DNA of 63,378 nt, the filler included, from Choristocarpus tenellus KU-1152 (taxonomy: Eukaryota > Protista > Phaeophyceae), in NCBI GenBank assembly GCA_964200185.2. It is 7 parts of 7 records of this genome, joined end to end, with 100 filler letters (N's around TTAATTAATTAA, not from the genome) between each part and the next. Parts side by side here need not be neighbours in the genome. Positions count along the whole stretch, not along the records: positions 1 to 17,588 come from CAXNAD020000659.1; 6 more parts are not named here. One strand, written 5' to 3'. The notes below the pieces were generated by a model. That model ran no database searches. It worked only from the letters and a program-made list of their open reading frames with translations, and was not told the origin of the DNA. This document shows positions 1 to 63,378 of the stretch, one piece after another; positions within the stretch are counted from its first letter, which is position 1, and each line of letters begins with the position of its first letter. A program made the position numbers and the translations under genes.

Positions 1-29
1 CCCCCCCCCCCCCCCAGATACTTTGAGCC
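1..29. mobile_element. End of a family-1 MITE (poly-C followed by CAGATACTTTGAGCC terminal inverted repeat)
   Basis: Same terminus as the copies at 4829-5005, 5100-5282, 6360-6538 and 47366-47434. Confidence 0.7.
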
Positions 30-1924
30 AGTAGTAGACTTGTTCATGACCTTTCAATAAATTATAGATGAATAGCACATCAGTGTTGCTTGTCGCTTAG
101 CAAACAGCTAATCTACTCCAGAAATCTCTCATCGTAAAAAATTCTGTGGACCGTCTATTGAAGAGCCATCTAGTAGAACCCTTGACTCAAAAACTTCCCA
201 TTCAGTCATTCAGAAAACCAAAGTGAATTTTAATCCGTACCTCGTGAGAACTCATGACACACCGGTATACTTTTCGGTGATGCTGGTCCAATGCACTCCT
301 CGCTCGGCGCTTCCCTCTCCACCTCCTGTCGCCCTCTATTTCTCCTCCACCTAGAAAGTAGTAGCCATCCTACACTCCAGCCATGAAAGACCCCAGTGTT
401 ATAAACAGGAAGTTGGGCAGTGCATCCAAGCATACCAATAAATATTGTGGATGAATCTTGGAGGACATCAAATGACATTACCTGTATGCCACTTTGAAGT
501 ATTGAGATCTTGTCGTAAGCACACTATCTGGACAATCTAAGCACCTTATGTAAGGTAGAGTGACATGTCTTGCTCCTGATGTGCAAACGCATGTTCTACC
601 TTCGGAGGCCAATCCCCTAAGCTTGATAGCCGAAAACGCTTGTATTGTATGCTTACATTAAAGCATGAGTATTTTGTTTGTGTGTACAATGGGAAAGGTA
701 TGTTATAGTTATATTGCTCCTTTGAGAATGGTTGTGCTGCAGGGTTCAACTTAACATTGTCAAATTCTAGGGATAGCTGTAGCTTAAAACTCAATCTCTT
801 TTGTCAAGTATCGAGATACAACCATTTTGGACCACCAATGCAGCAGTCATGCTTACTATTGGAATATTGAAAAAATCAGAGGCAGGGGTGCTGCTAGACT
901 GTCTGTGGGTCATTACCCCACCAAAATAGTTGCACACTCTCCCTGAGCGGTCACCTCAACCTTTAATTTTTTCCTTGAGTCTGTTACCTGGATCCCCCCT
1001 TTCACTCACTATTCATTCTTCTGCTGTTGTGGGAGTTGGGAAAGCATTCCAGTCAGGACTCAAACTCGCATCCTCTGGTTTTGATAAGACTTGAGATACC
1101 TCTGTACTTGAACATGAGTTGCCTTGAGTGTCTGGCTCAGTGGTACAATGGCATCTCCATATTTGACAACTATTGAGATACACTTTATACAGCAAGAGCT
1201 GAGATGAGCAAACATGTTTTCAATTTGACCATAAATCTGATCATGATGTAGAGATGTTTTCAGGACTCTAGACCTTCAGAAACTGCTTTGTTGTAGTATT
1301 TTTTGTGAATCATGATGATCTAATCAACTTGGATCGTAGAGTGAAAGAATAACCAAGACTTGCAATTCGAACATTTTGATTGGTCAAGTATTTGCACTTG
1401 AAGCACTTTCTCAGTTCCCTTAAAATTTCCAAAATGTAGCTCTTAAAATTGTGATTGATAATGGTTGATGGTGGTTGACCCTACTGTTGATGGTGGTTGA
1501 CCCTACTTATTTTTCAAACTACTCTCTGTGCAAAGCATACCTGATTAGCAGGACACACATATTCCTAATGATGTTTGGCAAGAGGTTCAGTGCATATCTA
1601 TTAATGTAAAAAAATGGTGAAGAGATTGTCAACAGAGACTAGAAGTACTGTTGAGCAGTGTGTTACTGATCCAATAATCTCTTTCTATTGTACCCTATTG
1701 TACATCTTGCATCATACCAAAGAGAGGGCTGAGTGCATAGGTTGTTGAAGAACAAGGTATGATATTGTGCAGTGTGCTGTTCGAATGCAGGCCTGTTAAA
1801 AGCACCTGCCAGTAACACACAGCCAGGTGTTTCACTGTTGACTTTGTTGATGGGCAGGTGGGACACCATAGATTACATGGGATATACTCCTCCCATGTCT
1901 CAGTATTCGGAACCATCTACTCAC

Positions 1925-3525
1925 CTCCAGAAAATCATCCACTGATGGTAAACGGGCTCCACCTCCTGCATGGGCTGGGACATCCGTGGAGTATTTTGGG
2001 ATGGGCAGCACTGGTATGTCTGTGGTATACATACGAGGACGTGAGCTGGCACTGAAGTCGGAGCCCTCAAGCCTCACTGCATCCTGGCGCCAACCGTAAT
2101 CAATCTTCTCCTGGTTTACTGCCTCTACACATACCTGCCATATTGTTGAAAGTATTTGTGAAAGAAGAGATAATTCAAAACATTCAGGCAAGTATCTGTT
2201 TATTCACAAATAAGGAAATGAAGGACGCCTATAATACCATCTTCCACATTGCACACCCTCTCCACAGTCTCCCAGTTCTCCAGTAGAGGAATGTATGGGT
2301 GGGGAAAGAATCTGTACCTGCTCTGAGAGATATACCGCGCCTGGGTTGTGCTGAAGGACCCAAGAAACGATCTTCTGAGCCTGCTGGAAGACAAAAAGCA
2401 TTGTCATAAAGTGTTCATGAGGTAACATGATAAAATGGAGAGAAAATAATAATTTTTTCAATCCTTTGATACTACTCAGTTTGGAAAACGTAGCATTGGT
2501 AATAGGAAGACAGCCACAATTATAGTGAGTGAACATTCCTCAACGACTGATAGGTAAACTCAGCATTGGAATTTTGAAGAGTTATAGAGTTAAGGTTATG
2601 GTTAAAGAAGGGGAATGGTAGTGTGGAGTTGGTGTTTGATTTGGCTGTGGAACTCCACCCTTACACCATCATATATATTCCTGTAATTATTAATAGGATA
2701 GATGACTTCAAGAAAAACATCGGTATAACATAAAGATATTCGCCTATGCCACTACTCCTGTTGTTCACCCACCTGCACTGTGAGCATACCCCTCTGTGAG
2801 CCCAAGCCCCCTCGATTAGCATTGACTAAGGTAAAATCCTGACAGGGCATGGAGGTGAATGTGATATCAATTCGACCCACCCTTGCAATATCCTCCTCAC
2901 TCAAGCTGATGACATCCCCAGAGCCGTCTTTGCCCATCATCTTGATTGTCGTGCCTTATTGGTGTGGCCGTTGGTACATTAAACACTGATGAATTACAAC
3001 ACATCATTTTTCGAATACTTGGAAGATATCAGTGTTCATACACAAGAGTCAATATTTCAAACAAGCTGTATATTCAACTCACTAGAAATTTCATGGGTTG
3101 TATACTCAGGGAGCGTCAGTAAATGTTTGGAACTCACAGCAGCTTTTGATTCGACAACACCTAATCGACTCTTGCACAATGGGGCATTCTACTGCCTTGG
3201 AGGCAAATGCAAATATTTTAATCCCCCCTTAAACAAGGTAGCTCCGCAAAGGACTCCAAGTGCTTGTTTGTACTTACCTCTGCTCTTCCATTGGTAAAGT
3301 ACCCCCAGTGCAACAGAGTCAACATCTGTTGCTAGGTAGGTTATGTGCTTTGGGTCAATGCCTGTGGCACGTACAAGTGCGAGGAGATCTGATCCCATCC
3401 CTGTGGTAAAGTGGGTAGGGCAGAAGGTGAGGTGCCGACCTTTTGTCAATTGGCAAACCTTGCTTTAATTTAGGCCTGACAATATTTTGGAGGGACTTGT
3501 ATGTGTGTACAGGTGTGTGTGTCTG

Positions 3526-3561
<36 letters not shown>

Positions 3562-4764
3562 ATAGTTTGTGTGATAGTGTTATGATGCCAAGGGGAGTCT
3601 GAGAGGAGTCAATGGAGATATTCAAGTGGGACGAATAAAGGGTATGTCAATGAGTGCCTATAAACCAGAACTCGGGGCATTGTGTGGCACAGGAAGGCCT
3701 CACTCCTTACTGATCCTTGAGGGTTTTCTCTCTTGTTCTTCATGCCTTGTCGATATCACCCCGACTGTGCACATCTTATAGCTGCCGGTGTGTTGAAGTG
3801 TGTTCAGAGAAAGGGGGTTCGTATGCAACACATTATATTGTGATAATATTTTTCACTGCTGCCATTGAAGATAGTCAAGGATGAAATTTAAAATGGAGTA
3901 GGGGATCATCCTCTGGCACCAACCACTAAATTTGGACTAAATAAGAAAATGAAAGATGTGCAACTTTTGCGGTGATAAAAACACATTAGCACTCCTGACT
4001 AGAGTGAGCATGTGAGCTTACCCCCAGCGAGACTCAAGACCACTAGCTTTTGAAGCCCCCCTCTCTCTCTGACTTCGGCTTCAATAGCTTCAAACCTCTC
4101 TGATGATGATAATACCCCTCCATAGAGGGGGTTCCCAGGAGCATCATTTGCCTTTTTCCATTCCTCAGCTGGGCAATCTATCCTTCTTCCACTCTCTGTT
4201 CGATGCAATGCTTCACACTGGTTTGATCCTACAGTCTCACCATTTGTTCCTGGTGCAGGCCGAGCAGCTCCCTTTACCCCTCCCCCCCTCCGTATCCCTA
4301 CTCTTGGCGTTGGATTGTTTTCCAGTGTCTGACCTCTCACACTGTTTGTCCGGGGGTGGACCATGGACCGCAGCAACCGATTTGTTTGGTGTTCCTGATA
4401 CAAATCCTCCTCCCCCTTCTCCTTCTCGACCTCCTCCTCGATCTCCTTCTCTGCCTCCTCTTCACTCATTTTCTCTTCCTTCTCTTCATCCCCTTCTTCG
4501 TCTTCCTCCTCTTTTGAGGGTGCTCTCATCCCCTTAGGTGCTGTTCTCCTTGCTGAGATGATTTCCCTATAGCCCTCTCCCCACTCCACCACCACTGCAC
4601 CCTCTTCCTCCATAACCCCAATAATGCCACACCTAGCCCACACACAACACACCCCATCATGTGTTTCGAGGTGCAGGGCGTCAGCCTCATCTCCAGGGCT
4701 CCAAACAGAAGCATCACCAGAAAGCCACAGCCGGTTGGCTTTATCACGGCAATCGTCACATACC
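1925..4764 (-). CDS. Spliced DNMT3-like C5-cytosine DNA methyltransferase with an N-terminal CxxC/Tudor-like region and acidic linker; 5' and 3' ends not resolved
   Basis: Phase-consistent GT-AG exons on the minus strand: 4764-4022 (...KLVVLSLAG), 3400-3278 (GMGSDLLALVRATGIDPKHITYLATDVDSVALGV...), 2954-2773 (GDVISLSEEDIARVGRIDITFTSMPCQDFTLVNANRGGLGSQRGML), 2380-2318 (AQKIVSWVLQHNPGAVYLSEQ) and 2134-1925 (VCVEAVNQEKIDYGWRQDAVRLEGSDFSASSRPRMYTTDIP...VDDFLE). Motifs I, II, IV (catalytic PC), VI and VIII (RxR) occur in order. Spacing resembles DNMT3 (VLSLFDG / YIASEV / GDVRSV / SPCNDLSIVNPARKGL / ENV / SAAHRARYFWGNLP). Confidence 0.85.
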
Positions 4765-4828
4765 CTGGAAACACACACATATAGAAGAAGATTGACAATC
4801 AATGGTAAGTGTGAAGGTGCTAAAGACT

Positions 4829-5005
4829 GACTCAAAGTATCTGGGGGGGGGTGAAGTCTACACCAGGTGTCCATTCCGGCCCTGACCAGGACAAGTGCAC
4901 TTGCATTATCCATCCGACTTGTACAACCAAATCACCCAAAAATCGTGACATGGAAAAATGGGCCCCAAACGGACAGCCGGCACCCCCACCCAGATACTTT
5001 GACCC
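4829..5005 (+). mobile_element. Family-1 MITE (about 180 bp, PIF/Harbinger Tourist-like)
   Basis: TIRs GACTCAAAGTATCTG(G)n ... CCCAGATACTTTGACCC; internal sequence shared with 5100-5282 (inverted) and 6360-6538. Confidence 0.75.
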
Positions 5006-5099
5006 TCAAACACCCCTACAAAGAACGGTGTGGTGGTGCGATGCCTGGAGGCGAGAGAGCATGAGACTCGGATGCATTGGGGGACGGCGGAGACCATCA

Positions 5100-5282
5100 G
5101 GATCAAAGTATCTGGAGGGGGGGGCGGCGTCTCTCCACTGGGGGCCTATTTTTCCATGTCGCGATTTTTGGGTGATTTTGGTTGCATGCGTCAGATGGAT
5201 AATGTATGTTCACTTCTCCTGGTCCGGGCCCGAATGGACACCCCGGTATAGACACCCCCTCCCCCCCGGATATTTTTGAGAC
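5100..5282 (-). mobile_element. Family-1 MITE inserted in a mariner relic, TCA target-site duplication
   Basis: TCA at 5097-5099 and 5283-5285. Removing the insert restores collinearity with the mariner copy near 61.0 kb (GCCATCACAGAGGACTTTGG on the minus strand). Confidence 0.8.
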
Positions 5283-6349
5283 TCACGCAGCACTTTGGAA
5301 TTTCTCAAATCACCATGTTCCATCATCTAAAGGAGAACGACAGCTCGACCGTGCAGGGTGAACGCACGGACCTTGTACCATGTCGCAAGGGGTGATGTGG
5401 TCGCCGTACAAGCATCCTTGACGTTTGGGATGTCCCATCAGTACACCACACATCCTTGTACAAGATGGGCGACCGAAGCTGGGATCTCCCTTGTCTCGTT
5501 GTGGATCCGTTCAAGCACGAGAAGGTGAAGAAGTTCAAGTGGTGGATTAAGCCAGTCCTCTCAGACCAGCAGAAAGTCAACAGGGTGGGTTTCATCATCA
5601 GTCACACAAAAAGGAGGGGAGAAAGTGGGATAGTAGAGGGCGATCTGTGTGACTGGGTACATGTGGACGAGTAGTGGTCTTACATCCTCAAATATGGGCA
5701 AGGTGTGCACCTGCACCCAACTGAGCACCCCACCAAACCCCAACGGGCACAAAATAGGCGTTAGATTGCAAAGGTGATGTTTCTTGCACTTATGGCCCGC
5801 TTTAGGAACCTCTCCACTGGGGTGTGGTTCGATGGAAATCGGGATCTAGCAATCGTGGATACTAGGGTCTCAGTGCTCCAGTAAACACCACCCCAAGGGC
5901 ACCAAGGTTCTTGTGTCAGCCACGGTGGACGGGGAGGGGTATAAGAAGCTCAAGATTGAGGATGTCATCCCGGCAATCAAGACCTTCCATGTCTAGGCCG
6001 GGACACCATCTTCATGCAGCAGGATGGGGTAAAGCTACTCATCAAGGAGGGGATCATGGAGCCAATCAAAGAGGCGGCGGAGGACAACATTGTCATAGAG
6101 ACCCAGCTAGTCAACTCGCCTGAGCTCAACATCAACGACCTGGGATTCTTTCATTCCATCCAGCAACTGAAGGAAGATGTGAGGGTGACCAACACAGAGG
6201 TGCTGGTGGAGGCCACAACGGAGGCATTTGATGTGTACTCCCGGGAGACATTAGAGCCCGTCTGGCAGAGCCTCTTCACAGCCTACAGTGAAGTGCTGGG
6301 GTTCAAGGGTGACAGCATCTCCAAACTTCCCCATCTCAGGAAGGAAAAT

Positions 6350-6790
6350 GAGTCAAAGTGAGTGAACGTATCTTGGGGAGGGGGGGGGTCTACAGCAGGG
6401 CTTACATTCGGGCCCTGACCAGGCGAAGTGAAGTTACACTATCCATCTGACGCATGCAACCAAATCACCCAAAAATCGTGACATGGAAAGGTGGGCCCCA
6501 AATGGACAGCCGCCACCCCCTCCCAGGTACTCCGAGCCAGTATCTTAGAGGGTAGAGCCGTGTCCGTTTGGGGGCCAAAATACAACGTTGCGATTTTGAT
6601 GTCATTTTGGTTTATCGTATTTGTTAGGAAGTGGTAATATCCTTGTTCCGGACTCACCTTTCATAACGTTTACATTTTACCTACTCCGAAATATTTCCGA
6701 GTAGAGAAATGTCATAAAAAAACCTGTGGGAAGCCAAGCCCCAAACGGACAAACGGGGCAAAACTTGTGCCCTCTAAGATACTTTCACTC
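6350..6790 (+). mobile_element. Family-2 MITE (about 260 bp, AAT duplication) carrying a nested family-1 MITE at 6360-6538 (AGT duplication)
   Basis: AAT|GAGTCAAAGT [GAGTGAACGTATC...TACTCCGAGCC] AGTATCTTAGAGGGTA...CCCTCTAAGATACTTTCACTC|AAT; homologous to 41234-41498 and 54596-54855. Confidence 0.8.
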
Positions 6791-9339
6791 AATACTGAGA
6801 AGGTGGGCAAGTTCCCCATGAACGCCTGATGGATGTGGCGAAATACTTTGCTAGAACAGAGTTTTGGAGGGCTTCGGGAGCGGAATCAATGGTAGTGGTA
6901 TGCTGCCCCACTTTGCTTGAGATTCTAGTGGGCAACCCTTCACTGCCTGCACAATACACCCATAAGATATGAACCTGCAAAAAAAACTTGCTTCTTCATC
7001 GGGGCTGCAAAATATAGTATGTTATAATTAATTCCAAACAGACGAACTAGAATATTTTTCCTTGCTAATTGTTGGTGAGAGGGAATAGTTTTGGGATTTT
7101 CTCTTGAGTTACGTAGTTTATTGTTGGTGAGGAGTTTATCGAGATGAGGCCAAGTCTGGCACCGTGTCGAGCACTCGTGTGCTCTCTGTTACTATTTTAA
7201 GGCGGATATAGGGGATGATGTTGTCTTACTGTACCTGGTCCACTCTGTGTCGCTCTGTGCGGATTTGTTGAGTGGTTCATATATCCTACTTCCTTTCCGC
7301 ATGGTCCTAAGTTTGGAACTAATACTTCTTCAAAAAAATCTGATTTATTATTCCTCCACCATGTCTTTCTCTCTGTCCATAATCGTATAACGTAGTAGCA
7401 ACTGGTCTACTGCTACCACCACAACATGTAACAACAGAATATTTTACAATAATATTAGCAATGAAGACAGAATAGATGGAAACGTGGAGTTGGAAGAATG
7501 AGAGAAGAGGTGGCCCGTGTACGACAAACATTCATCACAAACAAAATGATCATTGATGCTTTCTGCACATCATCATACATTGCACAAGAAAAATGAATTA
7601 ATGCTTGCAATAGTGGCAACAGTATGTATCTGCGATGTATGGAACACGATACAAACACATTAGAAATAGTACGTCGCATATCTCCTGTATAAAATAAAAT
7701 ACAGAACATACACAGCAAATTGAACTTAATTCTGTACACTGTATCTCTATTGTACCTGTTACACACAGCAGAGTAGAAACCTTATTGAGTCAAAACGACA
7801 CACACCTAGCGTTGTATTGATAAGGATGTGAGCAAATGTGCAAAACTCGACATTTTGTAGAAATGCGTGTAGGAGCCTCCTTGAATTCTGCGAAGAGTTC
7901 AAACAACAAAGAAATCAATGCTCTCGTGTTAATCCTTACACTTCATCCCGCAGAAATTTGGTGAATTGCGAAAGATGAAGTGGCTTACAATGCCTAACTG
8001 AAACAAACTTGGGTACCTCACGTTTACTTTGGTTCGGTGTGGTAGTGGTGAATATTGTGCTCAGACATACACACATTGAAACAAACATTGAACATGCACG
8101 GCTAAAACTATTCTGTATGCAACATTGAAGGTATACCAACAGACAACATGCGTACACGTTCGTTTTCTCTAACCTGCAGACGGCAGTTGCCGATTCCACA
8201 CTCTGTTGAAGGCTCTCAATATAAGAACAAGGTGATAAATGGTTAAACTGCATCCAACATCGACGTTATACTGACATATACATGCACTTCTGCTGTAAAT
8301 TTTGCAGCCTCCCCTTCATTTGTATTATTTCAACCTTTCCCCGCAAAGATTCGTATCCATCAGGCGGAAAGCAAAGTTCAAACACAGAAAAGAGCCTTCA
8401 ACAGGGTGTGGCATATCCGCAACTGCAGTCTGCGATTGAGTATGTGTTGAGCCTATCTGCGGCACCACTGATAGTCCTCCAACCCTGCACAAATACATTT
8501 TGCCACGCTGTCCATCTGTCCTCTTACTGCGCATGGATGCGTGAACCTCCGTGCATCCACTTGATTTATGTAGCAGCGTTCAAACCACCAATTTGCCAGA
8601 ACCGCCTGGTGATACGGACCCAGCAGCAATGGGAAGGGTTAGGGATAGAAGGGAGATACAAAATTATTGTGGCTCAGATATATTCAAACAATCCCTGCTA
8701 ACAAGAGATTAGCTTATGTTTTGGTGGGTGTACTGCCACCACACCACAACAGTGGAAAGTACTACAAGGATGATACTGTGTTAGAACTTTCTGTAAGCCC
8801 CTTAGCTCGGTACCCGGCAGGTAATCAGCTGACTATTAATCTCGTTGGTGTCTGAAGAATATACTAAGTTTTTTTAACCGATACAAAACTGTGCAAGTGC
8901 ACAATACCAGCACAACTGCCTACTGTGGTTGGAGTTATCATTACTAACACCACCGCTAGGGTACTACTCCAATAATATAGGCAGTTGCTGTAAGATGATA
9001 AGAAGTACAATAAACGCCAGGGACTCTTGATGCGAACTTTGAATGATGAGAAAACACTATCTGCTTAAGCACTTATCTGAATGACAGTGTTGCTTGCTGC
9101 GACCTTTGATGAGAAACAAACTACAACCGTGGGAGAAGGAAGGAGATACAAAAAAGGGGGAAGAGGGAACGAGGGAGAGATGCAGTGCCGGTATCAAAGA
9201 ACCCAATAAAATAGTGTGTTATTTGCACTAGCATATTGCTTACAGTGTCTTTCTATTCTTTCTAGATCCAAGAATCTTTATTGTTTCAAAGGCATTTCGC
9301 AATTTATTTCAACTTAATTCCATTATCTCTGTTTCTGTG

Positions 9340-10609
9340 TGTGCCGCCTCCTGTGTCTGTGTACTGTATGCAGGTTGTGAGTGAGTAGTTCAACATTTTT
9401 ATGGGTGATGAGGTACAGTCATGTGACCTTTTGCACGACAGGACTGCCGACCAGGGAGCAAACATCCTCAACACTCTACGTGAGCTAATGATATCTGCAA
9501 TAACATCGGCTGTGCGCATAAGCTTGAAAGCTTTTGTTATGTAAGCGCTCTGTATGATCAGTGCTATGTAGACACGGGGAAGAACAAAGCGGGCAGAACT
9601 ACAAGAAACACAAAAGAAATATCAAGAGGCATCTCCACGGTGAGGAGTGGGCACTCTTGCGTGAACTACCCAGTCTTCTTGAGCTGTCGACAGATATCAC
9701 GGCTGGTATTCAGGGTGGGCGTGATTGTTTCATGGGCAGAATCACTTGTTTCATGACTGACCTCAGTAACATCTACAGCGAGGATACACACCCCATCAAG
9801 AATTTGTGGAGCAACGGAGATGATGCCGTGGAGGATGTATCAGTGGGAAACCTCATTGATGGTTCGCAAGTGTCCCTCAGGATTCTCCTTGAGGATATGA
9901 AGGCGCGAAAGCTTGGTGTGCCAACTATTGTTGAGGAGCAAGTGACACTCTTTCTTGTCCCCCATACCAAAGATTGAGCCATAGACTTGTGCACTAATGG
10001 GGGCTCTTGGTTTTTAAAAAGCTGTTGCTGACCTAGAGCACAAAAGGGGACTCTCTTCTGGATGCAGGCGAGAGAGCCGAAGGTTTTGCTGCCATGATAG
10101 GTGGCAATGAATCTGATCCTGTGTCGATGATACCTGGGTTTTGTGACTGGGAGAACTCGTAGATGGTAGAGCAGCAGCAGATGCAATGCCTACAGCAGAA
10201 GGCGTGAAGGATGTCATCAGAGAAAGGGAACAAGGGCAGTCCAAGAGTGGGCATTCATTCGAGGTTCTGAGGCGAGTATCTAAGAGAGGAGGAGAGGTCG
10301 GGTAGTTAACAGTTCGACCTTTTGATGTACTGGAAAGAGAAGGCAGCGTCAAAGAAAGACGGGTAGAGCAAGGTGTTACAGGCTTCTCAAATGCCCCTTT
10401 TGGCTATGTTTACCGGACTTTATCACGGAATTATTGGCACAAGTTGTCAGTCTGAGAGAGAAATCTCAAGCCTCGCCCTCACACTCACCGTCTCACTTTG
10501 TAGTCTGGATAGCGTAAGGGTGAGGAGACTTACGTACTTGCACCTCGATAGTAATCTCACCAAGGAGGGGCCTAATCAAGACAGGAGGTGGGTGCTAGCA
10601 ACCATGTGA
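9340..10609 (+). pseudogene. Degenerate hAT-family transposase remnant
   Basis: Broken frames, including EEWALLRELPSLLE...LFLVPHTK (LDPR-K equivalent) and a dimerisation-domain-like C-terminus MPLLAMFTGLYHGIIGTSCQSEREISSLALTLT...SLDSVRVRRLTYL (compare hAT P.LA.LA..YL.IPATS..SER.FS). Confidence 0.65.
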
Positions 10610-11356
10610 AAGGAATCTCCTATGAAGTGTGTGTATGCCAGAAGAAAGTGGCAAGTGAAGTACTTGTAGCATAAGCTATACTGCTGAACGTCTGTTGAGA
10701 ATGCAACACTTTTTATTTTGGGTTAATATGCATAGCACCAGGAAAAAAATTGGAGCTACGTTTTTCTTTAACTGAAATTTATTAATTAGTTACGTTGATA
10801 CTGTGGTGGTGTCTAACCTTCTTACAAGGATTTTATGTGGAACAGATTCTCATTGGCCAATGGTCAAATATGCCAATTGCACGTGTGTAAATTAACAATA
10901 AAATCGATTGATGTATGCCTCCTGACATTCTCACTGCACATACATATATCTATGTTCCTCACGGCTTCGACTCAAGAAGTTCCAGAGATAATTTGAAAGC
11001 GTACTTACTATCTACTTGAACATGTTGGATCGTTACACAGCCTGAAAAATATGTTACACAATTTTTTATTGTTCGCATGGAGAGGACAAATGGAATTGAC
11101 AATTGGATTGTAGAACACGTAGTGGACATGATTTGGACATGCAAGAAAAGAAATCGAACTGGTTGGCAGCCATAATCCGGACATGGAAACTTTTTTTTTT
11201 ACCGGTATAATACTCGGTGTTCATGGTCTGGACATGTTTAGAGGATGCTCAACCTGGTCTGACCGATACCGGCGGACATGGACCGGGTCAATACCTCATG
11301 AACATGGACTGGCACATGTTAAATAATCATGGGATCGGTCCGGTCAGTGTACGGGA

Positions 11357-11593
11357 GTTAGTGTTAGGGTTACGGTTATGGTTATGGTTATGGTTAGGGT
11401 TAGATTATCGAAAATGAGTGTGAAAATGTGAAAGTGGTAGGTCCTGAAGAGGTTGTGGTTCCCCAGTTTACTATACTCCTCCACCACTTCTGTCCTCTAG
11501 AATCTTTCCTAGGTTGGTTAGGGATATTTTTTACGCACAAGTTTGGGTGAGGGTTACGGTGAGGGTTAGGCGAGGGTTAGAGAGCAGGGTTGG
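11357..11593 (+). repeat. Degenerate telomere-like (TTAGGG/TTATGG/TGAGGG) hexamer patches
   Basis: GTTAGGGTTACGGTTATGGTTATGGTTATGGTTAGGGTTAG and GGTGAGGGTTACGGTGAGGGTTAGG. Confidence 0.5.
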
Positions 11594-12793
11594 TTTTCAA
11601 AAGTGCGGGCGAAAAAGTGAACAAAACATGTGGGGGTTCCCCTCGGACGGTAGGGGTTACCGAAGACAGGGGGGTTCCCCTGTGCACTGCACTGTTGATT
11701 TCTCTTTGTTAGATTTTTATTTACAGAATTCAGAAAAGTTCCCGTATACATTTGCACAAAAAGCCGACTTTTTCACAACATTGTTAGCCTCCCTTACCAC
11801 GCAACCCTGGGGTACTATAGACAGTTCAACAACAGCAACTGATCTATGATGGGTTCGTAAGGACTGCAAACGCCTCAGCTATGGTAGGAAATCCCCCATG
11901 CTGTGTGTACATTAGGTCTCGCATACTTTGGCTCAAGGTCCTCTAAAATAGATTCGACACACGAGGGATGCATGCATAACAAAACCACACGACACGATGT
12001 CAGATAATGAGTCCTATTTGACCGTCTCCTCCCTCACAAAAATCTCTAAGAGAGCAAGACAAAATGCATGTTTTGTTCCACCCCGGAAAATTTAATAATA
12101 ACCGTTCAAACATCACTATTTCAATATCCCAGGTGTTGAATTCTGATCCCTCTGTGTTCAAAAGGATTTGTGTTGGATTCAGTAGGTGGCACACAATAGC
12201 AGGTGAAGAAAGGTTTATGACTTTGTCGGTCATCCATCCACCCCTGACTTATTACTTTGTGTAAGTCAGGAAATTTCTGAGATCCGGATAGTATGGTCAC
12301 CCGTTTCCCAAGTAAATGAAGGGGCCTGATGACTGGTTCATGGATTCATAAGTTCGAGCTTCCAAGAAGTAGTATTATCACATATGTACTAGCAGTTCAT
12401 TGATGATGTTCTCAAAATCCCCAAGAATTTTTTTATGCGTAGATGGAATAATGTACAGGATTTATAGAAACAAACAATAATTTCAAGTATTTTTGTAGAA
12501 TAATTTATGGTCTTTAGGAGTAAATATATGTGGCACTCTTTTTTTGGTGGCAGTTGGTCTCATCCGCTAAATCCGCACCACATCGCTTGCAATCCTTTTT
12601 TGATACATTTCGAAGAATAATATGTATTTGCTTGTCGAAAAAAAACTGTTCCATCAAAATCTTGGTCCCCTCATCAGTCTGCAGCACACAAAAACACACA
12701 CACACACACACACCTTTCAAAATCAAGGACAACTCCCTCTCTCCTACTATCAGCTGATCCTCCACTCCCTTGAGGAAGAGACCTCACCTCAAC

Positions 12794-13202
12794 ATGGCTC
12801 TGCTACCCTCTCGACCCGTGTTCCTTGGTCTGTTGACCGCCCTCTACACCCATTGCACAACCGGTTCGTACTAAAGTACACTATTCGAACCAATTCACTA
12901 GTTTTCTCATGTTCGACGAATTACACGTGCCCGAAGCTGGTAAAAGAGGCTATAGCTGATGCATCGCTAAGACACCATTACATCAAACGAACGCATGCCA
13001 ACCCACAACCTAAATGTCACTTTCAGGCGTATGGGTCGAGGTCGGAACCAAGGGTCAGGTGGGGTCTTCTGCCACGGCGTTCGATCCACGTTTGCAAGAC
13101 AACAGTGGCTGCAATCCAAGCGGTTGTACTCCTGCTTTGTCTAGGGTGAGTGCGTCAGTGAGCAAGCAGTATTTGTTGACTTCAGACAGCACAGCCAATA
13201 TC

Positions 13203-13242
<40 letters not shown>

Positions 13243-16090
13243 GAGAGGTGTAGTCGCTTATCAACATGAAACGAGTTGTGCATTTCAACTGTACAATTCA
13301 CAACCATCTCCTGACCGACCACCCCCAAACGCTTCACAGGATGGAAGCTTGACTCCGACATCAAGGTGGTCCTGCTCCACAACTCTCGGGGTCAATGAAT
13401 GCTCCATCACATACAGTTTCGGCACACCTCAACCTTTCAGGCGCATAGATGTTGGTGAGATGTGGCGGTTTGACTGGTTCCCTTGGCGGTCAACCTTTTG
13501 TTGGCATGTTTTGATTGATGTATTTTCTATGCAGCAGGGGTCAACTGTCGTCCTCATCATGCGTAGTCACAACCCTATCTGAAAAGCCTCTCCATCTACT
13601 ACTATATGAAAGGCGTGACTTTCTCTATTGTTGGTGTTAAGGTCGCAAGGTTGTACGATAACATTCTTTGGCATGAGAACCAGATAGCAGGCAGGAGTGT
13701 TCGAACGTTCCAAGTCTTAAGAGTGACCCTGACTATGAAAAGGTCCCAACTGCGGCGGGACTACGTCACTCATGTCTTACTACATGGAACACGCCGCAGG
13801 TACTCTGTACAATGCCGAGCTCCCATACAGGTGGAATGAAGCAGAAACCAAAGTTATCGCAAACGGCTAATCCAAGAATTTCCACACTTCAGGGGTTTCT
13901 CGTAAAGAGAAGCAGTAGCATGCAATAAAATTAATCGTAGCCTTGAACGGGGATGACCCAGGAAATCTGAACCTGGAGTGGGATTATTTTTCTTGCAAGA
14001 TGCTCTTGTAAGATCCTTCCCCCCTGCGTTTGAACATCCCTCCCTGTATGTTACATGTCTCCTTCTGGGCGTTCGTTTGGCAGTCAGATAACGCTCCTGA
14101 GGAGATATCAATCCTACTGAACTCCAATCCCATTTTGTTGCTTCATTCTCATTCTCCAAGGAAGGGTTGGGTGAGGAGGTGGCAGCCAATTTCACAAAGG
14201 CCCTCCCAAGTTAGTCAATGAGGACAATCTCTTGTCAGTCTGAGGACTGAGAAACTCTCTGGGCTTAGCCAGTCTTTCTTCAAACACCATGGGAGTTTTT
14301 GCTACTCCACACAGTACTTCAATCAATAGTACCGAATTATAATTCAGCGTATAGGGCCTGCGACTCTTACACTCTATCCTTTACCTCTTTACCACCAACC
14401 GGTCCTGCAACTACTATCACCTGGCGCGTACACTAACAGAAATCCCCTCATTGATTGACGATATCCCCCACCAGCGTTCTACCTGGGAGATGAACGCACG
14501 CGCCAGTTTGAGGTGGACAGCGACAGCACAAGGATGATCGACGATGAGAGTTCAGGGAACACTCTGGACTTGGAACAGTTCGGCCCGACAACAGAAGTTT
14601 TCCTCACTGACGAAGTCACCATTGTGTCCACACCCGTCGATGACGGGGAATGGTTCAGCCTCACCGAGGTATGTAGTAGTGGTGGTCTCAGGCATTGCCC
14701 TCAAATACTGATCTTGAATTGCTTTTGAGAAAATGATTTATTATTGTTTTTCAATACAGGGGAAGACATCCTTGATATCGTCATTTTCACGGAGAATCCA
14801 TACACCGTAGCCTGGAACACATTTTGTACTGTGTTTCTGCCAGCCTTTCTCGAAGAGCCATACAGTGCAGCGCAAGAAGGGTTACATCCATCTCGTGTGT
14901 TGTGTTTTCCAACCTTATAGCTGAGGAGGCCTCGTACAGCGCAAAAGAACACACGAAACACACACTGCTGTATAGAGTCTCGACTACTTGCTATCCAGGA
15001 GATAACTTTGGCACAGGTGTCGTTTCAGGGTACTTTCGAAAAATCGTGGTGTGGTAAACTTCTATGAAGCAAGTATTACCCGTTGAAGAATGGACTGCAC
15101 AATCCGGCACATGTTGTCCACCCTCGCCACCTCAATCTCTAATGCCACCAATTCCCTTATCTCGCTGTCTCAATTGCAGGTGGATATTTGGGTGATTCGA
15201 GGCGAGGAGGTTGCCGATTCGGGCAGATCTGTAACTGTTTCTGCAACGGGGTTCGATGATCGTACAGACTCTGGCTGCAACGGCCAGTGCCTTGCTTCTA
15301 ACTCGAGGGTAAGGGACTATATGTGATGTACGTAAGTGCTTCCAAACCGTAAATAATTGCCACTAGCCGATGCAGGGCGAAGAGTCAGTGATGGGTACAA
15401 TCAGGGTTGTTGTCACAATTCTGCTCGGAAGAAAAGGAGAAAGGCAGTAGTCAGTATGATGAAGATCCCAGTTAGAGTACCTTTCATAATACCAAGTGGT
15501 CGCGTTGAAACCTGCACCGTGTCCTTCCTCCTGCAGGACGGCAACTACGAAAGCGATGCAAGCCGTTGGTCGTGCATCAACTCTGACGCCACAGGAGGGC
15601 TGTGCAGTATCACCTACGACTTCTCCTCTGGTGCCCGCCTTGACAGCATTCTTGTATGTGAGTTTCCTCATAACATTTTTGCATCCACAGAGTAGGCTCT
15701 GGTGTTGCATGGACGTCCAGAACCGTACTTGACAGCAGGCTGTTGCAAAAAAAGGACATCTAACTGTAGCTTACAACGTACGCACGCATACCATGAACTC
15801 AACCACAAACAATTATCAACGCCCACCCCACCAGTAACCTCTGCCCACTACCCCCTCCTGTTATCCCCCCCTCAGCCCTCTACCTGGGCGACGAGCGAAC
15901 ACGTTCACTAAGTGTGTACCTCAACGGCAATACTAGTCCAGAAACAACTTGGACCAGCTCCGGCAACACGGATGGGTTTGAAGAGATTGAGATTGATCGC
16001 CAAGGGATCACCTCTGTCAAGCTCGAAGCACTCAACCTCGGGACTGAGTGGCTGAGCATCAAGGAGACCATGTTCTACGTCAGCACCTGA
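12794..16090 (+). CDS. Secreted protein (about 320 aa) with two tandem beta-sandwich repeats (F5/8 type C / galactose-binding-like, brown-algal type)
   Basis: Seven phase-consistent GT-AG exons: 12794-12863 (MALLPSRPVFLGLLTALYTHCTT, signal-peptide-like), 13027-13145, 13340-13454, 14475-14668, 15180-15308, 15537-15657 and 15876-16090 (TGA). Repeat pattern: SAT.FD.R...GC...C..A.SR-DG.....SRWSC....G..CSITY.F / YLGDERTR...SSGNT...E...EW.S..E. The fold assignment is from motif recognition only. Confidence 0.82.
13207..13237. repeat. (GA)n microsatellite in an intron
   Basis: Direct reading of the sequence. Confidence 0.9.
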
Positions 16091-17588
16091 GCGTACATAA
16101 CTTGTTCCCCTTGATGACTGCAAACGTACGTTTCACAGCTGAACCAGCAGATGAGGTGGTCTAGATCTTGAAAACTGTGTGATACGCTATTGGGCATACG
16201 TTTTTTCAAGATGAATGCATTGCATGCATATGGGGTCCACGTAAAGTGACCTAATATGCAAACGACTATGTACAATATGGAAGCATCTCCTCCACACGGT
16301 GTGGTAGGGTCCATCTCGTACCTAAATTCTTTTCGATTGGAGTACGTGTCCGCACACTGTGGGACGTGATTGTGTAGGGCACTGGCCCAGTCGGTTGAAG
16401 CATATCCAGCCTATTTGCTCGCACCATTCTTTCTGTACATATCTGTCTAACTGGATAGGTGTGATTAGGGTAGGATCTCAAGAGGAACAGGCGTTCGTTT
16501 TTGTGAAGAACTACCACTCTACTTAAGCTCGGAGGAGGGCACGCGAAAAACATTGGTTGGATAAGAGAGGGAAAAGGGTTACGTCTCACTGATTGTTGAG
16601 CGCCGGAGTCGGCCTAAACTTGCGTCCAGAATCGCACAAAAAAATGTATATTCCGTTTGAGAATTCCCACAAGTTGGTATCCCCAGGGAGGTCGTAGATG
16701 TCACGATCCACGAACAGTCGTGAATTCTACTCGCTGGGGCGGTGGGTCCAGGAGCTTAAGTGGTTGCAAATGCTGTGAGAAGTTTGAGCTGGGGTAACCT
16801 TGGCGTGAGAAAACGAAATAGAGAGCAATTCAGCCTTGGCCGGACTTGGTTATAGCTTGATCAGCCTAACTAAGCAGGTTCGTTTTTGAGCTTTGGTTGT
16901 ACCTTTGATATTAGATTACATCGTATTTCCCATTCCTTTCTCATTTCATAATAATTAAATTGTTTCAATGTATGAATATTTCGTCTCTCCAACCACGACT
17001 CCATCTTTGCCTTCATCAAGGTGCTGTTGTTGACAGATGCAAAGGTTGGGGGCTCCAGAGAAGGATGAAGATTGATTCTGTAAAACATAGGCTACTTATT
17101 TGTTTGTTCCTTGATACGATACAGTTCCACCAGTCAACGCTGGCTGTTGATTGGTCTGTTACGTTCTGGACGTTGCTGTCACTAGTTCATCATCACCACA
17201 TCAATTGCAATCAGAATATAGTAAAATAGTATTCGTCACTTGAGTTTCTTAACACATATTGGTTCAAGTTTGTTCTCTTGTTCTCTTGTTCTCTTGTTTG
17301 TTTTTCTTTCACTCTTTCTTCTTATCAACAGAAGATGACAGTTGAACGTTGATTGTTGATTGTTATTTTTTTCGTGACTGCCATTGATCCCTCACAATGC
17401 ACCCAACTCACTCTACAATGAGTGCACCAGCTACACATCTGAATGCAATTTAATCAGGGTTAAAAAACCATCCGCGGAAACCCTTGCCAGCCAAGGTAAT
17501 AGGCCTCTCCACCGAGCATGGACTTCTTTCGTTGAGTATCTCATGAAAGAACACTGAATTCACATCACATCATTCTGGATTGAGCAAC

Positions 17589-17688
17589 NNNNNNNNNNNN
17601 NNNNNNNNNNNNNNNNNNNNNNNNNNNNNNNNTTAATTAATTAANNNNNNNNNNNNNNNNNNNNNNNNNNNNNNNNNNNNNNNNNNNN
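17589..17688. other. Artificial contig linker (N44-TTAATTAATTAA-N44)
   Basis: An identical 100-bp spacer with stop codons in all frames recurs six times. Confidence 0.97.
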
Positions 17689-18052
17689 CCACGGTATAAC
17701 GGTATATGGCATACGACAATAACGGTATAATAACAGACAAACATGCTTTCCACAGTTTAGGTCAAAATATTTTTTACAAGAACCATTATATTTGTTGTTT
17801 AATATTATAGAACAAAGTTAGTACCTTGATGAGTTCAAGCCTCTACAACTCTAGACCTCTAGTTTCTGTGAACCATCACCTACTCAACAACACACTAATA
17901 CCACTGTTGTAGTTCAATGTTTCATTTCCATATAATGTGGCGATGAGACGCAGTTTTCAAGAAAAGAGTTTGACTCGTGGTTGTCGGTAGAAAAGGAGAG
18001 GTCAGGGGCGTGGCCTGCACCCAAGGTCTTGGTTAAATAGGAGCAAAGAAAT

Positions 18053-21000
18053 ATGAAGTTTGGGAAGCAACTCCAAACTGGCGTGTACAAGCCATGGCAA
18101 GATCAGTACATGGTGCGCAAACATAATGTGGAAGGGGGAATGTGACTGGCCCTCACTTTCATTCTTGGGCTTATCTGAGCTCCGAGGTTTTGGAATGCTT
18201 GCCATGGGGCAGTGGGTGTTGGTAGGTGCGACACATCAAATCTACCTAGGAGGAGCAGAAGATGTTGAGATTGCATCCTATTATAGTTGCACTTGGATAA
18301 GGAGATAATCTCCTGATATTTCCTACCTAAATCCAGTCTCATTCCTAATGTACTCCTCTTACTTTGTCTGGCGTGTGTTTGGTTGATGTGATTGTTTTTA
18401 TGCGATTGGAAGGCCTATGGCAAGTACAGACGTATGCTAAAGCGCTACCAGTTTTTAAAGGAACAAAGACTCATGGGCAAGGTCGCAGGCGAGATCAAGT
18501 ACGCCAAACAAGAAGGTGGGGGTGGGATATGTTGAGACGAGTAGGGCGACTTTGAAATGTGTGCTTATGATCAGGAATGCTTGCCTTGTAAAGATGTGAT
18601 CAACACAAAGTAAAGGGAGTAACTTTGGTTCACAGGTCATGGGTGTACATTCACATGTTCACAGACGCACACACACGCGCGCGCGCGTAGGGATCGATGA
18701 GAGGAGTGCAAGAGGGTTACACAACAAGGACATTCATCGATACAAACTCACACTCACAATTCGTCTGTGCAAATGTAGAAATGCCAAATGAAGAATTCAT
18801 CTAAACGCGTGGAGGCAAATGAACGTGCCAATACTTACATGCATTACAGATAGGGTAGAACCGGAGCAAGTATCTTTAGCGTAGTTGGTGAGCTACGATT
18901 GGAGTTCTCTAGTGAGAAAGCCTCTGTGGCCTCAGAGGTGTATCGTTTCAACGTCAGGCCCTACCCTAGACTGAACCACCACTGTCAACGATTTTTTTTA
19001 AAGCTTCTGCCTCAATGCAAGCCTGTGCAACCACTTTACCAACTGTGGATGCCTTGTGGTACTGCCATAAAATCTCCCTGGGGATAAGACAAAGCACATG
19101 ACTATTGGTGTTGACGTCCAATTCACCATATATATTGTAGTGGCGTCTTGTGCTATACCCCCCCCAAAGGCTTGGACGGAACGCATGTGCCTGATGTGTA
19201 TGACACGCTCCCATTCAAATCGAGGGTAGCCTGGACTTTGAGACCCTGAGTTGTAGGTAACACAATATAAATATTAAGGATAGCAACAACACAGAAAAAA
19301 AAGACCAATAACTTCCTTCTACAAGACTCAAGTGGCGAATTTTCAACAGTATATTTGCATTGACAACCCTCATACCCCACTGCCCAAGGTTGCATTTTCG
19401 ATGTTCCTGTAAATCTCAATGCCATCTCGGTGTGTTGGACATCTGAACTGTAGTATGACTGAAGCACATGCTATGGCTACTGTGTATGACAATCATGCGT
19501 TGAAATGAAAAAAAGATCTTCCTCTCCTATTGATTGAAGTTTTGCTTGAAATGGTTCAACATTTCATGTTTCCTGTTTGTCAGGAGGCCTTTTTGATAGG
19601 TGCTCATTTTTCCCCACCCTCCCCCCCTCCTTCCCTCTCCTCCTGTATCATCTCTGTTCCTTGCCCCTCTCCTCCCTCGGCCTTGAGCCGTGACTGGTGC
19701 TTTCTTTGAATTTCACACCTCTTTTCTCATGCACTGGTCTACCAACACACATGTACACAAAACATCAGCGGCGTGGATAGCAAGTGGGCACGATTCACCC
19801 GTTGCGATGGGAAGTATTGAGAAGGCGCCTCTCATACCATCACGGCCTCCAGCAGCAGGGTTTGGTTCACTTCATGGCACAGGGAAAAGTGATGTGGGTC
19901 ATGCACATAACGGGAATGCCTTGCTGACCCAAGGACTGATTTATGATGCAGAAGGGCATGAGCAGGTGAGACTATAGTGCATGGTGTGAACAGTGAATGT
20001 TTTCATGCATTATCTTTGCCTGTCTGCGTTTGAGTGTTTCTGTGTCTGGTGTTTCTGGGTGTACCTACATATGGATATGATCAAGCAACAAGGACGGGGA
20101 ACATAGCGTGTTGTATGCATATCTGTACATATCTGTACATATCTGTATATATCTATACATGTCTGTACATATCTGGTTTATACACACGCATGTGTGCTCT
20201 CCATCATACTGTTGATGCCATAGGCAACCGCTACCAGCTCTAGCAATAGAACCTTCCCCTGCATGCCCTCTCCTGACAAACAACTTTTTTTGTTAGTCAC
20301 GTTGGTATAGAGAGAGGATAAGGGTCAGTAGAATGGATTGTGAGATAAGCTAACCTGGTTCTGTGATACCATGTTGAGTGTGTGCCAGTGTCAAGAGGTG
20401 TGTGGATACCGACTCCACGGAAGACTGCATTGGTCCTTCAATGTGGCCTACAGTGCTGTACTGAGGTGTTGTCGCTATGTGAAATGTCTTCATAATTGAG
20501 CAGTTGCTGGGCCAGATATCTACTTAAGATTTATGGGTGAGGCAGTCCAGACTACAGTGCATTTGCAGTGCCTGTCCATGGATGAAGGTGGAGTGTGTGA
20601 AGTTTGTAGCTGGAGAGGGGAATGTCTGATGGACAACATTTTGCTGAAATATTTTCTAATGTGGAGTGGCTTTTGAGGGAGGAAACACTGGAGTCGGTGG
20701 GTTTATTATTTATTTATGATATCATTTTTTGGTCAATAGTGTGGTTCAGTTCCTATATTACTCTACAACTGATGTGATTCTAGTGGAGATAATTGGGGGT
20801 GACAGTGGTGGTGATCTCTGCATGATAATGTGGATTGTTATAATAATAATAATATTTGGATTTGATTTATAACTGTGTGTTCAGAGTCACTACTGACTGC
20901 AATTGTAGGCTATTGAAGTAGGTGGGATGCAGGGGATATTCTCACCTCTACGTTTGTGTCTTTAATGTCGCACTGTTACAAGTTACAAGATTCAGTTTGA

Positions 21001-24000
21001 ATCATTGTGGAAACGCACAAAAAAAGATGTCATCAGGTGCACATGCACAACATACATGTATGATCGACTGACTGGAGAGGCAAGATACCCGGGTCATTGT
21101 ACTAGTGCGTCAAAACATCAATGTCCACCAATAAAGCCTTGAGAGTTAGCCCCGACTTGACACATGGGCCATGATGATGGCATAGTTTACTCCTATATTT
21201 TGAATTGCGAATTGACTGTAGCAACAAAACCATCACATATACTACAGCAAACTATCTCGTCTCATGTTCCCCGTCCTGTTTCTGTTGCCATTGTCATGTC
21301 ATCATGTCATCTTGAAATATTCATGTATCATTGGCCTTCTATGCTATGCACAATTCACAATTTTTATTTACAATTTTTATTCACAATTTTTATTTACAAT
21401 TTTTATTCACAATTTTTATTCACAATTTTTATTTACAATTTTTATTCACAATTTTTATTCACAATTTTTATTTACAATTTTTATTCACAATTTTTATTCA
21501 CAATTTTTATTCACAATTTTTATTTACAATTTTTATTCACAATTTTTATTCACAATTTTTATTCACAATTTTTATTCACAATTTTTATTCACAATTTTTA
21601 TTCACAATTTTTATTCACAATTTTTATTCACAATTTTTACGGTGTGTGCTTTCACACTGATGCACGTCATGTCATATATGGATGGGACGGATTAAATTGA
21701 TGACACGTTGGGGACATTTGCAATGGGTGATTGTTGGTGATTTGTTTATGGTTTTTGGTGATTGTGATTGTGATTGTGAATATGATTGTTGGTGCGCTTC
21801 CATGCCCGTACGGATGGAATGGAATGGGATGGGATGGGTGGGGGTGTCGGTAATGATAATAGTTCATCCGTTTTGAGCGTCAGAAGAGCCATGCTGAGAG
21901 AGAGACCTCCAGTGAGGAGTTTTTTGGCGAGCTGGACAAGGACAAGGAGAAGGTTAGTTTTGGTTTTGGTTTTAGTTTTGGTGTTAGTTTTGGTGTTAGT
22001 TTTAGTGTTAGTTTTAGTGTTAGTTTTGGTGTTAGTTTTAGTGTTAGTTTTAGTGTTAGTTTTAGTGTTAGTTTTGGTGTTAGTTTTGGTGTTAGTTTTG
22101 GTGTTAGTTTTGTCCGTTTGGTTCTGTTTCTTGATCTGTTGTGGTAGATCTAGAGCGGTGTGTTTGTGTTGCATTGTAATGACTTGTTCGATCGCTTTAT
22201 TATTTTATTTATAGTTGAACATTAAGCCTCTATTTGTTTTTGCACAGCATCGTACTGTTTCATGTGTAGATGCCTCCACTATTATATCAAACCTGACCTT
22301 GCAGCAGCACATGTCTGCCTGTGACTGACCTGCTTTGTGGATTTGCTGGACTGAACCCTATTGAGAGCACCTGCAGCATCTCTACTATTTTTGTATTATT
22401 GGTCTTGTGTCATCTCTACTAGTGGTCACACTAGTGAGGTTTTTCACCTCGATGGTCTTGTGTTTGGCACAAGTTGTCTATTGACTGTATATGATTCATT
22501 ACTGCTATTTACTTACTGTTGTGACTTGCCTTTGACTTGCCTTCAAATACATCTTTTGGTGCCGTTATACTTACTGCAGGTGGAGAATTTTTTTGTGGGT
22601 AAATTAGCTGAACTGGAGGACCAGATCCGGGTGTTTGAGAAACAGTGAGATGAAAATATTTGAATGCAGCTGTGTGTATACTGTATATATGGTATTGTGT
22701 TCTTCATACCAAGTAGGGCATTAGTTTTTTTGTCCAATGTGGAATGGCATCTAGGATTTGGCCAGTTCCCCTCACACGTTTGGAATTACATGTATAGTAA
22801 GCAGGTTTTTGATGGGGAGGGGAGGGGAGGTTGGGAGTCATTGGTAGTGAATCCAGCAATCACTGGAGCTGGAGTGCATATGGCGTGTATGGTGGGATAT
22901 TGGGGTTTCAAGGAAGGGAGGATGAACAAACTAAAGGTGTGTGTTGTGTAGTGTCCTTATCCTGTTGTGTAGTGCTGCAGTGAGTACACTTGATGATGCT
23001 ACTGGCTTATTTGAAAGTTGTTTAGATGTAATGATGGAGGCTAAAGAAAATAATTGTTGGACAAAAGCACCTTCGCAGATCTGTGCTGGGACTCTGTGCG
23101 TTCCTCAGACAAGTGGCACCTTTTTGCTCTGATAATTTTAAGGCACTTGAACAGAATGATATTTTTTTTAGTGTCATACGCAAGTATTTGTCTTGCTCTC
23201 GAGTAAATGAGAAATTGATAGTTTTGGTGTATGTAATTTAACCAAATTTTGACTGTTGTACCAATTGTTTTCATCAAAAAGACATTTCAGTTGTCTTCAT
23301 TGTCTTCATCAAAAAGACAATTCGCACACAGATTTGATTTGGTTGATTTGGTTGAGAGGTGCAGAATATATGCTTTTGGAACTGAGACATGTCTGATTTT
23401 TATTTTGGTGAACCCCTTGTGCTTACACACTCAAATATGCACCAGGCCTCAGTCAAACATCTCCCCAAAAGATAAACACGATATCCATACCATGAATCTA
23501 GCCCTCCCCAACCCCTCAGGCTCATGGCATCCCCTCCCACTTACACAGACTGACAGGACCCAGCTACCCAAGTATAATTTGTATCCCTCCCCCTGCCCCC
23601 CACCCAAACCCTGGCTGTGTTGTGCATGCCTGCTCCAGGCAAAGTATGCAGAACTCCTGGGCCGTTCCCTCTGGTAGCACATTCATCAACCTTCGGAATA
23701 CCTTCACAGAGGTTGTGGCATTGCAGAAATATGTAGAGCTCAACAAAGACGGCTTCCGTAAGATTGTGAAGAAGTATGACAAGTTGGTGGGCACTTCCAA
23801 CCTTGACAGGCAAGCTGACGAGGGATGCTTTGCTTGGGTGTGCTTGAGATAGGTGAAGGCATATTCCATTGAAGAAATGCCGCTTTTATGGGCTGATTGT
23901 GATGAGTTGGCCTACCTGACTCTCAGCCCTATGAGGTATTTGTTGCGATCAATCCACATTTATATTTATATAATACTTGGTGGCAATCCACATAATACTT

Positions 24001-25289
24001 GGTGGCAGTGTGATACTTTGATGAAGTATGAAGTATGAAGTGTGTTTTTGGTGCCCTTGTTCTGATATTATTCTGATGCAGCAATGTGCACAACACCCTC
24101 CTCTTTGACTCCTCCTCTTTGTATGCACGTGTCGTTCTTGTACCTTGAATTCTTACTATGGCATATTTTGCTCTGATCTGATTTTAGTGAATCTTCTTCC
24201 TGCTTATCTCCCTCTACTCCCTTTACTCATTGCCCCCTGGCACCTCTTGCCCCTCTTGTCCTGTTTTGTGCTACTACTACACTTTACTCACAGCTTCATG
24301 GAAAATCTCAAAGGCTATGAATTCACAGAGTCAAGTAAAGTCAAGGATCTTGAGAAGAGGGTGGAGGGTGAGAGCCTGTTGGGATGCAGTAAATTGTATT
24401 TTATAGCTGTATGTGTAGTAAGGACATGGAAAAGAGAAAAGGGCCAGTATGATAAAGATATATGCCAATATGATGAAGGCTGCTCAGATTCATTCAAGCA
24501 TTTTTCTAGCAGGACCTGCTGAGTGAAGAGGCAGAGGTCAATTTTGTGAGGGGGTATGGGAAGGTCGGGCAGGGAGAGGAGATAAGGGTATTTGACAAGC
24601 TTAGTAGGGATATTATTGGTACGCCAACTGAATCTATCCTTTTCATACCCAACTATGTGCTTTCGCCATGTTGCTGTAGTGGGATGGTTTTGGCTCTGTG
24701 CGTGTCGGGCATATAAACCTTTCAAACGTGTTACCTTCTTTATCTGTTGGCCTCCTTAGCTCGTCCCTGACTGGCACCCCCTTTACACCCCCTCTATACC
24801 CCATTCGCTGAGTCTGCAATACCATGCGCATTGAAGCCAGCCTGTTCCCTTTCAGGGTGACTTCGCTTCCGTTCTCATATGCATTTTTTTAATTTCGTAT
24901 TATATATGCCGACTCTCTTTACACACACCTCTCTTTACTCTCTTTACCCCACCAATACTTCATGTTCGGTTACCCCTCCAATTTGGCTACAATTTCCACC
25001 GAATGACTTCTTTTTGACTTGATAGATTTGATCTGTACCACCACTCACTTCTCAATCATCTCTTGAAATTCAGCTTTTTTGACAATGCCCACCTACCCCC
25101 CCACCTCCTTTCCCCTGCCCCACACGTACTCTCTACATTGATTATTCGATCTGGGTGGGGATAGGCCTGGTTTCTCGAGACAAGCTCCTGGAGATGAAGT
25201 ACCATGCAGACAAAGTATCCTCGGAAGACTCCGAAAACAAGGCTCTCTTCCCTAGCCTGAAGTTGGCATCACTCTTCTGGTCCCTTGTG
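18053..25289 (+). CDS. SPX-domain membrane protein, probably a phosphate transporter (PHO87/PHO91/PTC1-like architecture); 3'-truncated by the contig end
   Basis: Exons 18053-18112 (MKFGKQLQTGVYKPWQDQYM), 18413-18515 (AYGKYRRMLKR...), 19769-19965, 21863-21952 (EEFFGELDKDKEK), 22580-22644 (VENFFVGKLAELE), 23639-23809 (LQKYVELNKDGFRKIVKKYDK, GC donor), 24294-24367 and 25165-25289 (start of a hydrophobic segment LKLASLFWSLV). All three SPX sub-motifs are present. An optional extra exon 23446-23571 is phase-compatible. The transporter subtype is inferred. Confidence 0.85.
20119..20175. repeat. 10-bp tandem repeat (ATATCTGTAC) about x5
   Basis: Direct reading of the sequence. Confidence 0.7.
21352..21638. 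repeat. 13-bp minisatellite (ATT[C/T]ACAATTTTT) about x22, intronic
   Basis: Direct reading; it produces the repetitive FLFTIFIHNFYSQ ORFs. Confidence 0.95.
21953..22111. repeat. 12-bp minisatellite (GTTAGTTTT[G/A]GT) about x13, starting at an SPX-gene splice donor
   Basis: The array begins at the GT of AAG|GTTAGT. Confidence 0.92.
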
Positions 25290-25707
25290 GTGCATTATTT
25301 GAATACTAACTTTTGTGTGTACTGATGAATCATGCCGTTGTACCCTCACTCTATTGTTTTTTCGGTGTTTGAGTTAGGATATGTGGGAAGGCAGGTAGTT
25401 TTGTGTGTGTGTGTGTGTGTGTGTTGTGTTGTGTTGTGTTCATGTTTTTGTGTTTTTGTGTTCTCATCAATCTTTTGTTTGCTTTATTGTGATATTTGAA
25501 TATGTGTGTTGCAGTCCTTCAGTTTTTTATTTTTTATGTGGATGGTGGATGGGTAGATGTTTTTATTTTTATGACCCTTGCCACCACTATTCGACCTCAA
25601 AAGGGAAAGAAGGAGGGGGGGGGGGGGGGGGGGGGGACTAAGAAGAAGGAAGGGGGGGGGGAAAAAAAAAAAAACCCAAAAAAAATGTGGAAAAAGGGGG
25701 GAAAAAA

Positions 25708-25807
25708 NNNNNNNNNNNNNNNNNNNNNNNNNNNNNNNNNNNNNNNNNNNNTTAATTAATTAANNNNNNNNNNNNNNNNNNNNNNNNNNNNNNNNNNNNN
25801 NNNNNNN
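25708..25807. other. Artificial contig linker
   Basis: N44-TTAATTAATTAA-N44. Confidence 0.97.
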
Positions 25808-26209
25808 GGGGGGGGGTGGGGGGGGGGGGGGGGTGATGGAATGCGCAAAGGAGAGGCAAGAGAAAGAGTGTCCAGCAGGGCATGGCAATGGCGCATGGGA
25901 TTCTTGAAACCCAACCCATGTCATAAAAAAGGAGGGATTGATTCTCTGCAGTCACACTGATAGACAAACAAATAGACAGACACGCACAGATAGACATGCA
26001 CACTACTGGAGAATGATGTGTGCAGGTTTAAAAAAAAAGAAACGTTCCTGTACTTTCCTTCATGTTCTGAATCAGAAGAAAGCAGAAAAATTTAAAGGTT
26101 TTTTTGATCTGCCAATCTCTCTCTCCCAAGTGCTATCGTTGATTCTGTTGTTTGGAGGATCAAGTTTTTTTACAGGGGGTTTCCCTGCTTCCAAGTTTCC
26201 TTCATGGCA

Positions 26210-26322
26210 CATTGGATTGATAAAGACCATTGGATTGATAAAGACCATTGGATTGAGACAGACCATTTGATTGATACAGACCAATTTGATTGATAAAGAC
26301 CATTGGATTGATAAAGAGCATT
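26210..26322. repeat. 18-bp tandem repeat (CATTGGATTGATAAAGAC) about x6
   Basis: Direct reading of the sequence. Confidence 0.85.
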
Positions 26323-26687
26323 GAAGAAAACCTCTTGAAGAAGGGAGTAGGCCAACCAGGCTGCTAGCTGAGTGGGTAAGACAATGTAGGTAGATGGGGT
26401 CCCTCATCAGGCAAGAGCGCCTCATGCATAGTCTGCACATTATTATTATCTTCTTTGAGCAACGACAGTTTTTCAGTCACTACTGGGCACGGCTACTACT
26501 ATAAGTCAACACACTTCATTACGACGTAATCTTACTGTTGGTTGCAGAAAAATCGTCTTAAATGTGTTGCATGAAATTTGTGCTGCATAGCATACTTCAT
26601 ACTCTCTTCGAACATTTCTTTTTTTTTAATGCATAGCAGCTATTGGTACTTGCAATAGCAAAATCGTTCATTGCTGAAAAGAGTTAC

Positions 26688-28309
26688 CTCCTCAGGCCGT
26701 TCAGAGCCCCTTTCTGCCTACGCTGCTCTAGAGTCCCTGCTGCAGTTCCAACTCGCTTCTCATCCCCTGCCTCCAGCACCTTGGAAAGGCTTTCCTGTAG
26801 CTGCTCCACCTACTTGTTGCAGCGGGGGAGGGAGAATGATGGAGGGGGAGCAGCAGGATGGGATGGGCATAATGATTTCTATGGATGGGCTAAGAGGCTT
26901 AAGTTCACACAATCAAGGGTTAGAAAGAAATGTAGAACACAGGGGTTTGGAAGTAATTGTGATACATTTCCCTCACAGTCAGAACACAGTCAGAACACAG
27001 TCTGAACACAATTGAAATGCATCTACACGAATGTCTTGCTAAAAAACATATTGAAACCACAGTTACATTATACTTTTTTTTCATATTACAATCTCTTGCA
27101 ATCATTCAACAAATAATCCATCCAATCCGCGCAAGAGAAAAAAAGAGCCCTCCCCAACGAATTAGAAAAAAAATAATGTCCTCAGGTGCAGATTCGTCGG
27201 TACAACAGTGGCCTCAAGCTGCATGCTCCTCTGGCTGCTCTAGCTCGCATTCAAGGAGCATATTTACTTTTTGAGCACATCGGTGAATGCTGCAAAATAC
27301 TATAGTAATATAGGGACTGAGGACATGATGTCCATCTTGTTTGCTTGCGTATGGGAGCTTATTCCCATAGCCAATGAAATTACCCTCTTCACATCTGCCC
27401 TCTTCCAAAGGTCGAAGAGTAACCCAAAAAATATTCTTGCTAACCTCGAAATAAGCTCAAGTCACACGAAATGTATTAATCCTGTTCTTTGGGCCCATTG
27501 CGAATGATGAAAGGGCAACTGAACCACGACCTGCCCCCACAACCCCCTCGCTTCCTTTCATTGCCTACCTTTCTTTCGAGCTCCTGGATGCGTAGGTCCT
27601 TCTGAGCTCCCAGGCATCTTGCCTCCTCTTGCTCCGACTCAGCACGCTTGCCCTGTAACAGGGACTTGCGTTCTGCGGCGCCGGCATCCTCCGCAGCTTT
27701 GATTACCTGCACTCTCATCAACCCAGGGGCAGTTGGGAATCATGAACCATAGTTCATTGGTTTGTTCGGTCGGTGCGAATCAAGAAGATTGAATCGATTC
27801 TTTTGATTGTAGGTTCAGTGGTCAATAAAACAGCGATGCTTAACGGAAATAATATGCGACCCATGTCCATAAGGAATTCGTGAGCCCAAAAATTCGACCA
27901 TGGTACGAATCGTAGTGACATTAGTTGAGTGATTCGTAAGTGTTTGCAGCATACCATTCGAAGCCTCGGATTGGACAGAGGGGGATTTAGACTCATATAG
28001 GTCACCTTGTAATGCGAGATTCTCGTGTACCTTTAGATGAAGCGCGTTGTTTTCTTTGAGTAGACGCGAGTTCTCCTTCTTCAGAGGGAAAAGCTGGGCC
28101 TGACTGAGAGCCAAATCGGCAGCCGTCTGTTCCTCCCTTTGCTGCAGATCCTCGTAGCTTTCGGTAGTTGTCACCAAATCAAAGAAGAGGCGATCCACAA
28201 GTACCAGCGAGTCAGCCGTGAAAGGGTCATGGTACTCGAGAGCAGCGAGCTTTGCCCTAAGGTCTGAGAATCGCTTGTGCTGACCACTGCCACGCCCGTT
28301 GCCATCCAT
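26688..28309 (-). CDS. CEP135: Centrosomal protein CEP135/BLD10 homologue, first three exons (3'-truncated by the contig end)
   Basis: Exons 28309-28031 (MDG...KRFSDLRAKLAALEYHDPFTADSLVLVDRLFFDLVTTTESY...LFPLKKENSRLLKENNALHLK), 27706-27569 (VIKAAED...KDLRIQELERK) and 26809-26688 (VEQLQESLSKV...). This matches the CEP135 N-terminal pattern R..LD.LGY.Q.L..E.LPLVEKLF.DLV.TTES...LEPYK.EN.RL..ENN.L.L. Confidence 0.85.
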
Positions 28310-29083
28310 TAGAGATGGTCGATGGACCTTATACCCTTCTTTTTTCACTTTCCTCCCAAATCTAGTATACAAGCAACATATTGCAGGACATTTGAGCAAA
28401 CAAGTTGCTCTTCACTGTCCAGTTTCTGCTCCACAACAAGGTTGCACAAGGGAAGCGTTTATATTAGTAGTAGTAGTTTGATTTTCAAAAACATTTTGAA
28501 ACATTTTGATCTTTTTTCGATTCTGAACTTTGAATGGACAATTGTGAAACGTTTCTCGGTTTCGATCAGAGAAGTCCTTTCAAGGAGACAACGTAGTTTG
28601 CGCTTAAGTGGGAAAAAGTTTACCGGAGCGAACCATCACACCTACAATCATACCCCCGTGAGTCGGAAGAGGTACTCTGACTACGCTTGTTCGATGGACT
28701 GATAGAGGATAGTTTAAAGTGAATGCTAAACATTGGTCCAGATCTGGACTAATGTCCCTGGGCTTGTTTGGCGTCTCCCAGACATCACCCACTTCAATGA
28801 CCCACATTCAACGCCATCTTGACTACGTTTGGGTAGGATGGTGATCTCTTGGCCATAATTTTAGGATAACGGCTCGCAGTTGTGGTATATGGGACACCTT
28901 GTTGCACACAGTCATCCACTGAGATATCGTCCTTGTTCTCAGGCGATTGGGGCTTACACCCCTCCGTACACTTGAAGGTGCGGGGCACGGGCAATGAATT
29001 ACCCACCCTACCTGTGCCCCCAACCTGGGAGAGAGAGGATCGTACCTCGGTGGGATCAAAGATAGGCACATCGAACAAGTACA
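28310..29083. promoter_or_regulatory. Short divergent intergenic region, a probable bidirectional promoter (CEP135 / Ca2+ channel)
   Basis: 774 bp between the oppositely oriented putative start codons, within one contig. The channel may have an additional upstream exon here. Confidence 0.5.
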
Positions 29084-32000
29084 ATGCAGAAGGCAATCGA
29101 TGCAACGCCAACAGGGCATAGAGACACAGGAGAAATATTGGAGAGTGGACAAGAAGCTGAAGGGTCACATAGCCCTACGCCCAACTCGAAGGGAGGCCGG
29201 GGATCTAGTTTAACAGACGATGGTCTATCTATTCGATCATTATGGCTATTCAAGCGTCATCACATTTTGCGTAGGGTCTGCATCTCTGTAGTTGAATCGG
29301 TGTGGTTCGATCGAGTCATCATCACGATCATTCTGGTGAATTGTATTTTCCTGGCCATCCTCGACTATGGATCGGTGAGAAGGGGTAGAGGTACCACACA
29401 GAAATAGGCGTTAGGTAAACCTTGCCCGTGTACACACATATTATACAAAATCAACTAGTAATGAGCACGCAAGCATGCAAGCATGCAGAAGGATGAACAG
29501 GTAGTACGTTGCTAAATGTATTTCCGTATCCATCTGTCCTCTCTATACTCTATCAACAGACAATGGGGGTAACCAAGAGCCTCTAATGAACCTGTAGTAT
29601 GAGGGAGGGATATTATCTATACTGTGAACTGTCTTTGAACTCATGAAGCTCATTCTTCCCTTCTGAATTGCAACCCTTGTCGTGCAGTGGCTATTGTGGC
29701 ATGTAGTGGTCTGAAAAAGAATATCCTCCAGTCTTCTCTCCTAGCAAATACTTCTTCAATCTTCAATGAAAACTAGCCAGAAATAAGCTGGGGAGAAAAA
29801 ATCATCATGTGCACCATCGGATGTAGTGTTTAACTCTGTGAAGCAACGGGGATAGAGGAGAATGTGGGCAGCACAAGCTATTCTCCAATGGATCAAACGA
29901 TGATCAGTAGGTTAGCTGCTTGATAAGAGATTACTTCAAAATATTAAAAAATCCTTGGTTCATTACAGTTTAGAAATAAATTATGTTTCTAATCTGTAGT
30001 CTACTCCTCCTGTGCCTCATTTATCACCAGGTGGACAGTAGCTATAACCCCTCTAGCTCTTCATCAACCCGGAACAGGGTAGTAGAGGTTGCCATGCCAA
30101 TCTTCACATGGATCTTCGTTGGTGAGGCTGTCGTCAAAATAGTGGCCCTTGGCTTCAGAAGCTACCACAGAGATCCCTGGAATAGGTTGGATTTTGTCGT
30201 CAGTGTCATTAGGTGAGGCAAGATGCAGGGAAAAGGAAAAATAATGTCATTTGTGATGACCTGAAAATAAACGCCTGCTCTACATGTTGTGGAGGTGATA
30301 TTTCTTTGTGAGAATGAGATGGAGCAGACTGGGAAGTGGACAGGAGGAATGAAAATGATAAGGACAACATATGACCAACAAATATGTAAATGGGTGCCTC
30401 ATGCTGAACCGCTAGCACATGTTCACTGCACATCAATACACAAGAAGTGAGAATCCAATACTAATAATAGAACAATAATGTGGAGATGCACATAGCCCGC
30501 TGTTTTCCAGAACACAGCTTGAAGAAGTTGTCTAGGTTTCGAATGCTCTCCAAAGATTATGTGCATACTTGCCTCACACCCATGTTCAACTCACACTTCC
30601 TCTGTTTGCCACTCTCTACCCCCCTTAAACTGAGGAATTTTCCTTTTTCCCCCTTCCACACTATTTTTTTCTTTTTATGCACAGTACAGTTCTGCCTATA
30701 TTTCCGCTCTTTGATTTGATGCTCTTTTTGCTAAGGGGCTAGGAAGAGGCCGTCTTTTTATGTCCTTATCTTACCTACTTCTTGCCGTGACAAGGTTTGC
30801 TGCCATGCTGTTCTGCATTTTTTCCCATTCACCTAACATGTCGTTGCAATGGCAGTGTGTTGGAGTACCTCCCGTGGGTGCCAGAGCTGAGTGTACTGAG
30901 GTCAGCAAGGATGTTAAAGCCATTGAGGAGTTTGAGGCGTTTTCCTGGACTAAGGTATGCGGATTCATATCTAGTGGATCTGATTATGACATGCCTTCAA
31001 GTACAAATCTTGATTGATGCAGCAAGGCTGGGCGGTTTACAGTAGAGATTATTAATGCAACTTGCATTTGTTTTCTTTTTTTATATTGAGGGGTTTGATT
31101 TAGTGGGTTGTACACCATCAGTGGACTGCTCCTTCAACCATATGGAACAGGGTGACCAGCATAAAAATGGGAAAGTCAGCAGAGCCTCAGTGATGCCCAT
31201 CAATCCAACAGCCATGAATTTCCTAGTGCTGGGTCCATTTTGTGTGGCTTGGTAGAGTCGTGAACTCTGTGGAACTCAATGTAGCTTCAAAGCAAGAAAT
31301 GTTTGAAAACGGATTTATATCATGGTAGCTGAATTTTTGAGATGTTGTCAGGGGAAAAAAAAGAAAAGAACAAAGCCCAAATATATATACAGCAGTATAG
31401 TTTTTCTTTATTGTGCACAATAGAGCTGTAGAAAAAACTTGCTACTGGCACCCATCGTTGACAAAATCAGGTTGTTAGAGTGAATGTATGATTGTGATTG
31501 GTGGTTATTATTGTGATTTTTACATAAGGCAACTGTGCGCGAATTGTATCTGGAAATTGTAAAATAGGCATTTCTTCTATAGAGATCGAGGCACAATGTT
31601 TTGGAGGAGGACGCAGGTGCAGAAGATATACATACCGTTGCAACCATGCCTTGACCCACCAGTTATCATAAGCACCCATTGGACATAATTTCAAGCAAAG
31701 AACGGGTCATTACAGAGACTGGTCAGGAAGGAGATCGAGAGCTTGAAAAATATATATAGTCATCACTACACACACTTCTTTGCACACTTCTTTGCAAAGA
31801 TTTCTCCTGAGAAATTTGACCAGTTGGAAAGATCTTGAATCACCTTCCTTCTCAATCTCTTCTCGCCTCCTCCTCCTCTGATCCAATGACACTGGACTGT
31901 CGTGCAGACGCATTATCTCAGCCATGCTGAAATCACTTCCAGGCCTGCTAGACGTTGTAACCTTGTTGGTGGTTTTGCTGACAGTCTTCTCTATCCTGGC

Positions 32001-35000
32001 CATGCAGCTCTTTGGTGGCATCCTCCATTCACGGTGAGAGAGCCACTTGGTTATGCAATACTAAGATCTCCACATTGAAGTAGTACTTGTGTGTGCGTGT
32101 GTGTGTTTATGTACTCACCGTACCTGACATAGAGGTAGGAAGTGGATTGCTGGAGGAGGTTAAAAGAGAGGAGGGCAGGGGATAGAAGGGCATGAAGATA
32201 GGAAGACAAAGAGAAGAAAGGGATGCTGTGGCGAGAAACTAAAGGAGAAAATGAACAACTTTGGAATTGGAAAAGAGATGGTGGAAAGAGTGGGTGGAAA
32301 TGAGGGGATGACTGCGAAGATGGGAGATTGCCAGCAGCAACACAAAAAACCCCCGTTAAGTATTGCAATTATCCGCAAAAGCTGAGATTTCAAGACCTGA
32401 AGTTTCCCAATGTTTACTCGTTATCTAATGCCTAGGGTACGGAAAAACAACAGTGCTTATCTCTCTGACTCTCTGTCTGGAAGTTACTCTTACCAGAGTT
32501 TTATCTTGCGCATGTGCTCATCCCAATCGGATGGGCTGCCCATGATGGCTGCAGGTTGCACCAGGCGGTTCTGCTCACATTGTTGTTAATATACATAATT
32601 TCTCATTAGTCGTGAGACAAAGTCATTATCTGCAGTTGTTCCTCAATTGCTCTCTATAGTAGTTCAGTAGCTTCATCTTCTACTTGAACGGTGATTGATT
32701 TTCTCACTTAACTTCTCCTCGGTGACCCTTGAAAAAAAACAAAACTTGTCATTCATGCTGCATTCCTTACATTTGACCTTCTCGCAGCTGTTGTTCCTTT
32801 CATTGTGATAGGCTTTTCTTAGTATAACCTCCCCTTCAACATTAGTACATTTTTCAGCAAATGTTGACAGGCCTTAGGTTTCGCCTGCCTAGCCACAGAT
32901 ATTTCGATTTCTTCTTGCTCGAACACAGTAGGATTCATCGCCAGCATAAGCTGGTGGCACCTTCCATTCCCACATCTGAGCAGGGTCCCATGATGCATGA
33001 AAACAATGCAAGCAAAAAGTAGTAAAAGAAACCACCTTGAGAGTGAACAAAAAAAATCACATGCATAGGTACTACACAATGCTGCCCCACCCCCCCCCTT
33101 GACGCATCTGCACCAAGTGGAGGGAATGGTGAATCTGAGTGCTCTGCCCTCCAGACTTGTGCGAGACTCTTAGAGTGAGCTCTCCCTTCTTGTGTTAGCT
33201 GTACTTTCGGGCCAGGCAGCTGACAAGAAATAGAGCTTGCCATCTACTCAAAACCTCTTGCGCAAAGAGACTATTCCCCTCACCTCTCAAGCCTTTTCGT
33301 AGTCAGCATGCATGACACAAGATTTCAGGCCACATTTACAGAGAGACCAAAACTATTATTACTACTGTTACAACCATAAATTTCTATTATTTTTACTACT
33401 ATGATAACTTCATATTCCAGAGTATGTTGTAATATTTCCAACTATTATTGCTCGGCGGCAACCACTACACGGACACATTTCATATATTCCAGCTACTGTG
33501 TGAATCTTTAGTCATCCCTTGCTAGATCTGCACCTCATCCCTAACTCGTACTACTCTCCTCTCCTCTCCACTCCCTTCCTCTTTGCACTGCATTGCTTGT
33601 TCCAAGGTGTCGCCTCACACCCTATCCAGTCCGCTTGAGTGCATGCAGCTCAGTGTACGACGACTGCTGGGCCGAGTACCTCACCAATGTCACGCAAACC
33701 CCAGAGGATTGGATTTGCCTGGAGCAGGAAGCCGGTAGTGGTGTGGCAGAGGAGAACAACAATTTCGATTGGTCGAGAAAGTCTGATAGCCCATGGTCTG
33801 AGCCCCAGGTGCATAGGCAATGCTTTTGTTATTGTCTACAGAATGGTGGGGTTTTGTTTGCTTATTGTGTTTCTGTAGGAATGTATCTTTGGTTGGAAAA
33901 AAATGGCACCTGAAGATGGAGACCAATCAAAGGTAGCTCTGTACTCAGGACAAAAAAGAAGAGATACCAAAAAGAAGTGTTGAAGTAATCAACAATAGTA
34001 GCAGATGGTTTGATGCATGACAAAAGCACACCAAAAGGTCAATGATGTGTTATCTTTCTAAGCAGCACGTTTACATTCCCATTCTTGTACGCGTCATGCT
34101 GTGCACATCCCTTCCTCATACATTTACATTCCAAAGACCACTAAAACACCTAGCCTGTTACTCCACCTTGAGACTTGAAGCTCCTCTCATACTCCTCCCC
34201 CAGAACAAAGAAATACATACACGGCTTAGATAGGAATATTGAACTTCCTATGGTGAACCTCATCCTGTTTCTTTGGGTCTCATTTGTTGAACCTGCCCTT
34301 CAACAAGATACAGCATTGTCAGTGACCAACAGTGTTTCTCTCTTCTCACTAGGACTGCATCTGGCCCATGGATCATGAGGACCACCGCATCTGCAGCCAA
34401 TTTTCGAGAGGCTTTTACACTGTGGGTGAATGATCGCATTATCTAAGGTCTCATTCCTTTCCCCGTGTTCCACATACAGCAGTAGGTTCAATTAGAATTA
34501 CAATGGAACCGACTATGTTTACTTCTGTGCAAGGGTATGGATTGAGAATGTGCGGACAAGTGTGAGATAAATTTGCCATGGCTCCCCATCATACCTCTTC
34601 CATCATTTGATCTGTGGATTGATCTCCAGTTAATAACGAGGTCGTTGATATTACAGCAATGTGGAAACCCTGCGATATTTTAGTCAAAGGTTACCCGGAC
34701 GAACAGTAGTTAAAATACTGGCAATACTCGCAATCTTGTTGACCCATGCCAAGCATAAAGCCTAACCCTAACCCTAGTCCTGAACCCGGTCTACACTGAC
34801 CTACATCTGATGATTACCTATGTTTCTGATACGCCTCTCCTTTGCCTCTTCACCACCGTTGACTATTCTGTTTCTTACACTTCTGACCATCACCCGTTTT
34901 TTCCCACATCATTATCTTCCTCTCCAAAAATGGCCCATTTCCTCTGGATGTAAGCAGTGTCCATCGTGGGAAAATAAGACATGTGGTTCAAATTACGACT

Positions 35001-38000
35001 GGCTGGGGAACCCACGGTTCATTGAGTCGGATTTCCCCTATGGATTCAACCGCATGATATCGGGCACTTATTATGAGGAATTTAACTGGGGCTTTACTTC
35101 CTTTGATAATTTCCCCAAGGCCATCCTAACGGTGAGGGTGGTGTGAGATGGGAGAGCCCCGAACAGGTTGATCATCTCATTTTTTTGGTAGAGCTTGATA
35201 TTCCATGTCCATGGAGTATCTCCAAGGAGCACGTTGAAGTGTTACAGCCCAATTTGTAATTCATGGTAAATCCAATATTTTGGTGACTACACGATGAAGA
35301 GGAGGAAAAGCATACGCACATGGAACACAGTCATTTTAGCATAATCAAATCACACCTGAGGTATTCTACTTTGCCTTGCAGACAAGGTATGCTCAAACAA
35401 CAAAGATTTCCCTCCCCTCTTCCCTCTTCATTCTGCCCCTCAATAATAGTATACTTTAACAGTCCTATAGATTCAAGGCACTCAAGGATCAATTTGCTAC
35501 GATTCAGCAAAGCCCATTAAACAGCGTCAACACTACCAAAACAAACAATAACAAGCACACCAACACACACACACACAAGCATGCCCCTATCAAGCTTTTT
35601 TTCCCTTTCCTCACCACAATAATGTCAAAGGTCTTTCAAAAGGTGACCATGGAAGGATGGACGGATGTAATGTACATGTGCATGGATGCCTACAGTCCAT
35701 GGGCCTCATCCTCTATATGGGTTCTCCTCATTCTCCTGGGATCATTTGTGATGCTGAACCTGGTCCTTGCAGTCATCACCGAGTCTATCAGTGATGCTGA
35801 TGAGGAGGCGGTAAGATGAATAGGAGTCAGCATTCTCCTGAATTATCAAAATGGCCATTTTGAGCACTATTATTGAAACGTTCTTCTATGTTCTGCTGCT
35901 ACAACTAGAGCAGATGGCATGCACTACAATATATGCAGAGCAGGGGTCGTACCATTATACAGTATTTTAGGTTGGAATTAGAGCACTTCAATTTGCAGTC
36001 ATTTTTTCAATACTTAATCATAAGAAATTGTATTGTATAACAAACTGTGTCCCATTCCCTTTTCAGATTATCAGGTCTAGTCTAGCATGTACTTTACTAG
36101 GGTTTCAAGCACAGTTCAGGGTGGAGAAGGAATATACTCTCAAAATAATAGTGGATCTCCTCTCAAGTAATTTCTGCATTTGGAGTGCACAATCAGTTTT
36201 CATGAAGGAATCATCATGCATTCAATAGGCAGTCATAATCTCAGCTTCTGTTTTATCCCTTGGACATCGTTACACTATTCCTTCTACTAGGTAAACCCAA
36301 ATATTTGTTCAATGTTTGGCGCCACTTCAATGGGCAAAGATGTCCTACCTCAGTGATCGATCCTTGGTCTCTACTTAATTCAGCTCAACCCTGACCTAAC
36401 TTGTATCCCTAACCTCCCGCCCCTGAGACTAAACCCCACCACTGCCCCAAGGGCACAATCCTATCTCCATCTCTTGTTGCCTGTTGAAATAGCAGGAGGT
36501 CGAAGCTGAGGAGGAGAAAAGGAGGAGTGTGTGTGACCAGGAGGTGAGGAGTGGCTTAAAAATTGCAGTAGAGCGAGTGTTGATTGCGACAATCGTGTGT
36601 TTGGACCTTACTGATAGTCTCAGAACAGCTCCCTTGCAAACATATTGGCCGAAAAATGTGAGGAGGCGTAATGAGGTTAAACAAATAGCGAAATCTAGCA
36701 TTTTGGTATTGTTTCCCTTCTCCGTGCACACTGTCGCTTGACTGTACCAATACACAGTGCCAAATTGTCGCGTGACTGTACCGTAATGAGGATGTTCAAT
36801 GAACAATTTACGACACAAGCAGAGATCATAGATACCGCACTTGGTACTATGCATATTTTCGATATTCTCAACGCAATTGGAGGAGCACAGATTGCGAAAT
36901 TATGTAACTTCATGAGAGATTTTGCCAAGTTAACTGAAGGAAGTAGAAACATGCATGTTACTATTTTCCTTCAGCTATACTTGGACACATATTCTTGAGT
37001 GATGAGGGGTGGATTTACCTTGTGCTTTTCTGACTCAATCTCCTCTTTCACAAAATAGTAAATTTCGGTGCATATGGAAAGCAAAAACTCCACTACAACT
37101 GACATCACAGCGAGATGCAATGTGAACGTTCCTTTCTCTCACTTGATATGTTACAACTAGTGGTGCTTGTCCGGAACTTGTTGTTTTATTACAATGTTGA
37201 CGATCACACACTGACCTGTCCAATTTGCAAATGAGAAGTGATGGACAGACTTCAAGATAGGCAAGGTGGCCAAGACCTTGAGCTAAACCAACCTCTTCCC
37301 ACCCTGCACTAGCCACAAAATCATCGCAGCTTTGATCCAACACATTACATTATAACACAAGACTGCATCTCAAAATCAACTATGATCTATTTTAGTAATA
37401 GCCTAGCGAGCACATTGTGACCTAACCCAGTGAAATAAATGATCAAATATGACCTCCTCATGCTCTGCTCCAGTTTGTCAAAATTGCTGCAGAAGGTGCA
37501 AGAGAGTCGTGTGAGATTCTACACAGCCCCAGGTGGGGTGCTGGGGTGCGGACTTTGATTGAGAGCATCCAGTGGCAAAATCTCATGATAGGGATTATTG
37601 TGGCCAACACTGTGGTCCTAGCCATTGACAGGCAAGAATTACGAATGGTAGGGGAAAGGCACTTGCCATTCCTATCAAATGTTAACATTGACTATGCAAA
37701 GCCTAAGCTCCAAGTCTCATGGGAAACATTTCTGCAATAATCACACTAGTCCCTGTTCAAATAGCATTAACATCGATTGGCAGCTCTTTGCTGCTACTAC
37801 ACCAAAATGCTCGTCATTTCTTTTCAGTACAGGGGTGACCCTTTATAACAGTTGAGAAGTTATCCAACCACTGCTCAACCACTGCTCAACCACCGCTATC
37901 TCTGGTCTTGTTCTGGGTAGATACCCTATTAACGATAGGGAAGCAAATATTCTGGAAGGTGCCAACCTGGTATTTACATTTGTTTTTGCTGTGGAAATGG

Positions 38001-41000
38001 TAATCAACATAGTGGCAATGGGGTGGGATCAGGTGCGCTCAATTCTTTGCTAATCTCTGATGAATACTAATATTTCAAATGAAAGATGTGCGTCAACATA
38101 ACTGAGGTCATCAACCATCAAAGAATACTTTGGATAAGTGTAGTCGTTGACAGTGATTTCTCATTCAGGCAAATTGCGCTTAGATTATTATAGGCTAGGG
38201 GAGAGTAGAGAGTGGAGAGTGGAAAGTGGTTGATATTGTGTACAACGCTCTGATTGGTACTCACAATCTTGACAAAAGGAATATGGTAATTGAATTTTAT
38301 TTGCTTCGTACGAAACTAAACTACGAAAAATGCTTCATCTCATGTGGAAGAAACTGATTCATTGGGGGGATGGGGCACAGGTGTGAAAATAGAGCTACCT
38401 TCTCACCCATGTCATTCCTCAAATTTAGAATTTGGTGTTTGTCTCTTGGATACAACACCCGACATGTGTTGATACTCCTGCTCCAGTGAGAGGGAAGTTG
38501 ACTTGGTTTATTTGCTGAGGCCTTCAACCCCTGCCGATTAAATGGGGTTCCTGGGCCACACATAGCTTCAACTTCTACTCACTCCTACATTGTTGCTAAA
38601 CGTATACCTGTAACCCTTCCTGCACGTACTGCTCTCCTTCTTTTTCTTGCTGCCAAGAAGAATATTCAAAATACTATCTTGACCGATCCAACCCAACAAT
38701 ACTTCGTCCCACTCCTCCTCCCCCTACTTCCACCTATCACTCATAAAGAGCGTCTCATCTGTCTCAGTCCCATTTTTCCCTGAGTCTCTTTCACCACTTC
38801 CCCCCTCCAACATCCCCAATGCTATTGCGCAGTATGTGAGCGAACCGTTCAATGTATTCGATGCCCTAATCGTGCTAACCTCCTTGGTTGAGTGCGCCCT
38901 TGCCTTTACACTGGAGAACCCAGGAGGGGGGATATCAGCTCTTCGAGCCTTTCGCCTTTTCAGGGTATTCAAGCTTGCCAAGAGTTGGAAAGGTCTACAG
39001 GTGAGATAGTCAATACAACACCAATATATGAAAGGAAAAAATATGTAGTTTCTTTTGAGTGCAACCAATTGTCTCTGATTTGAAGGCCTTAGCTATGGAT
39101 CCTGAGCAGCATATTTGAACATGATAGATAACATGGAGGTACTCCAGAGTAGATGTTATGGGAACAATGCCTGGTCAAGAGTCAGCATTACTCTGGGCAT
39201 ATGTTGTGGACGAGGCTCTACCTCCCCCTGTCCATGATACACCCCCTCCCCATGTCCCCTGATACCTTGAACATCTGCTCTGATTGCTCCCTGTAACAAC
39301 ATCTGATTTGAATCATTAATCAACAAGGCAGTTCAGTGGGGTAACATTGAAACTCCTCCTATGAAACCTCATAAAATTTCATTTTTTCTCATCTCCCCCT
39401 TTCCCTTGCCAACCACAGCTCATTTTCTGATCACAATGCACGTTCCTCTCCTCACTACAGCCATCCTAATAAAATTACCATACCCCCATCTATAATCCTA
39501 GGATATCCTCCAGGCCATGCAACGGACCGTTTTGCAGGTTGGCAACTTTGCCGTACTGCTTTTTCTCTTCATCTATATCTATGCCCTGGTGGGCATGCAG
39601 GCGAGATTCTTTCATGCTCTTCCCCCATCTGGTTTAAGGATCCCATTTTTGGGGAGTAGAGCTGACCAGCATTATATGTTCATTTGCGAGGAGATACTGC
39701 CTGGCCGGACACACATACCAGACTTTATGGAAAAGAAACTTCCTAAGAAAAAACCAATACAAACCAAGATATATTCACGCTTTGCCTTTTTCGTGATTGT
39801 GTGCCTCTTTTGAGCTTTGTGCCTTACATCCTATTTTCATGTCTTATGGGCACAAAAGAAGTTGTCAAAAACGAAGGTGCCACAGGACAAGAGAGGTTAA
39901 CGAAAAAGATCACTGCAATTGCACAAAGAACCTTTTCACATTGCACAAAAATAAAAAGGGTTTTGACCCTTTCTGGGGATCTTTAACATGCAACCACGTA
40001 TACTTCTTTGGTCAATATGACTCATACGATGCAGACTTTTCTCACCACATGATCCTATCTGAGCATTGGAAAATTTCCCATATATTGGGCATCTGATTGT
40101 ATCTTGCATGAATAGTTCTTCTCCGGAGTAAGATCATTATATCATTGCATGAAGTGGATGCAGGACACTGTCCCTAACGCAATTACAAGTTTAATTTTTT
40201 ACTCATTCAATGATGTCATTTATCGGCTATGACCTATGATTTTCAAGAGGACCTTGCTGTGATCATCAGTGGCACAAGCACAGCAAGGCCCCTCCCAGAT
40301 CAAATGTAATCTTGTTGCATCTCATGCCCTGCCTTGCCTATCTCCTGTTTCTCCCCCAGTTCTTCTCCAACCGTCTACACTTTGACCCTGAGTCTGGTGC
40401 GGCACTATCCATCACTGAGACTGGATATGAGGATGCCTACGTACCAAGAGCAAATTTCGATACTTTTTTGTGGGCAATGGTTACTGTCTTCCAGGTTGAT
40501 CCCCGTGTGCAAATTTTGGAAGTGTCATGAACGTGCTAAGGACCCAAATTCTAGTCTTCCTTTATGGTTCTAGATTGGTAGGCTAGAAAAGTAGCTCTAG
40601 CATAAGTACATGCTATAGAAATTTAACTGAGTAGCAAGTTTGCACTCAAGCTAAGCTGTGTTCTGTTTCTATTGCCTCCCTGATTATACCTGCAAAACAT
40701 CTGTGGTAATATAGTACTTCTTGAAGTAGTACTTGAAGTAACATGGAAATAGTCCAGTTTGCCACAGCACTGCACCTCATGCACACGTTAGTTACACCAT
40801 CACTGCGCTTATACTGTCACTGCATTATACCCAGGAGGAATCAATGACGGTTTATTGCTCTAAGCTCTGTCTCGAATCTTATAGTAGGTGGAAGGTTCGA
40901 GACTCTAGTCCAATGTACTCCTGCGTCCTAGAAAAAAAAATTGCGAGTAGGAGTGAAAGCCTTGACTGCTACTTTGAGCTTCTTACATATTTTATACATA

Positions 41001-41896
41001 ATTTTACTCCACTCCCCAACCTGAGTATACAGATGCCTAATCAAATTTCAATTCTGTTTGAGGTTCTGAGAATTGGAGCTACACCCATATGGTACACAAT
41101 CGAATTCTTCTGCACAAAAATGAAAAAGTGGAAGGAGGGAATTTACTGTAGAGGTCTAATCCCAAAGGGTAACACTTTGAATTTCTAGACCCCTTTCAGT
41201 TTCATCGCTATATATTTTGGTCAGTCACATCCAGAGTCAAAGTATCTTAGAGGGTAGATCCGCGTCCGTTTGGAGGCCAAAATCCAATGTTGCGATTTCG
41301 ATGTAATTTTGGATATCGTGTTAATTAGGAAGTGTCAATATCCTTGTTCTGGACTCACCTTTTCATAACTTATTCATTTTGCCTACTCCGAAACATTTCA
41401 GAGTAGGCAAAATGTGTCGTAAAAAACTCATGGGAAGCCAAGCCCCAAACGGACAAACAGGGAAAAACTCGTACCCTAACCCTAACATACTTTCACTCAC
41501 CACTACCACTAACCCATCTCACTATTCTATTGTGTTGATCTCCCCCCCCACCTCCCTTTCACCGCCCCAAATCTATGCACCTAACTGTTTCCTCTGGATT
41601 CCGCTTTCCTAGCATGTGTACAAGCTTGCCGGTGCGCTTACTACTCACCTCAATCCCAAACCCTCCTCTCTTTGCCATGAAATCTCGTTGCGAAGGTTCT
41701 CACAGGAGAAAACTGGAACACCATAATGTATGACTGCTGGCGTTCTACAAGCTTCATTGCACCTCTGTACTTCCTTTCTCTGGTAATCTTGGGCGGCTTC
41801 ATTGTGATGAACATATTCCTGGCCATCTTGCTATCTAACTTTGAGGGAGACAAAAATATGTTCGTGTCCAAACGTCCTGAGTACAAACTAGTCAAG
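29084..41896 (+). CDS. Voltage-gated Ca2+ channel alpha subunit (Cav/Nav superfamily), domains I-II; truncated by the contig end
   Basis: Fifteen phase-consistent exons: 29084-29374, 30031-30212, 30856-30954, 31908-32033, 33607-33808, 34353-34421, 34958-35131, 35631-35810, 36496(or 36493)-36543, 37474-37631, 37921-38032, 38833-39000, 39502-39600, 40360-40494 and 41696-41896. Motifs: DPWNRLDFVV, S4 LRSARMLKPLRSLRR and LRAFRLFRVFKLAKSW, P-loops TMEGW and TGENW, S6 MLNLVLAVI and MNIFLAILL. Confidence 0.93.
41234..41498 (+). mobile_element. Family-2 MITE in a channel intron
   Basis: GAGTCAAAGTATCTTAGAGGGTA...ATACTTTCACTC; homologous to 6350-6790. Confidence 0.75.
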
Positions 41897-42243
41897 GTGC
41901 GAGACTTTCAAGTGTTCTGAGTAACAAGATTGCGGCCTGGCTCTTGCAACCACTGCTCTTGTCCCTGTCCCTACCACTAAATTAGACTCCACACTTCCTT
42001 ACTTCAACATAGAGGCTAAAATATAGAGTACTACCATTAATATTTTGAAGTAGCACATACGTTCAATCATGGAGCCAACCTCTCTGGGATTGGGAGAATG
42101 TAAAGTTTCAAAAGGTCATATGCAAGTACATATTCCCTTGGAGGGTAATGCAGTCAATGGAAAGCAACTCAATGGAACATTGAAGTGTTGCCATGTTAAG
42201 GAAATTAGAGTTGACACAAGCATGACCTACTATTGTTGCATCA

Positions 42244-42336
42244 GGCTCAAAGTATCTGGGGGGGGGGGGGGGGTCTACACCAAGGGGTACATTGGGACCC
42301 CAAGGGGGGGAAGGGCACCCAATTTATCTATCGCAA
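42244..42336 (+). mobile_element. Family-1 MITE start, cut by the contig end
   Basis: TCA|GGCTCAAAGTATCTG(G)nTCTACACC. Confidence 0.7.
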
Positions 42337-42436
42337 NNNNNNNNNNNNNNNNNNNNNNNNNNNNNNNNNNNNNNNNNNNNTTAATTAATTAANNNNNNNN
42401 NNNNNNNNNNNNNNNNNNNNNNNNNNNNNNNNNNNN
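42337..42436. other. Artificial contig linker
   Basis: N44-TTAATTAATTAA-N44. Confidence 0.97.
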
Positions 42437-42535
42437 ATACAATCCAAAATCACCAAAGGAAATTCCATGCTCTCTAGTACCCAATAGGTACCCAATCACT
42501 CTCCTAGCATTCAACCAACCAGACCAACTTGGTAA

Positions 42536-42630
42536 CTGTATCTTTACCTATATCTTTGCCTATATCTTTACCTACATATTTGCCAATATCTTTTCCGGTA
42601 TCTTTGCCTGTATCATTGCCCATATCTTTG
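42536..42630. repeat. Degenerate 12-bp tandem repeat (TATCTTTGCCTA-like) next to the Copia 3' end
   Basis: Direct reading; gives the GKDIGKDT / SLPISLPI ORFs. Confidence 0.7.
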
Positions 42631-42711
42631 CATATGTATACGTTTAGACGTTTAGACGCACACGCATGCATAGCTAGGCACCATACATACAGCAAGATGT
42701 CGAGAAATATG

Positions 42712-45700
42712 CTAACTGTAAAGAGAGTAGAGATTCTCCACACACGAAGCCAACTCTCTAACTGCAAATGTTACATCAGGTCTAGTCATAATAGCAGCCC
42801 ATTGTATACCACCAATCATAGATCTGTAGTCATCTGGAACAGGTCCCTCCTGCTCCACTCGCTTTGTGATAGACGGTAGCTCGTAAGTCGTGCCAATACC
42901 ATGCCTTTCCGCNNNNNNNNNNACCACAAGTGTCCCAGTTTTCCTGTTCCTCCTGATCCTGCATCCCATAAATTTGGTTACCTCACCCAAATTCACCACT
43001 GGGAACTTCTCATTTAGTCCCTCTATGATACGCACAGCATAACCAGCCACTGATTCCTCAGCCATCAGCATGCCATCCAAGGACAATCATGATCATCACA
43101 GTCTTACCATCCACAATCATTCTGAACAGACATGGATCTGCCTCAGATTGTTCCAAGCCCAGCTCCAGCAAAGTTTCCACCAGCAGAAAATTTTAGTTGT
43201 CCTAGTCCCGCCTTGGACCTCTGCACTCTCCCTTTGCCATCCATCTGCCTCGGTCGAAAACCATTTTTGTCCCTAGTACCTTGTGACCATCAGTGGGGCA
43301 AGCTACTTGAATCCACACTCCCCTGCTATCCAGATCATCCACTTCTTGATGAATAGCAGCTTTCCACAAAGGCCTCTCCTCACACTCTGTCGCTGCTCTC
43401 ATGGTCTTAGGTTCTGGTGGGAGGGGTTTATCTTTCCCACCCGCACGTAGACCTGCCAGTCTTCGCTCATACCTTAGTGTCCGTTCCAATGGTTCACCAG
43501 GTTCAGATGAGGGGTCGTGGTTATGATCCACTAGTCACAGTAACAACTTTCCACCACTCCCCTGCTGTGACATAGGTGGATCCATACCACCAGTACCAAT
43601 GTTCAGCATCCCATCAGTACTTCCATTTTCCAAATCCAAACCCACTTTTTCCGAAGACACACCTTTTGAAGTCTTTTCCTCTGGAACATCCTTTTCCGAT
43701 CCCAAAGAAATTTCCTCCAGCACCAAATCTTCAGTGCTCAGCCCAAAGCCGTCTATTTTCTCCAAGATTCCATCCCCAGTCTTGTTAATCCCAGAGACAG
43801 AATAAGGATCCCAAACATTGTCACGCATGTTGACTATTTGTCTCTTCGTTGTATAGGGTACTGGTTTCCAATGAGCCTTGCCAATAGCGCACCCCTTGCA
43901 GTATTGTTGCCACTCTCCAGAGAGATTGATCCCACGTTCCTTGGCGTACCTGCGTACCATAGCCTCATGGCAATGACCCAGCTGATGACGCATTTGATGT
44001 ATGTCCATACTCCTAGTGGGTCTCATTCCCCCACTCAGCCCCCATGGGGCAGTGACAAATGCTCCAGCCCCACCCTGGGCGAGCTCATCAAATGCTACAA
44101 CATCCTCCTCTGACGTTGCTTTCGGACTAGTTGACCCCCCTGGATCAAACTCTGGCGGAGCCATCTTTGGGGTAGGTCCTTCCCCCCCAACTTTCCCGTC
44201 TGGGACAATGGCATTAACTTTAACCCCCTCAGGGGAAAGTGTACTCATCGCTACTTCATCCTCCACTGATATAGTAACCTCCAACATCATTCTTCCTCAC
44301 CCCTCTAGGGCGAGATCGAAATCTCTAACCCGTTCCTGTGCACAATCGAATCTTCTAACCCCTTCCTGGGCGAGGTTATCAGATGCCACAACATCCTCCT
44401 CTGATGTTGCGTTTGCTCCAGTCGATCGCTCCAGATCAATATCCATTCCAGCCACCTTTGAGGTAGGCCTCTCCTACTCAACCGTTCCCCCTGGGTCGAT
44501 GGCATCACCTGAAACCCCCTCGAGGGTATTCACTCCTGTCGCTGCAACATCCTCCTCTGACATTGCAGTCTCCTCAGACTTCCCACCTGTGACGTTATCT
44601 CCTCCAGCCCTTGTCAGGGCGAGTGTGTCTGTTCTCGCCTCCCCCTCGGCTAGAACTAGTCCTGATACAATCCTCTCTGTCATGTCAGATACTTCCGGTA
44701 GTTGTATTGAGGGCAGGTCAGGAATTGTCAAGAAGCTTCTTCGATTAACTTTCAATGTAAACAATCCATAATTCTTCCCACTTCTCTTCACAAATTCTAA
44801 TCCAAGTCCTCCAGAAGAAGGGGTTAATCGCAGAGAATGTTCCCCTTTCCTAAATAAGTTTCCCCCTGATTGTTTCCCTGCTTGTATCATTGAGAAGAGA
44901 TTAAATTCTAACCCAGGAACAAATGACACATTGTGCAAGATGAATGAAGTTTGAAACTTCCCCATTCTGTACACAAGATAGTGACAAATTACCTATGGCC
45001 GAAACTTGTAGAACCTTTCTATCCCCAACAGTCACCGATGTCCCTACCACAAGTTTTGGATCTATCAGAGCAGTAGGATTATTTGTCATTCATATGAACC
45101 GAACACACCCACTGTCAAAGAACCAAAGTTCATCCACTTCCACAATACTTCCATCATTGCTTGCCGATGAGAATCCTCCAAGCTGAACTGGTGTATCATT
45201 AGCTTTCTGTTCACCATCACCAGCTTCACCAGCGTTGCTTGTATTGCCACTCCCCTTTCCTTTACCATTCTTCTTCCTTTGGGGAGTTTGTCCAGACGAT
45301 CGTTGACCCGATTCTCCCAAACCACCAGCGCGTTTGGGACAATTGTAAGCCTTGTGTCCTTTTTCTCCACGACATAACAAGAACCTGTGTAACGGGACGA
45401 AACGACGGTGGGACAAGAAGATTGAAAGTGTGGTCCTCCACACTGCCAGCACTCCACACGTCTTGGCTGCCCATCATTCAAAAAACCAGCATTTCCATTT
45501 CTCGATTGGGGACCTCCAACCATCAATGAATGCACCACCATTCCCATCCTTCGTTCACGCGGTCGTTTATGAAGTCGATATGTTTCGCAAACTCGTTTTT
45601 GGAGATCCATCTGTGCTGCCCAACCACAACCTGTGACCTGGCGAATCTCAATGAAGTATTCGTCGGTCAAACAATTATGCATTGCACTTAATTGCTCATC

Positions 45701-45870
45701 ACTTGGTTCATCATCAAGGGATCGCATTTTCTACAACAATGCTGTCCAGTTCCATGATGGCTGTGGACGGATCCTCTCCAGCAGGTATATGTAGCGAATT
45801 AAGCTTCGATCTCATGGTAGCCCTTTCAGTGATACCACTTCTCCTAAAGTGGTTCCTTAAGGCTTGGTAA
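42712..45870 (-). mobile_element. Degenerate, internally deleted Ty1/Copia LTR retrotransposon (gag-pol relic)
   Basis: Zinc knuckles CWQCGGPHFQSSC and (C)RGEKGHKAYNC; protease WFFDSGC, VTVGDRKVLQVSAIG, LHNVSFVPGLEFNLFS; GAG-pre-integrase HQLGH...CKGCAIGK; RT pieces WKAAIHQEVDDL...GHKVLGTKMVF, NLGEVTKFMG and YRSMIGGIQWAAIMTRPDVTFAVREL. Many frameshifts. Confidence 0.88.
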
Positions 45871-45889
45871 GCTTCCGAAGGACTGTCAT

Positions 45890-46460
45890 GGTTGAGTCTT
45901 GAGCAGGTTCTGTGATGGGAGGGGGTGGGTCTTGAGCAGGGTCTGTGGTGTGTGGTGGTTGGTCTTGGGCAGGTTCAGTGGTGTGTTTGTAGGGGTCTTG
46001 GGCAAGATATGTGGTGGGTGATGGTCTTGGACGGGAATTGTGGTGGGTAGTGGGAGTCTTGAGCAAGATATGTGGTGGGTGATGGTCTTGGACGGGGATT
46101 GTGGTGGGTAGCGGGAATCTTGAGCAGGATTTGTCCTTGGTTATGGTGGTCTTGAACAGAATTTGTGGTGGGTGGTCGGAATCTTGAGCAGGAGATTTGG
46201 TTGGTATGAAGGTGTTTCTTGGGCATTCTGTGGAATAGGTCTTGGGCAGGAGATGTGGTTGGTATGAAGGTGTTTCTTGAGCATTCCGTGGAATAGGTCT
46301 TGACCAGGTTCAGTGGTGTGTGTGGTGGGTAGTCCGAATCTTGGGCAGGAGATGTGGTTGGTATGAAGGTGTTTCTTGAGCATTCTGTGGAATGGGTCTT
46401 GACCATGTTCAGTGGTGGGTGTGTGGTGTGTGACTTGGGGGGGGGGGGATCTTGAACAGG
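45890..46460. repeat. Compound tandem repeats (GGTCTTGAGCAGG...TGTGGT core; about 30, 57 and 120 bp periods) upstream of the Copia gag
   Basis: Repeated blocks such as GATATGTGGTGGGTGATGGTCTTGGACGGG x2 and GGTTGGTATGAAGGTGTTTCTTG x3. Confidence 0.75.
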
Positions 46461-47265
46461 GAATGTGAAGTGTGTGTGGGGGGTGCTCTTGGGTAAGTGA
46501 TATGGTGTGAGGATGGGGATGGTCTTGAGCAAGTGATGTGGAGTGTGTATGGGGGTGCTAGGGAGCAATGAGTGAGGTGGTAAATGGTATGGAGGGTAAT
46601 GACAGTTTAGTGGGGGCGTAGGGTCAATGGGAGAGGTGAGTGGGGTAGAGGTGGGAGTAGGTTGTACCGGGAGGGCAGGTGGGCTTAGGGTGTCAGTTGG
46701 TCGGTGGAGTGCGTAGGTAAAGACGGAAGGGCAGGTGTGGAAATGTTGTGGGTGAGAAGGTGGCGGGTTGGGGGGGGGGGACACAAGGAGAAGTACAAGG
46801 AGTACAAGGCGTCCAAGCTCCGAAATCCGTGTCTGGCCATTGTAATTCAGTAGATGTGGGTGTGGATAGTCACTGTAGCCCAGCCAGTAGTCGCCATAGC
46901 ACAGGTGGAGTACACAAATGACGGCTCGAACCAGGTACCAGCAGGACAATGAAGGACAGTGAGACAGGTGATGGTGAGTGCTGCTGCAACAGTCCAGTGA
47001 AGGTGACTTGCCAATTTTTAGGGAGATGGAAGTCCCAATGCCGGGGGCACTGATGGAGTGGGCAGTGGTAAAAAGGGTGTGACAAGAGGTGGTGGGTGGT
47101 GTGTTGGACCGGAGGGATTAGCCAGTGGAGGAGCTGTGCAGCCAGGGTGAGGTATGATTGTGGTGAGGTCGGTTGTGGGTGTGTCTTGTACTGTGAGTGT
47201 ATGCTTGGTTGCGATTGGTGCTGGGGTGGGGGCATCGGGTGGTGGTGAGGTGGGGACAGTTGGGC

Positions 47266-47365
47266 NNNNNNNNNNNNNNNNNNNNNNNNNNNNNNNNNNN
47301 NNNNNNNNNTTAATTAATTAANNNNNNNNNNNNNNNNNNNNNNNNNNNNNNNNNNNNNNNNNNNN
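47266..47365. other. Artificial contig linker
   Basis: N44-TTAATTAATTAA-N44. Confidence 0.97.
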
Positions 47366-47434
47366 CTAAAAATCGCGACATGGAAAAATTGACCCCAAGT
47401 GGACAGCTGCCACCCCCTCTCAGATACTTTGAGC
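47366..47434 (+). mobile_element. 3' half of a family-1 MITE at the contig start
   Basis: AAAATCGCGACATGGAAAAAT...CAGATACTTTGAGCC. Confidence 0.75.
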
Positions 47435-49945
47435 CTAGGGAGTGTGCAACGCAATTATTACAGAGTATTGAAATAAAAAGCAGACCCCAATCACCTTAAA
47501 CATCTCTTAATGTATGAACCCTATATTTGTGGTAGATACGAGTAGTTAGAGTCCAGATTAAAATAACTTGTTATTGGAAATGACAACAAACTATTATTGT
47601 AAAAATTCTTGTAGTTTCCTACAACGTAGTTTGTTTAGATCTTATCCCTTACCTGAACACGTTCGTAAGGTATCTACAAAATTGTCAGTGGGCACAATAT
47701 GCGTACGTATATATATATATATATATATCATCTTCATACAAAATATATATTATGCCCTGAACATTTTGCAGATGTGTCAGGGAAAAAGCCAAAACAATAT
47801 CACAACCACACCTGTAAAAGCAACAGTGCGTTTGTCGCAATTGTGAAAGACATTTCTCAAGAACTATTTACTATTTGTGTTTAATCTATTCTACAACACT
47901 CCCTTAAAGGCTCGCAATTACAATGTTATTTGTGTGCACTGCTGTTACGCCTCCAACTCAGCTTAGCCCTACACAACTGGGCGAGGAGCTAGGGAAGCAT
48001 CCCAATAATCTGACAGGCCCCTACTTGCCCATCTCCCTGGTGTCTCCAGCTTTAAATGCATAATACTTCTTGGGAGAGTCTCTTTTGTAGCGACAGACTC
48101 TATCAGTAGTAAGCGAGATTTAACATCCCCTTTCCTGCTATAACCTCCTGCCCCTCTCCCACCTACTGTATGTGTAGCCAACTCATCCAGAAACTTCTGG
48201 TTGCTTACCGACCCGCCCAAAACTTTCCACCACGAAGAGGTGTTGAAGTCAAAACTACATAATATTGTGCCCGAGTTTAAAACGTACTACTATTACCTAA
48301 GTAAAGGTAGGTAGGGGTTAGACAAGCACCATTGTACCATCAGTCACCCTCAAGTACCTGTAGCAAGAACCTTGTCAAAACAAACAACACCGCAATCTAT
48401 ATATTGAAATTACATCAACCCAAAGTAATGTAAAAATCATATTTTTGTCAGGTTTCGTCAACTAGGTTTAGAGACTGAGACGTTGTATCATCGTGGGGGT
48501 TGTCCCCCAACTCTTAGGTATTAAGATTGCTCCCTACATGAATTTTGAGGGTTCAAGAGTTTGAACCCATTCAACAGACTTCTTTTAAACAGAAATATCT
48601 AAATATCTAATTTCGATTATCCAAATTCCATGTCGTACAGTGAGGACTACAATTTTAGTTGTCGGGATATATATACATGTTTTGATATCTATAACAATAA
48701 TAGCACTAGAGAACAAAAACCCGAAAAAGGGACGAAGTGGAAAGGTTTCATTGATGAGTGACGGCGAGAGAAGTATAGTTCAAGATCCGAGGGAGGAGGT
48801 GTAAGGTAGAATGAAGACTGAAGATAGTCAGGAAAAAACAAAAAACTAAGGAGGGACCATAAAGTTAGTTCTACTACTATTAAAGTCAATAGTATAACGA
48901 GAAGTACTAGTAGTGGTTTAGTACTAGAAGTTTTGCCGTGTGTGTGTTGGTATAATGTAACAAAATGTACATTTTTTCTATTTGATGAGTAAAACGAACT
49001 ACTACTACTGCCTGTTCATTACGATAAGGAGTGCGCTGTGTGTAGAGTACAGTTAGATTCTGTACTTCTTTGATGAGTATCTAGCTCACACAAACTATTT
49101 TTTTCAGACTATTGCTGTCTTCAAGAGTTGCAACTTTGTCATTGTGTCATTCTGACTGATCTCTAACTCGCCCAAGGACATACTTCTTCCTCTTTCTCTT
49201 GTTTTAGTCCATATAAATGTACTACTACTACTGCAACAACAATACTGAAATAGTTGTAGTCCTAGTTACTTCTTGTCTATTTGTTGTGTGATGCACTTTT
49301 TGGATCGAACCAGTACTTTGTAACACAAGGATTAATCTATGATACTTGGGATAGTAACCGTACTAGACCCCTCATGGGTCATACATTCCTACTTTTGTAT
49401 TATAGGTTCTTTCTCCTCAAAAGATTGAGGAAGTTGGGGTTCTTGAGAGAATCCATTGATCCACACAATATATTATACAGGTTGAACTATAACAATATGT
49501 TGGGAGGATAATCGATAGGTTTATATTCTATATGGATTTGTCGAATCATATAATTGGTTCCCCAGAGGTTCCATCCTTTGGAAACTTAGTATCCACATCA
49601 ATTTTTTACTGAGGGGTTTTGATGTTGTGATGCCAGTACTAGAAGCTGTAGTGGAGAATTAGTTCCTAGAACAATATTGTTCAAACATATCTTCATTGAG
49701 TTCACACTATGTACTTACTTCCTCCTTATTATGTGTTGGGTGTCGGTGTATTTGGAGAAATCGATTTCCGTTCAAGAAAGTTTGAAAAAGGACCAACCGT
49801 TCAATTCCACATACGATGCAACCATTGATGCACACCAACGGCTCAATCAATTGCTCGAAGAACAACGGCTACCGTCCACTCCCACTCTCCATATACCACT
49901 TCACTAAACAAACCCTTGTAGTAGACACTGGGGGGGGGGGGTTCC

Positions 49946-52009
49946 GTGGACCGAGTCAGGATGTCCACTATCTTGAATGGTTCCCTCTTAGATAGAAAAA
50001 CTGGCTTAGCCCGACCTATAGCTTTCTCACCTGGACAAGTAGACGCTTGGGTCTTGCGAACGCCAGCCGTGGTTCCACCTGACTCCATATCTGATGCTCG
50101 AGTTTATGCCTCATCTTCGACTGGGAGGGAAGATTGTGACTCACCGCACTCTTGTGATGAGGACAATGAGGTGGCAATGTTGACTGAAGGTAGATGTTCT
50201 TCATGTCGAAAGGGTGATCACACCCACCACACACCCCTTGTTACGCCACCGTCACAGCAGGGTCATGACAAGAAGGAGTCAGCTTTAGGACTGTGGGGAG
50301 AAAGTGAAAAAAATATTGATGTCAACACGGTCATCGAAGCAAGGGGGGAAGGACTAGATAATAATTTAAAGCTGTCGGCGGATGTCTTCAAGGTAATGGA
50401 GGAGTGGCGGGCGGAGACGGAGTGCGAGCTACTTCGAGAGGGCTCGATGGTATCCAGTATGTCTGCAAAGCGTCAACGGCTGGATGTCATCAAGCATTTT
50501 ATCCCCCCAAGTATTGATTGATAGGGTCTCTTTTAGTTTATAACATAGGCGGTACTTCCAGAACTCTTCAAGGAACTGTGCATTGGTGTTTGGCATACAG
50601 GTCACACTTGCACCGTTGAAATGTACAATGCATCGTTCTAGACTCACTAGGAGCCGCGAACAATGCAGCCAGAACTCAGGAGACCATTAGAGAGGATTTT
50701 GTTGTTTGGATTGACATGCCCCATTAGAAACAAGATAATGCGTTGTGAAGAGAGGAAACATACATTGTATGGAGAGCTATTTTTCCATATCTGATTGCAT
50801 CGTAACTGGTGACCCCTTTGCACAGTGGGCGCTCGAAAGGAGACAAGATGGTAGATATTTACCGTAGAAGAATCAGTAGCAGTGCTAAACATAAAGCAAC
50901 CCCCGACGAAGTGGCTTAGGTGACGCTCTTGTAGGTCGTGATTGTGGCTTGGTCTTGTTGTGTGGTCTTCATCGTTCAACATTTAGTTATACATATTCCA
51001 GAAAACGATGACCATCGTAACACTTTCCCTTGTATGAATTAAGAAAAACTAGATTTGACACTGGTCAGGGAGGCTGTGTCAGCAGAACTCTCCTCTTGTC
51101 TTGCTTGATGGAGAGCGGCACAGTATGGTAACAGAGGTGCTATGCTGGGCCAGACCTTTCAAACTGACGTTTCTCTCACTGAAAGCTCGCGATGTCCTCG
51201 ATTTAGGTGATAAACCTGAGATATCTGCCCCTGTATTGACCTTTTGCATTGCAACTCACTTCAACCAGCTGATACAACATTGAATGGCCCGCAAAGAAGG
51301 GGTGTCGATAATGTTAATTGTTTACATCCTCAGATCATCTGTAGCAGCACCCTGAATGCTCCATAAATATTTGGAGATCGCTCTCTCTAACATACCTCCA
51401 AATCATGGCAGATGCCGAGAGACAAGAAAAATGAAGTGTTGAAATATACGATTTACTCGGCTTGCACATCTAGAATAGTTTGGCGATATCTACATCATTA
51501 TGCGGCACCTTGTATGTTCTAATTTCGAACCCAGAAGGAATGAATCCAGAGGAACTACACTTGTATTCACAACGTACAACTACCTGTCAGCCACATCCTT
51601 GCCGATTTAATCAATATGTGTGGCTGCTTCATTGTGCAGGTTATATTATATGACATAGCGGCAAATGGCCCCTACCTATGAATGGGGGTCCCTATTCGAC
51701 GGTGGCAGTCTAAAACCATGCGATTTGAATCAAAGTGACCTTCGACAAGGTTGGCAATCAACCCTGTTATCTCCTTTTGAGACGCGTCTTAAGCAATGTG
51801 GAAACGTCATCTTGTCAGGAAAGAAAGATCAAGTGTTCGAAGTTGCTGGTACATATTACATGATTGAGTTCATTTCCAGATGTAATCATGGAGAAGTAAC
51901 ATCAATTCAGAGAATGCAACAACATAATGAAATAGGGAATATATTTGAACACAAGAAAGCCCTTGAATCTACCCTTGGAATCTATGTACGGAAAATACAA
52001 TTTGCCTGA
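49946..52009 (+). pseudogene. Decayed, apparently intronless coding region of unknown family
   Basis: 191-aa and 114-aa protein-like ORFs with stop/frameshift-riddled coding-like sequence between them; no motif recognised. Confidence 0.3.
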
Positions 52010-54595
52010 AAACAATAATATTTATTGCAACACACACAGCTGAACAAATGAGTCCCACAAGTCCGTCAAAACCCACCTTGCCCACCACCCTGGTGTCTCT
52101 ACCTTGAAATACACGCCCCTTGGGGTCACCACTTGTGTTGCGAAGTATACAATATATTCCACGTGTGCCCTCACTGTTCCCTTCCCACTGAAACCCTCAA
52201 CCCCCCTACCACTAACTACACAAAAGGTTACATAATCCTGGGAGTGCTGTGGTTGTGCACTGAGGGGCTCGAAGCTTTCCACCAGGAACTTCCTGAGGTT
52301 GTAACTGTGAGGGTCAAAAAAATAATTTTCTAGTGGTTGCGCTTCTGGGGTCCAATTTCAGCAGCAGCGGTGTTATTGTTTGTAGATGAACCTTGAATAT
52401 GGTTGTCCGCTTGAAGCCTCTCTCTGTGGAGGCTACATCCAGGAGGAGACTCTTTTTCACGATAGGAAGCAGTGGCTGTGTTTGGCAGTGCCCCAACATG
52501 GAATACTGCATCCATGTAGAAATTCCAGTCTATAGTGAAGGGACTCCCATCCTCCAGGGTGCAGGCAGGGAATACCCATTCGTCTGCAGAGGCTACCCAG
52601 TTGCTTCGCCGTGCCACACAAGAATGTGTTTCTTTTACTGGTGTATTTATTTGGAGTGTCCACGCTGGCGTCGATGTTTGATCTCTACACTGGACTGGAC
52701 AGACAAGTACAGGAGGGGAGCAACAGACACTTCCCATAATCCACGTACACATATATCCACATACTCTATTGTATACCTGAAAGATATCTTCAGCTGAAGA
52801 AGTAATTTTACGTAGTCACAGTAGGGTAATGCTGTTATATCTACAACATATATAACGTTTTGTCAACCATCTAATACTACCAATAAATTGCTGTCACACA
52901 TAAGAGTAAGCTACTATAACAGTCGCTGAAACTCCACTGTGTCCATGTGTGTCGCAGCGCCTATTCCAGCACCCTCCCTTGGCGTGACAACTTTGTACGC
53001 CATGATACCAACCAAATTCCCCTCTTGCATCCTCTATAACCCGTGCCACTTCTGATATTTATATCCAGCAACACCTCATCAAAATTCTTAGAGACATCTA
53101 CAAGGAATCCTTAAACTGCATGATGGTCTAAAGTAACACCGACTCGACAACCACAGTGACATCATTATTATGAAGTCCATCCACCTCTACAAAACTGCAA
53201 CCCTACTTAGTAAATCTTCAATATCAACATTTTTGGGAGCTATACAACCAGTGTCAGCATTAACTACCCCAGTCACAGGAGCACTTCCCACTCCTACAGC
53301 ACCTGCGGGACTGCAATGTGGGTTGTTGAGATTAGGTTGCTGTTGTCCAGACTGTTCTAGTCGCTCAGTCCTAATAACAAAGTGTGCCTGAAGATGATGA
53401 GGAATATCATTTGGTCGCAGGAACTCTTCATACTCAACACCCATACATATATCGAGTCTCACATGAGAAGTATGACCTGATCCCCTTGCCTGTCCAATAT
53501 TCTGGAGCACTGATCTACTGTTCTGCACTGTAGCTATTCTAGTCATCGGGCCGTTACGTTTCACATAGTCAAACGTACTACACCTAAACACTTAACACCT
53601 GTTTTACCTTGGCCATCCTTTCCTAATAATAATACCCGCCTCCAAGCAGACCTTGAACTCTTGCCCTTCCTGACTTGAAGATCTTCTTGCCTTGACCTGT
53701 CTTGTTGCCCACCTCCTGCAAAGTCCTCCTGTCCTTGTCACTGCATTCAACAGCTACCACCGTAGAATAACATTCCATCCAGAAGTTTGCCCAGGATCTC
53801 GTAATGAGCTCCAAGTCCGCGATCTCAACCTCAAGCAAGACGCATAGATAGCCAAGGTCTACATTTTGGTCGAGACCGGTACTGGGTCGTCCCTGTCCCA
53901 TAATACACGCTTGAAGTGTGATGAAAAATATGTAATACTAGTATTAAGTGTACACAACATAGATGCTCATTCTCAAATTGTGTCAAAAAGCTGGGGCCGA
54001 CAGTCAGTGCAGTGTCTGGGGTGTCACGAGTAAGGCAGTTAGAGAAGAGAAAACAGCACACCATATACTGCTCTACCCTAAGCCCTTGTCTGTAAATAGA
54101 GAACCTCCACTCAAGTGGTGACAAGAACACTATACACAGGGTGTTGCAATTGTCTCCATTACCCCGCCATGATTCCTGCTACGTACGTCTTCTACACCTG
54201 GGCACCATGGTCATCCCTACGAGAGTGCAGCATAACAGTAGTAGTATCATGAACTATACCCCCAGAGAGATATTAACGTTTGGTAGTGATTGTGTTGCCA
54301 ACGGGGGAGAACACACGTTGAGATGAGGATAAAACCGAAGGGACCACCAAGCTCCTCCACCACATCCATATCCACTGCATACCACAGTATACCTTCGGCT
54401 GGCAATGTAGTTTATCCATGTGATAGATAATCTCCAATTGTGCCCTCTCGTGTACATATTCCCGTCTTCATCTCCAAGGAGGACACCCTGCCACACTGCT
54501 GCTGTGATGTCTTCGTCACCATCCTGAGCACCGTAGTGTTGTTGAAGAACCGCTGCTTGTTCTCATAACCATCATTATCAGAGCAGGTCTCTCCC

Positions 54596-54855
54596 GAGCC
54601 AAAGTATCTTGGAGGGTAGAGCCATGTCCGTTTGGGGCCCAAAATCCGATGTTGCAATTCGGATGAAATTTTGAACATCGTGTTTGTTAGGAAGTGTCAA
54701 TATCCATGTTCTGAACACACCTTTTCATCATGTACAAATTTTATCTACTCCAAAACATTTTGGAGTAGATAAATGTCATATAAATAACCCATGGGAAGCC
54801 AAGTCCCAAAAGGACAAACAGGGCGAAACTTGTACCCTCTAAGACACTTTCACTC
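54596..54855 (+). mobile_element. Family-2 MITE
   Basis: GAGCCAAAGTATCTTGGAGGGTA...TACCCTCTAAGACACTTTCACTC. Confidence 0.78.
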
Positions 54856-55399
54856 TACCTCCTCACCTACATTCCCTTCTACTTCAGCTTCTTCATCGTC
54901 CTCCTCCAATCGATCTACAGGGTTGTAGAGGTTGTCCCTGAAGAGTACCACAGAGAGTTTATAATCTCAGTTTCGAATTGAGGTCCAGTAGCTATATATA
55001 GCGTGGAATTCGATGAGATAACATTACCTACATTATTGTAACACTACTTGTTTAAGAATGCAGGCAGCCTCTGTTTACTGACAACGAGAAAAGCGATAAA
55101 GATATTTCTTCAAAGTGATACCAATATGAAGACACTCACTCATCCCTTCCTATCACGTCGACCCAGGGGGGGGGGCTTCATCCCAGAGTCGAGGACTGCG
55201 GAATTGCACATCAAGTTAAGACGTTTCCAGATCTCCTCTTTGATCTTGAAGGAAGAACCTCGATGCCCCTTGCGTCGCCTTCTTATATATCATTCTCTTC
55301 TTTGTTGTCGCGTCACCTTCCCTTGTGTGGTCAAGTACAGTGTCCAGCACAATTGCCACACCCTCATCAGATACGACGATAAGCAGGATTACAATGACA

Positions 55400-56260
55400 G
55401 AAGTGAAAAAAGGGAAAGAAAACCAGGGGTACAAGACGAGGAGGAGAGACCAAGGCAACCTCCGAGCAAGCTTCTCCCACCCACCCACACTGTCGCTTGC
55501 TCACGAACGACGGAAACGCTGGGAAAAGGGGGGGGGAGGGGAGGTCAAGTTACGGCGGGGTAGATATCTTCTAGCTCAAAGGCGCGGTTTGAAGTGGATC
55601 ATGAAGGGGTGTTCTTGGATGATTGTGGAGTGGTGTTGAGTGGTGTGAGAACTGCTGTGGGGTTGAGGGGAGTGGTAACTTGTGTGGGTTGAAAGGATGG
55701 CTGGCAAGCAGTGACGAAGGGCATTCGCACTGGTTGGTCATCGAGTGGGGGTAAATAGGAAACCAGGAGAGGAATGGAGAATAGAGTGATAATAATAATA
55801 ATAATCCAGAATTCGTGAGCAAAACAAAGTGAGAGTTTATGAAGTAATCTGAGTTTTGTGGGCGGAAGAATTCTGGTTGGCTGGGGGGACAGGACAAGCG
55901 TGGGTAGGGGAAAGAAAAAGAAGGAAGCAGGAAGAGAATGAATAGTTAAGGAAGGGAAGAAAAGGTTCATGAGAATGAGTGGTAGATAAGGGGAAGAACA
56001 GCAGCCAGTCAGTGATAAAAGGAAAGAAAACCAGGGATACAAGACGAGGAGGGGAGACCAAGGCAACCTCCGAGCAAGCTTCTCCCACCCACCCACCCTG
56101 TCACTTGCTCACGAATGACGGGAACACTGGGAAAGAGGGGGGGAAGGGGAGGTCAAGTTCCAGCGGGGTGGATGTCTTCTAGCTCAAAGGCACGGTTTGA
56201 AGTGGGTTATGAAGGGGTGTTCTTGGATGATTGTGGGTGGTGTTGAGTGGTGTGAGAACT
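55400..56260. repeat. Diverged direct repeat of about 250 bp (55400-55652 and 56011-56260)
   Basis: AAAGAAAACCAGGG.TACAAGACGAGGAGG...GAGTGGTGTGAGAACT occurs twice, giving duplicate ORF starts MGGWEKLARRLPWS. Confidence 0.8.
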
Positions 56261-56360
56261 NNNNNNNNNNNNNNNNNNNNNNNNNNNNNNNNNNNNNNNN
56301 NNNNTTAATTAATTAANNNNNNNNNNNNNNNNNNNNNNNNNNNNNNNNNNNNNNNNNNNN
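56261..56360. other. Artificial contig linker
   Basis: N44-TTAATTAATTAA-N44. Confidence 0.97.
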
Positions 56361-56364
56361 TGGC

Positions 56365-57581
56365 ATGGACACCCCCCCGTCATCCCCCCCACGTACAAAG
56401 GGCGCCCAAGAGTCCCTGAATACCAGGGTTGCGTTTGCAGTGTGGCACGCCCTTGCGATGGTCCCTGGTGAGCATAAACTGTCGCGACATGTTGAGCTGG
56501 CCCTCGCAGTGGAGTCTAGAGTGTCCGAGCGTTATATTCGAGGGCTCTGGAAGGATGTCACTGATCAACTCGCCCGTAGCCACATGCTTGACCTAGAGGT
56601 GGCGGCACGTAGTGGTCGGGCTTTGGAGCTCACGTTGACCAAGATAGCCGCAATACATAGTATCAACTCCGATAATCGGTCATCCACAATGCATCAGGTG
56701 ACAATGAAGATGGTCCCCAAGGGCCGAATTATAGCACGAGCACCATAAAGAGGTGGTTGGATGATATGGGGGTCATGCCGAATCGCCGCTGGATTAAACC
56801 CAAGCTTAAATCGTTACAAAAGGTATGGAGAATGGGCTTTGTTTGCGATCAAGTGGGCAGGAAACGTGGTGTGTACGCCTCCATGGCGAGTGGCTGAAAT
56901 CTGGTTATACATAATGGCTGATGGGAAAAGGGTTAGGGTATTTCTGCATGAGGATGATAGCGACCTTCCAGGGTCCCCTACTGTGCAGAACAAGAGTCAT
57001 ATCCCCCAAACCATGATCGTTGCAGCCAATGCCTGCCCAGATTCGGCTCACAGCATTGATGGAAAGCTTGGTGTTTGGCGCGTATGTGCATCAAAAACGG
57101 CAGACAGGACAAGCTAGAACCAAAAAAAGGGGGATGTGTATGAGCAGGACCGTACTTTAGACCATTAAACGGAGGAGTTACTGCATGCAATCAAGACCAA
57201 GGTGCCTTGGTTGCAGGGGAGCATGTTGTTGCTCAGGAAGACGGTGCCACCTGCCACACGGGCAAGGGCAACTCAGAAATCTTGTCAGGGACAGGGAAGA
57301 CTAAGGGGTGGTTGATTAGGCTCGTGACGCAGCCATCTAACTCCCCTGACCTCAATGTCATGGTCCTGAGCTTCTTCAGGTCTTTGAAATGCCGGATGAT
57401 GGGGGAGCGGTTTGGGTCCATAGAGGAGACAGTGAAGATCGTTAAGAAACAGTGTGAGGAGTATGATGAAACCACACTTGAGAGGGCTTTGCAGCTCCTT
57501 CTTATTGTGTACAATCAAGTACTTATATACAAAGGGGGGAATGACTTCAGTGTTGAGCACACAGGGGTAAGGAAGAGGTAG
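56365..57581 (+). mobile_element. Degenerate plant-type mariner transposase, second family
   Basis: RSGR HTH linker, EIWLY, QNKSHIPQTMIVAANACP...IDGKLGVW, QEDGATCH...QPSNSPDLNVMVLSFFRSLK and GGNDF; frameshifted, with the third catalytic D lost. Confidence 0.82.
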
Positions 57582-58696
57582 TTGCCTGGTGAGCTTGAAA
57601 ACATGCCGAAGGTAGATATCGAAACTTTTTCTGTGGCTGATAAAATTGTGATGGATGGGGAGTAATAATTATAAACAGAGCAGATCCTAATCAGAAATTC
57701 GTCAGGGATTCCAAATCTTCTTTCAGAAATGAATTTCATCATGTTCAAAAGTTATGGACAATGCGGAGGAGACTTTTGGCATGGAGGTAGTAGTATGTAG
57801 TTAGTATTGCCAGAGAGGTCACATCATGTTCACAACCACAAAGCCATCCTATCCAGACGTATTGGCGACTAAGATGAGTGGTTCCAACCGCGAGTGGAGG
57901 AGGATGGGCGTCCCTGTACACACAGGAAAATACCCTATAGAGTCTTGCACGCATGAATGGCTGGGTGAATAAACCATTGCACTACCAAAACGCCATTGCG
58001 TGCAGTCATTGCTTCACTCTCACCTCAAGCAAAGCTTCCACCAAGCCAAGGACTTCTTCTATATTCGGCTACAGCACTCTTCTGCCCTATCAAATTATGT
58101 GTGACCGTTTTAAAGTCTAATTATCCCGAACAATCCATGCACTACCCGCTACTGTGTTCTGCCCTGCCAAATTATGTAGTGCCGTTTTAAAGTCTCAATG
58201 TCCCAAGCAACCCACCCACTGCCCGTTACTGTGCACATGATCAAGAACTGGAACTGGTCATGATATTGGTCATGCACATTGGATGTAATGGGGACACACT
58301 TCCCTCTTCGCTACCAGCCTTGCCCAATGAAAGTTCATTATCAAGAAAACCGATCATAATCCCATGATTCCGTCCAAGAAAAGGTGGTCAATGGTTCTGT
58401 TTCAGAGGAGTACATCGAATTGGTTGTATTGTTCGATTTCAGTCCACAAACTTTTTAGGTTCTAATGCTTCACAACAGAAAAATGGGTATTCTTGCTGTA
58501 CTAAAATGTACCGCACTTTTTCTAAATGCTCACTGTCAAACACTGGTGCACTTATGACCACCTACCGCGCCAAGTAGGATTAGAGGGGATACCCCGACCC
58601 CTCTCCAGGGACGACTTTTCCATAGTGGTTTGGCCGACTATCTCCCCACTTAGAAGTTCGTCTTGTTGTTTTCCTCTTGGTACCTAATCGTGGTTG

Positions 58697-59017
58697 CTAT
58701 AGGTTAGAACCCTCCCCCCCTATGCACTGCTTTGAAACCTTTCCTGGTCCTTCCATGTTCCTCCTAATAATGTAAGGTTTGAAAGCATCTGACTTCCAAC
58801 GTCCTGTTTGAAGAATGCTAAGCCCTCCCACGCCGTTAGTTCCTAACCCCGTTGCCCTCCCTTTCCTCCCCAAATGCCAAGCACATTTATTTGGCTGTAG
58901 TCCACACGCCCTGATGATGAGGAGGAGTGCATGGCGGCTTGCTCCCGTGGTCCACACTTCAACCTGTTGAAGTATCCCACACTGGATCCGCAGCTTTGGT
59001 CCTTTAATGAAGGACAA
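58697..59017 (-). mobile_element. Tyrosine recombinase C-terminal remnant (DIRS/Ngaro-type retroelement)
   Basis: GLQPNKCAWHLGRKGRAT...GV...ILQTGRWKSDAFKPYI matches the H-x-x-R ... GRW.S.....Y pattern. Confidence 0.72.
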
Positions 59018-59210
59018 TGAACAGCTTAATGTAGATAAATATAATATTACAAGAGGGCTTGTCGTCTCGATTCCACTGACTGAGAACGTGGGTAAGACCA
59101 GTGCTGATTGTCACGAGGGGTTTGCAATTGTCCACATGGATAATCAGAAAATAATATTATAATCAGAAATGAATGCTGCAATCAGAAAAGAATGGGTCAA
59201 AGTATCTGGG

Positions 59211-59310
59211 NNNNNNNNNNNNNNNNNNNNNNNNNNNNNNNNNNNNNNNNNNNNTTAATTAATTAANNNNNNNNNNNNNNNNNNNNNNNNNNNNNNNNNN
59301 NNNNNNNNNN
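59211..59310. other. Artificial contig linker
   Basis: N44-TTAATTAATTAA-N44, preceded by a MITE TIR GGGTCAAAGTATCTGGG. Confidence 0.97.
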
Positions 59311-59669
59311 CTGTTCTACATAATGAGGAAATAATCGAGTTATTTACACACACAAGTCTTGGGAACACCAGTTTCTTTAACAAAAGGACTCCTGGGCCAC
59401 TGAGCCATGAGGACCCTCCACACCACTTACTGAACCTATTCCAGATTCTTTCTCCAAACAACTCACACTCTCATATAAGAGACGAAAGAGAGAGGCTCAA
59501 CACCATAGGGGTCCTCACCACCACCGACACATTGGTTTACAATTGGGTATAGGGTTTGTTTGTTTGAGTTTGTGTGCAAGAGTAGTTGGTCCTTGTTGGT
59601 CAGAAAGGCAAAAGCTCTTTTCCCCCTCAGGAGACAATATACTCATTAATTTTCATTTTCTCTACAGTA

Positions 59670-61421
59670 CTTCCTCTGTTCAGAATTAAACGTAACATGA
59701 CTTTTGCAGCCCCGATGAAGAACCAAGTTTTTTTTCAGATGTCCATATATTAGAGTATTGTGCAGGCATTAAAGGTTGCCCACCAAAATCTCCAGCAAAA
59801 TGGGGCAGCCTACACCCATCTATGATTCCACCTCCGAAGCCCTCAAAGACTCCATTCTAGCACAGAATTTCACTGCATACACCAGGGCATTCGAGGAGAG
59901 CTTGCCCGCCTTTTCAGCCTTTTCCTTGCTAAGATGAGAAATTTTGAAGACTCTGTCACCCTTGGACCTCAGCACTTATCTGTAGACTGCGAAGAGGCTC
60001 TGCCAGACGTGCTCTAGTGTCTCACCGGTGTACACATTGAACGCCTCCATTGTGGCCTCCACCAGCTCCTCTGTGATGGTCACTTCCCACGTCTTCCTTC
60101 TGTTGCTGAATGGAATGGAAGAATCCCAGGTCATTGACGTTGAGGTCAGGTGAGTTGACTGGCTTGGTATCTAAGACAATGTCATCCCCCGCTGCCACCT
60201 CCTCAATTGTCTCCATAATCCCCCCCTCGGTGTGTGGCTTTGCCCCATCCTGATGCACGAAGATTGTGTGCCCTTCTGGTCTAGGCATGTGGACCTTGAT
60301 TGCCCAGATGACATCCTCAATCATGAGCTTCTTATACCTCTCCCCGTCAACCATAGCTGGCACAAGCACCTTGGTACCCTTGGGTTAGTGTTTGCTGAAG
60401 CGCTGGGCGACCTTAGTGTCCACAATCAGCCAAATCCCAATTTTCCCATCGAACAACACCTTGTTGGAGAGCTCCCTAAGGCGGGCCACATCTGCAAGGA
60501 GCATCACCTTCGTAATGCAATGCTTGTTCTTTGGCCGTTGGGGTATGGGAGGGTCCTCAGTTGGGTGCAGGTACACACCTTGCCCATCTTTGAGGACGTA
60601 AACCACTTCTTGTGAACATGCACCCAGTTATACAGATCATCCACCAATACCCTACTTCCCTCCCTCCTGCGTGTGGCTGATGATGAAGCCCAACCCGTTT
60701 GCTTTCTACTGGCCCAAGAGAACTGGCTTAATCCACCGCTTGACCTTCACCTTCTCACGCTTGCACTGATCCCACAATGAGGAAAGGGAGACTCCAGCTT
60801 TGGCTACCCATTTACGGAAGGATGTGTGGTGTACTGATGGGACATCCCAAACATGGAGGATACTTGTACGGTGGCCACATCACTCCTTACAATGTCATAC
60901 AAGGTCCATGAATTCACCCCGTGTGATCTGACTGTCATGCTCCTTCAGATGGTGGAACACGGGGATTCAGGAAATTCCAAAGTCCTCTGTGATGGCCACC
61001 ACTATCCCCCAAGGCATCCGGGTCTCACACCCTCTTGCCTCAAAGCATCTCGCCACCACGCTGTTCTTTGTCGGGGTATTTGAGTCTGGACCCTGGGCAG
61101 ATTTCTGGGCCAAAGAACTGGGACCGATGGGTGACGAAGGGATGAGCAAGCCGCTTGAACAATAGGGGGCCTTCGTCTTAGGCACCCGAGTAAACACCCA
61201 CTTTGACAATTTCATGAGGTTTTTGAACCCGTCAAATGCGACTTGGTCGACTTTGCACTGGTGATCCTCCACAGTCATGACAGCCCACCATCGCAAACAT
61301 TGCACACCTACCAATCTATATGAGAACTAAGCCTCATCCAGACCATTTATCCCGTGGGTCGTTCCCAGACCAGAACAGATATTGCAAAGGTTATGTTACA
61401 TTTAATTCCAAACAGAGGAGG
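59670..61421 (-). mobile_element. Full-length but inactivated plant-type mariner transposon (1752 bp) with TIRs and TA duplication
   Basis: TA|CTTCCTCTGTTCAGAATTAAACGTAACAT ... ATGTTACATTTAATTCCAAACAGAGGAGG|TA; transposase pieces KVMLLADVARLR...FDGKIGIW and HQDGAKPH...NSPDLNVNDLGFFHSIQQ. Confidence 0.9.
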
Positions 61422-62875
61422 TAGTAAACACAAAAATTCTACTCTTTTTTTTTAGGGGATAATATTATAAATTTCTAAGGGTGTGAATGGACACCTTTTT
61501 TCAATATTTCGGGACAATATGTTTACCAAAGGTTAAAAATGCTACAGTCTTTATTCTTTTGTGCAAACAAGATGACTCTCTCTATACACATACATGTTTG
61601 TGTGTGCTAAGTCCTAAGGGAGTGCGTATGTACCATAGGATGTAAGCATGAGAATTGTGGTCACTTCTCTCATACTAATACAATTAGTCATAGTTCAACA
61701 ATTAATCAGTAGCTAGTATGAGAAGTAGTGCAGTGTGTAGTGCCTCTGACCACGGGTCGGTGTAGTCCTCAGACCAAAGTGATGAAAAATAACAGTAACA
61801 ATTGGAAAACTTGCTGTTCATGCTGCGTACAGTTATGGTAATAATACCTAATGAAAATGAATCACAGAGAGAAAAAGTACAAAGGGGAGGATATCATGCC
61901 ACCCTGAGTCATGATACATACAACCGTTCTCAGGGAAGCGCTATTGCAGGATCAAACCCAAAAGCAAGTCAACAAGATTATCAAATATTACAGGAGCTCA
62001 CCCTGCCTCAAAAATCATGGAAAATTGTACTCAAATTCCACCACCTTAGTATGTATGTCAACTCCTCCTTCACACCCCAATTTTGAAGACAGGCAGCATT
62101 CCAATAAGTTGGTGATTTTTTCTAATGCACTTCCCTTGCCCAGCAAGAACAATCTTGCCTCTCTGAGGGAGCAGAGTCTGTGGCACCATGCAGGGCAGTG
62201 AGTGCTCTGAGAGCTACCAAGGCATGTCAAAAGGGGGGTTGCCGCCAAAGGGTGCTTGTCCGTCCCTCCATTCACCTTCCCTCAACAGCAACATACAAAC
62301 ACCACTTTACACTGATACCCTAAGAACAACGCCAAAATGGAAGGGGGTCAGTCTTATCGCCGTGCAAATGGTCCTATCCACTGAAAGTGACATTTGAACT
62401 ATCCCATTGTACACGAGTACTAAAATACCCTTCAGAAATGTCCTCGCAATGTTGACCACAAAGCATTTAATCCCACCTGAAGCATGAAGTATACCCTTAC
62501 AACAAATCACTGTAAGGTTAGGCACCACAAAAAAACAATGTCTTTGCTCAAGATATACAACTGTGAGGACAACTTCCCCAATCAACTCTCGTGGTCAGTC
62601 AGCACTGAACAAAAAAAAGTGATGAAAACTATTCCATTAGTGCAGTCATAAAAAAAAACGAATCAGCTCACATACCTCCAGCCCTACAGACAGTTCAATA
62701 CTGTATAGAGGGGCACAGAAAAAGGTGTACCTCTATTGTGCACTACAGATACATACACTCCACACCACCACCACCGCTTCAACGAGCATACATACATACA
62801 ACTAACCCCAACAACAGCAGCCCACGGCTGCCTATCCCCCGGAACCTAATCAACGAGATGAGTCACTTCACATAC

Positions 62876-63263
62876 CTCGTTCCCTCCCACACACTCTCCC
62901 CAACCACTGCCAAACTCGCCCAAGCACCCATCCCACCTTCCCCTCCCCCCCCATCTTCCAATTGACACCCCTCCCTCTCCTCCTCCAACAATTGGCTGCA
63001 TGTTTCTTGCTCCACTGCCCCCCAAAGCATCATCACTGTACCTAACCCCTACATCATCTGCTTTTTTCGCATCCCCCGCCTTAACCTCACCCCACCCATT
63101 ACCTCCAACGACACTGTCAGAGGTCGTTTGCAAGGCATGGAAGAAGCAATACAGTAACACAGCAGTGCCTCCGGTCTTTGCCAATGCGACAGCAAACGAC
63201 CCAATAGTTGGACCCCTCCCATCTCTGCTCGCAAAGTCCCGACTTCCTAACTCCTCTATGGCT
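62876..63263 (-). CDS. Candidate internal exon of an unidentified gene
   Basis: Pyrimidine-rich CTCAG acceptor, GAG|GTATGT donor, and an open frame AIEELGSRDFASRDG...AVALAKTGGTAVLLYCFFHALQ...; no family recognised. Confidence 0.35.
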
Positions 63264-63378
63264 CTGAGGAGGAGGTTGGAGAAGAAATATTGAGGGGGAG
63301 GGGAAGGGTTCGGGAAATGTATCAGGTGAGCTGCAGTGTATGAAAAGAAGTAGAGGGGGGGGGGGGAGAAACCTACAG

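Follow-up and report, generated by a model that had tools for sequence, protein, structure and literature searches.

Among lineages with complex multicellularity, brown algae are the textbook example of one that abandoned DNA methylation, and the question raised by a locus of Choristocarpus tenellus KU-1152 is whether an early-branching member of this group encodes a DNA (cytosine-5) methyltransferase of the DNMT3 type. In published surveys most brown algae were found to have only DNMT2, whereas DNMT1 was found for Discosporangium and its sister taxa, and these surveys report no brown-algal DNMT3; more widely, diatoms apart, most stramenopiles are stated to lack DNMT3 (PMC9998398, PMC12344493). 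The reported DNMT1 genes are those of Discosporangium mesarthrocarpum, Schizocladia and Chrysoparadoxa (Phaeoexplorer Table S11), the one of D. mesarthrocarpum having been assembled manually out of five contigs. The surveys were run on predicted proteomes with cut-offs of BLASTp bit score >70 and identity >30%. The window, i.e. the whole stretch of DNA that was analysed, comprises 63,378 nucleotides (filler included). On balance, and judging from sequence, we favour the reading that the locus is a nuclear spliceosomal-intron gene of a Discosporangiales brown alga, encoding a highly divergent DNMT3-type DNA (cytosine-5) methyltransferase.

Five open segments of the minus strand can be joined in phase via four GT-AG introns. 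They are listed here in the direction of transcription:

4022-4764, minus strand: exon A, acceptor ttccag (AG 4766-4765), donor gtaagc (GT 4021-4020), phase 1
3278-3400, minus strand: exon B, acceptor ccacag, donor gtaagt, both ends phase 1, GC 50%
2773-2954, minus strand: exon C, acceptor aataag, donor gtgggt at 2772, phase 0
2318-2383, minus strand: exon D, 22 aa, acceptor ttccag, donor gtacag, GC 54.5%
1925-2134, minus strand: exon E, 70 aa, acceptor tggcag, donor gtgagt, GC 53%

A preliminary description of this DNA had claimed that five ORF fragments splice in phase without stops, and the segments were recovered at exactly the limits it had given. The in-frame part of exon A (4763-4023) encodes 247 aa, in which an N-terminal stretch with Cys and Trp is followed by an acidic E/K-rich linker and then by the start of motif I, so that the exon ends with ..VVLSLAG plus one G base. 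For exon C the donor must be GTGGGT at 2772; a closer GT past ..SQRG would not join exon D in phase. None of the eight splice dinucleotides is disrupted, the introns (621, 323, 389 and 183 nt) contain stops in all frames in four cases out of four, and about 440 codons are open over exons A-E without stop or frameshift. Since GT and AG sites are common, in-phase joins are weak evidence when taken alone. No ORF in the piece that carries the gene is longer than that of exon A, which spans 310 codons between stops; in 200 shuffles the longest ORFs averaged 144 codons and never exceeded 224. Exons and introns also differ in composition, GC being 50-55% in the exons (52.5% overall; 52.8% in exon A) and 36-44% in the introns (40.4% overall). 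By codon position, four of the exons (A, B, D and E) have a higher GC1 than GC2, with values of 0.64 and 0.46 in exon A. Counted from exon A onward, the predicted protein would have about 500-550 aa.

The motifs of C5-methyltransferases follow each other along the minus strand in the canonical, non-permuted order I (4030-3390), II-III-IV (3330-2830), VI (2330-2130) and VIII (2050-2030), collinear in order and spacing with this enzyme family, and the strings LSLAGGMG, ATDVD, TSMPCQDF, SEQV and SASSRPRMY that had been announced for them were all read in the translation. Motif I, LSLAG-G-MG, is split by intron 1, its rest (G-MGSD) lying in exon B; it reads L-A-G-G-M-G in place of F-x-G-x-G, so that GxG is kept and Ala takes the place of Phe, a residue that is nearly invariant among C5-methyltransferases. 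Motif II, also in exon B, is YLATDVD and retains the acidic residue as Asp. Exon C carries motif III (GDVISL), motif IV (TSMPCQDF) with the catalytic Cys and then the DNMT3-like string VNANRGGL. Motif VI is split by intron 4, ..AVYLSEQ ending exon D and V being the first codon of exon E; it reads E-Q-V in place of E-N-V, with Glu and Val kept and Gln standing for Asn. In exon E, motif VIII was read as SASSRPRMY with its R-x-R, and after it the target-recognition region begins (..VDDFLE). The view that the catalytic Cys, Glu and RxR are kept amid divergence thus held: PC, EQV and SASSRPRMY are present next to the A for F and Q for N exchanges.

Exons A, B, D and E were assigned via motif reading together with the spacing known for DNMT3A, and library searches (Pfam, NCBIfam, PDB) were performed with individual exons and ORFs as queries. 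Exon C was the sole exon with a library match, and C5-methyltransferases were the only family matched, in three separate libraries. Against PF00145 the E-value was 0.013-0.026 at 14-15 bits, which is below the gathering score of 22 that is set for whole proteins, and against TIGR00675 it was 0.024. In the PDB, DNMT3A was matched with an E-value of 0.0045 and 20 bits in an alignment of 47 residues that takes in GDV..S, PC and VN..R.GL; here the Pro-Cys nucleophile of TSMPCQDF is placed on SPCND of DNMT3A. Every one of the 29 PDB matches of exon C at E <=10 was DNMT3A, DNMT3B or DNMT3C, and DNMT1, DNMT2, DNMT5, DRM and bacterial enzymes were absent from these matches even at E 10. In agreement with the DNMT3-like nature claimed earlier, DNMT3A/B/C are the nearest solved relatives of exon C. 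Exon A gave no Pfam or PDB match beyond low-complexity noise, exons B, D and E alone gave none in PDB, Pfam or NCBIfam, and an Rfam search of the piece was likewise without a match. Altogether, the gene is real, divergent and DNMT3-like, and it is probably functional or was inactivated only recently.

Among known systems, animal DNMT3A, DNMT3B and DNMT3C provide the only solved structures matched by exon C. DNMT3A has the non-permuted I-X order, a short VIII-IX target-recognition region and a motif VIII of the form SA..R.R; the algal gene shares this order as far as motif VIII, and the form of motif VIII itself. The similarity to animal DNMT3 is very low (20 bits for the best exon), AGGMG and EQV replace F-x-G-x-G and ENV, PWWP and ADD domains are not detectable in the algal gene by Pfam, and the intron positions appear to differ from those of DNMT3A. 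The DNMT1 of D. mesarthrocarpum, Schizocladia and Chrysoparadoxa shares the superfamily and the algal neighbourhood but belongs to another family, and would be the expected maintenance partner. With its replication-focus and BAH domains DNMT1 is large, in contrast to the size predicted here. Plant DRM enzymes form a DNMT3-related clade with a motif IV region of the type PC..L...N....GL; unlike the algal gene, in which I-IV come before VI-VIII, they are circularly permuted (VI-X before I-V), and no DRM structure was matched by exon C in the PDB. By description, the gene may also be likened to the DNMT3s of diatoms and of other protists or algae (for instance Phaeodactylum Phatr3_J47136), the stramenopile enzymes being without recognisable chromatin-reader domains (PMC9998398, PMC12344493).

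The N-terminal region encoded by exon A was inspected for such reader domains. Neither PWWP nor ADD was detected in exon A by Pfam or PDB, which bears on the animal subtype only, and protist and algal DNMT3s are generally without PWWP/ADD reader domains (PMC12344493). A faint PWWP-like reading of the N-terminus, made by eye, was without Pfam or PDB support and was set aside. A single-sequence AlphaFold2 model of this region had a mean pLDDT of 50 and was uninformative.

On the 3' side, two candidate exons were found by reading, the first of them optional and of low confidence:

1704-1805, minus strand: candidate exon F, 34 aa, both ends phase 0
546-776, minus strand: candidate terminal exon, 76 aa (776-549) plus TAA stop at 548-546, phase-0 acceptor AG 778-777

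Candidate exon F contains TGLHSNS, which recalls the target-recognition loop of DNMT3; its GC, 44%, is flat across codon positions, and it had no PDB, Pfam or NCBIfam match. The candidate terminal exon contains a motif IX-like string ..IPFPLYT.. and a motif X-like string ..RLSSLGDWPPKVEHAF (also read ..LGDWPPKV..). A post-hoc pattern, FP..Y[TS] followed 8-30 residues on by LG..[WF]..P in an open frame, has this candidate as its single occurrence in the piece, and was met in one of 20,000 simulated 1.9-kb regions. No PDB, Pfam or NCBIfam match was obtained for the candidate terminal exon, and its composition is non-coding-like (GC about 40%). An earlier motif X candidate at 1396-1313 (..LGYSFTL..) was ranked below 776-549, having a GC of 34.5% and a non-coding codon-position pattern; its PDB matches were only chance ones, to Spt4/RpoE''.

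At the 5' side, neither a start codon nor a further exon could be identified ahead of exon A, and the sole in-frame upstream ATG (4913) falls within transposon-derived sequence. The element in question is

4872-7059, strand not assigned: remnant of a degenerate Tc1/mariner-type (DDE_3) DNA transposon with nested repeats, TIR-like arms at 5166-5272 and 6369-6475

and it lies about 100 bp upstream of the exon A acceptor, within a 5' intron or the promoter. All 74 protein relatives of the transposon come from D. mesarthrocarpum or C. tenellus, PF13358 being found in two of them, and its DNA is 77-81% identical to copies in C. tenellus contigs. These contigs agree with the piece in GC (43.5-44%), in repeats (72-85% DNA identity) and in CpG depletion, so that C. 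tenellus is the best fit on all three counts. Human DNA is not indicated, the repeats being brown-algal. Thus, the assignment to a brown-algal genome was borne out by a neighbouring transposon whose relatives occur only in these two species. Reverse transcriptase, integrase, retroelement or viral domains were found in none of 35 flanking ORFs, which together with the four spliceosomal introns agrees with the proposal of an intron-bearing, host-integrated gene.

Relatives of the gene itself were sought in protein collections that include the annotated D. mesarthrocarpum and C. tenellus proteins. The exon A ORF had no relative in a set of 5.8 billion clusters and no record in an exact look-up, and the protein search with exon E yielded no relative. 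With exon C, five matches were obtained among 1.84 billion representative proteins, all of them repetitive proteins matched through summed weak stretches, and these were rejected as spurious. Back-translated exons A, C and E scanned against IMG/VR and JGI metagenome contigs gave no relative either.

Four other explanations of the locus were weighed. A decaying DNMT3 relic, inherited from the brown-algal ancestor, recently inactivated and heading for the same loss as in all brown algae that branched later, appears possible but rather unlikely. It would go along with a transposon remnant directly upstream of a gene whose 5' exon and start codon were not found, with the F to A and N to Q exchanges in motifs I and VI, and with 3' exons that have intron-like composition and are not confidently identifiable; furthermore, the motif III-IV exon has no similar protein in the collections, the annotated proteins of D. 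mesarthrocarpum and C. tenellus included. On the other hand, a relic would hardly be expected to keep five exons free of stops and frameshifts over some 440 codons, the full set of splice dinucleotides, the catalytic Cys, Glu and RxR, and exon GC and codon-position bias that are still clearly coding-like, and the lack of an annotated protein says little in a draft assembly, as illustrated by the D. mesarthrocarpum DNMT1 that had to be pieced together manually. The same non-canonical AGGMG and EQV, combined with a long N-terminal region without assigned function, could also suit a DNMT3L-like inactive regulatory paralogue, whose fold would serve to bind or modulate chromatin or a second methyltransferase, while SAM binding would be weakened by the motif I and VI changes. 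Mammalian DNMT3L has lost its catalytic residues, but the algal gene keeps PC, E and RxR, and we know of no active DNMT3 partner in this lineage; we consider such a paralogue improbable.

Even less probable in our view is that the methyltransferase belongs to a mobile element or an integrated giant virus and not to the host. DNMT3-like genes do occur in Copia and DIRS retrotransposons, retrotransposon-borne DNMT3s and virus-borne DNMTs are documented in other eukaryotes (PMC12344493), and a transposon adjoins the gene; but at least four spliceosomal introns interrupt the gene, the flanking ORFs tested lack reverse transcriptase, integrase and viral domains, the adjoining Tc1/mariner remnant is small and separate with inverted repeats of its own, the IMG/VR scans were empty, and Discosporangiales are reported to be without viral insertions. 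Equally remote is the possibility that open frames and short motifs have come together by chance in non-coding DNA. That four of the five exons lack a library match alone, and that GT and AG are frequent enough for in-phase joins usually to be findable, would be expected from chance; exon C matching solely the predicted family in three libraries, an exon A ORF longer than in 200 of 200 shuffles, the sharp GC contrast between exons and introns and the collinear motifs would not.

If the locus is the DNMT3-type gene that we favour, its catalytic domain would extend over at least five exons. SAM would be held via the GxG and the acidic residue of motif II, and the chemistry would be performed by the Pro-Cys nucleophile of motif IV, the Glu of motif VI and the Arg-x-Arg of motif VIII. 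Ordinary C5 methylation would then proceed with the target cytosine flipped out, the Cys attacking C6 and the methyl group being transferred from SAM to C5. Whereas the exon structure, the motifs, the C5-methyltransferase and DNMT3 similarity of exon C, the brown-algal origin and the CpG depletion can be seen in the sequence, we infer that the gene is expressed, where it starts and ends, that its product is active and prefers CpG, and any role of the N-terminal region in chromatin targeting. A more far-reaching proposal, which we put forward tentatively and regard as the less probable outcome, is that the earliest-branching brown algae keep an active, lineage-specific DNMT3-type de novo methyltransferase beside DNMT1, with an unusual SAM/cytosine pocket (Ala, Gln) and an undescribed N-terminal targeting region, and that the brown-algal ancestor had a complete system for establishing and maintaining CpG methylation, which disappeared only after the Discosporangiales had branched off. 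A DNMT3-like gene in a strongly CpG-depleted genome of this order would add de novo methylation to an inferred ancestral brown-algal toolkit that so far comprises maintenance alone, and the loss would be dated more precisely. Early brown algae may thus have retained more of the DNA-methylation machinery than the surveys record. The gene may well be divergent enough to fall under the BLASTp thresholds of the surveys, and is therefore a warning on reported absences; it also offers a concrete test case in a lineage that a recent review flags for methylome profiling (PMC12344493).

The dinucleotide composition of the locus bears on the same issue. The CpG observed/expected ratio was 0.54 in the piece, 0.39 in the gene exons and 0.31 in the gene introns, TpG and CpA were at 1.26-1.27 and the GpC control was at 0.83. 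This pattern of CpG, TpG and CpA is the usual footprint of 5mCpG deamination. An enzyme that supplied de novo methylation next to the DNMT1 reported in Discosporangiales would fit the strong CpG depletion, but the depletion could stem from DNMT1 alone, and as a sign of de novo methylation activity the CpG depletion of the locus and of the C. tenellus contigs is circumstantial. The preliminary description had further stressed the contrast of the gene with Ectocarpus. That part stood insofar as the surveys report no brown-algal DNMT3, but the paradox turned out smaller than suggested: a DNA methyltransferase is less surprising here because Discosporangiales are the one brown-algal order known to keep DNMT1 and because the DNA of this contig is strongly CpG-depleted.

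The DNMT3-like gene lies on the minus strand of contig CAXNAD020000659.1, and its five open segments (exons A-E), delimited by sequence reading and scripted coordinates, can be joined in phase via four canonical GT-AG introns. The preliminary description had proposed five such in-phase segments within 1925 and 4764; the segments were found again and both outer limits were reproduced exactly. For exon C the segment itself was confirmed and a boundary detail was mended: a closer GT would not join in phase with exon D, so the donor has to be GTGGGT at 2772.

Exons of the DNMT3-like gene
4764-4022, minus strand: exon A, acceptor ttccag, donor gtaagc, phase 1 at the donor
3400-3278, minus strand: exon B, acceptor ccacag, donor gtaagt, phase 1 at both ends
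2954-2773, minus strand: exon C, acceptor aataag, donor gtgggt, phase 1 at the acceptor and 0 at the donor
2383-2318, minus strand: exon D, acceptor ttccag, donor gtacag, phase 0
2134-1925, minus strand: exon E, acceptor tggcag, donor gtgagt, phase 0

The introns are 621, 323, 389 and 183 nt long, and every one contains stops in all three frames. In-phase GT-AG joins were given little weight because they are easily found. The exon A ORF spans 310 codons from stop to stop, compared with a mean of 144 and a maximum of 224 in 200 shuffles of the contig. The GC content was 50-55% in exons A-E versus 36-44% in the introns (pooled, 52.5% vs 40.4%), and GC1 exceeded GC2 in exons A, B, D and E, as in coding sequence. 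Intron 1 also harbours a (GT)n/(GA)n compound microsatellite (3508-3560).

When exon C was searched alone, its only matches in three separate libraries were to the predicted family, namely PF00145 in Pfam (E 0.013-0.026), TIGR00675 dcm in NCBIfam (E 0.024) and, for all 29 PDB matches at E ≤ 10, DNMT3A, DNMT3B or DNMT3C. The best PDB match (E 0.0045) aligned 47 residues spanning GDV..S, PC and VN..R.GL. Exons A, B, D and E, searched singly against PDB, Pfam and NCBIfam, gave no match and were assigned by motif content and by motif spacing, the latter agreeing with that of DNMT3A. Re-reading of the sequence gave the same motifs as first described.

Numbered C5-methyltransferase motifs in the joined exons
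Motif I: LSLAG-G-MG, interrupted by intron 1
Motif II: YLATD
Motif III: GDVISL
Motif IV: TSMPCQDF
Motif VI: LSEQ/V, interrupted by intron 4
Motif VIII: SASSRPRMY

The residues that bear the chemistry (GxG, motif II Asp, PC, Glu and RxR) are intact. The canonical signatures FxGxG of motif I and ENV of motif VI are altered, by F-to-A and N-to-Q, and the gene is therefore described as DNMT3-like and not counted as a confirmed member of the family.

No relative was retrieved for the exon A ORF or exon E from a set of 5.8 billion clusters, and scanning IMG/VR and the JGI metagenomes with back-translated exons A, C and E also gave nothing; exon C yielded five matches among 1.84 billion representative proteins, all of them spurious repeat proteins. 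As the annotated proteins of both Discosporangiales species, Choristocarpus tenellus and Discosporangium mesarthrocarpum, are in the searched collection, their published protein sets lack this gene, or at a minimum the exon with motifs III-IV. The Phaeoexplorer study, which screened predicted proteomes by BLASTp (bit score >70, identity >30%), reported DNMT1 from no taxa other than D. mesarthrocarpum, Schizocladia and Chrysoparadoxa, and DNMT2 from the others. In its Table S11, a sheet for DNMT3 is lacking and C. tenellus does not appear. According to a 2026 chromatin survey, which did not include Discosporangiales, brown algae lack DNMT1, DNMT3 and DNMT5. Most stramenopiles other than diatoms lack DNMT3, and algal DNMT3s lack reader domains (Hoguin et al., PMC9998398). 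A 2025 DNMT phylogeny (PMC12344493) named early-branching brown algae with DNMT1 as deserving methylome work. A report of a brown-algal DNMT3 was not found in the literature.

The contig is eukaryotic in character but not human; it carries runs of (CA)n and (GA)n as well as a tract of (GTTAGG)n, and had no Rfam match anywhere. Just upstream of exon A lies a degenerate transposon remnant containing nested repeats.

Transposon remnant
~4872-7059: Tc1/mariner-type (DDE_3) remnant, inverted arms at 5166-5272 and 6369-6475
5456-5674 and 6014-6361, plus strand: frameshifted transposase ORFs

All 74 relatives of its 115-aa ORF are an 'unnamed protein product' of D. mesarthrocarpum or C. tenellus, two of them bearing PF13358 (DDE_3, Tc1/mariner type); the family is therefore abundant in Discosporangiales and usable as a taxon marker. 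The contig was compared with one D. mesarthrocarpum and three C. tenellus contigs.

Comparison of contigs (transposon DNA identity is to the contig under study)
Contig under study: GC 45%, CpG observed/expected 0.54
Three C. tenellus contigs: GC 43.5-44%, transposon DNA identity 77-81%, CpG observed/expected 0.32-0.43
One D. mesarthrocarpum contig: GC 51%, transposon DNA identity 70%, CpG observed/expected 0.72

The C. tenellus contigs also have non-coding flanking repeats in common with this one (72-85% identity). Thus the genome, initially called brown-alga-like, is indeed that of a member of Discosporangiales, closest to C. tenellus by transposon, GC and repeats.

CpG observed/expected was lower still in the exons (0.39) and introns (0.31) of the gene. 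Across the contig TpG and CpA were in excess (1.26-1.27), with the GpC control at 0.83; GpC was 0.8-0.9 over all five contigs. CpG depletion with TpG/CpA excess is the classical mark left when CpG sites are methylated in the germ line and then deaminate. The data suggest heavy germ-line CpG methylation in this Choristocarpus-like genome, and the footprint makes a working DNA-methylation system in the organism plausible. DNMT1 alone could account for the depletion.

Since exon A starts at an acceptor, the gene must have one or more exons further upstream, or else a cryptic start. The sole in-frame upstream ATG, at 4913, is within transposon-derived sequence, and no convincing upstream exon was found at 7060-9500. 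By eye, the first 60 residues encoded by exon A look faintly PWWP-like, but Pfam and PDB gave no match; a single-sequence AlphaFold2 model was uninformative (pLDDT 50), and no PWWP claim is made. Downstream of exon E, no exon had support from PDB, Pfam or NCBIfam.

Candidate 3' exons
1805-1704, minus strand: early candidate containing TGLHSNS
776-549, minus strand: better candidate, phase-0 acceptor, TAA stop at 548-546

We take TGLHSNS to resemble the DNMT3 DNA-contact loop. The second candidate, of only ~40% GC and with no match in PDB, Pfam or NCBIfam, reads ..FSKEQ..IPFPLYT.. and, ~20 residues later, ..RLSSLGDWPPKVEHAF, which resemble FGFP.HYT and LG.SWSVPVI.HLF of DNMT3. The post-hoc pattern FP..Y[TS] followed by LG..[WF]..P within an open frame is unique to it in the contig and occurred in 1 of 20,000 simulated 1.9-kb regions, which, even after a heavy post-hoc discount, suggests a real motif IX-X exon. 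The segment 1396-1313 (LGYSFTL), an early candidate for motif X, now ranks below 776-549 (GC 34.5%, non-coding codon statistics, chance PDB matches only). A perfect 22-bp tandem duplication lies at 1464-1507, in presumed intron or 3' region.

We predict, with moderate confidence, that this is a real host gene encoding a highly divergent C5 methyltransferase of the DNMT3 type. Its main rival, a recently inactivated DNMT3 relic, is the more doubtful of the two: decay would fit the transposon lying upstream, the lack of a 5' end, the poorly supported 3' exons and the substitutions in motifs I and VI, but 440 codons without a stop and eight intact splice dinucleotides speak against it. An inactive regulator of the DNMT3L type appears improbable. 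Carriage by a transposon or virus is harder still to credit, given the introns and flanking ORFs in which no retroelement or viral domains were found, and we give equally little credence to pure chance assembly. As a host gene product, the DNMT3-like enzyme would probably act as de novo partner of DNMT1 in an early brown-algal lineage.

Elsewhere in the contig, the plus-strand region 9558-10600 shows raised GC (48%) and positive GC skew, with a 139-codon open frame (9558-9974) and more downstream, none matching Pfam; these may be exons of another gene, divergently transcribed from the methyltransferase gene. In mid-contig, at 11357-11403 and 11546-11580, there are an interstitial (GTTAGG)n tract of telomere-like sequence and an array of a related 11-mer. 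A neighbouring intron-containing gene (13331-16087, plus strand), without match in Pfam or PDB, contains a two-exon module in two tandem copies, 36-40% identical, the first exon reading ..SRWSC..CSITY.F.. and the second ..YLGDERTR..SSGNT..EW.S..E; a further (GT)n/(GA)n compound microsatellite is located in this gene region (13207-13237).
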